Origin: an uncultured delta proteobacterium
GTDB taxonomy: Bacteria; Desulfobacterota; Syntrophia; Syntrophales; UBA2185
NCBI GenBank assembly: GCA_963695875.1
Contig: CAVOID010000009.1
Location: 128,001 to 192,000 of the forward strand
Length of the DNA: 64,000 nucleotides
Direction of reading: 5' to 3'
Below the pieces are notes generated by a model. The model was not told where the DNA came from. It did no database searches and was given only the letters and a program-made list of their open reading frames with translations. The position numbers and the translations under genes are program-made. Below, piece after piece: positions 1 through 64,000 of the stretch. Numbering within the stretch: position 1 is the first letter of the stretch; the number at the start of each line of letters is the position of its first letter.

Positions 1-470
1 CCGGCGGAAAGGCCCAGATAGACCGAGGCGACATTGATTCCAAGGGCGCGTCCCCTCTCCCCGGCCGGAAAGACGGAGCTCAGGATGGCGATGGATGTTC
101 CGAAAATCATTGCACCACCTGCGCCCTGCAGCAGCCTGAAGGCAATAAGAGAATAAGAAGAGTTGGCCGCTGTACAGAACAAGGAAGACAAAGTGTATAT
201 AACTAATCCGGAAGAGAATATCCGCTTCCTTCCCCAGATGTCGGCAATCCTGCCGATAGGGACAAGGACGGTGGCGGCCGCAAGGAGGAAGGAATAAGCA
301 ACCCAACCCAGGAGGATAGCGCTCATGGAGAATTCATACCCGATGGATGGGAGGGCGATATTGACTGACGACCCCATAAATGGTGTGAGAAAAGAGGCCG
401 CCGTTGTTACAAACAGGGTAATCTTTTTACTCACATCGAGGGTCTTTTTCGCTGTTGTATCCTCACTCAT
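1..470 (-). CDS. DHA2-type MFS transporter, 3' end runs off window
   Basis: Manual translation MSEDTTAKK..FLTPFMGSSVNIALPSIG..GRIADIWGRKRIF..FRLLQGAGG; MFS motif A; not in ORF track. Confidence 0.9.
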   Translation of the reverse strand, partial: MSEDTTAKKTLDVSKKITLFVTTAASFLTPFMGSSVNIALPSIGYEFSMSAILLGWVAYSFLLAAATVLVPIGRIADIWGRKRIFSSGLVIYTLSSLFCTAANSSYSLIAFRLLQGAGGAMIFGTSIAILSSVFPAGERGRALGINVASVYLGLSA

Positions 471-619
471 CAACCACACCCGCGGTAGACTCCGCCATTC
501 ATTCCCCGTCAAATTCAGCCAATCTATTCGGACTGACATTTTAGAGAAGCGCTTCGCACAATACTCATCCGGTCTCAGGTATATGCAAGACATTGTGTAT
601 AATTAACCATAAACCAATT

Positions 620-670
620 GTCAAGCTTTCCGCCTGCAAGGCGGGGCTTGCGGGATGTGCTCCCGGTCAA
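620..670 (+). repeat. 51-bp palindromic dispersed repeat (family B), IS200/IS605 end-like
   Basis: 39/51 identical by hand to the reverse complement of 33523-33573. Confidence 0.75.
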
Positions 671-898
671 TTCCCAATTGGAAATGATCAACTGAAGTTC
701 CGGTGCAGCATCTTCGGGATGATGAGCAAAACGCGCCGATGAGTTTGCCCCGTAAGATGTTGTGATAAAGTATTTTGACGACAATCCCCGATGTGTGATA
801 ACAAATACATTATGGAAGCTTCTCCAACCCGGAGAGGCTTCCTGTTTCTTCTGCTGGGACAGATATTTCCGGATGTTAAAGAAAAAAATCCTGGTGCC

Positions 899-985
899 AT
901 AAATCCGCAGACTGGTGAGTATTATCCCCCTTCCGGCAAGCTGATTATTAATCCCAGAACCGGCGAATATTATCCACCCAGCGGT
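899..985 (+). repeat. Coding tandem repeat INP(Q/R)TGEYYPPSG x2, 48-nt period
   Basis: Peptide conserved while most codons differ synonymously. Confidence 0.8.
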
Positions 986-1012
986 ACTATCCGGGCATTG
1001 ACAGGGGCAGCC

Positions 1013-3721
1013 ATGACCAAGATTCACAGAAATCCGAGACGAATTTCAGGAATCATCCTTATTTTTCTGATTTTCACATTCATTTTTATTTCCGTCTTAT
1101 CATCGGCCCAGGCGTTAGATGAGGCACCAAAGCGGGACGACGGTGTTTTAAGAGCTGCGCTGGAGAATGGATTGCGGGTTGTCATTGTCCGAAATACCCG
1201 GGCTCCTGTCGTAACAATAATGGTGAATTACCTTGTTGGCTCCAACGAGGCGCCGGATGGGTTTCCCGGCATGGCCCATGCCCAGGAACACATGATGTTC
1301 AGGGGCAGCCCGGGCCTCTCAGCGGATCAGCTTGCAGACATTATCGCCCTGACGGGCGGCATGTTCAACGCCGACACGCAACAGACGGTTACACAGTACT
1401 TCCTTACCGTACCTGCGGAGGATTTGGAAGTGGCCTTACGCATCGAAGCAATCCGGATGACCGATGTTCTCGACAGTGAAAGCTTATGGGAACAGGAAAG
1501 AGGAGCTATTGAACAGGAAGTAGCCCAGGATCTCTCCAATCCCGAATTTATTTTTTACGAAAGGCTTCTTGCTGATATGTTCAAGGGCACGCCTTATGCG
1601 CGCTCACCTCTGGGTACTGCCAAATCCTTCGATAAGACAACAGGAGCAATGCTCAAGAAGTTTTATGACACCTGGTATGCACCAAACAATGCAATCATGG
1701 TAATTGTAGGTGATGTCAAACTTCAGACAGCATTGGATCAGGTCAGAAAACATTTCTCCGGAATCCCCTCCAGGAAGATTCCAAAACACCCCGTCATACA
1801 GCTTGAACCCCTGAAGCCGAAGACCTTCACCCTCAAGACGGACCAATCCTATGGGATGGTGGCAATTTCCTTCCGTATGCCCGGTTACAACAGCCAGGAT
1901 TATCCGGCAAGTGAAGTGCTTGCCGATGTATTGAGCAGCCAGCGAGGCAGTCTGTTCAATCTCGTGGTAGATGGAAAGGCTCTTGATATCGAGTTCAGTT
2001 TAAACACCCTGCCTGCGGCGGGTCTGGGTTATGTGACAGCTTCTTTTCCTAAGGGTGCTGACCCGTTGCCTTTGATCAAAGAAATCAAGAAAACACTTGC
2101 GAAGGACGTAAAGTCAGGATTTTCAGAGGATCTCGTTGAAGCTTCCAAGCGTAACAGGTTGACGAAAGCGGAACTGCGGAAGAACTCGGTATCTGATCTG
2201 GCCATGGCCTGGTCGCAGGCACTGGCAGTGGAGGGACATCAATCTCCGGACGATACCGAAAAAGCGATCCAGCAGGTTTCTCTAGCTGATGTCAACAAAG
2301 TGGCAAAGAAATGCCTGAAGTTCGACCAGGCTATAGAGGCCATTCTTATACCAGAAGCCACAGGGAAACCGGTCGCCGCCAAACCTCGCGGCAAAATGGA
2401 ATCCTTCGCCCCGAAACTGACAAAGGCCGTTAACCTTCCCGATTGGGCAGAGAAAGCATTGAGTCGACTCTCCACACCTATTTCCACAGTGAATCCTGTA
2501 GTCACAGTTTTTCAAAACGGACTCAAGCTTATCATACAGTACGAATCCGTCAGCGACACTGTAAGCGTATACGGCCACGTGAAAAACAATCCGGACATGG
2601 AGGCCCCTCCCGAAAAGGAAGGGGTGAGTCTTATACTGAACCCTCTCTTTTCTTTCGGCACAACCTCGCTGGACCGGCTTGCTTTTCAGAAAGCTCTTGA
2701 TGACATCGGGGCAGAAGTATCTGTTGAAACTGATTTCTCCCTGCAGGTTCTGGCCGGGCACTTTGATCGCGGCGTGCAACTGTTGGCGGATAACCTGCTT
2801 CATCCCGCGTTCCCTGAAGAAGCCTTTAAAATATTACAGAAGCAGGTTGCAGATGAAGTGGCGGGTGAACTTGAAAGTCCCAATTATCTGACAAGCAGAA
2901 CCCTCAAAGCCTCCCTCTTTCCTAGTGATGACGTCACACTGCGACAGGCCACGCCGTCATCCATTTCTTCGCTCACGCTTGAAGACGTGAAATCTTATTA
3001 TCAAAAGGTTTTTCGCCCTGATTTGACGACCATTGTGGTTATCGGTAAGGTGAAACCGGAGAAGGCCAGGGAGGTAATCGAGAAACACTTCGGATTATGG
3101 AAGGCAACGGGACCTAAGCCGGAAACCTTCCTGCCTTCAGTTCCACCAAACAAGCCATCCGCGACAGCCGTCCCGGATCTCAGCCGGACCCAGGTGAAGG
3201 TGATTCTTGCTGAAACGCTCGGTTTAACCAGGACCCATCCGGATTACTATGCCCTGGAATTAGGTAACCATGTGCTGGGTGGTGCATTCTACTCAACATG
3301 GCTTTACCGTGATCTGAGAGAGGATGCAGGACTCGTTTATTACGTTTCGTCATCCTTCGATGTAGGTCGTACACGGTCTCTCTATGAAGTCAGGTATGCT
3401 TGCGATCCCGGTAATGTGTCTAAAGCCAGGGCAATCATTGAGCATGATCTGAAAAAGATGCAGGACGAACCCGTCTCGCCTGATGAACTGAGAAAGGCAA
3501 AAGCTCTTTTGCTGCGGGAAATCCCTCTTGCGGAGGCGAGTGCCGAAAGCATTGCGTTGGGGCTTATTTACAGGGCCGCTAATGAACTGCCTCTCGATGA
3601 GCCTGTCCTAGCTGCCGGGAAGTACATGAAGCTAACCCCCGAGGAAGTAAGGGCCGCTTTCTCAAAGTGGCTTCGTATCGGTGATTTTGTTCAGGTAACT
3701 CAAGGGGCGCATCCACGGTAG
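1013..3721 (+). CDS. M16B family zinc peptidase (PqqL/pitrilysin-like), exported
   Basis: HAQEH inverted zincin motif, signal peptide after ATG 1013, C-terminal LREDAGLVY; ORF is open back to 791. Confidence 0.9.
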   Translation: MTKIHRNPRRISGIILIFLIFTFIFISVLSSAQALDEAPKRDDGVLRAALENGLRVVIVRNTRAPVVTIMVNYLVGSNEAPDGFPGMAHAQEHMMFRGSPGLSADQLADIIALTGGMFNADTQQTVTQYFLTVPAEDLEVALRIEAIRMTDVLDSESLWEQERGAIEQEVAQDLSNPEFIFYERLLADMFKGTPYARSPLGTAKSFDKTTGAMLKKFYDTWYAPNNAIMVIVGDVKLQTALDQVRKHFSGIPSRKIPKHPVIQLEPLKPKTFTLKTDQSYGMVAISFRMPGYNSQDYPASEVLADVLSSQRGSLFNLVVDGKALDIEFSLNTLPAAGLGYVTASFPKGADPLPLIKEIKKTLAKDVKSGFSEDLVEASKRNRLTKAELRKNSVSDLAMAWSQALAVEGHQSPDDTEKAIQQVSLADVNKVAKKCLKFDQAIEAILIPEATGKPVAAKPRGKMESFAPKLTKAVNLPDWAEKALSRLSTPISTVNPVVTVFQNGLKLIIQYESVSDTVSVYGHVKNNPDMEAPPEKEGVSLILNPLFSFGTTSLDRLAFQKALDDIGAEVSVETDFSLQVLAGHFDRGVQLLADNLLHPAFPEEAFKILQKQVADEVAGELESPNYLTSRTLKASLFPSDDVTLRQATPSSISSLTLEDVKSYYQKVFRPDLTTIVVIGKVKPEKAREVIEKHFGLWKATGPKPETFLPSVPPNKPSATAVPDLSRTQVKVILAETLGLTRTHPDYYALELGNHVLGGAFYSTWLYRDLREDAGLVYYVSSSFDVGRTRSLYEVRYACDPGNVSKARAIIEHDLKKMQDEPVSPDELRKAKALLLREIPLAEASAESIALGLIYRAANELPLDEPVLAAGKYMKLTPEEVRAAFSKWLRIGDFVQVTQGAHPR

Positions 3722-3736
3722 CGGTTCCACCTTCTA

Positions 3737-4426
3737 TTACTCCCGAATGTATCTCCATACATCAATATCATCCCCGGATTTCTTCCGGAGCTTTTCCGCC
3801 GCGGTCCGCACTATGATCCTCGCCACGTCTGCCGGGTCGGCCCCACGGTAATCCGTCATTCTTGTCGCCGTCATTCCGGGGTTGACGCAATAGACCCTCA
3901 CTCTCTCAGGAAGTTCCAGGGCAATAGCCCGTGTGAAACCCCTCACTCCCCACTTTGTTGCGCAGTACACAGTTAGTTCCGGCAACACTTCTTTAGCAAG
4001 CCCGCTTGCAATGTTGACAATCACCGCTTCCTTCTGTTTATAAAGCAGAGGCAGGAATGACCGCGTGACGTTGATGAGACCCAGCAAATTTACGCCAACC
4101 TGATTTGCCGTATCTTCCGCCGACTGCTCGATGAGAGGTTTATCCGAGACGACGCCGGCGACGTTGATTAGAACATCCAGGCGGGAGAATTCATCGGTTA
4201 TCGATTTCACGAGACGCCTTAACGACCTGTCATCACGAACATCCACGTGATAGAGGGCGGCCTTACCGTATTTCAGGCATTCTTTGAGGACATCTTTGCC
4301 GGCCGCCTCGCCTTCGAAATAGGTCACTATGACCTTGCACTTTTCCCGGGCAAGCTGAAGAACTGTCTCTCTTCCGATCCCGGAACTTGAGCCAGTGACA
4401 AGAATTGTCTTACCTTCCAGATTCAT
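3737..4426 (-). CDS. SDR family oxidoreductase
   Basis: TGSSSGIG and YCATK motifs. Confidence 0.93.
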   Translation of the reverse strand: MNLEGKTILVTGSSSGIGRETVLQLAREKCKVIVTYFEGEAAGKDVLKECLKYGKAALYHVDVRDDRSLRRLVKSITDEFSRLDVLINVAGVVSDKPLIEQSAEDTANQVGVNLLGLINVTRSFLPLLYKQKEAVIVNIASGLAKEVLPELTVYCATKWGVRGFTRAIALELPERVRVYCVNPGMTATRMTDYRGADPADVARIIVRTAAEKLRKKSGDDIDVWRYIRE

Positions 4427-4455
4427 GGGTCTTGTCCTTTTTCCCCCTTCTCACA

Positions 4456-6984
4456 TTACCGATACCAGAGAATCTGTGGCGCCTCCAGCGGCACCATGGC
4501 GCCACTAAGGGCAGGAATCACGCGTGGTGTAAAGTCAGTAGGCGGTCTCTGAGTCTCAATCCTCGTTTCATAGAAATATGTATTCCTGGCCGCATCCAAA
4601 AGGCCGGCTCGTGCCATTACGTGAATCTCAGGCGGCCCGGCACCCGGGACATCCGCATAAAGCTGCACCTCTATGGTGCCGGGATTAACCGCACCAAGCG
4701 TAACCTCTACCTTGAATGCATACAGGCTGTTGCCTAGATTCTTGACGTCCAGATTCCGCATTTTCAGGTGCGGCCACAGGGCTTCGATTGACTTGCACCA
4801 CTGATTGATCTGCCTCGCCATTTGGGCGTCATTCGCTGCACGCTTGCGAAAAGCCTCAATCGCCGGCAGGTAAAGCCTTTCCACATATTCCCGCAGCATT
4901 CTGTTGGAGCTGAAGGCCGGCGTCAATTCTGCCATACTCGCCCGCATAAGCGCCACCCAGGATGAAGGAATGCCATCGGCATTCCTTTCATAGAAGCAGG
5001 GAACAACCTCTGTTTCCAAAAGACGGTATAACTCTTCAGCTTCATAGGAATCCCAGTCCGGATCGTCTCCATGTTCGTGGCCGTCACCAAGGGCCCACCC
5101 TACCTCAGGGCAATACGCCTCGGCCCACCAGCCGTCAAGTTCAGACAGATTCAAGCCCCCGTTGACGAGCACCTTCATGCCGCTCGTCCCGCAAGCCTCC
5201 CACGGGCGGCGGGGCGTGTTGATCCACAGGTCAACCCCCTGCACAAGTTTCTGTGCCAGAGTCATGTCATAGTCAGCAAGAAACACCACGTGGGGTCTCA
5301 CTTCCGGGCGACTCATAAAGTGCGTCCATGCCCGGATCATCTCCTTACCATTGATGTCAAGCGGATGGGCCTTGCCGGCTATAATAAGCTGCACGGGCCT
5401 TTCCGGGTTGGTGAGAAGCCGGACCAGGCGTTCAGGATCGTGAAGCAGGAGATTCGGCCTCTTGTAGCCGGTGAACCGCCGGGCGAAACCCATGGTCAGA
5501 CAATCAGGATCAAGGAGCTGCTCACATTCATGTATGTTCTGCCGCGGTGCGCCTGCGGCAGCTAGTTGCCTTGCCAGCCTCTCCCTTGCGTACCTAATCA
5601 ATTCTTTTATGCTGGCTAAACGGAAGGCCCACAGATTCTCTTCCGGCACTTCCTTCAAATTCTGTTCAATCAACTCCAGTGTACCTTGCCATCGCGCATC
5701 GCCGCAGAAGTCAGTCCAGAGAGTATCGGCTGCCGCAGAATCCCAGGACGGCACATGAACTCCATTGGTGACATGAGTGATCGGCACTTCTCTCTCAGGT
5801 ATGCGTGGGAAAAGGGGTTGAAATATCCGGCGGCTGACCTCTCCATGCACATGGCTCACGGCATTAACCGCTCCTGATCCCCTGACGGCGAGATAGGCCA
5901 TATTGAGCGGCTCGTTGTCATCCGTCGGATTTTTGCGCCCCAGCGCAAGCAGGCTCCCCAGGCTTATCCCCAGCTTATTGGCGTAGGAAGCCAGATAGTG
6001 CTCTACCATGAACGGAGGAAATCGATCGAAGCCGGCCTCGACTGGGGTGTGAGTCGTAAAGACGTTGCCGCTGCGCGTCGCAGTCAGCGCAGCCTCGAAG
6101 GATTGCCCATGTGACGTCATAAAATCTCGTGCCCTCTCCAATATAGCCAGTGCAGCATGGCCCTCATTGAGATGACAGATCTCCGGTTCAATACCAAGCT
6201 TGGAGAGGACTCGCCACCCGCCGATGCCAAGGGCAATCTCCTGCTGCAGGCGCAGTTCCGGCCCACCGCCATACAGCTCGCTGGTGATGCCTCTGTCGGC
6301 AGCGCTATTGATAAGATCGTTACTATCAAGGAGATACAGCTTCACCTGCCCCACCGTAGCTTCCCAGACACGCAAACGCGATATACGTCCCGGAAAGTCA
6401 ACTTCTACGTGCAGCCATTCTCCTTCTTGATCGCGGACGGGCACGACAGGCAGTTGGGTCGGATCGTTATAGGGAAAGACCTCCCTCTGGCCGCCATCTG
6501 CGTCCAATGTCTGGCGGAAATAACCCTGCTGGTATAGAAGACCTATTCCCACGGCCGATACGCCGAGGTCGCTCGCTGTCTTGAGGTAATCACCCGCAAG
6601 TATTCCGAGTCCTCCCGAGTATATGGGAAGGGCTTCCCCGAGGCCATACTCCATGCTGAAATATGCAACCGTCACTGGTGACAGGGGATAAGCCTGCTGA
6701 AACCATCTGATGGTCTGCATAGATTCCCGGTGTCCCGCCACATATTTGTCCATCAGTTCGCGAAACTTCTGATCGGCTTTTAGTGCCTCAAGCCGGGTTC
6801 GTGACACTGTCTGCAGGATTACCCATGGGTTGCCGGTAATCCGCCAGAGATCCAGATCGATGTATTCCCATAAAGGATCTGCTGTATGGCTCCATGACCA
6901 TCGTAGGTTGAGGGCCAGTTCCGTCAGCCCTTCCAACCCTTCAGGCATGGTTGGTAAAAAGTAATTTGCAGGTGCAGTAGCCAT
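4456..6984 (-). CDS. glgP: Alpha-glucan (glycogen) phosphorylase
   Basis: YSGGLGILAGD, HLNEGH, EACGTSGMK PLP motif; GGAG before ATG 6984. Confidence 0.95.
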   Translation of the reverse strand: MATAPANYFLPTMPEGLEGLTELALNLRWSWSHTADPLWEYIDLDLWRITGNPWVILQTVSRTRLEALKADQKFRELMDKYVAGHRESMQTIRWFQQAYPLSPVTVAYFSMEYGLGEALPIYSGGLGILAGDYLKTASDLGVSAVGIGLLYQQGYFRQTLDADGGQREVFPYNDPTQLPVVPVRDQEGEWLHVEVDFPGRISRLRVWEATVGQVKLYLLDSNDLINSAADRGITSELYGGGPELRLQQEIALGIGGWRVLSKLGIEPEICHLNEGHAALAILERARDFMTSHGQSFEAALTATRSGNVFTTHTPVEAGFDRFPPFMVEHYLASYANKLGISLGSLLALGRKNPTDDNEPLNMAYLAVRGSGAVNAVSHVHGEVSRRIFQPLFPRIPEREVPITHVTNGVHVPSWDSAAADTLWTDFCGDARWQGTLELIEQNLKEVPEENLWAFRLASIKELIRYARERLARQLAAAGAPRQNIHECEQLLDPDCLTMGFARRFTGYKRPNLLLHDPERLVRLLTNPERPVQLIIAGKAHPLDINGKEMIRAWTHFMSRPEVRPHVVFLADYDMTLAQKLVQGVDLWINTPRRPWEACGTSGMKVLVNGGLNLSELDGWWAEAYCPEVGWALGDGHEHGDDPDWDSYEAEELYRLLETEVVPCFYERNADGIPSSWVALMRASMAELTPAFSSNRMLREYVERLYLPAIEAFRKRAANDAQMARQINQWCKSIEALWPHLKMRNLDVKNLGNSLYAFKVEVTLGAVNPGTIEVQLYADVPGAGPPEIHVMARAGLLDAARNTYFYETRIETQRPPTDFTPRVIPALSGAMVPLEAPQILWYR

Positions 6985-7111
6985 TTTGTTCTCCAATCAA
7001 TATTAACTTTCTGGTAAGCCGTTGCCCGGGATTCACCCAAGAACGGTTCGTCGCTATTAGTTATAAATTAGGATCCGAGTATACCAGCAACTTATCTCAG
7101 CTATGATTAAA

Positions 7112-7168
7112 AAATTAATTCATGCAAAGGTTATATACAATGAGGATAAAATGGCTGTGAAATAGGAG
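7112..7168 (-). promoter_or_regulatory. glgP promoter with degenerate direct-repeat box
   Basis: CTCCTAT-ttca-CAGCCAT-N10-TTGTAT-N17-TAATTT on minus strand. Confidence 0.55.
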
Positions 7169-7175
7169 GAAATAG

Positions 7176-7232
7176 CTACTATTATTCTTCCATTTAATGC
7201 TTATTGCTTTACGCAGTTAAGAACATTAGTTT
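7176..7232 (+). promoter_or_regulatory. Promoter with direct-repeat box
   Basis: CTACTAT-tatt-CTTCCAT-N10-TTGCTT-N17-TAGTTT. Confidence 0.7.
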
Positions 7233-7267
7233 TATATCAATCATTCTTAAAAATATGGAGGTGCATA

Positions 7268-7651
7268 ATGATACGTAGAGCCGGGTCTTTGACCTTTGCA
7301 TGGGGCGTTATTTTAATTTTAGTAACGGTTTGTTGTTTATATCCTCAGACGTCTTTTGCCACTTCACCCAAAGACGTAAAACTTGAATATGATGCGAATA
7401 CGCAGATGTTGACGGTCACTATCACCCATAAAACTTCCTCACCCAATTATCACTATATAAAGTATGTCGAGATTAAAAAGGGAGAAGCAGTTGTCAGCAA
7501 TAACAAATATGAAAATCAGCCCGACCCGGAAATCTTTACATACAAATATAAAGTACCGGCGGCCGAAGGTGAGACGATAGAGGTCACCGCCACGTGCAGT
7601 ATTATGGGATCCAAGACGGTGACCATGACCGTAGGCAAGGCAGCGCAGTGA
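7268..7651 (+). CDS. Exported small beta protein, superoxide-reductase/desulfoferrodoxin-like motifs
   Basis: GGAGG RBS, signal peptide, H..HYIKYV and ATCSIMG. Confidence 0.65.
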   Translation: MIRRAGSLTFAWGVILILVTVCCLYPQTSFATSPKDVKLEYDANTQMLTVTITHKTSSPNYHYIKYVEIKKGEAVVSNNKYENQPDPEIFTYKYKVPAAEGETIEVTATCSIMGSKTVTMTVGKAAQ

Positions 7652-7686
7652 AAAAGGGCCCAAAAGATAAGTGCCTTTGACCCATC

Positions 7687-7720
7687 GTGAAGCTCCCCAC
7701 CCACAGGGCGAGACTTCTCG
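7687..7720 (+). repeat. Partial copy of repeat family B
   Basis: gtgaagctccccacccacagggcgagactt matches the 5' half of the 33573-33523 copy. Confidence 0.55.
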
Positions 7721-7831
7721 GCAAGGTGCTGGTGATTCAATGAAATTGTTCATGCGCTTGAACCCTCGAATCCTCGGATCCTTTTTGCTACTGGATGGAA
7801 GAATAACCATTAACAATGTAGGACCTTTGTC

Positions 7832-8191
7832 ATGACCGCATTTCTGTACATGTTGCTGGGACTAGTGGCAGGCATTCTTAGCGGTCTCATCGGCATTGGG
7901 GGAGGGACGATTATCGTCCCGGCACTGGTTCTATTTTTTGGCATTTCACAACACATGGCTCAGGGGACAACCTTGGCCTTACTGGTTCCGCCAATCGGCA
8001 TCCTTGCGGCATGGACATATTACAGGCAGGGCTATGTAGATTTACATATTGCAGGCTTCATGTGCCTGGGTTTCTTTATTGGCGGTCTCGTAGGCGCAAA
8101 AATAGCCACAAGTCTGTCGAATATAGTCCTGGAGAGGATATTCGGGGCAGCACTTCTTCTGATTTCATTGAAGATGATATTTGCAAAATAA
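7832..8191 (+). CDS. TauE/SafE (TSUP) family membrane protein, half-size
   Basis: GILSGLIGIGGG..VP and AQGTTL motifs; 119 aa. Confidence 0.88.
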   Translation: MTAFLYMLLGLVAGILSGLIGIGGGTIIVPALVLFFGISQHMAQGTTLALLVPPIGILAAWTYYRQGYVDLHIAGFMCLGFFIGGLVGAKIATSLSNIVLERIFGAALLLISLKMIFAK

Positions 8192-8251
8192 CGCAAAGAT
8201 CCCTTTTTATCTCGAATATATGTTTCAGTCTTCTTCTTAGGTAGCTTATAC

Positions 8252-8308
8252 CTACCATTATTCTTCTATTTTATCATCATTGCCTTCCTCTGCTAAACAT
8301 ACTATTTT
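8252..8308 (+). promoter_or_regulatory. Promoter with direct-repeat box
   Basis: CTACCAT-tatt-CTTCTAT-N10-TTGCCT-N17-TATTTT. Confidence 0.7.
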
Positions 8309-8350
8309 GCCTCTGTAAAACGTATAATATACAAACTTTGGGGGATTAAG

Positions 8351-8530
8351 ATGAATATGAAAGAAGTACGTGAGATAGCAAAGAAAAAGGGCGTTGACAT
8401 CAGGGTCGGCCGTTCCAAGGAAAACATCATCCGTGATTATCAAATGATTGAAGGCTATTCACCATGCTTTCATACAAAAAACTCATGTGCTGAAGATTGC
8501 CTCTGGAAGGAAGACTGCCTGAACGTCTAA
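8351..8530 (+). CDS. 59-aa SAP/Rho-N-like protein with C-terminal Cys cluster
   Basis: Manual: MNMKEVREIAKKKGVDIRVGRSKENIIRDYQMIEGYSPCFHTKNSCAEDCLWKEDCLNV; GGGGA RBS; below ORF-track cutoff. Confidence 0.8.
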   Translation: MNMKEVREIAKKKGVDIRVGRSKENIIRDYQMIEGYSPCFHTKNSCAEDCLWKEDCLNV

Positions 8531-8650
8531 TGAACTTAACTGTCTCCGGCATGAAAGATCATGCGGAATGAGAATAAAATAATAGAAACTTGGGGGTATC
8601 TCCGAGATGATTGATCCTTTTACGGCGGGAAAGGGTATAGGAAAAGTTAT

Positions 8651-8884
8651 ATGGAAGAGCTCGACGGACTGAAGAATATAGAACACTTGAAACGTTCTCT
8701 TGAAGAGGCTGAGATAATTAAAACCGGCATGAAGCTGGTCTTGATGAACCCATCTTTAAATTCAGAGTGCAAGGGAAAGTATGAGATAGCATTCTCGAAG
8801 TTAAGAGATGAGATCAGAGAGTTAAAAACGATGATGAGCGCTGTAAGAAACGGAACATATCCCCGGTCTATTGAAAAAAATTAG
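8651..8884 (+). CDS. Hypothetical helical protein
   Basis: AGGA RBS, co-oriented with cluster. Confidence 0.55.
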   Translation: MEELDGLKNIEHLKRSLEEAEIIKTGMKLVLMNPSLNSECKGKYEIAFSKLRDEIRELKTMMSAVRNGTYPRSIEKN

Positions 8885-8905
8885 ATGTAAAAGGAATAAT
8901 GTTTG

Positions 8906-9619
8906 ATGGGCAAGCTACATATTATATCAAGGAGCAGCCAGCCCTTCCCAGACAGAAGAGAGGCGGGCATACTCTTAGGCAATGAATTAAAAACTCTCGA
9001 ACTCGAAAGAGAAAATCCGATTGTTGTAGCTATTCTGCGCGGAGGGATAATTGTTGCCAGTCAGGTTGCACTTATATTGAACTGTGATCTGGATATTGCG
9101 CTTTCTCGGAAACTCGGCGCCCCTTTCAATCCGGAATTGGCCATAGGCGCAATAAGTGAAAATGGCACCTTATTTTTAAATGAAATGATAGCGGCCCAGG
9201 TCGGCGCAACGGATTTTTATATCAAAAGGGAAGTAGCTGAACAATCGGAAGTGATCGCCGAACGCATTAAATATTTTCGCAAGGACTTCCCTAAAATAAA
9301 CTTAAAGGGGAGATATGTCATAATCGTAGATGATGGCATAGCAACCGGAGCGACTATGCAGGCGACGCTCTGGTCTATCAATCAGGAAAATCCGCGGAAG
9401 TTGATGGTGGCCCTGCCGGTGGGACCCGAAGACAGTTTAAGGAGACTATCAAAAGACGCTGATGATGTAATATGCCTGCGGGTGCCGGAATTCTTTTCGG
9501 CTGTCGGACAATTCTATTTTAAATTTGAGCAAACCGAGGATGAAGAAGTCTTACAGATTTTAAATGACGAGAAAGCTCGAGCCGGAGATGAAAACAGAAT
9601 TATTAAAAAAGTCGGTTGA
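8906..9619 (+). CDS. Phosphoribosyltransferase family protein
   Basis: FPDRREAG, RKLGAPFNPELAIGA, IIVDDGIATGATM PRPP loop. Confidence 0.92.
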   Translation: MGKLHIISRSSQPFPDRREAGILLGNELKTLELERENPIVVAILRGGIIVASQVALILNCDLDIALSRKLGAPFNPELAIGAISENGTLFLNEMIAAQVGATDFYIKREVAEQSEVIAERIKYFRKDFPKINLKGRYVIIVDDGIATGATMQATLWSINQENPRKLMVALPVGPEDSLRRLSKDADDVICLRVPEFFSAVGQFYFKFEQTEDEEVLQILNDEKARAGDENRIIKKVG

Positions 9620-9998
9620 ACTTTCTGAGAAGACCCGGCATGTTTTTATTGCGACCGTAAACGAGGAAGGCATACCCCATATAGCAGCCTCAAAGAGACT
9701 CTCTCTTGCCTCGAGAAATAACGTTGTTCTTACCGAGTGGTTTTGTCCCGGGACTATGGCAAACCTGCTGGGGAAGAATCATAATCTGACAATTGTTGTG
9801 TGGGATTCGAAAACAGACACCGGTTATCAGTTAGTCGGAGTAGCAGAGAAAGAAGAGGACATGGCTTATTTAAACGGTTATTCACCTGATTTGAAGAAGC
9901 AAAATACTGTACCTCAAATTCAGAGAAAAGTGACAGTTCGAATCGACAAGATTATAGATTTTAAATTATCACCGCATACGGATATTGAAAGGAGATGA
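9588..9998 (+). CDS. Pyridoxamine 5'-phosphate oxidase-like FMN-binding protein
   Basis: FIATVNEEGIPH, TMANL, GYQLVG; GGAG before ATG 9588. Confidence 0.8.
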   Translation: MKTELLKKSVELSEKTRHVFIATVNEEGIPHIAASKRLSLASRNNVVLTEWFCPGTMANLLGKNHNLTIVVWDSKTDTGYQLVGVAEKEEDMAYLNGYSPDLKKQNTVPQIQRKVTVRIDKIIDFKLSPHTDIERR

Positions 9999-10001
9999 AG
10001 A

Positions 10002-10262
10002 ATGATTGATTGGAAGGACAGGCTTATTTGCGCTTCCGAATGCGCGAGGTGCCACAGAAAGTTGAAAGCGGCGGATAAAAGGATTTTATCCAGCTACGAT
10101 CATGAGGCCATATGTGTAAAGTGTAAAAGTGATGAAGAAAAACGCCCTGATTATGAAGAGGTATCGAAAAGAATGATTGGACAGTGCCAGGCAGAAACAG
10201 ATTTGAAGCAAAGTGATCCGGAGGGATTTTGCTTCAATCACTTTTACGCTTACAAGTGCTGA
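10002..10262 (+). CDS. Small Cys/His-rich hypothetical protein
   Basis: CARC and CVKC pairs, GGAG RBS. Confidence 0.75.
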   Translation: MIDWKDRLICASECARCHRKLKAADKRILSSYDHEAICVKCKSDEEKRPDYEEVSKRMIGQCQAETDLKQSDPEGFCFNHFYAYKC

Positions 10263-10644
10263 TCTATAAATGGTTAATGTTAAGGATGGTCGCGTGACAA
10301 GAAGAGTTACATTTCTTCCCGTCATCTGCTTGCCGCTACAGATAACGTGGCACATGACGGCCATCCGTTTTTCGACGGACTTTCGGATAACCTCATCCTG
10401 TAGCTACCATTTTCTATTTCTTCTCTTCGAGTGGCGGAGGGTGTCGCCTCTTCATCTTCCGCCACACATTTTTGATGTGCGGCATCTGAGACCGGAGGCA
10501 CCGGCATTCTCGCTCCACACAGTTCTGAATACGAATGGCATACGAAATTAAATGGAGGTGATAAGGCACTATGGATGAAATGGATATCGCCCGGGCTGGT
10601 GGCGGGAAACCGACTTGCCACGTTCCGATTGTGGGGGAGATGCC

Positions 10645-10893
10645 ATGAGGTATGTGATCATATTCCTTATCGTGGCGCTGTTCTGCCAGGTGATTATCCA
10701 TTGGCCGATCCGGCAGGAACAGAGGGGCGCGGTCATATGGCGATCAGCGCAGGAAAAGAGGGACTTTTATAGACTGTTGCGGAAACACGGGCAGCATAAC
10801 CAGATATCCGCAATTTTTTACGACGGATCGAAGGCGTATTTTATCAGCGAGAACCGTCAGAAGTCCCTCTTTGAGTGGAAGGGAAACGGATAA
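10645..10893 (+). CDS. Small membrane-anchored hypothetical protein
   Basis: GGGAG RBS, N-terminal hydrophobic helix, resembles 36889-37203. Confidence 0.65.
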   Translation: MRYVIIFLIVALFCQVIIHWPIRQEQRGAVIWRSAQEKRDFYRLLRKHGQHNQISAIFYDGSKAYFISENRQKSLFEWKGNG

Positions 10894-10951
10894 TAGAGGG
10901 AAAGTGTTGCGCGCCGAATAAATATATCTTAATGCGTAAGGAATCACAACC

Positions 10952-11602
10952 ATGGCTAAAACCCTGGAAAAGGAAGTTGTCATACCTGCCGGGAAAATAA
11001 GGCTGCAAGGAATACTAGGCCTGCCTCCGGAGGCGGTCGGTGCGATTGCATTTGCACACGGCAGCGGGAGCGGCAGGCTTAGCCCCAGGAACAATTATGT
11101 CGCCCGGATGTTACAGGACGCCGGTTTAGCAACACTCCTTTTTGATCTTCTGGAAGAATACGAAGAAACGGATCGCAGAAAGGTGTTCGACATCGGGCTT
11201 CTTGCCGAGCGCCTCCTTATCGGTACCCATTGGCTGCAAAATTCACCCGGAACGCGCGGATTAAAGCTGGGCTACTTCGGGGCAAGTACGGGCGCGGCTG
11301 CCGCCCTTCAGGCAGCGGCGCGTGAGCCGGAAGACATCTCTGCCATCGTCTCGCGGGGAGGCCGTCCGGATCTTGCAACAGATTATCTCGACAATGTTAA
11401 AGCCCCCACATTGCTTATCGTGGGAGGCGAAGACAGGCCGGTCATAGCCATGAATAAGGAAGCCTTTAAAAGTCTCAGGGGTGTCAAGGATCTTGTGATC
11501 GTACCGGGAGCGTCACATCTCTTTGAGGAACCCGGCACTCTTGATAAGGCTGCAAGGCTAGCTGTGGATTGGTTTCTAAAATACATAAGTCCAAAGAAAT
11601 GA
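10952..11602 (+). CDS. Alpha/beta hydrolase (dienelactone-hydrolase-like, PRTase-associated type)
   Basis: FAHGSGSGRLSPRN, GASTG, SRGGRPDL, HLFEEPG. Confidence 0.9.
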   Translation: MAKTLEKEVVIPAGKIRLQGILGLPPEAVGAIAFAHGSGSGRLSPRNNYVARMLQDAGLATLLFDLLEEYEETDRRKVFDIGLLAERLLIGTHWLQNSPGTRGLKLGYFGASTGAAAALQAAAREPEDISAIVSRGGRPDLATDYLDNVKAPTLLIVGGEDRPVIAMNKEAFKSLRGVKDLVIVPGASHLFEEPGTLDKAARLAVDWFLKYISPKK

Positions 11603-11608
11603 ATCCTC

Positions 11609-12844
11609 ATGCGTTTCATTGCAGACCTTCACATCCATTCAAAATATTCAATAGCGACCAGCAAGGATTTATCACCCGAAAATATCTGGAAATGGGCACA
11701 ACTGAAAGGAATCACCGTTATTGGCACAGGGGATTTCACGCATCCTGTCTGGCTTAAGGAATTGAAAGAAAAAATCGAGCCGGCAGGCGATGGATTGTTT
11801 TGCCTGAAAAAAAAGTATCGGTCAAATGACATTCCTGATTCCTGCAATGCCGATGTCGTCTTTCTCCTTTCCGGAGAGATAAGCTGCATTTACAGTAAAA
11901 AGGGGAAGACGCGGAAAATTCACTCCATTATTTTCGTCCGAGACTTTGCGGATGCCGCAAAATTAAATACGGCTCTTTCGAAAATAGGAACCCTTACCGC
12001 TGACGGAAGACCCATACTGAGACTGGATGTGAAAGAACTCTTAAAGATAGCGCTGGATTCATCCGCAGACACCATGCTTGTACCCGCTCATGCATGGACT
12101 CCGCATTTCTCCGTATTCAGCTCAGGATCAGGATTTGATTCCCTTGAAGAATGCTTTGAGGAATTGACACCTAATGTTTACGCCGTGGAAACAGGGCTCT
12201 CCTCAGACCCGGCAATGAACTGGAGACTTTCATTTCTCAAAAGAATAACCCTGATATCCAATTCAGACGCCCATTCACCAAACAAGATAGGACGTGAGGC
12301 AAACATATTTGATACGGAAATCTCTTACAGTGCAATAATGGAAGCGATAAGAACAAGAAGAGGTTTTACAGGCACTATCGAATTCTTCCCGGAAGAAGGG
12401 AAATACTACTACGACGGCCACCGCTCATGCGGGATAAGCATGAATCCTAAAGAAACGGTAAAGCATAACTACCTCTGTCCCGTTTGCGGAAAGAAATTGA
12501 CTGTCGGCGTAATGCACAGGATCGAAATACTTGCAGACAGGAAAAGCGGTTTTAAACCAAAAGGCTCGCCTCTTTTCTATTCCATAATCCCTCTTGATGA
12601 GATTATTGCAGAAACCCTTGATCTTGGCGTAAAGAGCAGGACCGTGAAAAATGAATACATGAAATTGTTACAAAAACTCGGCAGTGAACTAAAAATTCTC
12701 ATGGACCTACCGCTGAAAGACATAGGGGATGCCGGCTCGCCTATTCTTCAGGCAGCAGTCTCGCGCATGCGAGCGGGAAAAGTAAATATCAACCCGGGTT
12801 TTGATGGAGAATACGGGAAAATAGAAATCTTTGACTCATCATAA
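11609..12844 (+). CDS. Endonuclease Q family (PHP domain plus Zn ribbon)
   Basis: ADLHIHSKYS, GTGDFTHP, PAHAWTP, SNSDAHS, CPVCG, PGFDGEYG. Confidence 0.9.
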   Translation: MRFIADLHIHSKYSIATSKDLSPENIWKWAQLKGITVIGTGDFTHPVWLKELKEKIEPAGDGLFCLKKKYRSNDIPDSCNADVVFLLSGEISCIYSKKGKTRKIHSIIFVRDFADAAKLNTALSKIGTLTADGRPILRLDVKELLKIALDSSADTMLVPAHAWTPHFSVFSSGSGFDSLEECFEELTPNVYAVETGLSSDPAMNWRLSFLKRITLISNSDAHSPNKIGREANIFDTEISYSAIMEAIRTRRGFTGTIEFFPEEGKYYYDGHRSCGISMNPKETVKHNYLCPVCGKKLTVGVMHRIEILADRKSGFKPKGSPLFYSIIPLDEIIAETLDLGVKSRTVKNEYMKLLQKLGSELKILMDLPLKDIGDAGSPILQAAVSRMRAGKVNINPGFDGEYGKIEIFDSS

Positions 12845-12846
12845 CG

Positions 12847-12932
12847 CCCCCTTTTGTAAAGGGGGACTGAGGGGGATTTTTCAATTGGGGTTGAAATAAA
12901 ATCCCCCCTGCCCTCCTTCTAAAAAAGGGTGA
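12847..12932. repeat. REP-like palindrome pair
   Basis: CCCCCTTTTGTAAAGGGGG..GGGGGATTTT..AAAATCCCCCC. Confidence 0.7.
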
Positions 12933-12966
12933 CAAACATATAGACAATGAATGAAGGGCACTTGAT

Positions 12967-13623
12967 ATGATTTTCTTTAAGAACAGGCTTGATGCAGGTG
13001 AAAGACTTTCTGCAAAAATTCATCTCAGTGAGGATGACAAAAATCCTATCGTTCTTGGTATCCCGAGAGGCGGGATTTCCGTCGGTTATCCTATCGCGCG
13101 GAAATTGAATTGTCTCTTAGAGCCTATAACGCTCCGCAAGCTGCCTATACCTCAAAATGATCAAATGGGCTTTGGGGCCGTCACCTTAGATAGACATGTA
13201 ATACTAAATAGAAGATTGATCGATTCTGGTTATGTATCAGAAAGAGAAATCGATGCAATCGTGGATGAAGTGTATGAGGAGGTCCTGCGCAGGGATAAAT
13301 TATACCGAGGGTCAAGACCTTTCCCGGAATTGAAAGATCGCTGCGTTGTCATAGTCGACGACGGGCTGGCTACAGGATTTACCATGCTTGCCGCCATACA
13401 GTTCGCAAAAGAGAAAGAAGCCGTGAAAATATTATGTGCAGTTCCTGTTGCCCATGAAAATTCATACCATATGGTCAAGCGGGAGGTCGATTCGATTATA
13501 TGCCTTCATATCGATAGAGGTTACTCCTTTGCAGTCGCATCTTTTTATCAAAGTTTTCCCGATATGCAGGATTCAGAGGTTATCTCGATATTAAAAAAGA
13601 TACATCATGAGGACGTGAAGTGA
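12967..13623 (+). CDS. Phosphoribosyltransferase family protein (second copy)
   Basis: FKNRLDAG, GIPRGG, VIVDDGLATGFTM. Confidence 0.92.
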   Translation: MIFFKNRLDAGERLSAKIHLSEDDKNPIVLGIPRGGISVGYPIARKLNCLLEPITLRKLPIPQNDQMGFGAVTLDRHVILNRRLIDSGYVSEREIDAIVDEVYEEVLRRDKLYRGSRPFPELKDRCVVIVDDGLATGFTMLAAIQFAKEKEAVKILCAVPVAHENSYHMVKREVDSIICLHIDRGYSFAVASFYQSFPDMQDSEVISILKKIHHEDVK

Positions 13624-13950
13624 TGTTCCGGTCCAAATTATTTCATATCCATCTTGTTTAACGATACACCATGTTGCGGGTTCAAATATCACTATTACAG
13701 CCACCGTAATATTTTCTAGATTCTTCTGAATGAACGTATGTTGAAAGGCATCGCCCGCAACTAGACAACTAGCCCTACCGGAATAAATCAGCTGTATTGA
13801 ACCCGGGGCAAGCCCCGGAGCAAATTCCCACGCGAGCCCCCATTAAAAATGAATCAAAGACCCTTTGGTTTTTTTCATCAGCTCATGGTCAGTGCCGTAC
13901 TTATAAGTGAGGACTTCATCAGAAGGAGAGCTAAGCCATAAAAAATTCAC

Positions 13951-13996
13951 TTGACAGAATAATCGGTATGTGTTACTAATATATATATCGTAACAC
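13951..13996 (+). promoter_or_regulatory. NikR-type operator overlapping a sigma70 promoter
   Basis: TTGACA at 13951; perfect GTGTTAC-N13-GTAACAC at 13970-13996; extra half-site at 14021-14027. Confidence 0.8.
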
Positions 13997-14201
13997 GATT
14001 GCTGTATACATTTGATAATCGTGTTACTGATCTCATCCGCTCGGCTATTTCTTATTATTTATGCCCGGAGGTACGGTTGACATTATCTCCAAAGCATAAT
14101 CTTGATATTAGTAAAATTGCGGTGCAGGGAATGTTCACCAAATGTTTTTTCATGTCTGCGAGTTGGTTCTCTGAGCAGATGACAGATACAGGGGTTTACT
14201 A

Positions 14202-15611
14202 ATGCACATACCGGATGGTTATTTGGGACCTGCTACATATGGAACGATGTTTGGTATCATGGTTCCTCTCTGGGCGATCGCATCGAAAAAAGTGAAACAA
14301 GCGGTTAAAGCGGCGCAGGTACCTTACCTGGCAATGGGGGCGGTATTCAGCCTGGTGATTATGATGTTTGCCCTGCCGATACCGGGCGGTACAACGGGAC
14401 ATATGTCGGGGGCTACGCTCGTCGCTATCCTTTTGGGACCATGGTCGGCACTGATGGCAGTCTCTATCTCATTGATTATCCAGGCCCTTGTCATGGGGGA
14501 TGGGGGAATCACGGCGATCGGGGCAAACTGCTTCAATATCGCCTTCATCGGTTCGTTCGTCGGATTTTGGATATACAAACTCATCACCAAGACCGGAGAG
14601 TTTGCCACTGTTGGAAAGGTACTTGACTCTAAAGAAAGGGCCGGCCCTTCTCTCCTTCTGCGTCTATTCGCTGCCGGGACGGCATCGTATCTTGCCCTTA
14701 ACCTTGGCGCCCTCGCTGCGGCAGTGCAGCTTGGCATCCAGCCTCTGCTGTATGCCGGATCCGCAACAGGCGCCTTTTACTTCCCGTACCCACTGAAGTA
14801 TACCCTACCGGCTTTGATGATCCCCCACCTTACGATGGTCGGCGCGCTGGAGGTAACGGGTACCGTACTTGTCCTGATATTCTTGAGCAAAACGGAGGCG
14901 TACATGAAAGGAATCACGAAACTGACTATGTTCTGTATATTAGCGACGGCAATCCTGGCCGCCAGCGCGGCATTGGCTCATGACTACTGGATAGAAAAGA
15001 AGGGAAATGGTTACGTCGTAGTATACGGCCATGGCGAGCAGCGAACAGAATATGATCCTTCCACCGTGAAGAAGGTTACTGTTCTTAACGCCGACGGCAA
15101 ACCCGTCGAATTCAGGAAAGAGACGCAGGGAAAAGTCCTTATGATACAGCCCTCAGGGCCTGCCGCACTGATCCTCGTGGACCTCGACAGCGGCTATTGG
15201 TCGAAGACCATCTATGGCTGGAAGAATCTGCCCAAGCGAAAGGCGTCCCGGGTAGTAGAGGCGCTTCGTTCCTACCACTACTCCAAGTCCATCATCTCTT
15301 GGGGAGAATATGTCCGGAAACCGGTAGCGGGGGTTAAGCTTGACATCGTTCCTCAAAAGAACCCTTTTGATTTCACAACAGGAGGAGTGCTGCCGTTGAA
15401 GGTGTACTTCGGCGACAAGCCTTTGGCCGGAGCAACGATTGAGGGAGACCACGAGATAGTGGCCGTCACCGATAAAGATGGCATGGCGAAGGTGCCCATC
15501 AGGAAAGGTCGTCAGCTCCTTACCGTTGAGCATAAGGAGCCGATCAAGGGCGACCCGGATGCGGACTTTATGTCCGTCACTACCACTCTAACCTTCGAGG
15601 TGAAAAAATGA
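14202..15611 (+). CDS. cbiM: NikM/CbiM ECF S-component read in frame with an exported DUF4198-like protein (internal start 14904)
   Basis: MHIPDGYL N-terminus, GGTTGH, DGGITAIGAN; GGAGG-N5-ATG at 14904, then signal peptide and AHDYWI..YGHG. Confidence 0.85.
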   Translation: MHIPDGYLGPATYGTMFGIMVPLWAIASKKVKQAVKAAQVPYLAMGAVFSLVIMMFALPIPGGTTGHMSGATLVAILLGPWSALMAVSISLIIQALVMGDGGITAIGANCFNIAFIGSFVGFWIYKLITKTGEFATVGKVLDSKERAGPSLLLRLFAAGTASYLALNLGALAAAVQLGIQPLLYAGSATGAFYFPYPLKYTLPALMIPHLTMVGALEVTGTVLVLIFLSKTEAYMKGITKLTMFCILATAILAASAALAHDYWIEKKGNGYVVVYGHGEQRTEYDPSTVKKVTVLNADGKPVEFRKETQGKVLMIQPSGPAALILVDLDSGYWSKTIYGWKNLPKRKASRVVEALRSYHYSKSIISWGEYVRKPVAGVKLDIVPQKNPFDFTTGGVLPLKVYFGDKPLAGATIEGDHEIVAVTDKDGMAKVPIRKGRQLLTVEHKEPIKGDPDADFMSVTTTLTFEVKK

Positions 15612-16084
15612 ACAGGCTGCCTTCATATACATTCCTGATTATCGTCCTTCTCGTCATGGGCATCTCTGTCCAGGCAGAAGCTCATTCCATCAACTATCTC
15701 GTCGAGCAGAAAGGTATGGCTATCAGGGCCTATTACTCTGAGAATGACCCCGCAGCTTACTCTCAGTATGAGCTATACGGGCCCGGCGATAAGGAACCGC
15801 ATCAGACAGGACGTACGGACAAAAACGGCTACGTCGCCTTCGTGCCGGATCGTCCGGGGATCTGGAAACTTCAGGTATGGGGGGAATCGAGCCATGGCTA
15901 CCATGGCGTGACTACGGAGATCAATGTAGATAAGAACCTGGGCCTCGAGTCTTTCAGCAAACCGCTCGTCGCGACATACACGAAATTCGTGACGGGCATC
16001 AGTCTCATCATCGGTCTCTTCGGGCTGTATGCCTTATGGCTGTCCCGCAGACGGAAATCAGCGCAGGACACCGGTAATCAATAA
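15608..16084 (+). CDS. NikL/CbiL-like accessory protein
   Basis: Signal peptide AEA|HSI, QTGRTDKNGYVAFVPDRPGIW, HGYHG, C-terminal TM helix. Confidence 0.75.
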   Translation: MNRLPSYTFLIIVLLVMGISVQAEAHSINYLVEQKGMAIRAYYSENDPAAYSQYELYGPGDKEPHQTGRTDKNGYVAFVPDRPGIWKLQVWGESSHGYHGVTTEINVDKNLGLESFSKPLVATYTKFVTGISLIIGLFGLYALWLSRRRKSAQDTGNQ

Positions 16085-16103
16085 ATAAGAAGGAGTTTAA
16101 TTA

Positions 16104-17099
16104 TTGAAGAAGAGAATTGTTATGAAGAAATGGTTCATGATCACCGCCTTCAGCCTGCTTCTTGGTCCAGCGAATGCCTGGGCGCACCACGGAGGAGTCT
16201 CCCTGGCCTTTGGTCCCGGCAGCCCGATTGAAACCAGCTCCCCTCTTACCCTTCCCGAAGGAGGTTTCGTCACCGGAGCTCGTTTGGAGCAGGTGGAGTG
16301 GAATAAATATGACTTTGCGGAGCCGAACAACAAGTCATCCTTCACGTTTCTCAATGTGAACATGAGCTACGGTTTCACTCCTGCCTTTATGGGCACGGTG
16401 ATTGTTCCGTATTACATCAAACGTCAGGACGGTTTCGGTGAGAACGAGGGGCTTGCAGACATTAAGTTGCAGGGCACCTACGGTTTCCATTACGACCCGG
16501 GGGTCGGGTTCTCACGAAACAGGGCTGAAGATACGGCCGTTACACTTGAAGGGAAGAAGCGGATCTACATGGCCGTTTCCTTCATGATGAGCTTGCCAAC
16601 CGGCGCCTACCACAAACAACTTGGCGGCGAGGTTGATCCGGCAATGCAGCCCGGTTTCGGCGCTCCCTCCTACACCCTGAATGTTTCAGCGGCCCGGGCT
16701 TTTGGCTCCTTAACACTAAACGCGGATTTGGGAGCCGACTTCTTCACTGCGCGGGAAAATTTCCAGTTCGGCACGGAGATGCGGGCCAATCTGGCCGGCG
16801 TTTATGAGCTGTACGGCAATACGAGCAGTTTTCTCTCTAAGCTGGACGGCATCCTGGAGCTGAACTTCCTGCACCTCGAACGGGATCAGGAAAACGGCAT
16901 AGGTGTGGAAGCGTCAGGGGGGAACATCCTCTATCTCTCACCCGGGGTGCGTCTTTCCTTCCCATCACTCCAAAACGCCAATCTGGGACTGCTGGTGAAG
17001 CTGCCGGTATGGAAAAATCTGAAAGAGCAGGATCAGCAGCAGGGTTCCGAGGGTCTCGAAAAGTACAGGCTCATCGTAACCCTGTCGTTCTACTTCTAA
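16104..17099 (+). CDS. Putative outer-membrane beta-barrel (MetA-pathway/'transporter' family-like)
   Basis: Signal peptide AWA|HHGG, GLADIKL, SLPTG, alternating strands, C-terminal Phe. Confidence 0.75.
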   Translation: MKKRIVMKKWFMITAFSLLLGPANAWAHHGGVSLAFGPGSPIETSSPLTLPEGGFVTGARLEQVEWNKYDFAEPNNKSSFTFLNVNMSYGFTPAFMGTVIVPYYIKRQDGFGENEGLADIKLQGTYGFHYDPGVGFSRNRAEDTAVTLEGKKRIYMAVSFMMSLPTGAYHKQLGGEVDPAMQPGFGAPSYTLNVSAARAFGSLTLNADLGADFFTARENFQFGTEMRANLAGVYELYGNTSSFLSKLDGILELNFLHLERDQENGIGVEASGGNILYLSPGVRLSFPSLQNANLGLLVKLPVWKNLKEQDQQQGSEGLEKYRLIVTLSFYF

Positions 17100-17243
17100 C
17101 GGTATCAGGCCGGGCTGTACCGGTTCTCAGAACAGAAAAATGAAATAACACGCCATGATCAAAAAAAGTCTTCTTAGGCGACATCAAGGAATTGGAAAAA
17201 GAAGTAGATCGTCTATCCTGCTTATTGCTCGGCATAAAAAGTA

Positions 17244-18092
17244 TCAAGACTTAAGGTAGCTGTGGAGGCCGGGCAGGTAATTGACGCCAAGGTATGTGAA
17301 CAGCACACAGGCAAACCCGATGATGGCCATAAGGGCTATGCGTTTGCCCCGCCACTCTCTCACTAATCGTACATGCAGCATGGTCGCATAGACAAGCCAT
17401 GTAATCAATGACCATGTCTCTTTCGGATCCCAGCTCCAGTAAGACCCCCACGCATAATGGGCCCAGACAGACCCCGTTATAATCCCCAACGTCAAAAGAA
17501 CGAATCCAAGAGCCGTGCTCTGATAGATAAGTTCATCCAGAATGCTCCTTGCCGGCAGAAAGCGAAGCATTGACCCTGAGCGACTTCCCGCATGCCGATC
17601 AAGATTCTTTATAAAATACATGATACCAAGGCCGCATGCGATGGCAAAAGCGGCATATCCCATGAAACAGGTCATTACATGGCTTGTAAGCCAGTTACTC
17701 TGGAGCGCCGGGATCAGTGGCTGTATCCGGCTGTTTATATTGGGTGACAGGGAAGCAAAGGCCATGGCAAGAAATGCAACGGGAACAACAAATGTGCCCA
17801 GGCTTTTGTTTTTGATCCGCCACTCGAAAACCAGATAGAGCAGGACAATGGACCATGCAAAAAAAATCAAAGATTCATAGAAATTGGACAGGGGTGCATG
17901 ACCGATTCCCATTCTGTAGGATTCCATCCATCGAAGGATGAGTGCCACTGTCTGTGCCGTAAGACCAACAAAAGCTGTAATTGACGCCAGACGGCCCCAG
18001 ATATCCTCACCCCTGATCATCCTGATGAAGTATAAAACAAAGGCTGCAAGATAGATGAAGGTAACCCAGCTTAGAATGGCGGTATTGATCAT
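17244..18092 (-). CDS. ccsA: Cytochrome c biogenesis heme-attachment protein CcsA/ResC (system II)
   Basis: WAHYAWGSYWSWDPKETW WWD motif, LQSNWLTSHV, GLHSY. Confidence 0.95.
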   Translation of the reverse strand: MINTAILSWVTFIYLAAFVLYFIRMIRGEDIWGRLASITAFVGLTAQTVALILRWMESYRMGIGHAPLSNFYESLIFFAWSIVLLYLVFEWRIKNKSLGTFVVPVAFLAMAFASLSPNINSRIQPLIPALQSNWLTSHVMTCFMGYAAFAIACGLGIMYFIKNLDRHAGSRSGSMLRFLPARSILDELIYQSTALGFVLLTLGIITGSVWAHYAWGSYWSWDPKETWSLITWLVYATMLHVRLVREWRGKRIALMAIIGFACVLFTYLGVNYLPGLHSYLKS

Positions 18093-19533
18093 GAATTCGA
18101 CACTCCTGAATTTTGTATCTCTTCAATCAGGCTTGTTATTTCCCGTTCAAGACCGACCGGATCTTTATTGGTTTTACCGGCGATGCTGATTCGCGTGTTT
18201 GGTCCCTGTCTGTCGATCCTGATCCAAACCTGCCGGTGAGCATAAAAAAAGACAGTCATAAAACCGATAACAAGAAGGAAAGAACCGGCAATAACAACAG
18301 GGACACCCGGGTCCCGTGTTACCTGCAACCCCGTATAATATTTCGTTTGAATCATGGCAAGGGAAAAGACATACGGGGCAAAAATGCCCGGATTAAATAT
18401 CGGTACACGGTCTATGAGGCCGGGATTTTCCTCTATGATCTGTTCGATGTTCTGGAAAACCCATAATTGGAATTTTCCCTTTGCCGACTTTATATCGATC
18501 TTAACCGCGGGTCCGATCCGCATGAAGTTTTCCTCCATGCGGATAATCTTCGCTTTTCCATCCTTTCCCGGCAGATCAAACTCTGTACCAATACGAACCC
18601 TGATTACATGCGCCTTTTCGCGTCCTTTATCGGATGCCGATGACCGCATCACCCGATGGCATCGTACCGAAATTTGCCTGATAAAACCGGATTCCTTCAA
18701 TGGTTGCGGGATGATTGACAAATATCGGCCCCTGCTGAAGAATACTGCCGTTCCGTGAAAAAGTGAGGTCCGAACGATACATCTTTCGGCGTGCCATCCT
18801 CATAATAGTCTATGGAAAAGCGATCACAGCGTACGGCAAAATCAAGTTTTTTAAAACCCGTTTCTCCCTTGAGCTGAACTTTATCTGCCGAGTCCCCTTC
18901 AGCAATCTCAACGTAGGCATCAAAACCGAAGAGGAACCCGATGATTATGCCTGTCAGAATAATCAGAACACTGAAATGAACCAGATAGACCCCGAAATAC
19001 GAAAAATTTCCCTTTTCGCCGGTTATGAAGGTGCCTTCTTCCGTATCCTCTCTACATATACCTTTATATTTCTTCTTCAAAAGATTCTGGAGTCTCAGTG
19101 CCTCCTCATTGCGAGGTTTTTCGACGAGAATGACCCGGTCTGAAGGCAGGTCCCTGAAAATCTCTGTTTCATCGGGGACGGATGTTTTGCGGGAAAGCTT
19201 CCAGGAAGCAGGCAGTCGATTCGCCGAACAGACAATCAGATTAACGGAAAGGAGTATCATGAGGCTGACAAACCACGTGGAATGGAAAATATTGAACAAT
19301 TGCAGCTCCCGAAAAACGGCGACCATACCGGGACTGAGATGGCTGGTAAATATATCAGCCTCCTGCTGAGGTATTATGGTGCCTAAAATAGAGGCAATGG
19401 ATATGATGATTAACAGTACAATTGTCAGTTTTACGGAGGATAAAAGAGACCGGAAACTTATTTTTCGTCTTCGCATTACTGAATTCCTCGCCTGCATTTG
19501 CTCCCGTATTAATCTGTTGCCGTGTTCATTCAA
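18089..19533 (-). pseudogene. resB: ResB/CcsB cytochrome c biogenesis protein with two +1 frameshifts (probably sequencing errors)
   Basis: LSSVKLTI..GTIIPQ, VHFSVL, middle frame YRSDL..VNHP..FYQ, YTGLQVTRDPG; shifts near 18785 and 18630. Confidence 0.88.
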
Positions 19534-19758
19534 GGATATTTCACGGCTATTGGAGATTGATTACATCCGGAAGAATCATTCTTGCTTTTATTACATCTTG
19601 TTAAAAAAATCGACGATCTTTTTTCGATTCATCCGTTCTCTTATCCATACTAAGACATTTTGATGTTCAAAATCAGTAATTTCACGGATTGTGTATATTT
19701 AAAGTATAGAATAACTATGACAATGAGGTTTTGTACGAAAAGAAAGGAGAAGGTTTAT

Positions 19759-20725
19759 ATGAAGAAAAGATTATCTTTAATACAGGTTATAATATTCGCT
19801 GTTAGTATGTCTATGCTGATAATACCGGCAATGATTCATGCCCAATCAGAGGGTCCGCCGCCGATAGGACAGCAATTAGTCCGTGAAGGCACTTTCGCAG
19901 TCAGGCTGGAGTTCACATTAGGCGTGGGAACAAGCAGAAGATGAGGTTGAAGCCGAGAGCCGGCTCGGAGAGGTAGGTATCACACCGCGAAACGGTTGGA
20001 TTGCCGATTACCCGGTTACACCCGATATCCTCGGCGAGTTACAGAAAGCGGTAAGCGATGCCGCAGAAGCCAACAAGTTATCAATGAGCAAGGACGAGGC
20101 TCTAAAAAGATTTAATGAGGTTGCCGCTGATTTCACCTTACCGGTCATCCCCCATGCAGAAGGCCAAACCTACGGAACCGAAACCTCCGGTGCTGAAAAT
20201 TATCCGGATCCAACAGAAATAAACAATTATTATAAGGATGAAGGACCGCCGGTGGTAACATACTATGTTCCACCGCCCGATTACTATTACTTGTATGCCT
20301 GGGTCCCTTATCCGTTCTGGTGCTGCGGTTTCTGGTTTCCCGGATTTTTTGTCCTGCATGATTTCCACAGGCACATTATCGTGAACGGGAGAGGGTTCTT
20401 TGTTTCAAATCATTTCAATGATATCAACAGGCACAGGGTTTTCCGGATTGACCCTGTGACGAGATTTAGCGGCAGAACCTTTGCCGGCATCGGGGTATCT
20501 CGTACAAAGGGTTTTATCTCTACGGGCGTTCCAGGAAGCGCCAGAACAATCTTTCATGCACCACGTGAACGGATGGCGCCAGGCGGCAGAATGGTCAGCC
20601 CGTCCTCCCGCGGCGGCAAAATAGTCAAACGGCCCTCGGGTGGCGGCAGAACGTCCAGTCCGCATACCGGTGAAAGCCGATCGTTCAGCCCACCCGGTGG
20701 TGGTGGCGGCGGCATGAGAAGATAA
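19759..20725 (+). pseudogene. Exported hypothetical protein with Y/P/W-rich core and G/R tail; one +1 frameshift near 19933
   Basis: Removing one A joins GPPPIGQQLVREG to EDEVEAES..PRNGWIADYPVTP and the 20084 ORF. Confidence 0.75.
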
Positions 20726-20753
20726 CAAGCGGACATTATGCCTGATATCAATC

Positions 20754-20782
20754 GCAGAAGCGCCGGGATATGGCGCTTCTGC
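20754..20782. terminator. Hairpin between convergent genes
   Basis: GCAGAAGCGCC-N7-GGCGCTTCTGC perfect 11-bp stem. Confidence 0.65.
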
Positions 20783-20795
20783 CCTGTGTTTTATG

Positions 20796-21602
20796 CTATT
20801 TCGCGAAAATCTGTTTCAAGAACTTCTTTAGTTCCTCCCACGATTTTTTATCGGCTTCACGGTTGTACGCGATCGGCATTTTGAACTTCTTGCCTAATTC
20901 ATCCGCGTCCGGATTAGTGAAGCTGTGAACAGCTCCCGGATAGGAGATAAACCGGAAATCGACGCCGGCATTTTTCATCTCCTGTTTGAAAGCCTCAATC
21001 TGTTCTTTCGTTATGAACTTATCATCAGCACCATTAAGAACCAGGACCTTTGCCTTGACAGAGCCGGGCTGAGCAGGCTTGACGGCGGTCAGACCCCCGT
21101 GAAAGCTTGCAACCCCCCTGAGATCAACTCCCTGCCGTGCCATGTTGAGCACAACGCCGCCGCCAAAGCAGTAGCCAATGGCTGCGATCCGCGTGGGGTC
21201 GACGGTGGGCTCACTTTTCAGCAGGTTCATTCCTGCAATGAAGCGTTCCTTTCCGACATCAAAATTTTTCATTAGCTCTGATGAAAATTTTCCTGCATCA
21301 TCGGGATGTGCCGCCGTCTTTCCCTCACCATACATGTCCAGGGCAAGGGCGGTATATCCCAGCTCTGCCAGCATCCGTGCCCGCTTGCGGGCATAGTCAT
21401 TGAGTCCCCACCATTCATGAACCACCAAAACTCCGGGGCGTTTGCCTTCGATATTCTCATCGTAGGCCAGGTAACCCTTCATTTGTACATCCTGTACATT
21501 ATACTTTACGTCCATCCCTTTAATTTTGGCTTCCGCGGCAGCAAAACCCGCCATGCCCAAAATCAATGCAGAAACAATAAGCATCCTTGATAACCTTTTC
21601 AT
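20796..21602 (-). CDS. Dienelactone hydrolase family protein, exported
   Basis: HEWWGLN, GYCFGG, HSFTNP, signal peptide. Confidence 0.93.
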   Translation of the reverse strand: MKRLSRMLIVSALILGMAGFAAAEAKIKGMDVKYNVQDVQMKGYLAYDENIEGKRPGVLVVHEWWGLNDYARKRARMLAELGYTALALDMYGEGKTAAHPDDAGKFSSELMKNFDVGKERFIAGMNLLKSEPTVDPTRIAAIGYCFGGGVVLNMARQGVDLRGVASFHGGLTAVKPAQPGSVKAKVLVLNGADDKFITKEQIEAFKQEMKNAGVDFRFISYPGAVHSFTNPDADELGKKFKMPIAYNREADKKSWEELKKFLKQIFAK

Positions 21603-21729
21603 GGCATCCTCCTTTTGGTTTAATTCAATAAGATTTGGACTTTTTTGCGGCGACGCCTCAAAAAGAGGCCTTAGTCGAATTGACCCTGAGTGAACAAAGC
21701 GAGTCGCAGGGCCTTATGTCCTCGCCGAT

Positions 21730-22947
21730 TTAAAACAAAACATTCAGTACACGATCTATCTCCTTCAATACGCCCAGGACATCCGCGGCCTCACCCGGTT
21801 TCAGTATTTCAGGATTGATCGCCGATAACAGAACCTGCACCGCATCAACTGCTTTTCTCAGATTTAGGTCGTCGTCCATATGATCGCCAAACGCCTTCCT
21901 GAGGCGAATTGCCATCTTGAAGCGGGCCTGTGGCTCACCGCGTGCTCTGCCCCTGATATTGTTTGCCAGGCGCTTGAGCTCTTTAAGCCCTGCCGCAGCC
22001 TTCCTCATATTCTTTTCCGAATAATTGATCCTTTCTCGGTAATGATTGCAGATCAGGAAAAACCTGATTTCGGAAGGACTGTATCCCTCTTTGATTAATG
22101 TATCCGTATAGTAGATATTACCTTTGCTTTTGGACATCTTCCGGCCATTTACAAACAGATGTTCACAATGGAGCCAGAACCTGGCCATGGGATAAGACCT
22201 GACTGATTCGAGGATGGCGCGCGTGTAGTCGTGATGGCGCACCAGGTTATCGATTCCACCGCAATAGATAGAAAGGGGCTCATGGAAATACCGGTTGACC
22301 ATGCCTGCATCCTGAATATTCCATGCGGGCCTGCCCGCCCCTATTTTTGTATCCCAGTAATCCCTTTCTCCGACTTTGCGGCCGTGCCAGAGAATAAAAT
22401 CACCAAGATTCCAGCGCATACCCGGATAGGTATCTTTGCTGAAGCGTTTTTTTGTTTTTGGCCATCGCGACATGTCGAGACCGTAGATTTTTCCGAAGCC
22501 GGAAAATTTTAACGGATCGAAATATACATCACCTTTATGCCAGTATGCCACTCCGCGAGCGATCAGTTGTTCTATGATGCCGACTGCCTCATCCACTGCC
22601 TGGGAGGCGCGGGGAAGGTAGTCCGGTCTTTTCATCTTCAATAGGAACGCCTCATCAAGAAAAGATCTAATATTAACTTCTGTCAGGCGTTTTACCGTCT
22701 TATGCCTTTTTACAGCTTCGATTACAGCCTTGTCCTCGATATCGGTAAAATTCATGCCGCGCTTCACCTTGTAGCCGGAAAATTCCAGATATTTCACCAG
22801 GACATCTTCAAACAAAAAAGTCCGGAAATTGCCGATATGTGCCTTCTGGTAGACCGAAGGGCCGCAGGTGAATATGTTCACGATATTAGGATTGACAGGC
22901 CTGAATGCCTGCAATCGTTTCCCCATTGAATTGTAAAGGCGAAGCAT
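21730..22947 (-). CDS. Cysteine--tRNA ligase-like paralog, divergent and C-terminally short
   Basis: TCGPSVY..HIGN and KMSKS retained; WNIQD and HHDYT replace WHIEC and HHENE. Confidence 0.85.
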   Translation of the reverse strand: MLRLYNSMGKRLQAFRPVNPNIVNIFTCGPSVYQKAHIGNFRTFLFEDVLVKYLEFSGYKVKRGMNFTDIEDKAVIEAVKRHKTVKRLTEVNIRSFLDEAFLLKMKRPDYLPRASQAVDEAVGIIEQLIARGVAYWHKGDVYFDPLKFSGFGKIYGLDMSRWPKTKKRFSKDTYPGMRWNLGDFILWHGRKVGERDYWDTKIGAGRPAWNIQDAGMVNRYFHEPLSIYCGGIDNLVRHHDYTRAILESVRSYPMARFWLHCEHLFVNGRKMSKSKGNIYYTDTLIKEGYSPSEIRFFLICNHYRERINYSEKNMRKAAAGLKELKRLANNIRGRARGEPQARFKMAIRLRKAFGDHMDDDLNLRKAVDAVQVLLSAINPEILKPGEAADVLGVLKEIDRVLNVLF

Positions 22948-22962
22948 TTATCCTTGTCTCCT

Positions 22963-24330
22963 TTATTGTAATTTAAGTCTTTTCCATTTCCCCCGGTGAA
23001 ACCACCAGGCCATCATGATACCCTGGCAGATCATCGAGATAACCATGGCCGACCAGACGCCTGGTGCCCCGAATCCCATAAAAAGAGCGAGGAATGAAGC
23101 AAGGGGTAGCCGGATAAGCCACATCGATATGATAATCACCCACATGGTTCCCTTTGTATCCCCCGCCCCCTGGAGGCCGCCTCCCATTACCGTACTCAAG
23201 GCCAGAAAGGGTTCGGAAAGCATATTGAATCTTATATACCGCGTCGTTTCCGCAAGAACAGAGGGTTCTCCGGTCAGGATGGATGCGAAGCCCTCCGCCC
23301 AGATAAAAATGACAAGAGCCATGATACTGGTGATCCCTATGCCGGCGCCGGCAACCTTCCAGCCCATCTTTTCAGCCCTCTGCGGATCTCCGGCGCCCAG
23401 ATTCTGGCCCACAATCACGGATGCAGCCATATTCAGGGCAAAGGCGGGAAGGAAAATAATCGCCTCAATCCTCAAACCGTTAGCAATAGATGCGAGAGCG
23501 GTAATGCTCGATTCTTTCAGTCTCCCAAGAATATTAAACAGGATAATGCTAGCCATGTTCCACGCTATCTGTAGGAATGCAGCCGGCCAGCCAATGTTAA
23601 AAATGATTTTTATCGTCTCAAAAGACAGGGTTCTGGGCTTTGAATAAACAGTTCGCCACTTGTGACTAAACCCAAGAAAGATCAGATTCATGACTGTTCC
23701 CAATAAGGTGGCAATGGCTGTTGAAAATGCAATACCCACATAACCAAGTTTCGGAAAGGGGGGTATGCCGAAAACGAGAAAGAAATCGAGCGCTATATTT
23801 GTCAGGCTGAATACGAGCATTGTCGCAAGGGGCTTTTTTACCTCGGCATTTGCCCTGAAAATAGCATTTGAAATGACAAGCAGGTAATTAGGTCCCAGAG
23901 CGAACGCAAAAATCTTAAGAAAATTTTCTGCAATATCCCTGATTTGCGGCGGGAAGCCGGCCAGAAAAATAATACCGCGATAAAATAAAAAACAGACCGC
24001 CGTAAAGACAACAGAAATCAGGAATCCGAGAATAAGCGACTGCTTGGCAACATCAACGGCCCGTTGTGTTTCTCCTGCGCCGATAGCCCTCGAGATCACG
24101 GCCAGCGTGCCTATACTGATGGCATTTGCGACAATAATGACAAGGAAATATATCTGGGTGATGAAACCGACTGCCGCCTGGACATCCGGACTTATGAGGC
24201 CGGCAACGTAGACATCGGTGAAGCCGACAAAGAAACCGAAGATCATCATGATAAGCATCGGCCAGGAAAGTCCCCATATAGCGGTCCAGATACTTCCCGT
24301 GGTCACATCAATGATCCGGTCTTTGAACAT
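22963..24330 (-). CDS. MATE family efflux transporter
   Basis: ~12 TM, VGQNLGAG, LQGAGDTK. Confidence 0.93.
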   Translation of the reverse strand: MFKDRIIDVTTGSIWTAIWGLSWPMLIMMIFGFFVGFTDVYVAGLISPDVQAAVGFITQIYFLVIIVANAISIGTLAVISRAIGAGETQRAVDVAKQSLILGFLISVVFTAVCFLFYRGIIFLAGFPPQIRDIAENFLKIFAFALGPNYLLVISNAIFRANAEVKKPLATMLVFSLTNIALDFFLVFGIPPFPKLGYVGIAFSTAIATLLGTVMNLIFLGFSHKWRTVYSKPRTLSFETIKIIFNIGWPAAFLQIAWNMASIILFNILGRLKESSITALASIANGLRIEAIIFLPAFALNMAASVIVGQNLGAGDPQRAEKMGWKVAGAGIGITSIMALVIFIWAEGFASILTGEPSVLAETTRYIRFNMLSEPFLALSTVMGGGLQGAGDTKGTMWVIIISMWLIRLPLASFLALFMGFGAPGVWSAMVISMICQGIMMAWWFHRGKWKRLKLQ

Positions 24331-24392
24331 TGCTGTTTATCTCATGCGTGAATGCATCTTTTCAATGAATATAAAAACACAGACAAAAGAAA

Positions 24393-24509
24393 TTGAAGCT
24401 CTCCGCAGTGAACTACGAGAATCTGCGATCCATAAGGAATAATAATGTTCCCCATTCACTCGCTTAGCCCGCAGCGAGCTACGGGGAATGTGCTCGCTGC
24501 CGGATTCAA
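24393..24509 (+). repeat. ~117-bp dispersed element (family A)
   Basis: Colinear with 63228-63345; ATTGAA..TTCAAT ends; internal CCGCAG-type hairpins. Confidence 0.85.
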
Positions 24510-24515
24510 TGAAAT

Positions 24516-25503
24516 CTATGCTAATGAATTAGTCAGATATTTCTGGAGGGTTTTATAGCTCTCAATATCAGTATCCACTAAAGAAGCTCCTATGTATGTC
24601 TCACTATTGGAACTGAGCACATATTGGGGCAGGCATTCAATCGTGACCGGCATTTTACTGTTGGGCAATGTGAAGGTAATCGAAATATTGCATGTCATTC
24701 CTGTCTTCCCCTGTCTCGAACTTATGAGCACCAGGTATTGAAATCTGTACGCCGCCGAGAGAGACGTCCAATACCAGCCCGGGTTGTAATGATGCTTTGT
24801 CACCATCTGATGTGCTGACTAAAGCAGAGAAAGAAACCTTTTTCCTCGGATAATGTCGTTTTTCCTCTTCTACCTTTTTTTTATAAAAATCGGGATACAG
24901 CTGTTTTGCGCAACCCGGACATATGCTGTGCGTAAAATTCAGGTCGGAATGATCTTTCAGATACGACTCAACCTGCATCCAGTATCCATCATCAGATCGT
25001 ATATTCTTGCAGTTGGCACAAATCGGAAGCAGCCCCCTTAACGTTTTTACATTTTCCAGCGCTTCTTTCAGCTCTTTTATCAATCTTTCCTTCTCTGTCA
25101 AATTGTGAAAACGCTCAATGGAATATTTTAAAGAACGCAAAAGCAGCATGCTGTTTATCTGATTTTTATTTAAATAGTCCTGAACACCACCCTGCAAGGC
25201 CTTTATAGCGACATTCTCATCATCAAGACCTGTCAAGACAATAATTGGCGTATTCTTTTCCTGCTCCACCATTTTTTTGACAGTGTCCAGGCCGTTGCTG
25301 TCGGGAAGCGACAAGTCCAGTAAAATTACATCCACTTTATTTTCAGCCAGATATTTCAAAGCATTTTCACATGTTTCCTTGTGTATTAATTCAAGATGGA
25401 CATCACCCGCATCTTTTATGACGTCCTCATAAATCATTCCTTTTATCAAAGCAGTATCGTTCTTATTATCCTCAACGAGAAGTATTTTTAATATTTTGGA
25501 CAT
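24516..25503 (-). pseudogene. Response regulator (REC, Cys motif, PilZ) with a +1 frameshift near 24703
   Basis: LLVED, LLDLSLPD, LPICANCK..THSICPGC, RHYPR..DVSLGG; PilZ tail in the 24516-24806 frame. Confidence 0.82.
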
Positions 25504-25714
25504 GTTACTCTCCTTTTTGCGGCGTAACGACAATATCCAACTTCCGCCTCGAAATTTCGATCTGCAAACATATTATAATATTGTATACATAAAACATAAA
25601 ATAACTAACAATCGGGATTTTCCTGATTTATAGCTTCGAAAACCATTATAATGAACCTCTAAAATCCCGATTGATGAGAGTGCATAAACCGATATTGTTA
25701 TACATAAATTGTAC

Positions 25715-25771
25715 CTACCATTATTCTTCCATTTAATCCCCATTGCGCTTCATCGATAAGGGCATTAAGCT
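25715..25771 (+). promoter_or_regulatory. Promoter with consensus direct-repeat box
   Basis: CTACCAT-tatt-CTTCCAT-N10-TTGCGC-N17-TAAGCT. Confidence 0.7.
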
Positions 25772-25872
25772 CAACGCCAAGGACAAACCGGTAAACCACA
25801 TATTTTAACTTACCCACTCCAGGGCGGGGCATATCTATACAAAAAGAAAATTAAAGATGCAGAGGATTATTT

Positions 25873-27537
25873 GTGGAAAGAAGACTGCATAAACCTCAAA
25901 TGAATTCACCTTCCGGTTTCAAGGCGGACAGATTGCCAGGGATTCCCGCAAAAGACCGGAGCCGGCGGCGTCACAGGAGCCATCCGTTGAAGGGGATGAG
26001 GAATGTGAAGAAGTTTGAGCTCCTTAAGGGGGCGGAGAAGACGGCCGTGTTGATTGTAGCTCCGGAGACCGGCAGGCTGCCGGAAGAGATGGGTCATCTT
26101 GCCAGATACATTTCCGGCAAGGCAGGCGGCCTCGGGGAGGTGGTTTCCGCGTTGTGTGAAGGACTGAGGGCGAGGGGGGTCAACTGTCACCTGGCAACGC
26201 TGAATCTGAAGAAGAGATTCCAGAGAGAGAGCAAAATGGATGAGCATGAATGGAGGGAAATAAGGTATAAAGTTGATCCTGACAAAGTCCACCTGGTGAG
26301 TTCATCTGTTTTTGCCAACCTTCCCTGCGCATATGCAGGCAACCCGCTTTTGAATGCCGCTGAATTTCAGAAGGAACTGGTCAACAACATCATCAAGACT
26401 GTCCGGGCCAAGAATGAGGGGAGGCTGATTCTGCACAGTCATGACTGGATGGCGGGCGGTGCGGTCACTGCCTACGCGAAATCCAGGGGTTGTCCCGTAT
26501 TGCATACCGTTCACAACGTCCACACCGGCCATATTCCCGTGGATATGCTTTTCGGCGTTGATGTTGACAGCCTCACGTGGAATATCTATTTTTCCGAGGC
26601 ATATGGGAGGCGATGCATCGATTCTCAGGCTACAGCCATCAAGAGCGCCACGCTGGTCAATTTTGTGGGCGAGAAGTTTCTCGAGGAGGTTATAGAGGAT
26701 TATTTTCTGGACAGGTCATTTATACCGCCGAGTGTAAGGCAGGAGGTAAAGGCGAAGTATTATAACGGTGCGGCGATGAGCATCATGAATGCCATGTCCC
26801 CCAGAATGTATCCGGAGAACTGCGAACATCTTGTAAGAAGGTATGATTATGATAATGACGTTATGGCGGCAAAGAGTGATAACCTGATGGAATTTCAAGG
26901 GAGGACCGGGCTGATTATTAATCCTGATGCGATCCTTCTTTACTGGCCGTCCAGGTTGGATCCGTCACAGAAGGGCGTTGAGCTTCTCGAGGATATAGCC
27001 CTCAGGTTTGTCATAGAGCATAGTGACGTACAGATTGCTGTTGTGGGGAACGGAGTCGAGGATGATCACACCCATGAGGATATTTTAGGGAGCATCGCGT
27101 GGGCCTCAGGCGGAAAGATAACGTACCAGCGTTTCAGCGAGTCCATCTCTATGCTTGGTTACGCCGCTGCCAGTGATGTATTTGGCGCTTCTCTGTATGA
27201 GCCATGCGGGCAGGTCGACCAGATAGGAAACATCTTTGGAGCTACGGCAACGAATCGTGACACCGGCGGCTACCATGACAAGATAAAAGATATGAGATTG
27301 AAGGCTGATGGTGCTCCTCATGATGAGGGGAACGGATTTCTTTTTCAGAATTATGATCCCGGCGGGCTGTGGTACGGATTATCCAGGAGTGTGCAGTTTC
27401 ACAGGAAATCACCGGGGATAAGGGAACAGCAGATCAAGAGGATCATGAGAGAAGCGAGGCAGAAGTATGATTTAAACAATATGGTTGATAAGTACGTAAA
27501 GGTATATGAGAGGCTCAACGGCAGGCCTCTGTTTTAA
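25873..27537 (+). CDS. glgA: Glycogen/starch synthase-like glycosyltransferase (GT5); start may be ~25996-26005
   Basis: KAGGLGEV, HSHDW, HTVHN, SRLDPSQKG, SLYEPCG, TGGYHD. Confidence 0.82.
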   Translation: MERRLHKPQMNSPSGFKADRLPGIPAKDRSRRRHRSHPLKGMRNVKKFELLKGAEKTAVLIVAPETGRLPEEMGHLARYISGKAGGLGEVVSALCEGLRARGVNCHLATLNLKKRFQRESKMDEHEWREIRYKVDPDKVHLVSSSVFANLPCAYAGNPLLNAAEFQKELVNNIIKTVRAKNEGRLILHSHDWMAGGAVTAYAKSRGCPVLHTVHNVHTGHIPVDMLFGVDVDSLTWNIYFSEAYGRRCIDSQATAIKSATLVNFVGEKFLEEVIEDYFLDRSFIPPSVRQEVKAKYYNGAAMSIMNAMSPRMYPENCEHLVRRYDYDNDVMAAKSDNLMEFQGRTGLIINPDAILLYWPSRLDPSQKGVELLEDIALRFVIEHSDVQIAVVGNGVEDDHTHEDILGSIAWASGGKITYQRFSESISMLGYAAASDVFGASLYEPCGQVDQIGNIFGATATNRDTGGYHDKIKDMRLKADGAPHDEGNGFLFQNYDPGGLWYGLSRSVQFHRKSPGIREQQIKRIMREARQKYDLNNMVDKYVKVYERLNGRPLF

Positions 27538-27634
27538 ATATTCATAAATTTCCTAAGTCTAAAAAAACGCTTATTCAGAAAAACAGTATAAACTACTATG
27601 AACAGAGCGAATACATATTATATTAGGTGGTCTT

Positions 27635-28795
27635 ATGAATGAACCTGGATTAAATGACGGGAGACTGACAAGCTCCCTGCTGAAGCGATCTAAAGCAGCG
27701 ATGGATCATGTAACTGAGGTAGACCATACCTTTTACAGTACGCACCACTTTCACCACATGCTCCGAATTGAAAGGAAAAGAACGGAGCGATCCAAAAAGC
27801 CCTTCCTCCTCATGCTTATTGACCTCTCAGGACTGCATAAGAAACATCGAAACGGTTACATGTATGAGAAAATAAAACCGGTCCTTGTCTCCTGTTCAAG
27901 AGAGACGGATATCAGGGGATGGTACGAACACAACAAGGTCATGGGCGCCATCTTCACAGAAATGGCTGCTGTCGATGAGCAATCGATAGAAAAAATCTTC
28001 CGCAAGCTGCACAGCGTGGTTGGCGAGACCCTTGATGCGGAATGGGTAAAAAAAATCAAAATATCATTCCATGTATTCCCCGAGGAAAATGGAAACTCCT
28101 CAATCAATAATGGAATGTTTAACATAGCCTTCTATCCGGATCTCTCGAAGCCTAGTGTTTCCAGACAGGCAACATCATCCATAAAGAAGCTTATGGATAT
28201 TACGGGAAGCTTACTTGCCCTTCTGCTTTTTTCCCCGATCCTTATGATCATTGCGGCAGCAGTCAAACTGACCTCCGAAGGACCTGTTTTTTTCAAGCAG
28301 GAAAGAATGGGTCTGAACGGTGAGACATTCACCTTCCTGAAATTCCGCTCCATGTATACGAACAGCGATCATAACCGCCACAAGGATTATATTAAAAAAC
28401 TTATCAAAGAGGGCAAAGATGACGCGAATGCACCGGGGGTTTATAAATTAAGCAATGACCCGCGCATTACGCCTCTCGGCGGATTCTTGAGAAAAACCAG
28501 CCTCGATGAACTCCCGCAGTTCATCAATGTACTGAAGGGCGAAATGTCACTCGTCGGGCCAAGACCTCCTATTCCTTATGAGTGTGAACTATACGATATC
28601 TGGCACAGGCGGAGATTGCTCTCCGTTAAGCCGGGAATCACAGGGCTGTGGCAGGTCACAGGCAGGAGCAGAACCACGTTTGATGAAATGGTGCGCCTCG
28701 ATCTCAAATACATCAATGAGTGGTCGCTGTGGCTTGATATTAAGCTTCTTCTCAAGACACCTTGGGTGATAATAACCGGCAAGGGGGCGTATTAA
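27635..28795 (+). CDS. Polyprenyl-phosphate sugar transferase (Bac_transf) with a degenerate GGDEF-like N-domain
   Basis: KFRSM, DPRIT, LRKTSLDELPQ, SLVGPRP, KPGITGLWQV. Confidence 0.92.
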   Translation: MNEPGLNDGRLTSSLLKRSKAAMDHVTEVDHTFYSTHHFHHMLRIERKRTERSKKPFLLMLIDLSGLHKKHRNGYMYEKIKPVLVSCSRETDIRGWYEHNKVMGAIFTEMAAVDEQSIEKIFRKLHSVVGETLDAEWVKKIKISFHVFPEENGNSSINNGMFNIAFYPDLSKPSVSRQATSSIKKLMDITGSLLALLLFSPILMIIAAAVKLTSEGPVFFKQERMGLNGETFTFLKFRSMYTNSDHNRHKDYIKKLIKEGKDDANAPGVYKLSNDPRITPLGGFLRKTSLDELPQFINVLKGEMSLVGPRPPIPYECELYDIWHRRRLLSVKPGITGLWQVTGRSRTTFDEMVRLDLKYINEWSLWLDIKLLLKTPWVIITGKGAY

Positions 28796-28829
28796 GGGAG
28801 TGTATAAGACAGGCGAGATACCAGTCCTA

Positions 28830-29789
28830 TTACTTAACATTTTTCCCCTTCAAGACCAGTTCCGGTTTTTTCAGAAATACTTCCGTATCAGGCGGCACCG
28901 AATCGGTAATCCAGACATTCCCGCCGATTACCGAACGGGCTCCGATTACAGTCTTCCCGCCCAGCACAGTGGCATTTGCATAAATGATGACGTCATCTTC
29001 AATGGTAGGATGACGTTTTTGATTTCTTAGAGATTCCACTTCCTCACGGCTGAGCGAGAGGGCTCCCAGCGTTACACCCTGATAGAGCCTGACGCGCTTG
29101 CCGATAATGGTCGTCTCGCCAATTACTACGCCTGTACCATGGTCGATAAAGAAGCGTTCTCCGATCCGGGCGCCGGGGTGAATATCTATCCCCGTTTTGC
29201 CATGGGCGTATTCCGTCATGATACGCGGTATCAGGGGGATGCCGTGTTGATGCAACTGGTTTGCAATGCGATACACCGTGATAGCGAAAAGTCCCGGATA
29301 ACTGAAGATGATTTCGTCGAAGCTTTTGGCCGCCGGATCTCCTTCATGTGCCGCCTGGATATCCGAAGCAAGCAGAACACGTAATTGAGCCATGCCGCGT
29401 AAAAAATCGATGGCAGCCTGCTGGCCCCGTTCATCGCAGTTTGTACAGGGCTGATTGTGGCGTATGCAGTCATGCCGTATCGCCAGCATAAGCTGTTCGG
29501 AGAGGGCTTCAAAAAGACTGGTCACTTCCTGACCGAAATAGTAGCCGACATTCATCTGATCCAGACGTGTACGGATGAAATAACCGGGATAAAGGATGCG
29601 GCTTGCCGTGTGCAGGATATCGATTACAGCCTCGCGGGAGGGAATCGGTTCCGGGCCCACGTGGTCAAAACAATCATTACGGCCGCAGGATAATACAAGC
29701 TCATCAACAACAGCAGGGATTTCTTCGCGAAAGTTCCGGGTGATGTCAATATCAGTCCTGCATTGGTCCATTTTTGATTTGTCATCCAC
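28830..29789 (-). CDS. cysE: Serine O-acetyltransferase
   Basis: GDPAA, GIDIHPGA, FFIDHGTG, KRHPT; GGAGGTG RBS before GTG. Confidence 0.92.
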   Translation of the reverse strand: MDDKSKMDQCRTDIDITRNFREEIPAVVDELVLSCGRNDCFDHVGPEPIPSREAVIDILHTASRILYPGYFIRTRLDQMNVGYYFGQEVTSLFEALSEQLMLAIRHDCIRHNQPCTNCDERGQQAAIDFLRGMAQLRVLLASDIQAAHEGDPAAKSFDEIIFSYPGLFAITVYRIANQLHQHGIPLIPRIMTEYAHGKTGIDIHPGARIGERFFIDHGTGVVIGETTIIGKRVRLYQGVTLGALSLSREEVESLRNQKRHPTIEDDVIIYANATVLGGKTVIGARSVIGGNVWITDSVPPDTEVFLKKPELVLKGKNVK

Positions 29790-29805
29790 GTTTATTTCAC
29801 CTCCT

Positions 29806-30987
29806 TTACTGGACTGTACATGCCTGATCGCCCAAGTTCCAGTAGGGGGACAAGCCGCGCAACTTTTCAATAATTGACGGTAGCTTCTCAACGACGAAGT
29901 TTATTTCCTCCTCGGTGTTGTAGATGCTCAGGCTGAACCTGATAGACCCGTGGGCCATGGTGAATGGAACACCCATGGCACGAAGCACATGGGAAGGCTG
30001 CAGAGACCCTGAGGTACAAGCTGAACCTGAGGATGCACAGATGCCGAACTCGTCCATCAGAAGGAGGATGGCTTCACCTTCGACAAATTCAAAGCTGATG
30101 TTCGTTGTATTGGGAAGCCGGTATAATCGCGTTCCATTTACGCGGCTATTTGGAATACGCGCCAGGAGCTCTGTTTCAAGCTTATCCCGCAATTTTTTCA
30201 CAGTGGTGTTCTCTGTTTCCATGTTGCGCGCCGCCAGTTCGCAGGCCTTTCCCAGCCCGATGATGCTGGGTGTGTTCTCCGTACCGCCCCGGCGCTCCTT
30301 CTCCTGGTGCCCCCCGATCAGGAAAGGTGAGAACTTCGTACCCTTACGTACATACAGGACACCTATACCCTTTGGCGCATGAAGCTTGTGTCCGGATATG
30401 GAGAGCATATCAATGACATTTGTCTTCATATTTATCGGGATCTTTCCAACTGCCTGGACAGCATCCGTATGAAACAGAACGCCCCTTTCGTGAGCAAGCT
30501 CTGCCGCCTTTTCCACGGGGAACAAGGCCCCGGTTTCGTTGTTGGCCCACATGAGGCTGACAACAGCAGTATCCGGTGTCAGACTTCTTTCGAACTGATT
30601 CATATCCAGGAGGCCGTCTTTATCTACCGGCAGTTCCGTTACGCGATATCCCTGCCTCGACAGATGAGCACAAAGTGACTTAATGGCGGGATGCTCAACC
30701 CTGCTTGTCAAAATATGACGCTTGTCGGGATGAGTTGCCAGGGCCGACCGGATTGCGGCATTGTCACTTTCCGTCCCGCAACTGGTGAAGATGATTTCAT
30801 CAGACGTGGCCCCGATGAGCGCTGCTGCCTGTCCGCGGGCCTCGCGTATCTTTCGTGCAACCTGCCCTCCAAAGGAATGCATGCTGGACGGATTTCCATA
30901 AAGAATGCGGAAGTAGGGAAGCATGGCATCCATAACCTCTGCGGCAACCTGGGAAGTCGCATTGTTATCCAGATAAATAGTTGTCAT
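29806..30987 (-). CDS. nifS: Cysteine desulfurase NifS
   Basis: YLDNNATS, HTDAVQ, SGHKLH, SSGSACTS. Confidence 0.95.
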   Translation of the reverse strand: MTTIYLDNNATSQVAAEVMDAMLPYFRILYGNPSSMHSFGGQVARKIREARGQAAALIGATSDEIIFTSCGTESDNAAIRSALATHPDKRHILTSRVEHPAIKSLCAHLSRQGYRVTELPVDKDGLLDMNQFERSLTPDTAVVSLMWANNETGALFPVEKAAELAHERGVLFHTDAVQAVGKIPINMKTNVIDMLSISGHKLHAPKGIGVLYVRKGTKFSPFLIGGHQEKERRGGTENTPSIIGLGKACELAARNMETENTTVKKLRDKLETELLARIPNSRVNGTRLYRLPNTTNISFEFVEGEAILLLMDEFGICASSGSACTSGSLQPSHVLRAMGVPFTMAHGSIRFSLSIYNTEEEINFVVEKLPSIIEKLRGLSPYWNLGDQACTVQ

Positions 30988-31811
30988 GGTGTCACCTCTT
31001 CAATTACAAGCTCAGGCGACACGAGATCCCGGAGCTTTAATTCAACAAAATGCTTCAGCGTGATATCGGCCGCTTTGCAGGCAGCACAGGCGCCCCGTGT
31101 AGCAACAAGGACGCGATTGCCGATTACATCGATGAGCTCGATATCGCCCCCGTCGTTCTTCAAGGATGGCCTGATTTCACGTTCGATGGTTTCCTCGATC
31201 ATTTTTATCTTCTGAATGTTGGACAGCTTCGGCTTGACGACCGGTGCAGTAGCGCCGGCCCGGACCCTCTCGATAATCTCCCTGATGGCGTCATGACAAC
31301 CTCCGCAGCCGCCGCCGGCCTTGGTGTAGTTCGTCACCTCTTCAACCGTGGCAAGGTTATTCTCCCTGACTGCCTGCTCAATTTCTTGTTCCGTGACGCC
31401 AAAGCACTCGCATATAATCTTCGCTTCCGGTTCTTTTGAAGGGCCGCCCCGATAATATTCTATAGCCTTTTCCAGGGCCTGCTTTCCCATAACGGAACAG
31501 TGCATCTTCTCCTGGGGTAGGCCGCCCAGGTAAGCCGCGATATCCTGGTTTGTCACTTTCATGGCCTCTTCCAGAGACAGCCCCTTAACCATCTCGGTCA
31601 GTGCAGAGGAGGTCGCGATCGCGCTGGCACAGCCAAAGGTTTTGAATTTGACATCTTTGATCTTCTTATTCTCATCTAATTTAAATGAAAGTTTGAGGGC
31701 ATCTCCGCAGGCAATGGAACCTACCTCAGCCACTCCATCCGGATTCTCGACTTCCCCGACGTTACGGGGATTAAGGAAGTGCTCCTTGACTTTATCCGTA
31801 TATTCCCACAT
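30984..31811 (-). CDS. nifU: Fe-S scaffold NifU (three-domain)
   Basis: CGD, FGC, KMHCS; CECF..GCGGC; DGGD..GACAAC. Confidence 0.95.
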   Translation of the reverse strand: MWEYTDKVKEHFLNPRNVGEVENPDGVAEVGSIACGDALKLSFKLDENKKIKDVKFKTFGCASAIATSSALTEMVKGLSLEEAMKVTNQDIAAYLGGLPQEKMHCSVMGKQALEKAIEYYRGGPSKEPEAKIICECFGVTEQEIEQAVRENNLATVEEVTNYTKAGGGCGGCHDAIREIIERVRAGATAPVVKPKLSNIQKIKMIEETIEREIRPSLKNDGGDIELIDVIGNRVLVATRGACAACKAADITLKHFVELKLRDLVSPELVIEEVTP

Positions 31812-31914
31812 AAGCTTGCTCCTTCTATTGTTTTTGGCCGAAAAGAATTATATCCATCTTTGCAAATTATTTCCATTTTTGCAAGAAACTACTGATTTTT
31901 GATGGCGGCAGCAT

Positions 31915-33312
31915 CTACCTCGTTTTTCCGCCGACCATCTTCTCAGGCCTAACCCATTCATCAAATTGTTCACCAGTGACATAACCAAGCGAGACTGCTG
32001 CATCACGAAGCCCGGTGTTTTCTTTATGGGCCTTCATTGCAATGCGGGCAGCCTTCTCATAGCCGATATGGGGTGTCAATGCGGTAACAAGCATCAGGGA
32101 ATTTCTCATAAGGCTATCAATTCGAAGGCGGTCGGCTTCGATGCCTGCTGCACAGTTATCGTTGAAACTGATTATGCCGTCTGCAAGAAGACGGACACTT
32201 TGCAGAAAGTTATAGATGATAAGCGGTTTAAAGACGTTCAGCTCGAAGTTTCCCATGGCGCCGCCCATGTTGATGGCCACATCATTCCCCATTACTTGAA
32301 AGCAGAGCATCATCATCGCCTCTGACTGGGTAGGATTGACTTTGCCCGGCATGATTGAGCTCCCCGGTTCATTTTCGGGAATCTTCAGCTCCCCGATACC
32401 TGATCGCGGTCCGGAAGCAAGCCAGCGAATGTCGTTGGCAATTTTTATCAATGAGGCGGCGAGGGTCTTGATAGCCCCATGCGCGTTAACGAGTGCGTCA
32501 TGAGAGGCGATTGCCTTAAACTTGTTAGGCGCGCTTACAAACGGCAGGCCTGTGAATCCGGACAGCTCCGCTGCAACACGGGTTCCGAACTCTGGATGCG
32601 CATTCAAACCCGTACCTATTGCAGTTCCTCCTATCGCCAGTTCATACAGATGAGGCAATGATGCTTCTATGTATGCTAAACTCTTATTCAACTGGGCAAC
32701 ATAACCGGAGAATTCCTGTCCTAAGGTAAGTGGCACCGCATCCTGAAGATGTGTACGGCCGATCTTGATGATCTCATCAAACTGCGTCGCCTTACCATTC
32801 AGCGTTTCCTTCAATATAAGGATGGCCGGCATGAGGCGGTGCGACAATGCCTTGACTGCTGAGATATGCATGGCCGTCGGGAAAACATCATTTGTTGATT
32901 GGCATTTATTGACATCATCATTCGGGTGCACTTCGCGGGTTCGACCACGCTTGCCGCCGAGAATTTCGCTTGCGCGGTTGGCGAGGACTTCATTCATGTT
33001 CATATTAGTCTGCGTGCCGGAACCTGTCTGCCATACGAGAAGAGGGAACTCTTCATCGTACTTTCCCTCAATCACCTCGTCGGCGGCAGCGATGATAGCT
33101 CCGGCCTTTCCAACCTCCAGAAGGCCCAGTTCACGGTTCACCGCGGCTGCGGCCCTTTTGACCAGCGCCAGGGCATAAATCAAATCTGCCGGCATACGCT
33201 CGTTTGAAATCTTAAAGTTTTGCAGAGACCGCTGTGTCTGCGCACCCCATAGCCTCTCTGAAGGAACTTCGATGTTTCCGAACGTATCGTGTTCAATTCT
33301 CATCTTTGTCAT
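31915..33312 (-). CDS. fumC: Class II fumarate hydratase
   Basis: [29 protein letters not shown]. Confidence 0.97.
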
Positions 33313-33522
33313 TTTATTACAGACTCCATATCAACTTTTTTGTTTGCACTGGTTGTGGGATTCACAACGGCTTATATGTATCTATAATCATCAGCATTTA
33401 GATTGTAAATCAAAATTGAAGGAAAATAATGATATATTTTACACTTTTGTGAAATAAGCTTGAAGCCTTCCCTTCATCAATCGCGAGTTTTCTCAGAATA
33501 GAAACCATATTCTAATCTGCTG

Positions 33523-33573
33523 TTGACCTGGAGCGCATCCCGCAAGCCAGGCCCTGTGGTCGGGGAGTTTCAC
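33523..33573 (-). repeat. 51-bp repeat, family B
   Basis: Homologous to 620-670. Confidence 0.75.
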
Positions 33574-33657
33574 TATTTTAATTATAGAAAAGTTATTTGA
33601 CAATCAGCGGATAGTCCTTAAATTAATTTTGTATAATTCCTATTTAAGGAGGGTAAA

Positions 33658-34755
33658 GTGAAGGATCTCCTTTTAAGTTTGATATCACTTATATTCATAA
33701 TGGGATGTCAGAGTTCAGGCAGCGACCAACGGGAGGTGAAAAGTCAAATGAAGGAAATAAGTGTGACAACCCAAATAGCCACATTTGCCGGCGGCTGTTT
33801 CTGGTGTGTAGAGTCTGATTTTGAAAAAGTTCCGGGTGTAGAGAAGGTCATATCCGGCTATACAGGTGGAACCGGGGAGAATCCAACCTATGAAACGTAC
33901 GCGAAAAAAGGACATGTGGAAGCTGTGCAGATTTATTTCGACCCCTCAAAAGTAACCTATGAACAACTGCTCGATTACTTATGGAAGCATATCGACCCCA
34001 CAGACCAGGGAGGACAATTTGTCGACCGCGGTCCTCAATACAGAAGCGCGATATTCTATCATGACGAAGAACAGAAGCGGTTGGCGGAGAAGTCAAAGTC
34101 GGAAGTGGGCAAATCCGGACAGTTTTCCAAACCGATCGTGACGGAAATCATCAAATTCGACAAATTTTTTAATGCCGAGGAATATCACCAGGATTACTAC
34201 AAGAAAAATCCTATAAGATATAAATACTACAGACATGGATCGGGACGTGATCAGTTTTTGAAAAAGATATGGGGGGACGATCATGCCGGCGTCAAACCCG
34301 CCGCGGCTCAAGAATACAAAAAACCTGACGACATGACATTAAAGAAGGTATTGACCCCCATTCAATACAAAGTGACACAGCAGGAAGGTACAGAACCAGC
34401 CTTCCAAAATGAATTCTGGGACAATAAGAGAGAGGGCATCTATGTGGATGTAATTTCAGGTGAACCCCTTTTCAGCTCACTGGATAAATATGATTCAGGT
34501 ACAGGTTGGCCCAGTTTCACCAAATCCCTTGAACCTGATGATATAGTGGAAAAGGAGGACCGCGGCTTCTTCATGCGGCGCACGGAGGTCAGGAGCAAAC
34601 ATGCGGATTCACACCTCGGGCATGTCTTCCCGGACGGACCAAAACCAACAGGACTTAGGTATTGCATGAACTCAGCCGCTATGAGATTCATACCCAAGGA
34701 GGATCTGGAAAAAGAAGGTTACGGCAAGTATTTAGAATTATTTAGTCGGAAGTAA
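33658..34755 (+). CDS. msrAB: Bifunctional MsrA/MsrB with lipoprotein-type signal
   Basis: [38 protein letters not shown] lipobox. Confidence 0.94.
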
Positions 34756-34860
34756 TATCAAATCTTGAGTGGTTAACCGCAGCAGGTTAACCCCTTATTT
34801 TTTGGAGGATCAGAAGATGGCGAGCACTATTCTTTCGGCAATTGATGAGAAAGATGACAG

Positions 34861-35208
34861 CTATCTTTTCAACTTATGCGTCATATAATCAATTATGGCT
34901 TTTATTTCATCAGGCTTTAAGAAATCTATCTGCGCGTGCATTACTCCCTTGCCTTTTTGCATTACCTGAGTGATTTTCTGCTCGTCAAGCCCCTTCCATG
35001 AGTCGGGGTCGGTGAAATCCTTCGGTCTGAATTGCATATAATAGGCAGAAGGGTAATTATCATCTCCTTTTAGATGATGGCAGAACTGGCAATTCTTTTT
35101 GAACAGGGTTTCCCCCGCACTGTATTCATCACTTTTGACAATCGCGGTAAAAATAAGTAAAATTCCAAAAATCAGCACTGCTGAACCAATGATAAGACCC
35201 TTATTCAT
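34861..35208 (-). CDS. Monoheme c-type cytochrome
   Basis: Signal/TM segment, CQFCH, distal Met (GVMH). Confidence 0.88.
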   Translation of the reverse strand: MNKGLIIGSAVLIFGILLIFTAIVKSDEYSAGETLFKKNCQFCHHLKGDDNYPSAYYMQFRPKDFTDPDSWKGLDEQKITQVMQKGKGVMHAQIDFLKPDEIKAIIDYMTHKLKR

Positions 35209-35509
35209 AAAATACCCCCTTTCCGATTTCTCACGGAAACGCCTCAATCCTTTATTAATTTTATTATCAGGTTGAGGTTAAGTCAAGACATTAATAAATT
35301 ACGAGCGAAGGCGAAATTTATGCCCAAGTCGTTTATATAGTCCCTTTCAATCGGTAATCCACAAGCCCAATCAAATGAAATCCATATTGCACTGCTACCT
35401 GAGAACACCTACAATTCTTTATGACCACTATGCGTTGAAATGTAAAATTACGATATGAAAGTCAAGATGTTCACATGAGGAAGACGTTTGCTGAGGATTG
35501 ATTCATAGA

Positions 35510-35701
35510 GTCGGAATTCTTTACAAAAGGAAAATTGATGTAACACATTGTTACAATGCATTATTTTAAAATATTCTCTTAAGACTTATTAAAACCGTCG
35601 ATATCCTTTACAAAAGAAAAAGTAATGTAAAATATTGTAATACAACATATTATTTTAACATATTCTCTTAAGCTTTATTAAAACCGTCGGGATCCTTTAC
35701 A
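35510..35701 (+). repeat. ~88-bp tandem duplication giving three GTCG-N6-TTTACA boxes (PEP-CTERM-box-like enhancer)
   Basis: Boxes at 35510, 35597 and 35686; shared TATTCTCTTAAG..TTATTAAAACC. Confidence 0.85.
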
Positions 35702-35811
35702 TTTCTAATATCCTCATATGTAACTGTATCGTGTACTATAGCTGACCATATTGGAAAATCAATTTATATTCTAACTAGTTATCGTAGATCAATAAATGTA
35801 TATGACCATTC

Positions 35812-35826
35812 TGGCATATATTGTGC
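35812..35826 (+). promoter_or_regulatory. sigma54 -24/-12 promoter
   Basis: TGGCATATATTGTGC = GG-N10-GC, upstream of the PEP-CTERM gene. Confidence 0.75.
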
Positions 35827-35879
35827 GTATATATAAATTAGTAAAGTTTATGAATATGAAGAATAGGGATGGTGTGAAA

Positions 35880-36080
35880 ATGAAAAGATACATAACAATC
35901 GCCATTATAGTACTATCCCTGTTTGTATCCGGATGTAATGATGATAAAGACAAACAGGCAAACAATCCCGGAGGGTCCTCTACTGTAACTGTTACGGCTG
36001 TACCTGAGCCATCGACCATGCTTCTTCTTGGACTTGGTCTGATGGGATTGGCAGGGGTCAGAAGAAAGTTTAAGAATTAA
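35880..36080 (+). CDS. 66-aa lipoprotein with PEP-CTERM sorting signal
   Basis: MKRYITIAIIVLSLFVSG|C lipobox; VPEPSTMLLLGLGLMGLAGVRRK. Confidence 0.85.
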   Translation: MKRYITIAIIVLSLFVSGCNDDKDKQANNPGGSSTVTVTAVPEPSTMLLLGLGLMGLAGVRRKFKN

Positions 36081-36104
36081 ATTCTAAGTAATATTTCTGA
36101 AAGC

Positions 36105-36135
36105 AAGGCAGGGTCATAAGTAGCTCTGCCTTTTT
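36105..36135 (+). terminator. Intrinsic terminator
   Basis: AAGGCAGGGT-loop-GCTCTGCCTT followed by T run. Confidence 0.75.
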
Positions 36136-36179
36136 AACCATAAGACATCTTCGATCCAGATAAATACTGATTCTGATAA

Positions 36180-36380
36180 TTGAGGAATACCGTGCTGTGG
36201 AAAAAGCCTGAAGAACTTTTGCATCTTCAAGGAAAAGAGATAACACCGGTAATCAGAAAGCTGAACGCCTTCACCGAAAAGGTACGGGAAGACATAGAAA
36301 AGAAAAGGATAAGCGAAGCTGATGGGCAAAAGCTTATCTTAAAGGCCAGCATCGTGGTTAGCATGTTGACGACAACATAA
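36180..36380 (+). pseudogene. 3' remnant of a secreted-protein helical tail domain (FIMAH-like)
   Basis: KLNAFTEKV..KKRISEADGQKLI pattern; no convincing start. Confidence 0.4.
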
Positions 36381-36787
36381 ACTTTGCTTCATATTAAATT
36401 TTACTCTCCGATTTCGGTATAGTCATTTTTATTCTCCTGTAGTTTTGTTTTGGTTGGATGTGTTCGTAGTTACTATTGTTTTCCTATAAGGTGAAACATG
36501 GACATTAGACCTCCAATCGTCCAAATCCCTATTTTCGCTCTTACTAAGTATCAGCGATCCCAGATACTGCAACGTATTACCATCCCTTCCTCACCGGTTT
36601 TCCATCATGATATTATCGATTGTGTCGAAGTAGAGGCGGGCAAGCATTCGGCGGCAAACCCACAAATCGTCAGTTACAAATCTTTAAGCCACCATCTCAT
36701 AAAGGAAAAAGGAACATTCATAGATATACGGATTTGATGTCTGTATCCACTATTTGAATTGTAAGAAGCGTCTTCCAAAATAATTAT

Positions 36788-36878
36788 TTTTCCGCCAGAT
36801 CGATACAGGAGCGTATCGAGGCTTATCGGCAAGGAATTGGGTCTCGACTAGTGGGAACCATTCCCGTCGCACGGAAAA
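36788..36878 (+). ncRNA. Candidate structured 5' leader RNA
   Basis: Outer stem TTTTCCG/CGGAAAA enclosing TCGATAC/GTATCGA and GGAAT..ATTCC hairpins; ends at the RBS. Confidence 0.35.
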
Positions 36879-36888
36879 GGAGGTAGCT

Positions 36889-37203
36889 ATGAAGAAATTC
36901 GAATATACGGTAATTACTTTTGCTCTATGCATTATGAGCATTTTCGCCGGTTTTATTATTGAGAGCAGTTGGCACAAGTTCGATGTGGAGTTATTTGATG
37001 CTTCTAAATGGGAGCATAGACTTTATCAGGATCTTCTTCGAGATAAGATGGAATATCACGGTATTGATGTGAAATCGAAACTTCTTGGGGGCGAGGCCGC
37101 CATGATCTGGTATGAAGACGGCCAATGGTGGTATATGGAAGCAAAAAGTAAAGAAAAGAGGGCGTTCATTAAGCGTCTGAAGACGAAGAAGATAGGTGTA
37201 TGA
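36889..37203 (+). CDS. Small membrane-anchored hypothetical protein
   Basis: AAGGAGGT RBS, N-terminal TM helix. Confidence 0.75.
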   Translation: MKKFEYTVITFALCIMSIFAGFIIESSWHKFDVELFDASKWEHRLYQDLLRDKMEYHGIDVKSKLLGGEAAMIWYEDGQWWYMEAKSKEKRAFIKRLKTKKIGV

Positions 37204-37746
37204 AGATTAAGGATTACTGATTGTACTATTGAACTTGATGCAGATGTTGTATTTTGAGGACTTCAGGAAGGTTTCAATAAAGAGCCGTATTAAGATTATT
37301 CATAAGCGGTCATCCGACCAATCGCTGTCTGCACCGACAACTGTTCAGAAGTCGTCATTCATCAAAACTGAGCATTAGGGATCGCAATAGATAGACAAAG
37401 GAAATATTTTTTGGAAAGTGTTACTCTTAATACCAGCTCCAGTCGCTGGATTTGCACGTGAAAGGCCATCAGCCGTTATGACGATATTAGTATTTGATAT
37501 GGCACCAATAAGTGGCGTCATCACGACTCATTTCTGATGCCAACAGTGGCCGGTCAAATTATGATGGATTTGGACGAGATGCATCTGATAACAATACCCT
37601 CTATTTTCTCGTCTGGCTTGTTTATTGATATGTGCATCGTTTGAAGTGCTTATATGGTAATAACTGAATGAAATGTTGTATTGATAGGTGAAACTGGAAA
37701 AACGGCATAACAGGAAGGAACGGAATTCGGACTGATAACATTGAAA

Positions 37747-38649
37747 CTAAATATTGATTCCTGTCCCAAAGGCGAGAGAAAATAGAATAGTGATCAACGC
37801 CAGCTTCTTTAGTTCCTTATCAAATGAGGGCAGGTTCTGAAAATGAAAAATATGCAACAAATGTTTTGTAAGGGGAATGAGTATGAAAACGAATAGATAA
37901 CCCAGGTAATGAATGTGGTTCACAAACATATAAAGTAAAGAAGTCATCAAGGCGGTTGCTAAAAGCGCCATGTGGTAATATTTCGCTTTTGACACCCCGA
38001 TCTTTACTACTACCGTATTCTTTCCTGCGGCCTTGTCATTGACATGATCACGCATATTATTGATGTTTAACACTCCCACACTCAACGCTCCAATTGAGAT
38101 AGCCGGAAGAAAGATATCGGTCGTAATTTCTCCTGCATATAAATAATAGGTGCCTGCAACACTTAATAAACCAAAAAACACAAAAACCGACAAATCGCCC
38201 CATCCGGAATAACCATAAGGATTTTTCCCTATGGTATATGTCAAAGCAGCCCATATCGCCAGGATCCCCAGTATGAGAAGAACAAAAAAAGAAACAGAAA
38301 ACAGCGCCAGATGAGAAATCAACAAGAGGGATACCCCCGATACAAAAGCCATAGCTGCAAACAACAAAATCATTCTTTTCATTTCCTTAGCGGAAATGAC
38401 ACCGCTCTGAACCATTCTTTCAGGTCCAACCCGGTCCAGGTTGTCAGCGCCGTTCTGGTTGTCGCCATAATCGTTAGCCAGATTAGATAAAATCTGCAGG
38501 AAAAGTGTAGTAGTCAAAGCTAAGAAGAATATTTTCCAGTCGAATACCGATTTTGATAATGCAATCAGGCTTCCGGTGATCACCCCGGAAACTGATAAAG
38601 GTAGGGTACGTAGCCGGAAGGCCGTTATCCATGCTTTTGTCTTAGTCAT
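37747..38649 (-). CDS. menA: 1,4-dihydroxy-2-naphthoate polyprenyltransferase
   Basis: RLRTLPLS, SNLANDYGD, DRVGPER, LNINNMRD..DKAAGKNT. Confidence 0.92.
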   Translation of the reverse strand: MTKTKAWITAFRLRTLPLSVSGVITGSLIALSKSVFDWKIFFLALTTTLFLQILSNLANDYGDNQNGADNLDRVGPERMVQSGVISAKEMKRMILLFAAMAFVSGVSLLLISHLALFSVSFFVLLILGILAIWAALTYTIGKNPYGYSGWGDLSVFVFFGLLSVAGTYYLYAGEITTDIFLPAISIGALSVGVLNINNMRDHVNDKAAGKNTVVVKIGVSKAKYYHMALLATALMTSLLYMFVNHIHYLGYLFVFILIPLTKHLLHIFHFQNLPSFDKELKKLALITILFSLAFGTGINI

Positions 38650-38786
38650 ATTTTTATTTGATAAAACTCGTTTTTCTGTCGTGGAAGTATAGGGAAGAGT
38701 GAGTTGTGTGTCAAGAAAAAGTGGCCGCAATGATTGGCTTCACAAATCGAGAAGTATCGACGGTGTGGAAGGTGAGAATTTTTGAA

Positions 38787-39974
38787 TCAGCCTTTCAGAT
38801 CCTTCCCGAAGATCCAGAAATAGATGGTACCGATCAACCCGCAGACAGTAGCCGTGATGAGGTTTATTTCGGGGGAAATCTGCCAGAGAAAGGCGCCTGC
38901 AAAGGCGGCAGCGGAGACGATCACATCCCGGATAAGGTAGTACAGTCCAAACATTCCCGCCTTTTTGTCTTCCGGTGCAAGGTCCATGATCAGGGCTTTA
39001 CGTGTTGGTTCTCCGAACTCCTTCATTCCCCGAATGATGAAAGCGATGACCATGGCCCAGAAGGAGTGCGAAAAGAGCAGGACCAGGGGGAAAAGCGTGA
39101 AGTTAAAAAAGGTGATGACCACAAAGGGCTTCTTTGTTGTCCGATCAGCCATATAGGCCACGGGGATGTATACCAGGACCGCCGTAGCCATCTCGATGGT
39201 AGTGAGAATCCCGAATTGCACCGGCGTAATGCCGTTATCCTTGATGCACCACACGACCACAAATGCGTAAGGAATCTGCTCCGCGAAACGGATCAGGATA
39301 TCCGACGTGAGCAGTTGTTTAAGGGCGGGGGCCATGGAGCGCCAAAGCCGAGAAGGCGTCGATGCTGCATTATTCCGTTGGACATCGTCCTCGATCATCA
39401 CCTGCTGGAAAAAGAGAGATATCAGGCCAAGCAGCAAGGCGCCGGCAAAGGCCATTCGCACACCGTCCTTCTCTCCATACAGTTCTATGAGAACGCCACC
39501 GATGATCGGACCCAATGCCATTGGAATCCGCCGTACCAAGGAATGCATGGTCACCCCCATGGTCCGTTTACTCTCCGGCAGGACCCCTGATACCAGGCTC
39601 ATAGTGGCAGGAAGGGAGATTGCTGACCAGGATAGAAAAAACAGGGACCCGATAATAACTGCCTGCCAGTAAGGGAAGAGGATAACGATGAGGTAACCAA
39701 ACATGGCGATAAGGTTGAAGACGATCAGGGCCTTCTTGTAGCCAAGGCGATCACTCAAATAGCCGCCGGGAAAAGAATAAAGCGCCGATAGCAGGTTCTG
39801 CATACCATTGAGGAGTCCAATGGATAGGACGCCACCGCCCAGGGCCAACAGGTAGATGGGCAGGAAACGCTCAGCTAATCGTTCGCCAAGCCCTACGAAG
39901 ATCACCATGGCCAGCAAGGCCACTATGCTCCGCTTCAGACCGAGGAAATCAATGATTCGAGTTTGCCAACTCAT
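38787..39974 (-). CDS. MFS transporter
   Basis: GGYLSDRLGYKK motif A, ~12 TM. Confidence 0.92.
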   Translation of the reverse strand: MSWQTRIIDFLGLKRSIVALLAMVIFVGLGERLAERFLPIYLLALGGGVLSIGLLNGMQNLLSALYSFPGGYLSDRLGYKKALIVFNLIAMFGYLIVILFPYWQAVIIGSLFFLSWSAISLPATMSLVSGVLPESKRTMGVTMHSLVRRIPMALGPIIGGVLIELYGEKDGVRMAFAGALLLGLISLFFQQVMIEDDVQRNNAASTPSRLWRSMAPALKQLLTSDILIRFAEQIPYAFVVVWCIKDNGITPVQFGILTTIEMATAVLVYIPVAYMADRTTKKPFVVITFFNFTLFPLVLLFSHSFWAMVIAFIIRGMKEFGEPTRKALIMDLAPEDKKAGMFGLYYLIRDVIVSAAAFAGAFLWQISPEINLITATVCGLIGTIYFWIFGKDLKG

Positions 39975-40240
39975 CCGTTGAATAAATCGTCACTTTCCAG
40001 GGAAGGATTGGTGTTTCGTGTATTATTCTTTCTTGGAACTCGACGACTATCAAGTGTAATCTTCTGTTTTGGCCAGAAGGACCTCTTTCGGCATTTCAGG
40101 AAGATATATAGTCGAAGACACTCCCTACAACTAATGATTCTCGGTTGAATGAAAGAATAAGCAAGACATCATCAGGTAGCAACTGTCGAGCTATGAGCAT
40201 CCTGATTGGAGCCTTTCACAAAGCTATTTCTCTTGATCCT

Positions 40241-40507
40241 TCACTCTATGCACTTTCCGATTACAAATGGCCAGTGGAGTTCGCAGGGGATTCCCATCAT
40301 CAGCCAGGCATTGCGGGTGTCCAATTCCTCGTTGATGCGCTCTTTGATCGTTTTAACGATTCCGTCGTCACAGCATACTTCCATCAAATAGGGCAATTCT
40401 TCAATCACATCGGGCGGGGTACCGCCTATTTCCTGGCGATAAAAGTCACAGGCCTCTTCTGCGATGTCGGCGGCAATGACCATTTTGTGAATTCTGTATG
40501 CCTGCAT
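40241..40507 (-). CDS. Hypothetical protein (MQAYRIHK..)
   Basis: Open frame, protein-like composition, AAGGA upstream. Confidence 0.55.
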   Translation of the reverse strand: MQAYRIHKMVIAADIAEEACDFYRQEIGGTPPDVIEELPYLMEVCCDDGIVKTIKERINEELDTRNAWLMMGIPCELHWPFVIGKCIE

Positions 40508-40631
40508 GTCTGTTCCGTTGTCCTTAGTAGGCCCTGCTGCGGATAAAGCGAATAGCTTTTTTGAAACCGGCCAATCCCATTCCTTTTTCAGAAAGCTTTT
40601 CAGGGAGAGCAACTGGCTGATATGGGAAAAA

Positions 40632-40658
40632 TACTGTTAGTACTGTTAGTACTGTTAG
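40632..40658 (+). repeat. (TACTGTTAG)x3 microsatellite
   Basis: Perfect 9-bp triplication. Confidence 0.9.
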
Positions 40659-40887
40659 GGCTAAGGGAGAGAATCTTCAGAGATCATCTCTCAAAAAATT
40701 CAGCAGTTGCTGCCCAAACGCCGTCATGTCGCCGATCTGTTAATCGTTTTGATAAGAACTTGTTTCTGTGAGGTGTAAGCATACGATGGACGACTTTGTA
40801 TGTCAATCAAATCATGACCGTTTGAAATAGCCCGATTGGGAAATGCAAGAATATGCCCAGTGCGACCGAATCCCCTGAATTCTTAGC

Positions 40888-41430
40888 CTAACCGCAGGAA
40901 CATGATGAGGCGCCATTGGGGTTTGAAGAGATGGGGCAACATAGTTCTTGCATATCGGATTCAAAACTACCGACCTTGTCAGAAATCTCCTGATCGGAAA
41001 AAGCTCCGGCATTTTTTCGGACCATTTTAGCCAGGGAAATGCACATTTGCATCTGATCAGGTTTTATGCCATACTTTTTTGTTTTCTGTATTTCTGAAAG
41101 AACATCCGGAGCAGAGTTGGCAGCCACAAACGAAGCAATTCGTATTAGTGATGCAAGCTTTTGCGTAAATTTCTCAGTGACCATTGTATTATCCGCTTTA
41201 TCGTCGCCGATGAGAGATGAAATTTTTGCTTTCATTGTCTTAACAGCTTCGGCCTTTGCATCAAGCCCCAAATCAAAGGCCTTTAACATTTCATTTTCAG
41301 GAATCTTCAGGGATAAGGCAGTCTCGTATAGTTTGTCGGCACATGTTCGGCACCCTGCACCCATGGCAGCTCCCATGGCGATAAGATTCTTTTCCTGATT
41401 AGTTAAATGATCTTCCTGATTCTTATTCAT
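40888..41430 (-). CDS. Carboxymuconolactone decarboxylase/AhpD-like protein with Cys-rich tail
   Basis: LTNQEKNLIAMGAAMGAGCRTC, second repeat without CxxC, tail CC..CSCG. Confidence 0.75.
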   Translation of the reverse strand: MNKNQEDHLTNQEKNLIAMGAAMGAGCRTCADKLYETALSLKIPENEMLKAFDLGLDAKAEAVKTMKAKISSLIGDDKADNTMVTEKFTQKLASLIRIASFVAANSAPDVLSEIQKTKKYGIKPDQMQMCISLAKMVRKNAGAFSDQEISDKVGSFESDMQELCCPISSNPNGASSCSCG

Positions 41431-41484
41431 AGTTCCGTCCCCCTTCTGTTTAATTTTTTTTCAGGTTTTGTCTTTTTACACCCT

Positions 41485-41513
41485 TAGACGAAAAAGAAAC
41501 GGAAAAGGATACA
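41485..41513 (-). promoter_or_regulatory. ECF sigma-type promoter
   Basis: TGTATCC-N16-CGTCTA upstream of the AhpD-like gene. Confidence 0.55.
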
Positions 41514-41786
41514 AAAAATCACACCCTATGGCCTAAAACCAGCCTATCTTTCATTATGTATTTTTCGTTTATTTCTGGTTGATATGTGTGATGTCTTCCC
41601 CCACCTATTCTATTCCACCATGAATTTAGTTATACGCATGACTTACCTTGACACGAAGTCATCTCACTGACAAAATACGCAATAACTTCGAGAGAGCCTC
41701 TTACCCCGTAATCGTCCTTTATAGCCATGGGAGGAAGGCTAAATTTCATACAGTCAAAATCCATTATCGGAAAGGAAAGTCCATCA

Positions 41787-43738
41787 ATGAACGAGATTAA
41801 ACGTTCCCTGTGGAATCGATTTGTCACTATCGCCCAGCCTTATTTTTTCCCCACTGTTCGCGGCGGAAGCTGGTATATGCTCCTTCTTTTATTGATGCTG
41901 CTTATTTTTCTCTTCGGCGTCCTATTCATGGTTGTCGCAGGAATTACCATGACAGGAAGCCTCTTCGCACCTTCCCTGACAGCCAAAGTAGCATCCGGAC
42001 TGTTATCCCTGATCCAGTATATCTTCCACACCAATGCCTGGATGATTGTCGCCGGTACACTGGTCATTCCTGCCGCCTGCTTTATGCTCTTTGCTCCACA
42101 GTTGCGCGCCCGCAAGCGGGCGTGGACGCTCCTTGCCGTTGTTCTTCTCCTTTCCTTTTCCGTGACGGGGATCAACGTTGCCTTCAGCTATATCGGCAAC
42201 TACTTCACCAACGCCCTAGTCAAGAAAAATCAGGACATGGCGTATCTGTTCGTCGCCGTCTATTTCTGCGGCTTCCTTGTAGGAATTCCTATCGTGGCGT
42301 TATACGGCTACGTACAGAATTATCTGGGATTGCGCTGGCGGGAATGGATGACCGGAGAGTTTCTCAATAACTATTTTAAGAACCGCAACTATTATGAGAT
42401 TGAGATAAGCTCAAAGATAGACAACCCCGATCAGCGTATCATGGAAGACATTCGTTCGTTTACCCGGACTTCTCTCGTCTTTCTCCTGATTTTACTGGGT
42501 TCTCTGATGGATCTCGCTTCCTTTACAGGGATTCTCTGGTCGAAATCGGTTCTCCTTGTCGTCGTCGTCCTGGGCTACTCTTTAGTGGGCAGTGTCCTCA
42601 CTGTCCTGATAGGACGGCGGCTTGTCCGCTTGAACTTCAATCAGCTCCGGTACGAGGCGGATTTCCGCTACTCCCTTGTGCATGTGCGCGATAACGCCGA
42701 GTCGATTGCCTTTTATCAGGGCGAGAAACCGGAGGTCGCCCACATCGGAGAGCGTTTCCGCAACGTATTGAGAAACTTCGGCCTCCTCATCGGCTGGCAG
42801 CGGAACCTGTCGTTTTTCACGACGGCATACAGCTACCTCCCTGTGGTCCTGCCATTTCTCGTGCTGTTTCCCCAGTACTTCGGCGGCGAAATCGAATACG
42901 GCGACATGGTCCAGGCCAATTTCGCTTTCACCCAGGTATATGCGTCGCTCTCCCTCATCGTCTCTCAAATGGAACAGCTAACGAATTTTGCCGCGGGTGT
43001 GCAGCGACTGTCAACCTTTGCCGACATTACGACACCGGAGCTGGCGCCTGTTCCCGGCATCAAGTCTCAAGATGCCGACCGGTTTGCCCTTAATAATCTC
43101 ACCCTCCTTACGCCGAGCAGGAATCGCAAGCTCATCAATGATTTGACCGTGGATTTAAAAAGGGTGACAACATGGTCGTTGTCGGTCAGAGCGGCGTAGG
43201 GAAGAGTTCCCTCCTCAGGGCGATCGCCGGCTTGTGGACACAGGGCGCGGGCGAGATCGAGCGGCCGCCTCTGTCTGATATTTTCTTTCTCCCGCAAAGA
43301 CCCTACATGCTGCTTGGATCGCTGCGGGATCAGCTGCTCTACCCCCGATTGGAAAGGCAGGTCTCGGAAGAGGAATTACAACGTGTCCTGGAGACGGTCA
43401 GACTTGGGGATCTGTCGGAGCGGGTGGGTGGATTCGATGTGGAATTGGATTGGGCCGATGTCCTTTCTCTGGGCGAACAGCAGAGATTAGCCTTTGCCCG
43501 GCTGCTGATGAACCAGCCCAGGTATGCCGTCATGGACGAAGCGACGAGCGCCCTTGATCTGGAGAATGAGGCCAACCTCTACCGAAAATTAAATGAATTG
43601 GATATCCACTATATCAGTGTCGGCCATCGCACCAGTATCCTGGATTACCATAACCGTGTGCTGGAGCTGCAGGGACAGGAGAAGTGGCGATTGATGCCCG
43701 TTCCAGAGTACCGGGCATCAATGAGTATCACGGCATAA
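41787..43738 (+). pseudogene. SbmA/BacA/YddA-like fused ABC transporter; -1 frameshift in an A-run near 43160
   Basis: DNPDQRI, EADFRY..AESIAFY; GQSGVGKS, LSLGEQQR, DEATSALD. Confidence 0.9.
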
Positions 43739-43894
43739 ATGTGACTTTGTGTGCCATGGCTTCAAACAGAATTCATTACATCGGTTGATATGGCAGACGG
43801 GAGGGAGGCTTGTCCTGTCGGTAGGTAGGTCGGACGTCTTGCCCGACACTATCTATTGTTTGATAGCGAATTGGTATCGTTTTGGCCGGGGCAC

Positions 43895-46420
43895 TTAATA
43901 GTTTATTTTTTGATAAAATATTTTCTTTACCAGTTCCGCCATTAAGATATAAAGCACCACAATAAGGCCCATCATTACGAGAAAAGATGCAGGCAGGGGT
44001 ATAAACCCGAAAATCTCTCCGACAGGTGTGAAGGGAAAGATAAGCGTGACAAGAACGACAGCAATTGTGGCGACAGATAGATACTTCCCCGGCCGGCTCT
44101 TAAAGAAAGGCCTTCTGCTGCGGATCACCAGCACGATGATTGAGGCAGAAATCACAGACTCCATAAACCACCCCGTCCTGAACTGGTCGGGTGTGGCATG
44201 GAGGATCAGCAAGAGAACCCCGAAAGTGAGATAATCAAAAACCGAACTTACCAGGCCGAAGGTTAACATGAATTTCCGGATAAAAGCAATATTCCAGCTT
44301 CTGGGTTGATCCACCATCTCACCGTCTACATGATCCGTGGCAATGGTCATTTCCGGAAAATCCGTCATCAGATTGGTCAGCAGTATCTGTTTGGGCAGCA
44401 GGGGGAGAAAGGAGAGAAAGAGCGACGCTCCGGCCATGCTGAACATGTTCCCGAAATTGGCACTGGTCGCCATAAAGACATATTTTAAAGTGTTGGCAAA
44501 TGTCGTTCTCCCTTCCCTCACACCTTGTATTAAGACAGCCAGATTTTTTTCCAGGAGTACGATATCCGCAGATTCTTTGGCTACGTCAACCGCGGTGTCC
44601 ACGGAAATGCCTACGTCCGCTGCGTGAAGCGCGGATGCGTCATTGATTCCGTCCCCCATATATCCTACAACATGCCCTGCCTTCCGGAGTGCAATGATAA
44701 TGCGCTCTTTCTGATTGGGCTCTACCTCTGCGAAGATGTCCGTCTCCTTTACTTTCAGCAAAAGAGCCTCATTGCTTATTTCGCGGAGTTCACTTCCGGT
44801 AATGATTTTTGCATCCCGTATCCCCACATCCTTGCTCACCTTGGCGGCGACGAGGCGGTTGTCCCCGGAAATAATTTTCAGAGAAACACCGAGCTTATTG
44901 AGGACAGCAATCGTTTTGGCAATCCCCGCTTTCGGCGGATCGAAAAAAACCAGAAAGCCGAGAAAAGTCATATCCTCCTCATGATCCTTATTGATGGACG
45001 GCTCTGCACCCCTGTCCCGATAAGCGATTCCCAAGACACGAAAGCCCTGGTTGCTGAGCGTCTCAAATCTCTGCTGGATCTGCTGATTTACCGAAGTCAT
45101 ATCAACTTTATCGCCAGAAGGAGTCTCTGCCGTTGAACAGACGGCAAGCACCTTGGGAAGAGTGCCCTTGGTGACCATTAAATACCTGCCGTCCTTTGCC
45201 ACCAGGATACTCAACCGCTTGCGGATGAAGTCATAAGGGACCTCATCCGCCTTTTCATATCCGGCAATATCCGGTTGTTTGTAAGAACGGATCGCTTCAT
45301 CGATAGGATTGGAGAAGCCCTGTTTCAAAGAAGGCATTCAGGTAGGCATGAAGGAAGACCCGGTCGCTGGGATTGCCTTCGATATCTAATGCCGAATGCA
45401 GACGTACTTTCCCTTCGGTCAGGGTTCCTGTCTTGTCCGAGCAGAGGACATCCATGCTCCCGAAATTCTCGATAGCGGCCAGCCGCTTCACAATGACCTT
45501 TTGCTTTGCCATTTTCTTGGCGCCATGGGCCAGATTGATGCTGATAATAGCAGGCAGCAATTGCGGGGTCAGCCCCACTGCCAGAGCCAGAGAAAAAAGA
45601 AACGATTCCAGAACGGGCCGGTGGAAATAGACATTGACGGCAAAAATCAGGAAAACCAGGGCCAGTGTAACTTCCAGCAGCAAAAACCCGAATTGCCGGA
45701 TGCCGTGTTCAAATTCCGTTTCCTGGGGTCTTAGTTTTAGCCTTTCCGATATTTTGCCGAATTCTGCCTGCTTCCCGGTGAAAACCACAACGGCCCTGGC
45801 CGTACCGCTGATTACATGGGTTCCCATAAAGAGGCAGTTGGTGCGCCCGCTGAGAGGTGTTTCCGCCGGCAATAGACCGGCCTCCTTCTCGACGGGGTAG
45901 GTTTCACCAGTCAGGGTTGCCTCATCCACAAAGAGATCTTTTGCTTCTAAAATCAGGCTGTCTGCGGGGATGGCATCTCCGGCATTCAAGATAACGACGT
46001 CTCCCGGAACGACATCTTCCAAGGCATATGTCTGCATGATTTTTGTCACGAAGAACAGTCGTCTTGATCCGGACTATGGCCAGGAGCTTTTCGACGGCAT
46101 CGACGGCGCCCCGTTCCTGCCAGAATCCCAAGGAGGCCGCTGACCAGAACGATAAAAAGAATAATAACGGCATCCACGTGGTCTTGAAGGAAGAAAGATA
46201 ACCCGGCAGCAAAAATAAGCGTGAGGATAATGGGATTTTTAAATTGGGCAAGAAGCAGCGCCGCCGTATCGGACCGTTTCGGCGGCTTGAGCAGGTTAGC
46301 GCCATAATTGATCAGCCGCCGCCTGGCCTCCTCGCTGCTCAATCCTTCCTGCTGAGATTCAAGCTGAGTCAGTAAATCAGCCTGCGGTATGTTCCAGAAA
46401 TTGGTTGGTTGTTGGATCAT
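43895..46420 (-). pseudogene. mgtA: Mg2+-translocating P-type ATPase with three +1 frameshifts (~46130, ~46028, ~45320)
   Basis: LTGE, DKTGTLT, PYDFIRKR, DPPK, GDGIND, SANFGNMFS. Confidence 0.9.
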
Positions 46421-46485
46421 TAGGCTTTCCAATCGTCATGACGGACTGATGGTTCTCCAAAACAGGTGCGATAATTACAGGGTGA

Positions 46486-47004
46486 TTAATCCGCCACAGT
46501 CTCAATAGACAAATCTACATCTTCCAATGTAGGTTTCGCGGGACTCCAGCGAAATTTCCAATGAGAGGTTGCGGTGCGCACAGGGGTGGCAATGTCCGAA
46601 GACTGGTATTCCACCCATATGGTCAGATCAAACCACCAGTTAAGGATTGCCTTATAGCCCCAAAAGTGAACCTTGCTGGCCACGCCCGGGTGCTCAGCAA
46701 GCAACAGGTCGTGCATGTCCCACTTTAATGTCCCTCCGGGCGGAAGCGATCCCACAGTCTTGGTCCGGGAGAGTGCCTCGGTTATATCTTGAACCGATCC
46801 TCCTTCCTGGGCAAGCGTGGCATGAGGTATAAACCCGACAACTGTCGCATTGCTGGCATTTCTTATCGAAAGTATCGCTCTGTTGAAAGGTATCTCCCTG
46901 CCCCCGGTCACGCTGAGTTTTGAAGGGACCGGTATCAGAGAAATCTCCAGGTTGAGTTCTTGTCCTTTCACCTGTCCGTTCCTATCTGTTATATTTGGAT
47001 TCAT
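46486..47004 (-). CDS. Hypothetical beta-rich protein
   Basis: GAAGGGA RBS; own TTGACG-N17-TACACT promoter. Confidence 0.7.
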   Translation of the reverse strand: MNPNITDRNGQVKGQELNLEISLIPVPSKLSVTGGREIPFNRAILSIRNASNATVVGFIPHATLAQEGGSVQDITEALSRTKTVGSLPPGGTLKWDMHDLLLAEHPGVASKVHFWGYKAILNWWFDLTIWVEYQSSDIATPVRTATSHWKFRWSPAKPTLEDVDLSIETVAD

Positions 47005-47090
47005 GGTCCCTTCCTTTCTATCTTACTTGTCCCTTCTTGCATGGATAGTGTAAAAGAAGAAAATTGATACGTCAATCAAGAAAATTTTTG

Positions 47091-47260
47091 CAGCCTCCCC
47101 GTATCCCCGCCTCCGAGGACAGGCTTGCCATGAGGGTATCCAGTCAGTTATTGTCATTCCGGGCGTGACCCAGAATTCACTAACAAGCGCGATCCTGACT
47201 CCTACCTGTCATCCTGTACCTGATAAACCGACCCCGTACCTGATACGGGGGGGGTCCAGT
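47091..47260. repeat. Cluster of degenerate TGTCAT-type REP-like palindromes (family C)
   Basis: 47208-47260 resembles the reverse complement of 51911-51963. Confidence 0.7.
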
Positions 47261-47638
47261 TCTCTTAATCTTTCATTCCGTCCTATGGTTTTACGAAAAA
47301 CCCCTTGACCGATTCTATATTCAGGTATACTTTTCACTTAAATTTCAAGCGGATATTGAGGACAATATTGCGACACTCTTTTGATTCATAGCTAAGAGGG
47401 ATAAATGAATGTACCGATTCACGCAACCCTGTTTCTTAAAAGAGAGCGGGGTTTTGTATTTTCATCAGTAAAGAGGTGATGGCCACAGAAGGAAATCTCC
47501 CAAAGAAGACCTTTGAATATAATTTGATGAAGCTCAAGGTAAAAGGGCTGATTAAACGTATCGGACTTAACAGTGTGGGCATTGGGAAATTGTGGATAGC
47601 CGACATAACGGGGCCGTGAGCACAGAATGGGGGAGAAA

Positions 47639-49366
47639 ATGACAGCAACATTTAACAACTATCTACAGGCGGAAGTCAAGCAAATTAGTCAACGCGAACG
47701 GCTTACCGGTGACCAAGCTTTCTTATTCTGGTTTGCAATCACCATTCTAGAGTTGTCCGAAGACGATGCCCGTGAGGCAATATCTATAGCAGGAGCTAAT
47801 GATAAAGGAATTGATCTTTTTTGGGTAGATGATGACGAGGGCCGTGTCGTTATCGCGCAAGGCAAGTATTCTGTCAAACTTGCATCAAAACCTAAGATAG
47901 CACACATCTCTAAGCTGGAAAGTAGTCTAAACTGGCTTGCCAATTCAGAGGCTTTGCGGCGTGACGGCAAAGCCGACCTTGCACAGGCAGCCGATGACTA
48001 TATAGAGGCAGTAAAACAAGGCTACGGTGTGGAACTGTGGTTCATTTATGCTGGTGCAAAATGTGCGAACATCGATAAACATATCAGTGTGTATAATCAG
48101 AATAAAGATAACATCGAGAAAAGGCGAACGTTTAGACATTACCATATTGATCTCCTGCGGGCCACGTGGGAAGAGCTGGAAGGCAAATCCCGGCGAATTG
48201 ACACTGAAGAAATCACCATAATTGATAGAAACTCCCTGCCTTTTAAAGGCGCATTTGGAAAGGCCATGGTAGCAACAGTTCAAGGCAGAGAGATTGTCCG
48301 ACTGTATGAAAAATATGAGGAGCGTCTCTTTGATAGAAACGTGAGATTGTTCTTAGGTGTAAGAAAAGGTTCAGTTAATGCTGGAATTGCAGAGACATTG
48401 CGCAACAAATCAGAGTGCGGTAATTTTTGGGCATACAATAACGGTCTTACCGTTATCTGCGATGATTTCGCGCCTGACAAGTTGAAAGTCAAACTTATTA
48501 ACTTCAGTATTGTGAACGGATGTCAGACTGCTGTCTCTCTCACGCAAGCGCAAAAAAGTAACGTGAGCGATGTAGCAGTTCTTGTTAGATTTGTCGCTGC
48601 CCGAGCAGGAATCGTTGATGATATTATTAGGTATACCAATTCGCAAAACCCTATAAGGACATGGGACATCGCGTCACAAGATCGAACACAGCGAAGATTG
48701 CAAGCCGGTTTTGAAAAACTTTCCAAGCCATTCATCTATTTGACACGACGAGGTTCTCGTCCTAAAGGTGCCTTAAGTAAGTATCGAGAAGGTGGAAAAT
48801 TAAGGCAGATACGAGTTGATATTATGGGCCAGTATGCAGCAGCTTTTCGTGAGGATGCTGTCCTTGCGTACAAGCACAAGGCTTTCATTTTTTCTAAATA
48901 TCATGATGATGTTTTTCCGCCAGATGTTAGAGTTGAAGAGGTCCTGCTTCAATGGATATGTGGTGATCTTGTAAGAGAAGTAGTTCAAGAAGCAATGGTA
49001 TCGAAGAAAGAGGCCGAGCTGCGCATCTTGAAGAAGGGTGGGACTCTTTTTGTACTCGCAACAATGTCAAAAATCCTGTCTTTGCGCAATGGCGCAACAT
49101 ACTTAAGCAATTGTTCAGAGTCTGCAATACTAAGTAAGGCAATGCTATCTCGCCTTCGCAAATATGCTGAGTACGCAAGAGACGCATACATCCAAGCTGT
49201 AATGGATCAAAGCGAACTTGAGGAGGCGGAGTTGGCTACATTAGTCAGACAGCCCGATTTTTTCAAAAAGGTCGTGGACCGTATAGGGCGACAGTATGAA
49301 AAAGATGCCCGCGCAAGCAGTTGGCTGAAAGAAGCACTTCCTCCTATTAACCTGAAAGGCAATTAG
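47639..49366 (+). CDS. AIPR family protein with N-terminal PD-(D/E/Q)xK nuclease-like domain
   Basis: DKGID..IAQGKY; LFDRNVRLFLG, FWAYNNGLTVIC, IVNGCQT, TNSQN. Confidence 0.88.
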   Translation: MTATFNNYLQAEVKQISQRERLTGDQAFLFWFAITILELSEDDAREAISIAGANDKGIDLFWVDDDEGRVVIAQGKYSVKLASKPKIAHISKLESSLNWLANSEALRRDGKADLAQAADDYIEAVKQGYGVELWFIYAGAKCANIDKHISVYNQNKDNIEKRRTFRHYHIDLLRATWEELEGKSRRIDTEEITIIDRNSLPFKGAFGKAMVATVQGREIVRLYEKYEERLFDRNVRLFLGVRKGSVNAGIAETLRNKSECGNFWAYNNGLTVICDDFAPDKLKVKLINFSIVNGCQTAVSLTQAQKSNVSDVAVLVRFVAARAGIVDDIIRYTNSQNPIRTWDIASQDRTQRRLQAGFEKLSKPFIYLTRRGSRPKGALSKYREGGKLRQIRVDIMGQYAAAFREDAVLAYKHKAFIFSKYHDDVFPPDVRVEEVLLQWICGDLVREVVQEAMVSKKEAELRILKKGGTLFVLATMSKILSLRNGATYLSNCSESAILSKAMLSRLRKYAEYARDAYIQAVMDQSELEEAELATLVRQPDFFKKVVDRIGRQYEKDARASSWLKEALPPINLKGN

Positions 49367-49511
49367 ATCCCATATATCTGCAGAAGAAATGAAAAAAAGG
49401 TGCGTGTCCGGAACAGTTAAAAACCGTTCAAGTACCAAGCGCCGTTTCGTATCAAAGAAGAAATGACGATGTAAGTCATTCGAATTTATCTAAAAACGGA
49501 AGGAGACTCCA

Positions 49512-50087
49512 ATGAAAGTAGTAGCTCTAAACGGAAGTGCCCGCAAAGACGGCAATACGGCAATTCTTATCAATACGGTTTTCGACGAGCTGAAAAAAGA
49601 AGGAATAGAGACGGAAATGATTCAGCTCGCGGGAAATCCCATAGCGGGTTGCATAGCCTGTTACAAGTGTTTTAAAAACAAGAATCGTCGGTGCTCGGTT
49701 GATAAAGACATACTTAATGATTGCATTGCAAAGATGGAGAAAGCTGAGGGGATATTGCTGGGATCACCGACATATTTTTCCGATGTCTCGTCGGGCATGC
49801 GGGCATTCATCGAGCGATGCGGCTTTGTTTCGCGGGCCAACGATTATATGTTCAAGTACAAGGTCGGGGCCGGGGTTGTCGCCGTGCGCCGGGCCGGTGC
49901 AATCCCCGCGTTCAACTCCATGATGCTCTTTCTGCATTACATGCAGATGATGATCCCGGGCTCCAGTTACTGGAATTTGGCTATCGGAAGGGACCCCGGC
50001 GATGTGTTGAAAGATGACGAAGGGATTCAAACCATGAAGACCCTCGGGCAAAACATGGCATGGCTTCTCAAAAAAATCCATGGATGA
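49512..50087 (+). CDS. Iron-sulfur flavoprotein (flavodoxin-fold FMN reductase family)
   Basis: GSARKDGNT, CIACYKC-x7-C, GSPTYF. Confidence 0.92.
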   Translation: MKVVALNGSARKDGNTAILINTVFDELKKEGIETEMIQLAGNPIAGCIACYKCFKNKNRRCSVDKDILNDCIAKMEKAEGILLGSPTYFSDVSSGMRAFIERCGFVSRANDYMFKYKVGAGVVAVRRAGAIPAFNSMMLFLHYMQMMIPGSSYWNLAIGRDPGDVLKDDEGIQTMKTLGQNMAWLLKKIHG

Positions 50088-50099
50088 GATTCCGGCTGT

Positions 50100-50765
50100 T
50101 TAATCAGCCCACTTGACATATTCATCTATGTCAGCCCTTTTTCTTTCAAAGCTATTTATGGGGTAGCTCTGATCAGGATATCCCATGGCTACCCCTATGA
50201 CGATTCTCCGATCCTCGGGAATGGATAGGATTTTGCGCAACAGCTGTGGATATCCGACAGACATAGCCATAATGCAGGTCCCGATCCCTTTCTGATGGGC
50301 AGCAAGACATACAGTCTGCAAGATGAGGCCCACATCGAGCATAGCATATTCAATACGGGTATCCCTGGAAATACAGGCGACAATCAGACACGGCGCACCG
50401 AGAAGCGAGGCCATGTTTCCATATAATTTCTTGCGGGCTTCCTTGTCTTCGCGTTTGATATTTAAGGTCCTCAGAATGATTTCCCCAAGTTCGTCATACC
50501 TTCTTTTCAGGTGCGCAGGCCAGACTTCCGGCATGGGCACATCGGGGGTGAAAGGCTGATCATTGATAAACAAATTGTGATTTGCTTTCCTGAAATCCTC
50601 AAGCAGTTTTCCTGTCAGCACATAAAATTCCCACGGCTGCGTGTTGCCCCAGGATGGCGCCCAGCGCGCCGTCTCCAGGATTTCACGGATGATCTCCCGG
50701 GAAATCCCATCAGGTTTGAATTTCCTGATGCTCCGCCTATCTTTGATTGCAGCCCCTAATTCCAT
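50100..50765 (-). CDS. Nitroreductase family protein
   Basis: RRSIRKF, APSWGNTQPW, GIGTC, GYPD. Confidence 0.93.
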   Translation of the reverse strand: MELGAAIKDRRSIRKFKPDGISREIIREILETARWAPSWGNTQPWEFYVLTGKLLEDFRKANHNLFINDQPFTPDVPMPEVWPAHLKRRYDELGEIILRTLNIKREDKEARKKLYGNMASLLGAPCLIVACISRDTRIEYAMLDVGLILQTVCLAAHQKGIGTCIMAMSVGYPQLLRKILSIPEDRRIVIGVAMGYPDQSYPINSFERKRADIDEYVKWAD

Positions 50766-50987
50766 TTCAACATCCTCCCACGATTATTTTAATTATCCCT
50801 CTCGCACAGCCGATATAGAGGATTCCAGTTCTGCTTCGAACAAAGGTCCCTGCAAAAGGAGGTTAAACCAGGGACCGCTGTTCAGATAAGAAGATGAGGG
50901 GATAAGGATAACGACGCAGAATTTTGCTTTTTTCTAAAAAGAGCATACTAATTTCCCTCTATGCATATTAACTAAATTGAGATTTGC

Positions 50988-51326
50988 TCAATATTTCATC
51001 ACTCCCGCTAACTTTAGATTGGGCAGGAAAAAACCCGCGACGACAACGCTGCTTATGATCACGGCCCAGGCAATGTACTTCAGCATTTGCCGGGAATCAA
51101 ATTTTGTTTCAAGCTTCATGCCCGAAAAAATGAACCCGAGAGCGAGAAACACAACAACGATAATAACACCATGCGTTGTCCAGTGATGCCCCAGTGCCGC
51201 CTTCATGACACTCATGACAGCGTCATTCTTTTCCTTAATGACCAGGATAACAGCATTTAAGAAGCTCGTTACGACCAAAGAAATACCAAACCCGGCGGCA
51301 TATTTATCCATCAATGTATTCTCCAT
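50988..51326 (-). CDS. 3-TM hypothetical protein (GHHWTTHG)
   Basis: Hydrophobic helices, GGAG RBS, coupled to upstream gene. Confidence 0.78.
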   Translation of the reverse strand: MENTLMDKYAAGFGISLVVTSFLNAVILVIKEKNDAVMSVMKAALGHHWTTHGVIIVVVFLALGFIFSGMKLETKFDSRQMLKYIAWAVIISSVVVAGFFLPNLKLAGVMKY

Positions 51327-51331
51327 AGCTC

Positions 51332-51793
51332 CTACCTCCCCATAAGTCCCATGGTTACGCCTTTGCTGATGATCCCGCCGGCGCCTTCCATGAAAAAGCC
51401 CAATAAAACGATCAGCGCAGAAATCCCGAGAACCAGTTTTCGCTTCTGCTTCTCCATGAGGGGGACATTCCTATAGACAGCGATCGGCAGGTATATGGCA
51501 AGCAGTAACATTGCGAAAAAGATATGTTCCTTGACTTCCATGAAAAAATTATGGGCCCACGGCCATTGACCTGCTTTTATGATATCTCTGTCATGGCCGT
51601 AATAAACCACATACCAGTATCCGCCGATAAGATAGGCAAGGACAATAAACACGGCAACGGCCAGGCTTAATTTCTTTATCCTCTCAATATTGCCCTCATT
51701 GACATTCAAGACATCCACGAACAATGCGACAGCAAAGAGGATGCCAATGACGCCCAGTGCCACATGAGTCATCATTATTCCCTGGATAAACAT
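51332..51793 (-). CDS. 4-TM hypothetical protein with several His
   Basis: MTH.., PWAHNFFMEVKEH; GGAGGGAG RBS. Confidence 0.8.
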   Translation of the reverse strand: MFIQGIMMTHVALGVIGILFAVALFVDVLNVNEGNIERIKKLSLAVAVFIVLAYLIGGYWYVVYYGHDRDIIKAGQWPWAHNFFMEVKEHIFFAMLLLAIYLPIAVYRNVPLMEKQKRKLVLGISALIVLLGFFMEGAGGIISKGVTMGLMGR

Positions 51794-51875
51794 AATCTCC
51801 CTCCCTTCCGGAAAACTTAATGTTGAATGCTTTTTTTGTTAAGCATTATTAGCCCTGCAAGCAAATTTATCAATT

Positions 51876-51963
51876 TGTCATTCCGGCGGAAGCTGGAATC
51901 TACTGAAAAGACTGGATGCCCCGTATCAAGTACGGGACAGGCTTATCATAGTTCGGCATGACA
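51876..51963. repeat. REP-like composite palindrome (family C)
   Basis: TGTCATTCCGGCGGAAGCTGGAATC..CTGGATGCCCCGTATCAAGTACGGG..GGCATGACA. Confidence 0.8.
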
Positions 51964-51987
51964 TTAGACTTCGTGGATCTGTTCTCC

Positions 51988-52759
51988 TCATTGCTTGTTT
52001 CCTTCCTTCGGACCGAAGGTATACTGATAGGCAATATAAAAGTTGTAGTAGTTCGGACCGTAGATATCCTGGCCCCCAGCCAGCAGTATATGGTGGTTAT
52101 CCGTCAGGTTTATGATGGCGCCGACGGTGTAGCCCTTACTCTCGTCGATATCGGCCTTGCTTGCTGTCTTGTAGTAGAGCTCTACTCCAAGGGTCAGCTT
52201 GTTTAGTGATCTCCCGCTGTACCAGCCAGCCGAAATACCACCAGTCCCTGTTGTCCTCGCCGGAAGTAAACCAGTAGCCCCCTCCCCCGTAAGTCGTCCA
52301 CGGCCCCCAGCTCTTCTGGAACCACAGGGGCAGGAAAAACTGGGTCTTGCCGTTCCCCAGTCCTCTCGAAGACTCGCCGGTGGGAATTTCCAGCAGTGGA
52401 AATGTCCCCACTTGAGGAAAATACTTCGTTTCCTGAATGAAGCGGTACTTGATGCCAACTTCCGTATCTCCGTAACCATATTGTGACGCCTCCCCTTCCG
52501 GCTTTGCATACTGCATCGGGGCAATCAGATGGACCTGGACATTCGGCAGAGCGCCATAGTTCACCTCCACGTGGGGCAGCGTGGCGGAGTTCTGGTCCCG
52601 GTCATGGCTGTATTGCGAGCCGAGATATAATTCCCAGTGCTTGTATTCCACCGGTTCCGGATCATCGGTCTTAAATGGCGGGCCGGCCAAAGCAGCCCTT
52701 GGCATCAGTGCAAGAACAAGCCAAAGTGCCGCAACAGCGAATATGCTTATTCGTTTCAT
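51988..52759 (-). pseudogene. Putative outer-membrane beta-barrel ('transporter' family); +1 frameshift near 52201
   Basis: Signal peptide ALA|GPPFKTDDPEP, GYGDTEVGIKYRF, EIPTG..GLGNG, tail YIAYQYTF. Confidence 0.78.
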
Positions 52760-53326
52760 TAAATCTGCTTTCCGATAGTGAAAGCCCTTGCCCAGATATT
52801 TTCCTACACCATAGTAGGATTGTATCTCCGGTCCAAAAAGTATCGGCCTCACTTTTTCCATATCCGGCAAACCATTTTCTCCGAGGACGGATTCCTCCGC
52901 TTTGACGTCCATGATCTCACCGATAAAGTGTGTGTGAATCCCGATTTCACTGGAGCCGAGCAGTTTGCATTCCAGAATCAGGGAAAATTCCTGTATATAA
53001 GGGGCATCCACCTTATCACTCTTTACGGCTGTTTGCTCGGCAGCGGAAAATTTGTCCACATTTCTCCCGGAAACCAGCCCGAAGTAGTCAGCTATTTTGA
53101 CCTGCGAAGCGGAAGGTACATTAACAGTGAATGCCTTGCGCTCCATAATGTTGCCGTAGGTATAGGTGGCCTTTCTTATGGAAACAGCCACACAGGGCGG
53201 GTTGGAACTGCAAACCCCTCCCCATGCTATGGTCATTACATTAGGTTCCCCGGCCTTGTTGTACGTCCCTATGACCCATACGGGTGTCGGATAAATCAGC
53301 GTCCTCGCACCGAATGATTTTTTCAT
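52759..53326 (-). CDS. Flavin reductase (flavoredoxin-like); apparent fusion to the next gene comes from one extra G
   Basis: PTPVWVIGT, NVMTIAW, DYFGLVSG, HTHFIGEI; removing a G near 52786 gives GKAFTIGKQI-stop with a TAATG overlap. Confidence 0.88.
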
Positions 53327-53356
53327 AAGTTCACCTTTTAATTTAATATTCAATCT

Positions 53357-53413
53357 ACTTTAATGGAATTGAGCCGATGACACAATGGTAGTTTTATGAA
53401 TGTAGAATGGTAG
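53357..53413 (-). promoter_or_regulatory. Promoter with degenerate direct-repeat box
   Basis: CTACCAT-tcta-CATTCAT-N10-TTGTGT-N17-TAAAGT. Confidence 0.5.
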
Positions 53414-53528
53414 AATAATGCTCCTATCGATGCCTGCCCCATTTTATTTTTTCCTTGTTTTTTTACGGGAGGCGATTATACGATAAAAAAACAGTGAAAT
53501 GTTTCATTCTCAAACAGGAGGAAAGGTC

Positions 53529-54101
53529 ATGGACATATTCACCACAATCAGGGAACGGCGAAGCTGCAGGAGTTACCTGCCCGATCCGATCAGTGACGAA
53601 GTGATTGAGAAAATCCTGGAGGCTGCCGTCTGGGCGCCGTCGGCGGCTAATAATCAGCCCTGGGAGTTTATCGTTGTTTCAAACAAGTCTGTCAAAAAGG
53701 AAATCTCTTCGGAATCTGAGAAATGCAGAAAAATTTTGTTTGAAAAAAGCGGGTGGAAGTGGGTTGACCGATACAGGGTCAACTTTCTCGAAGAGGCGCC
53801 TGTGGTTATAGCCGTAGTAGGAGATCCTCAGAAGACCGGAGCGGACATGTTCCTGGAAGGAGGCGGCCTGGCCTATCGAGACGGGTGTGCAGCGGCCATA
53901 CAGAACTTGCTTCTTGCGGCCCGTGCCCTCGAACTGGGAACACTCTGGTTTACCCTCTTTGACAAGGAAGCTATTCGGAGAATCCTCAAGCTCGATACGG
54001 CAAAAGAACCTCTGGCCCTTATATGCCTCGGTAAAGCGGCAGCCGTAACTGCCCCGCCTCCCAGAAGAGTTGTCGCGGAAAAGACGGTTTATCTTCGTTG
54101 A
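53529..54101 (+). CDS. Nitroreductase family protein
   Basis: RRSCRSY, APSAANNQPW, IQNLLLAA..LGTLW. Confidence 0.92.
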   Translation: MDIFTTIRERRSCRSYLPDPISDEVIEKILEAAVWAPSAANNQPWEFIVVSNKSVKKEISSESEKCRKILFEKSGWKWVDRYRVNFLEEAPVVIAVVGDPQKTGADMFLEGGGLAYRDGCAAAIQNLLLAARALELGTLWFTLFDKEAIRRILKLDTAKEPLALICLGKAAAVTAPPPRRVVAEKTVYLR

Positions 54102-54119
54102 TTTATCATTATTCCGGCA

Positions 54120-54338
54120 GTGTATGTGATGAAATATAAAGATCTATGCAGAATATGTGAAAAAGAAAAGGTTTTTGCAAAATGTTTAGGATGCGAAAAG
54201 CCTCTATGTGAACAGTGCGCCTTTTTTGAGCTGATAGGTTCAGGCTGCGGGTGCGTCTGGCCTGTATACTACTGCTTCACGTGTGCGCATGACCAGATGA
54301 TCAACCCGAACGCCGTATTTAGAGATCCGGACGCATAG
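54120..54338 (+). CDS. Small 10-Cys zinc-finger-like protein
   Basis: Four CxxC pairs plus GCGC. Confidence 0.75.
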   Translation: MYVMKYKDLCRICEKEKVFAKCLGCEKPLCEQCAFFELIGSGCGCVWPVYYCFTCAHDQMINPNAVFRDPDA

Positions 54339-54486
54339 TGCATCATTTCATTCAGTTGGCGACATCGACTGGGTCCAGGGAACTAGGAATCGATGATATT
54401 ATAGATTTCTCAGTCACTCCGTTCCTTCGAAATGACACCCCTTTTACATGTGGCACGGGCCAGGCAGCTTGTCTGCCCGATAGGAG

Positions 54487-54828
54487 GTGACAGTGGAATT
54501 TCTTATAAAATTGCTTGTGAGTGTCGCAATTATAATTGTATGCACACAAATCGGCCGTAAATTTCCCTCCCTCAGCGGCCTCATCGCCACCATGCCGATC
54601 ATAAGCGTGATCATCCTCGTCTGGATATATACAGACAACCCGGGAGATTTCAAACTGATGGAAAATTTTACAAGGGCGGCTCTGTGGGGGATTCTGCCGA
54701 GCATCCTGTTCTTTATCGTTGCGTATATATGCTTCATGAGGCATTATCCCCTCGGCATCGTTCTTTGCGCGAGTTTCGGCACCTGGCTGATGGGAGCGTT
54801 TGTTCACCAATGGTTTCTGCGAAGGTGA
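54487..54828 (+). CDS. DUF3147-like 4-TM protein
   Basis: PSLSGLIATMPIIS, WGILPS; AGGAG RBS. Confidence 0.8.
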   Translation: MTVEFLIKLLVSVAIIIVCTQIGRKFPSLSGLIATMPIISVIILVWIYTDNPGDFKLMENFTRAALWGILPSILFFIVAYICFMRHYPLGIVLCASFGTWLMGAFVHQWFLRR

Positions 54829-54836
54829 GATAAAGA

Positions 54837-55546
54837 TTGACATCTATTCAACCCGGCAATTACAAGAGCATTGTTTTTTTCACTGGAGCGGGAATGTCCG
54901 CCGAGAGCGGCGTTCCCACATACCGCGGCAGGGGAGGAGTCTGGAGCCAATACAGGTGGGAAGAATACGCCTGCCAGGAGGCTTTTGACGGGGATCCGGA
55001 GAAGGTGCTCAAGTTTCATGAATTGAGAAGACAAGTCGGTGCTTGACATGCGCACCCCATGCGGGGCACTACGTGATTGCAGAATTGGAAAAAGGGCATC
55101 CTAATGTCCGTGTAGTCACACAGAATATCGACGGAATGCACCAGCGGGCGGGAAGCCTGAATGTCACAGAATTGCACGGCAGTCTCTGGCGTCTGCGGTG
55201 CTCTGCGCATGGAGTTTTCGAGGATATCGGTGAAGTTTACGAAAGTTTCAAATGTGAACAATGCGGCCACTGGCTCCGGCCCGATATTACATGGTTTGGC
55301 GACATGCTTGATCAAGACGTCATCAACGAAGCTAATTTAATAATAAGGCAGTGTGACCTTTTCATCAGTATCGGCACGTCGGGGATTGTATGGCCCGCTG
55401 CCGGTTTCCCGAAAATCGCAAGGGAAAACGGCGCATATTGCATAGAAATCAACCCGGAGCCAAATGAATTGTCACATTTGTATGACATAACCATGCGGGA
55501 AGCAGCGGGACGCGCATTACCGACGCTTTTCGCGGGCGATATATGA
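54837..55546 (+). pseudogene. cobB: Sir2/CobB NAD-dependent deacylase; +1 frameshift near 55032
   Basis: TGAGMSAESGVPTYRG, TQNIDGMHQRAG, ELHGS, LRPDITWFG, GTSGIVWPAA. Confidence 0.9.
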
Positions 55547-55825
55547 ATCAACGCCGCAACTAATCTGCAATTTTTCGAAGACCTCACATGCACCCGTGAC
55601 GAAATATCCATCAGCAAAATTATACCCCTTCCTTTCAGTGGTTATCGTTTACGATTTACTATCTGGCTTAGCAAACTGTTATTGACTAACAGGACTGCTT
55701 TTTATTATATTATTTGGAATGTAATTTATTTACTAAGATACTGACGAAAAATTTCATAATCCGTCATTTGAGCAAAGAGGTTGCGTCGTAATTGGTCATT
55801 TTTTAAAAAAGTTGCGGAGGATCAA

Positions 55826-56002
55826 ATGAGAAAAGACGGCCGGAAACGGCGCGTGGTAAAGGAAGACGCTGCAGTCGCGGGTGATAGGACAGGCGGAGAC
55901 AGTTCCCCTGTCATCGTGGTAGGTATTGGTGCCTCGGCAGGAGGGCTTAAGTCGCTGAAGCAGCTATTCGCAAAGATGCCAACCGGGCGCGGCGTGGCGT
56001 GA
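55826..56002 (+). pseudogene. CheB methylesterase N-terminal fragment
   Basis: VVGIGASAGGL; ends abruptly where the PAS frame begins. Confidence 0.8.
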
Positions 56003-59000
56003 ACGAGGCAACTGAGCAGATAACCGGCCGAACCCGAAGGGAATTGATAGGAACAGACTTTTCAGACTACTTCACGGACCCCTCCTCCGCACAGACGGGC
56101 TATCGGAATGTCCTTGCCGACGGCCAGGTGCGAGATTACCCGTTAACAATTCGTCACAAGTCAGGAAATACGACCGCCGTACTGTATAACGCGACTGTCT
56201 ACCGTAACCAGGCGGGTGAAGTACAGGGCGTATTCGCGGCTGCCCGCGATGTCACTGAACTCAAGCGGGTGGAGTCGGCTCTTAAGAAAGCCAACGAGAC
56301 CCTTGAGCAGCGGGTGATGGAGCGCACGGCAGAGCTACACGAATCCCGGCACCGGCTGGCGGTAATTGTGGACAGCATCGCCGACGGCTTCTTCGCCATC
56401 GACCGGGAATGGCGCTTCACGCATGTCAACGACGAGGCCCTCCGTCATTTCCACAAGAAACGCGAGGACGTGGTGGGGCATGCGTTCCTTGACGTCTTTC
56501 CGGAGGCCCGCGGCGGCATTTTCGAGACAGAATACGGCAGTGCCATGGAGAGCGGCGAACCTGTTCACTTTGAGTCCCCTTCGCTCGTCTCGGATCTTAC
56601 AGTGGAAGTACATGCCTACCCCGGCCCAGAAAACTTGACGGTCCTGTTTCGCGATATTACGGAAAAGCATCGCATGGCAACAGCCCTGCGCGAGGCCCGC
56701 GACAGGGCGGAATGGCTGGCGCGGTTTCCCGACGAGAACCCCAACCCGGTCATGCGCGTGTTAGCCGATGGAAATGTTCTCTACTGCAATCCGGCGGCGG
56801 CGGAGATACCAGGATGGTCGTGCGAGGTCGGTGAGCAATTGTCTGATCCCTTTCTAGCCCTCATCGAAAGGGCTACGATCGAAAGACAGGAGATACAGCA
56901 GGACGTGGAAATGGGTGAACAGTTCTACTCGATTGCCGTTGTGCCGATCCCCGGGGAAGGCTACGCCAACGTCTACGGTCGCGACATCACCGAGCGCAAA
57001 CAGGCCGCGGATGCATTGCAGACAGCGCTTCAACGCCTTCATGCTTTGGTTTCGAACATACATAACAGTATTCTGTTTGTGGGAGAAGACGGGATTGAGT
57101 TGGCCAATCAGGCGTTCTGCGACTATTTTGAATTGCAGGCTTCACCCGCATACCTGATCGGACTCACTCCGCGTAAACTGATAGAAAAAATAAAGAATGC
57201 TTATCTCCATCCTGAGGAGGAAGTAACCCGCATCCGGGAAATCGTTGGCCGGGGACAAAATGTAATAGGCGAAGAAATTACCATGCAGGACGGGCGGACG
57301 TGCCTACGGGATTTCATCCCCATACACGTAGATGGAAAATCATACGGCCGCCTATGGTGTCACACTGACATCACCGGCCGCAAGCAACTTGAACTAATGC
57401 TGCAAAGGAATCTGAAAGAGCATCAGATTATTCTCAATTCCGTGCCGGCAATGGTTTTTTACAAGGACAGGGAGAATCGTTTCATCCGCACCAATAAAGC
57501 GTTTGAAGGCGTGATGCAGCTACCGAAAGAGGCATTGGAAGGCAAATCCTTGTTTGATCTGTATCCGCAGGAGCAGGCCGAGGCCTACTGGAAGGATGAT
57601 CAAGAGGTAATGGCCTCAGGCAAGGCAAAAAGCGGCATTGTCGAACCTATGCAGACACCCGCAGGAGCAAGATTAGTGCAAACCGATAAAGTTCCTTATG
57701 TCGATGAAAAAGGCAATGTGATCGGGGTGATTGGTTTTGCTGTTGATATCACTGAACAAAGGCAGGCGGAGGAAGCTCTGCGCGATAGCGAATCCCGCTT
57801 CCGCCTTCTCTCAGCAACCGCCGGGCGGCTGCTTCGCGCCGAAGATCCCCAGACCATAGTTGAGGGCCTTTGCCGGAACGTCATGACGCACATGGACTGC
57901 CAGGCGTTCTTCAACTTCCTGGTGGATGAGAAGGCCGGCAGGCTTCGTCTAAACACATGTGCCGGTATCCCTGAAGAAGATGTCCGTGTCATTGAATGGC
58001 TGGACTACGGCGTTGCCGTCTGCGGGTGTGTGGCCCGGGACCGGACGCGTATCATCGCCGAAGACATCTTCCATACTCCCGACGTGAGAACCGACCTGAT
58101 CAAATCCTTCGGCATCCAGGCCTACTGCTGTCACCCGTTGATGGCCCAGGACCACCTCATCGGCACGCTGTCTTTCGGTACAAAGACCCGGCAGCACTTT
58201 ACCCCTGAAGAGGTGGAATTAATGCGGATGGTAACCGACCAGGTCGCCGTCGCCATGCAGCGCAAGCAGACCGAGCAAATGGTTTTGCATGCCAAACAGG
58301 AATGGGAGCGAACATTCGACGCCGTGCCGGACCTGATTGCCATCCTGGATGACCACCACCACATCCTGCGTGCCAATAAAGCCATGGCTGAGCGATTGGG
58401 GGTAGCGCCGCAACAGTGTGTCGGGGAAACCTGCCACAAGGCGGTGCACGGTCTTGACTACCCGCCGGACTTCTGCCCTCACACCCTCGCCCTGGCTGAC
58501 GGCCAGGAACATGTGGAGGAGGTACATGAAGATTGCCTAGGCGGCGATTTCCTGGTGAGCGCCACGCCGCTGACTGACGAGCTGGGCCGGCTTATCGGTT
58601 CCGTTCATGTCGCCCGCGACATCACCAAGCGAAAGCAGGCCGAGCAGATTCTCCTGGAACGGACGGCAGAACTGGAGGCGCTAAACAGGGAACTGGAGAG
58701 CTTCAGCTATTCTGTATCCCACGACCTGCGTGCCCCCCTGCGTGCCATCGACGGCTATGCGCGTTCGATCTTAAAGAAACAGGAGGATAAGTTTGACGAA
58801 GATACCAAACGCAGATTCAATGACATAAGGTTGAATGCCAAAATGATGGGCCAGCTCATCGACGATCTCCTGGCCTTCTCACGCCTGGGCAAGAAACATA
58901 TGTCTATATCGAAGCTGGACATGGATGCCGTTATAATGGATGTGTGGAAAGAACTGCAAACTGCCAATCCCGAAAGGGACATGAAGCTGACCCTTAACAG

Positions 59001-59358
59001 CATGCCTCGCGGCTACGGGGACAGGACGCTCATTAAACAGGTCTATTTCAACCTTCTTTCGAACGCCGTTAAATTTACGAAGTTTCGGGATGCCGCACAT
59101 ATTGAAGCTGGCGGCTACACCGAGGGAAATGAGGATGTGTATTATCTAAAGGATAACGGTGTCGGCTTCGACATGGCGTATTATGATAAACTGTTCGGCG
59201 TGTTCCAGCGTCTTCATAATCCAGATGATTTTGAGGGGACCGGCGTCGGTCTGGCTACTATCCAGCGTATCGTACACAGGCATGAGGGCCGTGTCTGGGC
59301 GGAAGGCAAAGTAGATGAAGGGGCGACTTTCTATTTTTCGCTTCCGCGGAAGGGGTGA
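55999..59358 (+). CDS. Multi-PAS/GAF sensor histidine kinase, 5'-truncated
   Basis: Repeated PAC xRDITE/xK, GAF, SHDLRAPLR, NLLSNAVKF, DNGVGF, GVGLA. Confidence 0.92.
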   Translation: MNEATEQITGRTRRELIGTDFSDYFTDPSSAQTGYRNVLADGQVRDYPLTIRHKSGNTTAVLYNATVYRNQAGEVQGVFAAARDVTELKRVESALKKANETLEQRVMERTAELHESRHRLAVIVDSIADGFFAIDREWRFTHVNDEALRHFHKKREDVVGHAFLDVFPEARGGIFETEYGSAMESGEPVHFESPSLVSDLTVEVHAYPGPENLTVLFRDITEKHRMATALREARDRAEWLARFPDENPNPVMRVLADGNVLYCNPAAAEIPGWSCEVGEQLSDPFLALIERATIERQEIQQDVEMGEQFYSIAVVPIPGEGYANVYGRDITERKQAADALQTALQRLHALVSNIHNSILFVGEDGIELANQAFCDYFELQASPAYLIGLTPRKLIEKIKNAYLHPEEEVTRIREIVGRGQNVIGEEITMQDGRTCLRDFIPIHVDGKSYGRLWCHTDITGRKQLELMLQRNLKEHQIILNSVPAMVFYKDRENRFIRTNKAFEGVMQLPKEALEGKSLFDLYPQEQAEAYWKDDQEVMASGKAKSGIVEPMQTPAGARLVQTDKVPYVDEKGNVIGVIGFAVDITEQRQAEEALRDSESRFRLLSATAGRLLRAEDPQTIVEGLCRNVMTHMDCQAFFNFLVDEKAGRLRLNTCAGIPEEDVRVIEWLDYGVAVCGCVARDRTRIIAEDIFHTPDVRTDLIKSFGIQAYCCHPLMAQDHLIGTLSFGTKTRQHFTPEEVELMRMVTDQVAVAMQRKQTEQMVLHAKQEWERTFDAVPDLIAILDDHHHILRANKAMAERLGVAPQQCVGETCHKAVHGLDYPPDFCPHTLALADGQEHVEEVHEDCLGGDFLVSATPLTDELGRLIGSVHVARDITKRKQAEQILLERTAELEALNRELESFSYSVSHDLRAPLRAIDGYARSILKKQEDKFDEDTKRRFNDIRLNAKMMGQLIDDLLAFSRLGKKHMSISKLDMDAVIMDVWKELQTANPERDMKLTLNSMPRGYGDRTLIKQVYFNLLSNAVKFTKFRDAAHIEAGGYTEGNEDVYYLKDNGVGFDMAYYDKLFGVFQRLHNPDDFEGTGVGLATIQRIVHRHEGRVWAEGKVDEGATFYFSLPRKG

Positions 59359-59369
59359 TCGAGGTAACA

Positions 59370-62345
59370 ATGACAGAACAGGCAAAATGTCCGGCGCCAA
59401 TGCTGGCCACGGGGGATAGGCTTTACGGGTTTCGGGTGCTGCGGGTCGAACAAATCCCTGAAATACGGATAACCGCGTACGAAATGGAACATGATAGAAC
59501 CGGTGCAAAGGTCATTCACCTTCACTGCGATGACCGTGAGAATCTCTATTCCATCGGCTTCCGAACTCCAGCACCTGATTCCACGGGTGTGCCACACATT
59601 CTCGAACATTCAGTACTTGCCGGTTCGGAAAGGTATCCTCTCAAGGATGTTTTCAATGAATTAATGAGGGGAACGCTCCAGACCTTCATCAACGCCTTTA
59701 CCTATCCCGATAAGACAATATACCCCGTGGCCAGCCAGGTGCGGGTTGATTATTTTAACCTCGCCCGTGTGTATACGGATCTTGTGCTCAGGCCACGGCT
59801 GCTGAAGGAAACATTCTTTCAGGAAGGTCATCACCTGGAATTTGTCAATCCCGAAGATACCGGAAGCGAGCTTACCATCTCGGGAATCGTCTACAACGAG
59901 ATGAAGGGCGCATATTCCTCGCCCGAATCCCTGATGTACAAAGCCATCCAGGAACATCTCTATCCCGATACGACATATTCCTTCGATTCGGGAGGAAACC
60001 CGGATAATATTCCGCTCCTTACATACGAGCAGTTCAAGGCATTTCACCGGGCTTACTACTCGCCAACCAATGCGCGCTTCTTCCTTTACGGTGACATACC
60101 GCCGACGGATCACATGGCATTTTTGGCCGAGATGCTGGCAGGGTTTGATCGTGTGGCAGTAGACTCAGCAATTAAAAGTCAGGCAAGATGGCAACAACCA
60201 TCTTCAATACATGGTACCTACCCTATTGGAAATGAAGACAAGCCCGCGGGAAAAACAGTCATCAATACTGCATGGACGATGGCGGAAAACACTGATTACG
60301 AAACAGCCATTCTCCTTCAAATTACAGCCGGAATGCTGGTTGGAAGTGCCGCCGGGCCTCTTCGCAAGGCCCTCATCGATTCCGGACTTGGTGAAGACCT
60401 GTCTCCCATCACCGGCGTGGAGAATGATCTGAAGCAGATTGCATTCGTCGTGGGGCTGCGGGGAACAGACCCGGATAAAGCTCTGCGTATCGAAGAATTG
60501 ATCATCAATACGTTAAAAAACATCGCAAAATCAGGCTTTGACCGGGAATTGATCGAAGGCACCCTTCACCAGGTTGAATTCCACGGCAAGGAGATTGTGC
60601 GCAGCGCATACCCATATGGGATCGTACTCATGGGAAGAGCCTACCATACCTGGCTGTATGACGGAGATCCCCTCGAAGGCTTGAACTTCGCCCGCGTCAT
60701 CGAAAAAATACGAAAGAAGTGGGAAGCCAAACCTGAGCTTTTTCAGGACATCGTCCGGAAGTGGTTTCTTGACAACCCCCACCGACTGCTCTCCGTAATG
60801 GAGCCCAGCAAGACCTATCAGGCGGAGCAGGAGGAAAGATTCAAAAAAAAGATGGCCCGGCTCAAGTCATCACTATCCGGCAAGGAACTGGAAAAGATCC
60901 GGCAAGATGCTTATAACCTGAAAAAATATCAGACTGAATCGGACTTACCCGAAGCCGCGGCAAAACTTCCTAAACTGAATATCAGCGATATCACCCGGGA
61001 AATAGAGACAATCCCCACGGTCAAGTCGGCTATTGAAAACGTGCCGGCCATGATTCATGACATATTCACCAATGGCATTGCCTATCTTGATCTGGCATTT
61101 GATGTATCCGATCTGCATGAAGACATCCAGCCATACCTCCCGCTTTTGGGAAAGCTGATCACAAACATGGGGGCGGCAGGTTTGGACTATGAGGAGATGG
61201 CAAAGCGCATTGTATCGAAGACAGGGGGAATCAGTTATCTCCTGTCGGCAGGTCTGTCAGCGGATGGTAAAAAAAACTGGCAGAAGATGATCTTTCGCAT
61301 CAAGGCACTCCATCGAAATGTCAAAGATGCGATCAACATCATCTCGGACATCCTGACATCCGGAGACATGTCGAATGAATCAAGGATGCGCGAACTAATC
61401 ACGGAGAAGAGGAATGACCTTCAGGCAGCAGTTGTTCCTTCAGGCCATGTTTTCGCACGACGGTCAGCCGGCTCAGCTCTGTCCGTGCCGGCGTACCGCG
61501 ATGAACAGTGGCACGGAAGGACACAGCTTAAGATTGTCAACAGCATCGCTGATCAATTTAACGAAATAAAGGGCGAGTTGCTGGGTAAGCTGACTGTCCT
61601 TCAAAATATGGTATTCCGAAAAGGGAGGCTTTACATTAATTTAACGGCAGATTCAGAAGGAATCTCTCTCTTGTCGGAAAGCACAGCTGATCTGGTCAGG
61701 CGTTTATCCGGCGATGGAGGCATAGGAAACCCGAGTACCCCGGCTCTCTCACCCATCCATGCCGGGATTGTCATTCCAGCACAGGTCTCATATGTGGCCA
61801 AGGTCCTTTCCGCACCGGCATATGCCGATCCGCTTTCCCCATCTCTGCTTGTGCTGGCTCGACAGTTGTCAACCGGGTATCTGTACAAACATATCAGGGT
61901 TCAGGGCGGTGCCTATGGGGGCATGTCACAATATGACCTGACGAGCGGCACCTTCGCCTTACTCTCATACAGAGACCCCAATATCGTTAATACCCTCAAT
62001 GTTTACCGCGGCGCCGCGGATTTCGCATCCCGGAATAAAATTTCGAGGGAAGAACTTGAAAAAACCATAATAGGAACAATCGGTTCTCTTGACAAACCCA
62101 TGGATCCGTCGAGCCGCGGATACATTGCGATGATTCGCGATTTTACAGGTATCACAGACAACGACCGCCTGAAATTCAGAAACAATATCCTCGGCATGAC
62201 GCCGGAGATATTGCTGGAGGACGCTTCCCGTTACTTCGCTTCTGCCGGCGATTCCGCGGTGGTGGCCGTATACGCCTCACAAGATAGTCTTGAGAAAGCC
62301 AATAAATTACTGGAGCCAAAACTTATGTTGGAGACATTGATATGA
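59370..62345 (+). CDS. M16C peptidase (presequence protease/PreP-like)
   Basis: GVPHILEHSVL, NAFTYPDKT, IRVQGGAYGG, SYRDP. Confidence 0.94.
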   Translation: MTEQAKCPAPMLATGDRLYGFRVLRVEQIPEIRITAYEMEHDRTGAKVIHLHCDDRENLYSIGFRTPAPDSTGVPHILEHSVLAGSERYPLKDVFNELMRGTLQTFINAFTYPDKTIYPVASQVRVDYFNLARVYTDLVLRPRLLKETFFQEGHHLEFVNPEDTGSELTISGIVYNEMKGAYSSPESLMYKAIQEHLYPDTTYSFDSGGNPDNIPLLTYEQFKAFHRAYYSPTNARFFLYGDIPPTDHMAFLAEMLAGFDRVAVDSAIKSQARWQQPSSIHGTYPIGNEDKPAGKTVINTAWTMAENTDYETAILLQITAGMLVGSAAGPLRKALIDSGLGEDLSPITGVENDLKQIAFVVGLRGTDPDKALRIEELIINTLKNIAKSGFDRELIEGTLHQVEFHGKEIVRSAYPYGIVLMGRAYHTWLYDGDPLEGLNFARVIEKIRKKWEAKPELFQDIVRKWFLDNPHRLLSVMEPSKTYQAEQEERFKKKMARLKSSLSGKELEKIRQDAYNLKKYQTESDLPEAAAKLPKLNISDITREIETIPTVKSAIENVPAMIHDIFTNGIAYLDLAFDVSDLHEDIQPYLPLLGKLITNMGAAGLDYEEMAKRIVSKTGGISYLLSAGLSADGKKNWQKMIFRIKALHRNVKDAINIISDILTSGDMSNESRMRELITEKRNDLQAAVVPSGHVFARRSAGSALSVPAYRDEQWHGRTQLKIVNSIADQFNEIKGELLGKLTVLQNMVFRKGRLYINLTADSEGISLLSESTADLVRRLSGDGGIGNPSTPALSPIHAGIVIPAQVSYVAKVLSAPAYADPLSPSLLVLARQLSTGYLYKHIRVQGGAYGGMSQYDLTSGTFALLSYRDPNIVNTLNVYRGAADFASRNKISREELEKTIIGTIGSLDKPMDPSSRGYIAMIRDFTGITDNDRLKFRNNILGMTPEILLEDASRYFASAGDSAVVAVYASQDSLEKANKLLEPKLMLETLI

Positions 62346-62421
62346 TTTTTCATAGGGCGTCTCCCATCGAGAAGAGAAGCAGGGATTATGAAAGCAATGC
62401 TTCCGTATAAAGTGATCCATA

Positions 62422-63210
62422 ATGAACGGGCATCATGATTTTCTCGAAGAGCTGAGTGCCGTCACTCGCAGGGCATGTCTCTACTTCCCCGAAATCATAG
62501 CCCCGGTAGAAGAAGCCTTTTTATGGAATGTGTCTCTTTCTCCTGAGCAGACCGATGAATATCTTGCACAGGGATGGCGGCATGTTTCCTGGTACTTCTA
62601 TCGCAACAATTGCAGTAATTGCCGGCGCTGCCTCCCGATCCGTGTGCCTGTGGACAAATTCAAACCTTCAAAGAGTCAGCGGCGTGTCCTTAAGAAAAAC
62701 GTGGAGACGGAATTTAAAATGTTCGAACCTGTGGACTTTGCGGTTAAGCACATCAAGCAAAGTCTATCACTGTACAACAGGTTTCTGGATATTCGCTATA
62801 ATAAAGCACCCCGTGATTTGGGCGAATACTACAACGAGTATTTTGTATCACCGGCACAAACCCTCGTCTCTACTTTGTTCATAAATGGCGAGCTTGCAGG
62901 CAATGGATTTCTTGATCTTGGAGAAACGTCCCTCTCAACAATCTACTTTTCTTTTGACCCGCAATTCAGTTCCTTCTCTCCCGGAACCTTCTCCATCCTT
63001 AAAGAGATTGAATGGGCCCGCAAAAACGGCCTTCAATATTACTATCTTGGATATTATATACGCGAGATCGGCGCCATGCGATACAAGGGGTTATTCAGGC
63101 CGTTCGAAATCCTTGATTTTAGCACAGGACGCTGGAACGAGACGGAACGCGATATTGGCATAGATGCGACGAGGAATACAAAACCGAAAACCAGACGATG
63201 GGTTGATTAA
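62422..63210 (+). CDS. Bpt/ATE-like aminoacyl-tRNA--protein transferase
   Basis: CLYFP, CSNCRRCLPIRV, SKSQRR, SPGTFSIL, YYYLGY..MRYK. Confidence 0.88.
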   Translation: MNGHHDFLEELSAVTRRACLYFPEIIAPVEEAFLWNVSLSPEQTDEYLAQGWRHVSWYFYRNNCSNCRRCLPIRVPVDKFKPSKSQRRVLKKNVETEFKMFEPVDFAVKHIKQSLSLYNRFLDIRYNKAPRDLGEYYNEYFVSPAQTLVSTLFINGELAGNGFLDLGETSLSTIYFSFDPQFSSFSPGTFSILKEIEWARKNGLQYYYLGYYIREIGAMRYKGLFRPFEILDFSTGRWNETERDIGIDATRNTKPKTRRWVD

Positions 63211-63227
63211 AACAATAAATATCTCAA

Positions 63228-63345
63228 TTGAAGCTATCCGCAGTAAACTGCGGAGAATCTTCGATCCACAAGGAATAATAATGTCTCCCCATTCGCTCGC
63301 TTGCCCCGCAGCAAGCTACAGGAATGCGCTCGCTGCCGGATTCAA
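63228..63345 (+). repeat. ~118-bp dispersed element (family A)
   Basis: Colinear with 24393-24509. Confidence 0.85.
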
Positions 63346-64000
63346 TCCTAATATCTTTTTCAATCTCGCCGCATTTTTCGGGGCATACCCGCCGAAATCG
63401 TTGTCAAAATAAACGTAAGTATCTCTGTTCCATACCAATATTTTCCGGGCCCATGTCCGTAGTTCTTCATCCGTATAGTCCGATGCATAGAGTTTTCTGG
63501 ACCCGTGAAGACGGATGTAGATAAAGTCAGCCGTGACCGTTTCGCTATAGGGATAACGACCGGCGGTATCTGATATGCAGAAGGCAATCCGATGTTTCTC
63601 CAGCTTTGCAAGAACGATTTCTTCCAGCCAGCTCTTATGGCGTACCTCAAGCGTGCAGCGATGACGGTACTTTTCCAGACTTGTGCAAAATTCTTCAAAA
63701 ACACCTTCATTAAAGGCAAGGCCCGGCGGCAATTGAAAAAGGACAGGCCCAAGTTTTTCTTTCAGTATCCCGGCAGCACTGAAAAATCGCTCCAGGGATT
63801 CACCGGTATCCTTTAAACGCTTGATATGTGTGATATACCGGCTCGCCTTGACAGCCCACAAAAACCCTTCCGGCGTTTTTCGTCTCCAGTTTTCTAAAGT
63901 TTCCGGCCTGGGCTGCCGATAAAAGGTTGTATTTACTTCGACAGTTGTGAAGTTCCGGGCATAGTACTGAAGCCATTTGGATATCGGGCACCCATGGGGA
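63316..64000 (-). CDS. DUF72 family protein, 5' end off window
   Basis: Frame open to window edge: TVEVNTTFY, KASRYITH, LFQLPP, YIRLHG, VYFDND. Confidence 0.92.
   Translation of the reverse strand, partial: PHGCPISKWLQYYARNFTTVEVNTTFYRQPRPETLENWRRKTPEGFLWAVKASRYITHIKRLKDTGESLERFFSAAGILKEKLGPVLFQLPPGLAFNEGVFEEFCTSLEKYRHRCTLEVRHKSWLEEIVLAKLEKHRIAFCISDTAGRYPYSETVTADFIYIRLHGSRKLYASDYTDEELRTWARKILVWNRDTYVYFDNDFGGYAPKNAARLKKILGLNPAASAFL

Follow-up and report, generated by a model that had tools for sequence, protein, structure and literature searches.

In a stretch of 64,000 nucleotides from an uncultured delta proteobacterium of the order Syntrophales (contig CAVOID010000009.1, positions 128,001 to 192,000; hereafter the window), an earlier note had pointed to five promoter-like sites, in which a direct repeat with an 11-bp period is followed at a fixed distance by a TTG and a TA. 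This locus raises the question of whether such an architecture is a genuine regulatory signal, and which protein would read it for which set of genes.

A genuine signal beyond the window

All five claimed sites are present, at 7168 and 53413 on the reverse strand and at 7176, 8252 and 25715 on the forward strand, each with the TTG 28 nt and the TA 51 nt after the first base of repeat 1. The 18-base repeat taken alone within the window is weak evidence, barely above chance: it has six matches with at most two mismatches where 1.70 are expected, six matches were reached by one of 100 shuffles, and site 7168 is absent from the six. A look-alike near 7796-7813 was dropped as a partial copy with neither TTG nor TA, and Rfam gave no match at gathering score when run against the window.

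The TTG and the TA were not part of the 18-mer search. In the source assembly (G000; 2.86 Mb, 82.6% complete), eight of the nine places within two mismatches of the 18-mer carry both at the expected offsets, as do five of the six such places outside the window, and the background for this combination is 0.0015 per position outside long ORFs. A matrix made from the repeats only ranked five new places right below its ten training sites, and TTG and TA were found in all five of them; in leave-one-out scoring on the repeats only, site 7168 reached 33.9 bits and site 53413 reached 21.0 bits. With the full matrix, 26 sites of the source assembly score at least 14 bits (19 of them training sites) as against none in each of four shuffled genomes, and the matches of this genome-wide matrix inside the window are precisely the five claimed sites. 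None of the 26 sites lies inside an ORF of at least 150 aa, although such ORFs make up 74.6% of the genome. The weakest of them, C9:107926, is a better fit to half-sites of other types and might be a site of another paralogue of the regulator discussed below. A sequence-only model found 29 sites in the same assembly at E 0.05. The signal is genuine, and the five sites are pieces of an element that extends further than the earlier note describes.

Anatomy of the element

The complete element consists of an inverted half-site, 7 nt, half-site 1, 4 nt, half-site 2, 4 nt, half-site 3, the TTG hexamer, 17 nt and the TA. Half-site 1 has the consensus CTACCAT, the three direct half-sites are spaced 11 bp apart, and the last base of half-site 3 is the first T of the TTG. 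The 10-nt linker that had been noticed in front of the TTG is indeed conserved, but it does not hold as a unit, as it is made up of a 4-nt gap and the third half-site, of which 53385-53391 is a perfect copy. The fourth half-site, inverted and 7 nt upstream, is absent among the five window sites only at 25715.

Outside TTG and TA, the predicted -35 and -10 hexamers match poorly. In a set of 82 distinct sites from seven other genomes, collected with a search model that included the TTG and TA positions, the TTG is kept in 72, and the TA is in exact register in 50 and one base off in 24; the -10 is looser in other genomes than in the source assembly. The overlap of half-site 3 with the first base of the TTG could be taken to mean that the LuxR-type protein to which we assign the sites below keeps these promoters repressed or does no more than modulate them, with half-site 3 occluding the -35 until a signal arrives. 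We regard this as improbable, given that three of the four half-sites lie upstream of the -35, that the hexamers are so poor, that sites are fewer and weaker in the one case where the regulator is broken (G017), and that related proteins activate from such positions, as described in three papers (PMC10853779, PMC4797271, PMC3177182).

The 26 sites are most alike in half-site 1 (83% pairwise identity), followed by the later half-sites (62-70%) and the short linkers (50-65%); the 17-nt spacer is at 35%, and the flanks are at 28-29%. This drop from repeat 1 to spacer and flanks fits protein contacts and not a copied element. A copied or mobile promoter, or a boundary repeat without a dedicated regulator, would agree with in-array spacers that are more alike than the flanks, and with the near-identical leaders of about 150 bases that stand before unrelated genes at C7:13222 and C11:135935. 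We nevertheless find this reading very hard to accept: orthologous promoters of other genera and families keep their sites, conservation tracks the half-sites, TTG and TA, four of 21 family members have no copy at all, and the sites are tightly tied to one regulator clade. The regulon itself may have grown by copying of the element.

Distribution of the sites

With model R1, at least three sites were found in 20 of 41 genomes, which comprise the source assembly and 40 relatives. A wider Syntrophales sample gave a match at E <1e-4 in 25 of 150 genomes, whereas only four of 145 genomes from other orders had one weak match each (E 0.0055-0.0086), which is near the chance level. One of these weak out-of-order matches (G303) sits at the stop codon of a LuxR gene with a lysine-type helix. 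The near-identical leader of C7:13222 and C11:135935, two copies ahead of unrelated genes, is also seen in G007.

Sites and predicted targets in the window

Two of the elements stand back to back, as had been observed before, and both arrays grow from one common inverted core at 7162..7182 (7 + 7 + 7 bases). On the reverse strand, the element at 7112..7182 (arm 7182-7176; half-sites 7168-7162, 7157-7151 and 7146-7140; predicted -35 at 7140-7135 and -10 at 7117-7112) faces the predicted target glgP at 4456..6984, which encodes an alpha-glucan (glycogen) phosphorylase of 842 aa that scores above the TIGR02094 cut-off. On the forward strand, the element at 7162..7232 (arm 7162-7168; half-sites 7176-7182, 7187-7193 and 7198-7204; predicted -35 at 7204-7209 and -10 at 7227-7232) precedes another predicted target, the gene of a 127-aa protein at 7268..7651 that has no Pfam or NCBIfam family and an orthologue at the same place in G007. 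Such a shared core is unique among the 22 sites tested: the mirror scores of this pair are 52.8 and 53.4 bits, and those of the other 20 are below zero. The back-to-back layout at glgP is kept in G007, G018 and G019.

The forward-strand element at 8238..8308 (arm 8238-8244; half-sites 8252-8258, 8263-8269 and 8274-8280; predicted -35 at 8280-8285 and -10 at 8303-8308) is followed first by the gene of a 59-aa cysteine-containing protein without family (8351..8530, forward), and the orthologous site in G007 precedes the same gene. Further downstream on this strand are a 77-aa ORF (8651..8884), which by eye resembles a small protein behind another site (L010:2727-2927), and the region 8903..9998, where a phosphoribosyltransferase-domain gene (8903-9619) and a PNPOx-like gene (9564-9998) are predicted to share a transcript. 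The same order of these two genes behind a site is found in G007.

The element at 25715..25771 on the forward strand (half-sites 25715-25721, 25726-25732 and 25737-25743; predicted -35 at 25743-25748 and -10 at 25766-25771) is the one without inverted arm, which its orthologue in G007 retains. Its predicted target is a glycosyltransferase related to glycogen synthase but below the GlgA cut-offs (25873..27537, forward), relatives of which sit behind a site in G007 and G044. The receiver protein encoded divergently at 24655-25533 was rejected as regulator, as it has no DNA-binding domain. On the reverse strand, finally, the element at 53357..53427 (arm 53427-53421; half-sites 53413-53407, 53402-53396 and 53391-53385; predicted -35 at 53385-53380 and -10 at 53362-53357) precedes a predicted target that starts with a flavin reductase domain (52136..53326, reverse); in G007, a 188-aa flavin reductase is encoded behind a weak site.

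A probable LuxR-type regulator next to the window

The earlier note had stated that the regulator cannot be identified in the window, and this is borne out: our candidate, a 413-aa protein of receiver-PAS-helix-LuxR type (G000:C9:124256-125497, equal to L004:9757-10998), ends about 2.5 kb before base 1. A Pfam census of the source assembly counts 14 LuxR-type, two OmpR-type and one LytTR gene. The candidate has a C-terminal LuxR (GerE) helix-turn-helix (PF00196, E 8.9e-14, residues 353-401) and an N-terminal receiver (PF00072), in which D12, the phospho-acceptor D57, S85 and K107 are kept in at least 90% of 54 relatives. Its predicted fold (mean pLDDT 86) shows the receiver, a helix, the PAS domain, a helix of 65 residues and the LuxR domain. 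As several orthologues have no PAS domain, it is not the essential sensor.

Presence of the candidate follows presence of the sites. An orthologue occurs in 19 of the 20 site-rich genomes (at least three sites) and in none of the 21 site-poor ones, where the best hits of 11 genomes fall outside the orthologue clade by tree and the other 10 were judged from scores; as the genomes are kin and not independent, these co-occurrence figures are counts and not probabilities. The 19 orthologues form one clade (99/97) with an invariant helix. In the sample of 150 genomes of the order, from which the best 30 matches and 80 lower ones were inspected, 21 genomes have the orthologue and all 21, including nine new ones, have a site at E <1e-4; among the site-bearing genomes new to the analysis, nine of 11 have the orthologue. 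Sites without a detected orthologue were found in G012 (10 sites, 82% complete) and in G004, G005, G124 and G125 (1-3 sites).

The gene is also physically linked to the sites. It often lies within a cluster of them, and in the source assembly a regulon-type site that scores 41.2 bits when left out of the training overlaps or follows its stop codon, while the other 13 LuxR-type genes of that assembly have no such site at their stop codons (best 8.4 bits). The stop-codon site is absent in the orthologues of G035, G037, G056, G087, G137 and G147. In six genomes a site heads the regulator operon, which in G000, G002, G007 and G019 consists of the site, wrbA, a PAS kinase, a lone receiver and the regulator as last gene, and is shorter in G009 and G032. 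G017 lacks the kinase, the lone receiver and residues 1-59 of the regulator, phospho-site included, a stop interrupts its regulator gene, and it retains seven weaker sites (best E 3e-8), as against 11-25 sites in its genus mates. From co-occurrence and the gene-linked sites, we infer that this receiver-PAS-coiled-coil-LuxR protein is probably the regulator of the sites.

Other binders have to be weighed against it. Several LuxR paralogues with the lysine-type helix could share the sites, with the one at C8:73967 contributing or substituting; it has the same DFHRKN residues as the main candidate, and it occurs in G012 and G004, which both have sites and lack the main orthologue. However, it is found in only six of the 41 genomes (five of 20 site-rich and one of 21 site-poor) and in none of the 11 genomes of genus g6, each with 7-25 sites, and its own downstream site scores 0.2 bits, so that we give this possibility very little weight. 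Another possible binder is encoded at G000:C8:219412-220065, a NarL-type response regulator with a site in front of its operon in G000, G002, G007 and G019 and with relatives of 73-95% identity in 14 of the 20 site-rich genomes. It was not found in the other six, among them G035 (100% complete) and G017 (99%), it is present in two of the 21 site-poor genomes, no site precedes its relatives at the other loci examined, and none is found at its stop codon. That it is the binder thus seems most unlikely, and the gene is better read as a downstream target; the receiver-PAS module of its kinase is 74% identical to that of the main candidate.

The earlier note had thought of an OmpR/PhoB or LytTR regulator on the direct repeats. 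An 11-bp period of direct repeats is typical of winged-helix regulators such as OmpR and PhoB, and the source assembly has the genes (an OmpR-type gene at C7, a PhoB-like one at C15 and one LytTR gene), yet we hold this reading to be very improbable: of the three, the C7 gene was profiled and proved unrelated to the sites, being present in 14 of the 20 site-rich and 11 of the 21 site-poor genomes (19 and none for the LuxR-type gene), the matrix found no site at any of these three genes, and the inverted arm and the LuxR-linked geometry described below would be left unexplained. LytTR sites are direct repeats about two helical turns apart, and the period of 11 with three in-phase copies is not of this type.

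A gene-site rule in the LuxR family

The assignment to a LuxR-type protein gains from a comparison of 171 distinct family genes, taken from the source assembly and fetched loci. In 80 of them the stop codon is followed by a TTG at a distance of 38-43 nt, which is exactly 41 nt in 45. The 59 anchored genes whose helix lacks the lysine have sites of identical geometry in other letters. For these 59, a 7-nt spacer gives at least four of five complementary bases in 30 genes, as compared with at most four genes for other spacers, and the mean complementarity is 3.36 of 5 against at most 1.73; the 11-bp period scores 3.8 of 7, other periods at most 2.47.

The half-site changes with the type of helix, FHRKN going with CTACC, EFHRDN with CTGAT, FHRNG or FHRNN mostly with CTTAT-like half-sites, IHRYR with GTAAT and EIHRYH with TAAAG. 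For this table 65 genes were kept, and 106 of the 171 were dropped (91 without TTG anchor, 15 with a poor inverted pair). The numbering is anchored on a conserved histidine that would be the equivalent of His190 of NarL, a protein whose base contacts are given as Lys188, Val189 and Lys192 in PMC10853779. Among the 65 genes, a lysine where NarL has Lys192 coincides with CC in the half-site in 15 of 18, compared with none of 47, and F or Y at position 189 coincides with C as the first base in 46 of 47, compared with two of 18. Lysine-type helices without a site behind the gene occur in G104 and G158, and those of G203 and G240 have the first half-site only. Since gene and site are inherited together, the match between helix and half-site is not separable from shared ancestry, and the tree gives only one independent pair on well supported branches. 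Inheritance alone leaves two observations unexplained: the two arms vary in concert and remain complementary, and about 25 sites unlinked to the gene bear this one paralogue's half-site. Matrices of six other half-site types found in the source assembly only the paralogue's own site or a few places, and no large regulon.

Content of the regulon

In the source assembly, the genes behind the sites, as first or later members of a unit, include those of two universal stress proteins (USP), a bacterioferritin-like protein, a WrbA-like flavodoxin, PfpI, YtxH, a BON protein, DUF5670, CFA synthase, Cu/Zn superoxide dismutase, a hybrid cluster protein, an OmpA-family protein, a HAD hydrolase, glycogen phosphorylase, the glycogen-synthase-like enzyme, lone receivers, a two-component pair and several small unknown proteins. 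In G147, which belongs to another family, the targets are USP, ferritin, PfpI, YtxH, Hsp20, a sigma factor resembling RpoH, alcohol dehydrogenase and receiver-PAS proteins. Families of this kind are a mark of general stress or dormancy regulons. The regulons of RpoS, SigB and EcfG overlap with this set in WrbA, PfpI, BON, YtxH, bacterioferritin, Cu/Zn superoxide dismutase, CFA synthase and DUF5670, and the targets of DosR in Mycobacterium tuberculosis include the USP, Hsp20 and phosphoribosyltransferase-type families. In the literature searched, no single paper was found that names six of these target families together.

The regulon is predicted to comprise about two dozen gene units, many of them for stress protection. 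The earlier proposal of one activator and a stress or dormancy programme is supported, and it widens to 26-29 sites per genome, with conservation at orthologous promoters of other genera and families. One proposed member is doubtful, the TauE/SafE (TSUP) protein of 119 aa at 7832..8191 on the forward strand, whose gene is not found behind the orthologous promoter in either G007 or G018.

The sigma factor at these promoters

In contrast to the sigma-driven stress regulons, control here appears to be exerted by an activator. Four sigma-70-family genes were found in the 82.6% complete source assembly, RpoD, an RpoH-like, a FliA-like and one ECF gene, and none of these four is RpoS- or SigB-like. 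In all 33 Syntrophales RpoD proteins examined, only 6-14 of 35 residues agree with a canonical region 4.2, as compared with 24-25 in G274 and G303, which belong to other orders. A canonical region 4.2 is present in a separate small protein (about 95 aa) that is cysteine-rich at its start; it was detected in 38 of the 41 Syntrophales genomes and in two of 69 from outside the order; in these two, region 4.2 of RpoD is also decayed, and one of them has another sigma factor with an intact region 4.2. G027 has a decayed RpoD, and the small sigma-4 protein was not found in it. In G147, the TTG of the sites is kept although RpoD has lost the -35 helix. As this helix is decayed, a reading of the TTG as a sigma-70 type -35 requires a separate protein that reads it. 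The simplest reading of these sequences is that the primary sigma factor of Syntrophales would be split into RpoD and the small sigma-4 protein.

Proposed mechanism and relation to known systems

We think it likely that the element is a four-half-site array for one LuxR-type regulator, which is predicted to activate about two dozen weak housekeeping-type promoters as a general stress or dormancy programme. The PAS kinase and the lone receiver of the same operon would phosphorylate the regulator, one dimer of which would bind the inverted pair with the 7-nt spacer. More subunits could then follow every 11 bp along one face of the helix until the edge of the -35 is reached, in a ComA-like manner, and the bound complex would recruit the polymerase. 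The site that heads the regulator's own operon would give positive feedback, and the arrays that share the core 7162-7182 would fire in both directions. The type of targets leads us to guess at oxygen, redox or energy stress as the inducing signal.

Two LuxR-type regulators come closest in their mode of action. To our knowledge, ComA has no PAS domain and no long helix, and DosR has no lone receiver step and no PAS-helix insert. ComA of Bacillus subtilis, a tetrahelical regulator of the LuxR type, binds an inverted repeat and a more degenerate 11-bp direct repeat (PMC4797271). The likeness lies in the inverted repeat with a degraded direct repeat of that element behind it, at an 11-bp period and beside the polymerase site, whereas ComA has another half-site, a 4-nt spacer in the inverted pair instead of 7 nt and a quorum regulon of nine units in a Firmicute, and here the right arm itself is in phase with the direct repeats (PMC4797271). 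For DevR/DosR of M. tuberculosis, PMC3177182 describes one LuxR-type regulator on tandem, helically phased sites, strong primary and weak secondary sites, sites common to divergent genes and a regulator operon within its own dormancy regulon, all of which resembles the system considered here. The DosR sites are tandem 18-bp palindromic Dev boxes, and ours have one inverted pair with head-to-tail half-sites of unrelated sequence (PMC3177182). As neither motif matches, the system would work like both and is a member of neither.

NarL of Escherichia coli is alike in its LuxR-type helix-turn-helix, in activating from a position immediately ahead of the -35 and in having its specificity at recognition-helix positions that vary here; it differs by its 7-2-7 site as compared with 7-7-7 and repeats (PMC10853779). 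The candidate is not NarL proper, as it scores 41.1 bits against a family cut-off of 250 and its spacer is 7. With the Lvr system of Leptospira, the likeness is in the signalling part: the best NCBIfam match is LvrA for the kinase and LvrB for the receiver of the regulator, whose best structural match is also LvrB (PDB 8vc9, 46% identity over 142 columns), a receiver that is continued by a long helix. Membership in the Lvr system was rejected, the scores of 152 of 500 and 254 of 1200 bits being far below the cut-offs. According to PMC13269768, phosphorylation of LvrB drives coiled-coil formation of the helix after the receiver, and the output is a kinase that acts on an anti-sigma factor, in contrast to the DNA-binding LuxR domain here.

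A more ambitious joint reading is tentative, and we would not yet bet on it. In it, the general stress response of Syntrophales would dispense with a stress sigma factor: a phosphorelay would lead to the LuxR activator on four half-sites and from there to a housekeeping polymerase with a split sigma factor, the 95-residue sigma-4 protein reading the -35. Each family member would have its own operator-promoter at the stop codon, hence a readable code between helix and DNA, and one paralogue would have grown from a local switch to a global regulator.

Significance for Syntrophales and the regulator family

The regulon is real, and its probable control by a LuxR-type activator is of a variant that we did not find described. 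The motif, the regulator and the regulon were not found in our literature search, the scope of which excluded supplements, most subscription journals and RegPrecise. Syntrophales are oxygen-avoiding partners of methanogens that are uncultured or slow-growing, and in the papers searched nothing was found on their stress regulation. With a named regulator, a motif and a target list, the system is accessible to in vitro tests that need no culture of the organism. The stop-codon operators of many paralogues provide regulator-site pairs and thus a natural data set on the recognition code of the PAS/receiver-LuxR family. If it is true that the small sigma-4 protein completes RpoD, the activator and the split sigma factor would meet at these promoters.

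Operons of the candidate regulator and of a related kinase

A regulon target operon in the source assembly G000 (G000:C8:219412-221542, locus L008) encodes a kinase that shares 74% identity with the candidate regulator in the receiver-PAS module. The next gene after the kinase specifies a NarL-type regulator of high conservation, and the operon likely represents a second tier. The operon of the candidate regulator itself is deleted and interrupted in the compared genome G017 (locus L215), which is 99% complete, and in this genome with its damaged regulator operon the sites are both fewer and weaker. Many PAS/receiver-helix-LuxR genes (loci L176-L453 and G000) carry an operator-promoter of fixed geometry directly 3' of their stop codon, the half-sites of which vary with the helix type of the LuxR gene.

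Genes and leaders associated with the sites

An element-bearing leader of ~150 bases is found nearly identical ahead of three unrelated genes in two genomes (G000:C7:13222 (-), G000:C11:135935 (+) and locus L325), and by this sequence likeness it is a copied promoter. In the window, the gene at 24655-25533, divergent from site 25715 (+), encodes a receiver protein that ends in a cysteine-rich motif at its C-terminus and has no Pfam output domain. Beside another site, a single ORF (52136-53326) combines a flavin reductase domain with an apparent second protein that has a signal peptide. The relative in genome G007 comprises 188 aa. The fusion is possibly due to a lost stop codon or an assembly error. 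Frameshifts account for two further irregular genes of the window, namely a cation-transporting ATPase broken into three ORFs (43895-46432) and a ResB-like gene broken into two (18089-19533); frameshifts also occur at several further places in the G000 assembly.

Between wrbA and the kinase of the candidate regulator's operon lies a short superoxide-dismutase C-terminal remnant (G000 L004:6882-7097), and similar short ORFs of the 'QQIEAKVEELL' type are located behind sites in relatives (L206, L207, L214). Members of a small membrane protein family that matches no Pfam entry are repeatedly encoded behind sites or in their vicinity (L002:5164-5514, L011:3405-3746, L209:3269-3610). In genome G147 (L281, L483), an RpoH-like sigma gene has a site in front, and the small sigma-4 protein described below is encoded a second time ~1.4 kb behind a different site.

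A putative split primary sigma factor

Region 4.2 of RpoD is decayed in all 33 Syntrophales RpoD proteins examined, and a conserved, stand-alone, cysteine-rich protein of 95 aa with a canonical region 4.2 is present in 38 of 41 genomes. In G000, the putative pair consists of RpoD (G000:C3:343546-344289, L454) and the separate small protein (G000:C8:148631-148912, L471). The same pairing of a decayed region 4.2 with a stand-alone small protein is found in one family outside Syntrophales. It is possible that the primary sigma factor is split in two across Syntrophales.

Follow-up and report, generated by a model that had tools for sequence, protein, structure and literature searches.

A conserved family of short CysRS-derived class I ligases with a rebuilt amino acid pocket and no anticodon-binding domain

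What does a relative of cysteinyl-tRNA synthetase (CysRS) do once the part that reads the anticodon has been lost and the amino acid pocket has been rebuilt? The question is raised by a gene in a 64-kb stretch of DNA, which we refer to as the window (Table 1). The reading frame of this CysRS paralog is intact and the protein, which ends in LNVLF, matches Pfam tRNA-synt_1e with 243.5 bits and is 30–32% identical to solved CysRS. An earlier, sequence-only reading of the locus held that the protein stops at 405 aa without an anticodon-binding tail, and this is borne out: since the match to the TIGR00435 cysS model covers only positions 1–400 of 466, the C-terminal anticodon-binding part is missing. 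The canonical rows of our tree alignment extend ~60–90 residues beyond residue 405, where the paralog ends. The TIGR00435 match scores 301.3 bits, below the cut-off of 340, and residues 352–402 match DALR_2 only weakly (17 bits, under the cut-off). In Foldseek, an AF2 model of the paralog (pLDDT 94.1) gave a TMq of 0.88 to CysRS (8qhp/1u0b) and of 0.82 to MshC (3c8z) over 414 columns; with its 405 aa and no anticodon-binding domain (ABD), the protein also has the architecture of MshC.

Table 1. The CysRS paralog, its motifs and the neighboring features, by position in the window.
Feature	Position	Strand	Remarks
12-bp hairpin after dienelactone-hydrolase gene	20754-20782		
Dienelactone-hydrolase-family protein, 268 aa, downstream, co-directional	20796..21602	-	Pfam DLH 168.6 bits
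CysRS-derived paralog, 405 aa	21730..22947	-	Rossmann core, CP domain, SC-fold and helical bundle; no anticodon-binding domain
KMSKS (270-274)	22126..22140	-	K270 and K273 invariant 121/121
RHHDYT (237-242)	22222..22239	-	R237, H238, H239, D240 and Y241 invariant 121/121
SIYCGG	22255-22272	-	Aligns to DIHGGG of CysRS
GRPAWNIQD (205-213)	22309..22335	-	W209, N210, Q212 and D213 invariant 121/121
KDTYPGMRWNLGDFILWH (171-188), family-specific CP-domain segment	22384..22437	-	Carries 6 residues that the canonical CysRS of this genome lacks
WPKTKKRF (162-169), Lys/Arg-rich CP-domain loop replacing the canonical ...AGARV... motif	22441..22464	-	W162 and P163 invariant 121/121
HIGN (residues 37-40), class I ATP signature	22828..22839	-	H37 and N40 invariant 121/121
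C28, retained metal-site cysteine	22864-22866	-	Aligns with E. coli C28; invariant 121/121
Spacer between MATE and paralog genes, 15 nt, AGGAGACAAGGATAA	22948..22962	-	Contains Shine-Dalgarno-like AGGAG
MATE-family efflux transporter, 455 aa, directly upstream, co-directional	22963..24330	-	Pfam MatE 169.7 bits; TIGR00797 234.4 bits, above cut-off
Response-regulator receiver protein, upstream of MATE	24655..25533	-	Kept only in close Syntrophales relatives L016 and L103; partial match in L015

The zinc site with which CysRS selects cysteine is said to consist of C28, C209, H234 and E238, a description attributed to Newberry and colleagues in 2002. For the two cysteines, C28 and C209, there is support in the available text of PMC5660078. 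We read the motifs of the paralog at window coordinates, aligned its residues to solved CysRS (8qhp and E. coli 1li5) with HMMER, and counted conservation over 121 aligned family sequences, down to 61% identity. The sequence-only reading was right that C28, HIGN and KMSKS are kept, with the ATP motifs intact, and that the motifs around the pocket have changed to RPAWNIQD, SIYCGG and VRHHDYT. RPAWNIQD aligns to RPGWHIEC of CysRS, with the tryptophan kept and with H206 replaced by N, E208 by Q and the zinc ligand C209 by D (E. coli numbering). VRHHDYT aligns to FPHHENE; here the equivalent of H234 is kept, and P233 has become R, E236 D, N237 Y and the zinc ligand E238 T. Thus, two of the four zinc ligands are altered (C209 to D213 and E238 to T242), and the equivalents of C28 and H234 are kept. 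Position 242 is T in 112, S in eight and N in one of the 121 sequences. SIYCGG, by contrast, is not diagnostic: its first positions vary across the wider family, and a cysteine at the same place occurs in canonical-pocket CysRS such as P0133 and P0141. C229 was considered as a substitute zinc ligand and rejected, being Ala or Trp in some members and present in canonical-pocket CysRS.

In total, 25 pocket and motif positions are invariant in all 121 sequences. Y174, W179 and N180 of the CP-domain segment are unchanged throughout (121/121 each), and the α-amino contacts G29, S31 and T68 are invariant in the family together with Cys28, Asp213 and His238. The ribose-binding GG.D motif is as strictly conserved as HIGN and KMSKS, which suggests that ATP chemistry is still under selection. 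HIGN is also common to many canonical CysRS. K73 is kept in the family, and position 76 varies, with L, K, A, E, R and other residues. Since C28, D213 and H238 are all invariant, a Cys/Asp/His metal site may persist, and even cysteine itself may be the substrate. A different substrate, as had been suggested from the altered ligands, is something we can only infer.

The rebuilt pocket belongs to a family and is not decay, as is evident from the closest protein clusters listed, in which the changed pocket is kept in 120/120 and the length is exactly 405 aa in 100/120. The WNIQD and HHDY motifs are invariant across the family. There are at least 120 clusters at 61–91% identity; all 120 listed carry HHDY, KMSKS, FTCGPS and the CP insert, and 117 of them match all four of our core regular expressions. 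Remoter members from bacteria and archaea, at 41–49% identity, keep WN[IV]QD and RHHDY[TN]. In a tree built without any MshC or CysRS* sequence, the 31 rows of the family group as a single clade (SH-aLRT 100) whose stem measures 0.9 changes per column, and P0131 is the sister of this clade (support 90). A search for fusions among longer proteins (≥710 aa) gave no family members and a single match, to a 36%-identical non-family protein. The ESM Atlas returned only generic short CysRS-like and MshC clusters and gave no functional lead, and our literature searches found no paper on a short, rebuilt CysRS-like family. We conclude that the paralog gene is intact and belongs to a conserved, hitherto undescribed family of class I ligases of ~405 aa, derived from CysRS, that retain the CP domain, SC-fold, helical bundle and catalytic Rossmann core and lack the C-terminal ABD.

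Hosts of the family are Syntrophales, Nitrospirota, other Desulfobacterota and some methanogens. In a cluster look-up, every named member traces to a metagenome-assembled genome, with no isolates among them, and the gene is present in only 13 of the 401 genomes sampled from the phylum. A search of sequencing runs for the paralog returned 20 DNA metagenomes (peat, sediment and wetland) and no RNA datasets. Both bacteria and archaea of anoxic peat and sediments are represented in the family.

The paralog almost certainly serves a purpose outside ordinary protein synthesis, because the anticodon reader has been lost and the amino acid pocket rebuilt; in the available text of PMC9976931, the anticodon is the strongest identity element for CysRS. 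The family coexists with a separate route to Cys-tRNACys. A canonical cysS lies elsewhere in the same genome (contig C16, 548.9 bits, above the TIGR00435 cut-off), and all five other bacterial carriers have one as well (563–580 bits). Of four archaeal carriers, one has a canonical cysS and three have SepRS (397–751 bits), so that canonical cysS or SepRS is present in 10/10 family-bearing genomes checked. In those three archaea, the family member is the only CysRS-like gene. The rarity of the gene in the phylum (13/401 genomes) and its broken copies in L036 and L103 also speak against a housekeeping role.

The paralog gene lies 15 nt downstream of a MATE gene, exactly as the sequence-only reading stated, and no terminator-like site was found between the two on the minus strand. 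That reading proposed a ligase/export module, and this stands in part. An orthologous MATE gene is directly upstream in 12 of 34 family loci, with 59–84% identity to the MATE of the window in the other 11; tblastn confirmed the arrangement in L023, L024 and L036. However, all 12 loci fall in one sub-clade and hence represent few independent events, and none of the 15 loci at ≤49% identity shows the adjacency. Other sub-clades have CNNM or ABC-2 transporters or oxidative-stress genes next to the gene. CNNM/CorC is directly upstream in three loci, an ABC-2 exporter directly downstream in one, and MFS nearby in two. Transporter neighbors were seen in none of 20 control windows taken 50–200 kb away in the same genomes (one-sided Fisher p=2e-5, or 0.0014 with a lenient control), and oxidative-stress neighbors in 10/34 loci against 1/20 controls (p=0.03), with neighbor categories that were picked after the data were seen and neighbor tables that are incomplete owing to crude ORF calling. 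The oxidative-stress neighbors include SOD, rubrerythrin, Bcp/AhpC, OsmC, pyridine-nucleotide-disulfide oxidoreductases and DinB_2. With the three Syntrophobacteraceae-type loci counted as one, p for this enrichment rises to 0.06, and the lenient control gives p=0.19.

Co-occurrence of MATE with the family beyond synteny is not supported. A MATE profile search found no ortholog-level, full-length MATE in four carrier genomes that lack an adjacent one; it returned a strong match to a 139-aa fragment at a contig end in G385 (220 bits), two matches of ~213 bits and, in one genome, nothing. A dienelactone-hydrolase ortholog (79–80% identity) lies downstream of the paralog only in the close relatives L016 and L103. 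The L103 counterpart of the response-regulator receiver protein also matches PilZ. In the window, nifS and cysE lie 6–8 kb upstream of the paralog; in L015 they immediately precede PilZ-MATE. We saw no cobW/Zur context adjoining the gene.

What reaction might such a protein catalyze? We tentatively favor a ligase in the style of MshC, which would form an aminoacyl-adenylate and pass the activated amino acid to an acceptor other than tRNA. The invariance of HIGN, KMSKS, G29/S31/T68 and Cys28/Asp213/His238 suggests that the paralog still binds ATP and a small L-amino acid, the latter at the metal site, and would join them as an adenylate. The amino acid may be cysteine or a close analogue, and the new invariant residues N210, Q212, R237, D240 and Y241 point to a changed side chain or a changed discrimination. 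Transfer would then be to an acceptor sitting at the site of the tRNA 3ʹ end, under a CP domain rebuilt from the WPxxKxRF loop and the DTYPGxxWNxGDF insert. This acceptor is probably anionic or membrane-associated, given the large positive charge of the protein and its membrane-transporter neighbors. The product could be exported, or used in stress defense, via the adjacent MATE (CNNM or ABC-2 in other lineages). In support of an MshC-style ligase, the anticodon reader is absent even though CysRS depends most on the anticodon, the architecture of MshC is shared, five of six pocket-contact equivalents are kept, the CP1 acceptor-stem motif has been replaced, the neighbors are transporter and oxidative-stress genes, and the window holds no tRNA or Rfam family. 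Several observations weaken it. The transporter link is phylogenetically clustered, and the redox enrichment weakens on stricter counting. The mycothiol pathway includes a glycosyltransferase and a deacetylase, yet among the flanking ORFs scanned, acceptor-making genes of this kind are not conserved next to the family members. Moreover, basicity is expected of an RNA-binding protein and is needless for a small-molecule ligase, and CysRS*, which apart from MshC is the one ABD-less CysRS for which a function has been proposed, is thought to charge a tRNA.

It is nearly as likely, if again short of an even chance, that the family aminoacylates RNA independently of an anticodon. A special tRNA read by its acceptor arm (as for CysRS*), or a modified nucleoside (as for GluQRS), would receive cysteine or an analogue, and extra positive charge would replace the lost ABD. 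The paralog has a pI of 9.77 and a net charge of +24; the canonical CysRS that its genome also encodes has 5.9 and −8. Among 713 ORFs of 300–550 aa in that genome, the paralog is in the top 1.7% for basicity. Family medians are pI 9.26 and +12, and the non-family rows of the tree alignment, full-length CysRS for the most part, give pI 6.0 and −8 over the same columns, in a comparison that holds no MshC or CysRS* sequences. Strong basicity (+13 to +47) is likewise seen in most of the other CysRS-like lineages of the tree that lack the ABD, and most of the full-length enzymes are acidic; the two Methanoperedens short forms have a net charge of only +3/+4. Strong basicity fits RNA or another polyanionic partner at least as well as it fits a small molecule, although the basic pI of some other truncated lineages may merely mirror host proteomes. 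The SC-fold and helical bundle are retained, and the Lys/Arg-rich WPKTKKRF lies where the CP1 motif of CysRS, according to the available text of PMC5389517, reads the first acceptor-stem base pair; the same text provides the precedent of CysRS*, which lacks the ABD and has a changed CP1. Against this reading, ARAGORN found no tRNA gene in the 64-kb window and there is no Rfam family in it, 11 other family loci yielded one tRNA, incidental and 3.6 kb away, and the 82.6%-complete genome gave ordinary tRNAs only, with one tRNA-Cys GCA and one tRNA-Sec. No SelB-type neighbor occurs among the 145 + 57 flanking ORFs scanned, the single GTP_EFTU match being LepA, and transporter and stress-gene neighbors are unexpected for a translation factor. 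It is unlikely, but conceivable, that RNA (a dedicated or ordinary tRNA, or another RNA) is charged anticodon-free with an amino acid other than plain cysteine; an oxidized or sulfur-modified cysteine analogue would then sit at the Cys/Asp/His metal site beside the new Arg237 and Tyr241.

The remaining explanations appear less probable still. A spare CysRS that still makes Cys-tRNACys, for example as an oxidation-resistant or zinc-sparing back-up under stress, would agree with the retention of C28, W209, H238 and the α-amino contacts, with the stress-gene neighbors, and with the second cysS genes under Zur control that the available text of PMC10882993 describes in other bacteria. We consider it very unlikely, since the protein lacks the ABD that would read the main identity element and has a different motif in place of the CP1 acceptor motif, two of the four zinc ligands given above are altered, seven pocket positions are fixed to new residues, and the paralog falls under the cysS cut-off. 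Furthermore, in the available text of PMC5660078 the C28D and C28/209D forms of E. coli CysRS lose most of their translation activity, and the three archaea in which a family member is the only CysRS-like gene, which might speak for a spare CysRS, have SepRS. The same source bears on a slightly less probable idea, that the protein is a sulfur-chemistry enzyme and not a ligase, such as the cysteine persulfide synthase reported as a second activity of CysRS. In its available text, E. coli and mouse CysRS with zinc-site Cys-to-Asp mutations keep persulfide activity and lose aminoacylation; the family has a natural C209-to-D change, and oxidative-stress and cysteine-supply genes (nifS and cysE) as neighbors. 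However, that text assigns the activity to the lysines of KIIK and KMSK, with every single-Lys mutant impaired, and the variability of position 76, despite the retention of K73, weakens this explanation, as does the strict conservation of HIGN, KMSKS and GG.D. Least probable of all is that the protein is a relic without catalytic activity, or serves only in regulation or binding. The patchy distribution (13/401 genomes), the frameshifted or broken copies in L036 and L103, and a member in L026 with G230V, R237C and K270T would suit a relic, but the catalytic signatures are invariant in the 121 sequences, length is constant in most clusters, and the signatures persist at 41–49% identity in both bacteria and archaea.

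aaRS paralogs without tRNA-reading parts repeatedly run unexpected chemistry, as in MshC (mycothiol), GluQRS (tRNA modification), PoxA (EF-P) and CysRS* (UGA recoding). The family described here is large (more than 120 clusters at 61% identity or above) and sharply defined, its pocket changes are fixed, and nature has here run an experiment in rebuilding the zinc filter by which CysRS selects cysteine. Knowing the amino acid and acceptor of the family would point either to a new metabolite or lipid pathway, connected with export and stress defense in syntrophs, sulfate reducers and methanogens, or to a new kind of RNA aminoacylation. If RNA is charged with an amino acid other than plain cysteine, strict anaerobes and methanogens would possess an aminoacylation activity not seen before.

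Canonical CysRS (TIGR00435; 8qhp, 1li5/1u0b) shares with the paralog the fold, a HIGN-type motif, KMSKS, the equivalents of C28, W205 and H234, the α-amino contacts, and the CP domain, SC-fold and helical bundle. The family differs in the lack of an ABD and in the substitutions C209 to D, E238 to T/S/N, H206N, E208Q, P233R, E236D and N237Y, and the paralog also differs in the replaced CP1 motif, the 6-residue CP insert and a pI of 9.8 instead of ~6. MshC, the cysteine:GlcN-Ins ligase of mycothiol synthesis (TIGR03447; 3c8z, 8hfm), is an adenylate-forming ligase likewise derived from CysRS, has ~410 aa and the same domains without the ABD, and keeps the α-amino contacts. The available text of PMC9736012 gives its pocket as C43/C231/H256 with α-amino contacts G44/T46/T83; of these six, the paralog keeps the equivalents C28, H238, G29, S31 and T68, and has Asp213 in place of C231. 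The paralog scores 169.8 bits against TIGR03447 (cut-off 485.1), and matches CysRS 8qhp with 225.8 bits but the 3c8z sequence with 125.5, so that its placement relative to MshC, which is absent from the tree, is one of bit scores only. No mycothiol-type genes (MshA/B/D) are conserved beside the gene among the ORFs scanned, and the hosts are strict anaerobes and methanogens, whereas those of MshC are Actinobacteria.

CysRS* of Desulfobacterales (Mukai et al., NAR 2017; PMC5389517), compared here by its description only, is encoded by a cysS* gene downstream of selC*-selB* and is tied to tRNACys(UCA). It resembles the paralog in general terms, being according to the available text a second CysRS copy without an ABD and with an altered CP1, in Deltaproteobacteria that also keep a normal CysRS. 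The CP1 changes differ, with WPxxKxRF in the paralog and PTVS in CysRS*, and no selB-like or tRNA neighbor was seen among the ORFs scanned at 34 family loci. Other short CysRS-like lineages with a canonical pocket (such as P0131, P0138 and Methanoperedens L037/L039) share with the family a length of ~400–413 aa, the lack of an ABD, HIGN and, mostly, a very basic charge. They keep WHIEC and mostly HHEN(E/V); P0131 has HHDNEI, and thus shares E236D with the family. The Methanoperedens short form scores 407 bits, and so lies over the cysS cut-off, unlike the paralog.

We are confident that the window protein is a selected, catalytically equipped ligase derived from CysRS, and that it is not the CysRS of the cell. 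A word-indexed search (8000 candidates scored) returned 5560 proteins at E ≤ 0.001. The best 120 of these 5560 matches, named "class I tRNA ligase family protein" or "cysteinyl-tRNA synthetase" in their sources, come from MAGs of Syntrophales, Thermodesulfovibrionales and "Deltaproteobacteria", and are 61–91% identical to the window protein. Exactly 405 aa is the length of 100 of the 120, and 117 match HxGN, WN[IV]QD, HHDY and KMSKS together. Among the tabulated positions, 25 are invariant in all 121 proteins (the 120 best matches and the window protein): C28, G29, S31, H37, N40, T68, K73, W162, P163, Y174, W179, N180, W209, N210, Q212, D213, Y228, D233, R237, H238, H239, D240, Y241, K270 and K273. 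More distant members (41–49% identity), from Syntrophobacteraceae, Desulfobacterales, Methanomicrobiales, Methanomethylovorans and one Thermococci-labelled MAG, retain WN[IV]QD and RHHDY[TN]. The WNIQD/HHDY substitutions, for which the sequence-only reading had kept decay as the alternative, are conserved and not a product of decay.

In a quick, unrooted IQ-TREE tree of 64 rows, with rows for MshC (the cysteine:GlcN-Ins ligase of mycothiol synthesis) and CysRS* (the short CysRS of Desulfobacterales linked to selC*-selB*) absent, the family's 31 rows form a single group, the stem of which measures 0.9 changes per column (SH-aLRT 100). The short form P0131 (411 aa), which has a canonical WHIEC pocket, is sister to this group (support 90); other short canonical-pocket forms, those of Methanoperedens included, branch near the base. 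Among the deep branches of the family, archaeal and bacterial members intermingle. The short form of Candidatus Methanoperedens (loci L037–L040 and L043 in other genomes) is separate: it has about 400 aa, a WHIEC pocket and HHENV (HHETV in L043), and scores 407 bits, over the cysS cut-off, beside a full-length cysS in the one genome checked. In four homologs from other CysRS lineages (P0134, P0155, P0270 and P0265), Asp replaces C209; in P0134 and P0155 a new Cys follows two residues after the HH pair (HHEC) and may be a ligand that has moved. P0154, with WNVQC and HHENT, is a possible intermediate towards the family pocket.

A third CysRS-like gene of the window's genome lies outside the window, on contig 7 (about 161290–163385; L004:802–2897). 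It carries a cysteine synthase domain of CysM/CysK type fused to its N-terminus (255 bits with the cysM model), keeps WHLEC, with PHCENI and KMSRS, retains the C-terminal anticodon-binding part, and is split across three frames in this assembly. Intact frames of ~760–800 aa with this arrangement are present in three of five other carriers, and many genomes in the sample of the phylum have them too. A single text search found no paper on a cysteine synthase–CysRS fusion.

HMMER alignments to solved CysRS structures, re-read at window coordinates, bear out each substitution listed in the sequence-only reading. In E. coli numbering, C28, W205 and H234 are retained, and H206→N, E208→Q, C209→D, P233→R, E236→D, N237→Y and E238→T are changed. 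The zinc ligands of CysRS, reportedly assigned by Newberry et al. in 2002, are C28, C209, H234 and E238. PMC5660078 confirms the two zinc-site cysteines (C28, C209), and PMC9736012 confirms C43, C231 and H256 as the MshC equivalents of the ligands. The family keeps three metal-site residues, C28, D213 and H238, whose invariance suggests that a Cys/Asp/His-type metal site persists but has lost one of its protein ligands. Also kept are the ATP signatures, the GG.D ribose motif and three alpha-amino contacts known from MshC: G29, S31 (in place of Thr) and T68. New and invariant are N210, Q212, R237, D240 and Y241. Also new and invariant is a loop rich in Lys and Arg, W162-P-x-x-K-x-R-F169, which takes the place of the canonical ...AGARV... 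motif in the CP1 region; in CysRS this region reads the first acceptor-stem base pair of the tRNA (PMC5389517). The CP domain also has a new insert of 6 residues, where Y174, W179 and N180 are invariant. The SIYCGG change is present but has no diagnostic value, since the wider family varies at its first residues and canonical-pocket CysRS can have Cys at this position too. Model positions 1–400 of the 466 in cysS match the window protein, but the 301.3 bits fall short of the cut-off of 340, and the MshC model scores 169.8 bits, below its cut-off of 485; no NCBIfam model accepts the protein. A confident AlphaFold2 model (46-row alignment, pLDDT 94.1) reaches TMq 0.88 with the CysRS structures 8qhp and 1u0b, a slightly closer superposition than with MshC 3c8z (0.82).

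Strong positive charge is a feature absent from the sequence-only reading. The window protein has a pI of 9.77 and a net charge of +24, compared with 5.9 and −8 for the canonical CysRS of the same genome; among the 713 crude ORFs of 300–550 aa in that genome, just 1.7% reach +24. Over the same alignment columns, the medians are pI 9.26 and +12 for 30 family rows, and pI 6.0 and −8 for 33 other rows; the median pI of 120 close clusters is 9.52. Archaeal members are less basic (0 to +11). Most other lineages in the tree that lack the anticodon-binding domain are strongly basic (+13 to +47), some of them perhaps only because the whole proteome is basic; the two Methanoperedens forms carry +3 and +4.

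Features of the window around the paralog
Feature	Coordinates	Strand	Remarks
CysRS-derived paralog, 405 aa	21730–22947	−	open frame
MATE gene, 455 aa	22963–24330	−	upstream of paralog, same strand
Dienelactone-hydrolase-family gene, 268 aa	20796–21602	−	downstream of paralog
nifU, nifS, cysE-like acetyltransferase cluster	28830–31811	−	6–9 kb upstream of paralog
ccsB and two overlapping ORFs preceding it (210 and 278 aa)	17244–19533	−	ccsB: TIGR03144, 289.7 bits

There is a ribosome-binding site in the 15-nt MATE–paralog spacer, AGGAGACAAGGATAA, and that strand has no terminator-like site between the two genes. The two ORFs before ccsB might together be a cytochrome c biogenesis gene of ResB type that is split; the longer has no NCBIfam match. 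We compared 34 family loci (the window itself, 22 loci of species-representative genomes and 11 of the phylum sample) with 20 control windows of 10.2 kb (one of 7.0 kb, at a contig end), taken from ten of these genomes at a distance of 50–200 kb. Pfam was run on each of the 145 ORFs within ~4 kb for 22 loci, on the nearest 57 of 91 ORFs for 11 loci, and on all 185 control ORFs. By tblastn, 12 of the 34 loci (window, L015, L016, L017, L018, L020, L023, L024, L025, L036, L103 and L105) have a MATE ortholog (59–84% identical) immediately upstream in the same orientation; none of the 20 controls has one. The proposed synteny with MATE holds for 12 of the 19 loci at least 55% identical to the window protein, but for none of the 15 at ≤49%. 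In L015, nifS and cysE directly precede PilZ–MATE–ligase, all contiguous and co-directional. The deeper lineages show a range of neighbours. CNNM/CorC is directly upstream in three Syntrophobacteraceae-type loci (L027, L098 and L101), preceded by a hydrolase–OsmC fusion and an HPF–cold-shock fusion. In L032, an ABC-2 exporter overlaps the ligase downstream and a DinB_2 protein overlaps it upstream. In L030, from an archaeon, a Bcp/AhpC peroxiredoxin overlaps the ligase upstream; in L104 Pyr_redox_2, rubrerythrin and SOD precede the ligase in that order, all four being co-directional; disulfide-reductase-type flavoproteins (L099, L102) and rubrerythrin (L020, L095) lie close by. Exporter classes occur in 18/34 family loci and 0/20 controls (p = 2e-5; the p values given here are from one-sided Fisher tests), or 2/20 when FtsX-ABC and HlyD count as control hits (p = 0.0014); a strict oxidative-stress list gives 10/34 versus 1/20 (p = 0.03), 8/32 versus 1/20 with three similar loci counted once (p = 0.06), and 10/34 versus 3/20 with a lenient control (p = 0.19), all of these p values being indications only, since the categories were picked post hoc, the loci are related and ORF picking was crude.

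The protein is not the housekeeping CysRS. The window's genome (2.86 Mb, 16 contigs, 82.6% complete) has a canonical cysS elsewhere, as the sequence-only reading had expected (contig 16, 548.9 bits). So do all five other bacterial carriers examined (563–580 bits) and one of four archaeal carriers; the three without cysS have SepRS (397–751 bits). The window protein lacks the anticodon reader, and the strongest CysRS identity elements are the anticodon and U73 (PMC9976931). We consider a spare CysRS unlikely, and likewise a persulfide synthase. A dead relic is also unlikely, given the conservation described here. The family is carried by 13 of 401 sampled genomes of the phylum (at least 433 bits to the family profile; no other listed match exceeds 313 bits), and breakage does occur. 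In L103:5601–8255, from a one-contig genome of the same taxonomic family, the CysRS-like gene and MATE have one frameshift each amid five intact flanking genes, so that the two may be decaying together or the long reads may contain errors; in L036:4624–7218, an intact MATE gene is followed by a CysRS-like gene split over at least three frames. The intact-frame member at L026:2186–3400 has G230V, R237C, K270T (TMSKS) and GWP for GRP, and may have lost activity.

The main rival is aminoacylation of an RNA independently of any anticodon. In its favour are the positive charge, the precedent of CysRS* (PMC5389517) and the loop rich in Lys and Arg where the acceptor stem would be read; against it, no linked tRNA was found and the context is one of transporters and stress genes. 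We rate it only a little below the reading that follows. We tentatively propose a mechanism in the style of MshC, in which an aminoacyl-adenylate would be made at the Cys/Asp/His metal site and the activated amino acid transferred to a non-tRNA acceptor held beneath the rebuilt CP domain. This acceptor would probably be anionic or membrane-associated, because of the charge of the protein and its membrane-transporter neighbours, and the product would be exported or serve stress defence.

Text searches found nothing on this family; they did return MshC, CysRS*, persulfide-synthase activity and Zur-linked cysS2, within the accessible portions of the literature around CysRS-like proteins (PMC9437257, PMC11580382, PMC5389517, PMC5660078, PMC9736012, PMC9976931, PMC10882993 and PMC5424206). 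The family belongs to a known kind of protein, the aaRS-derived ligases without an anticodon reader.
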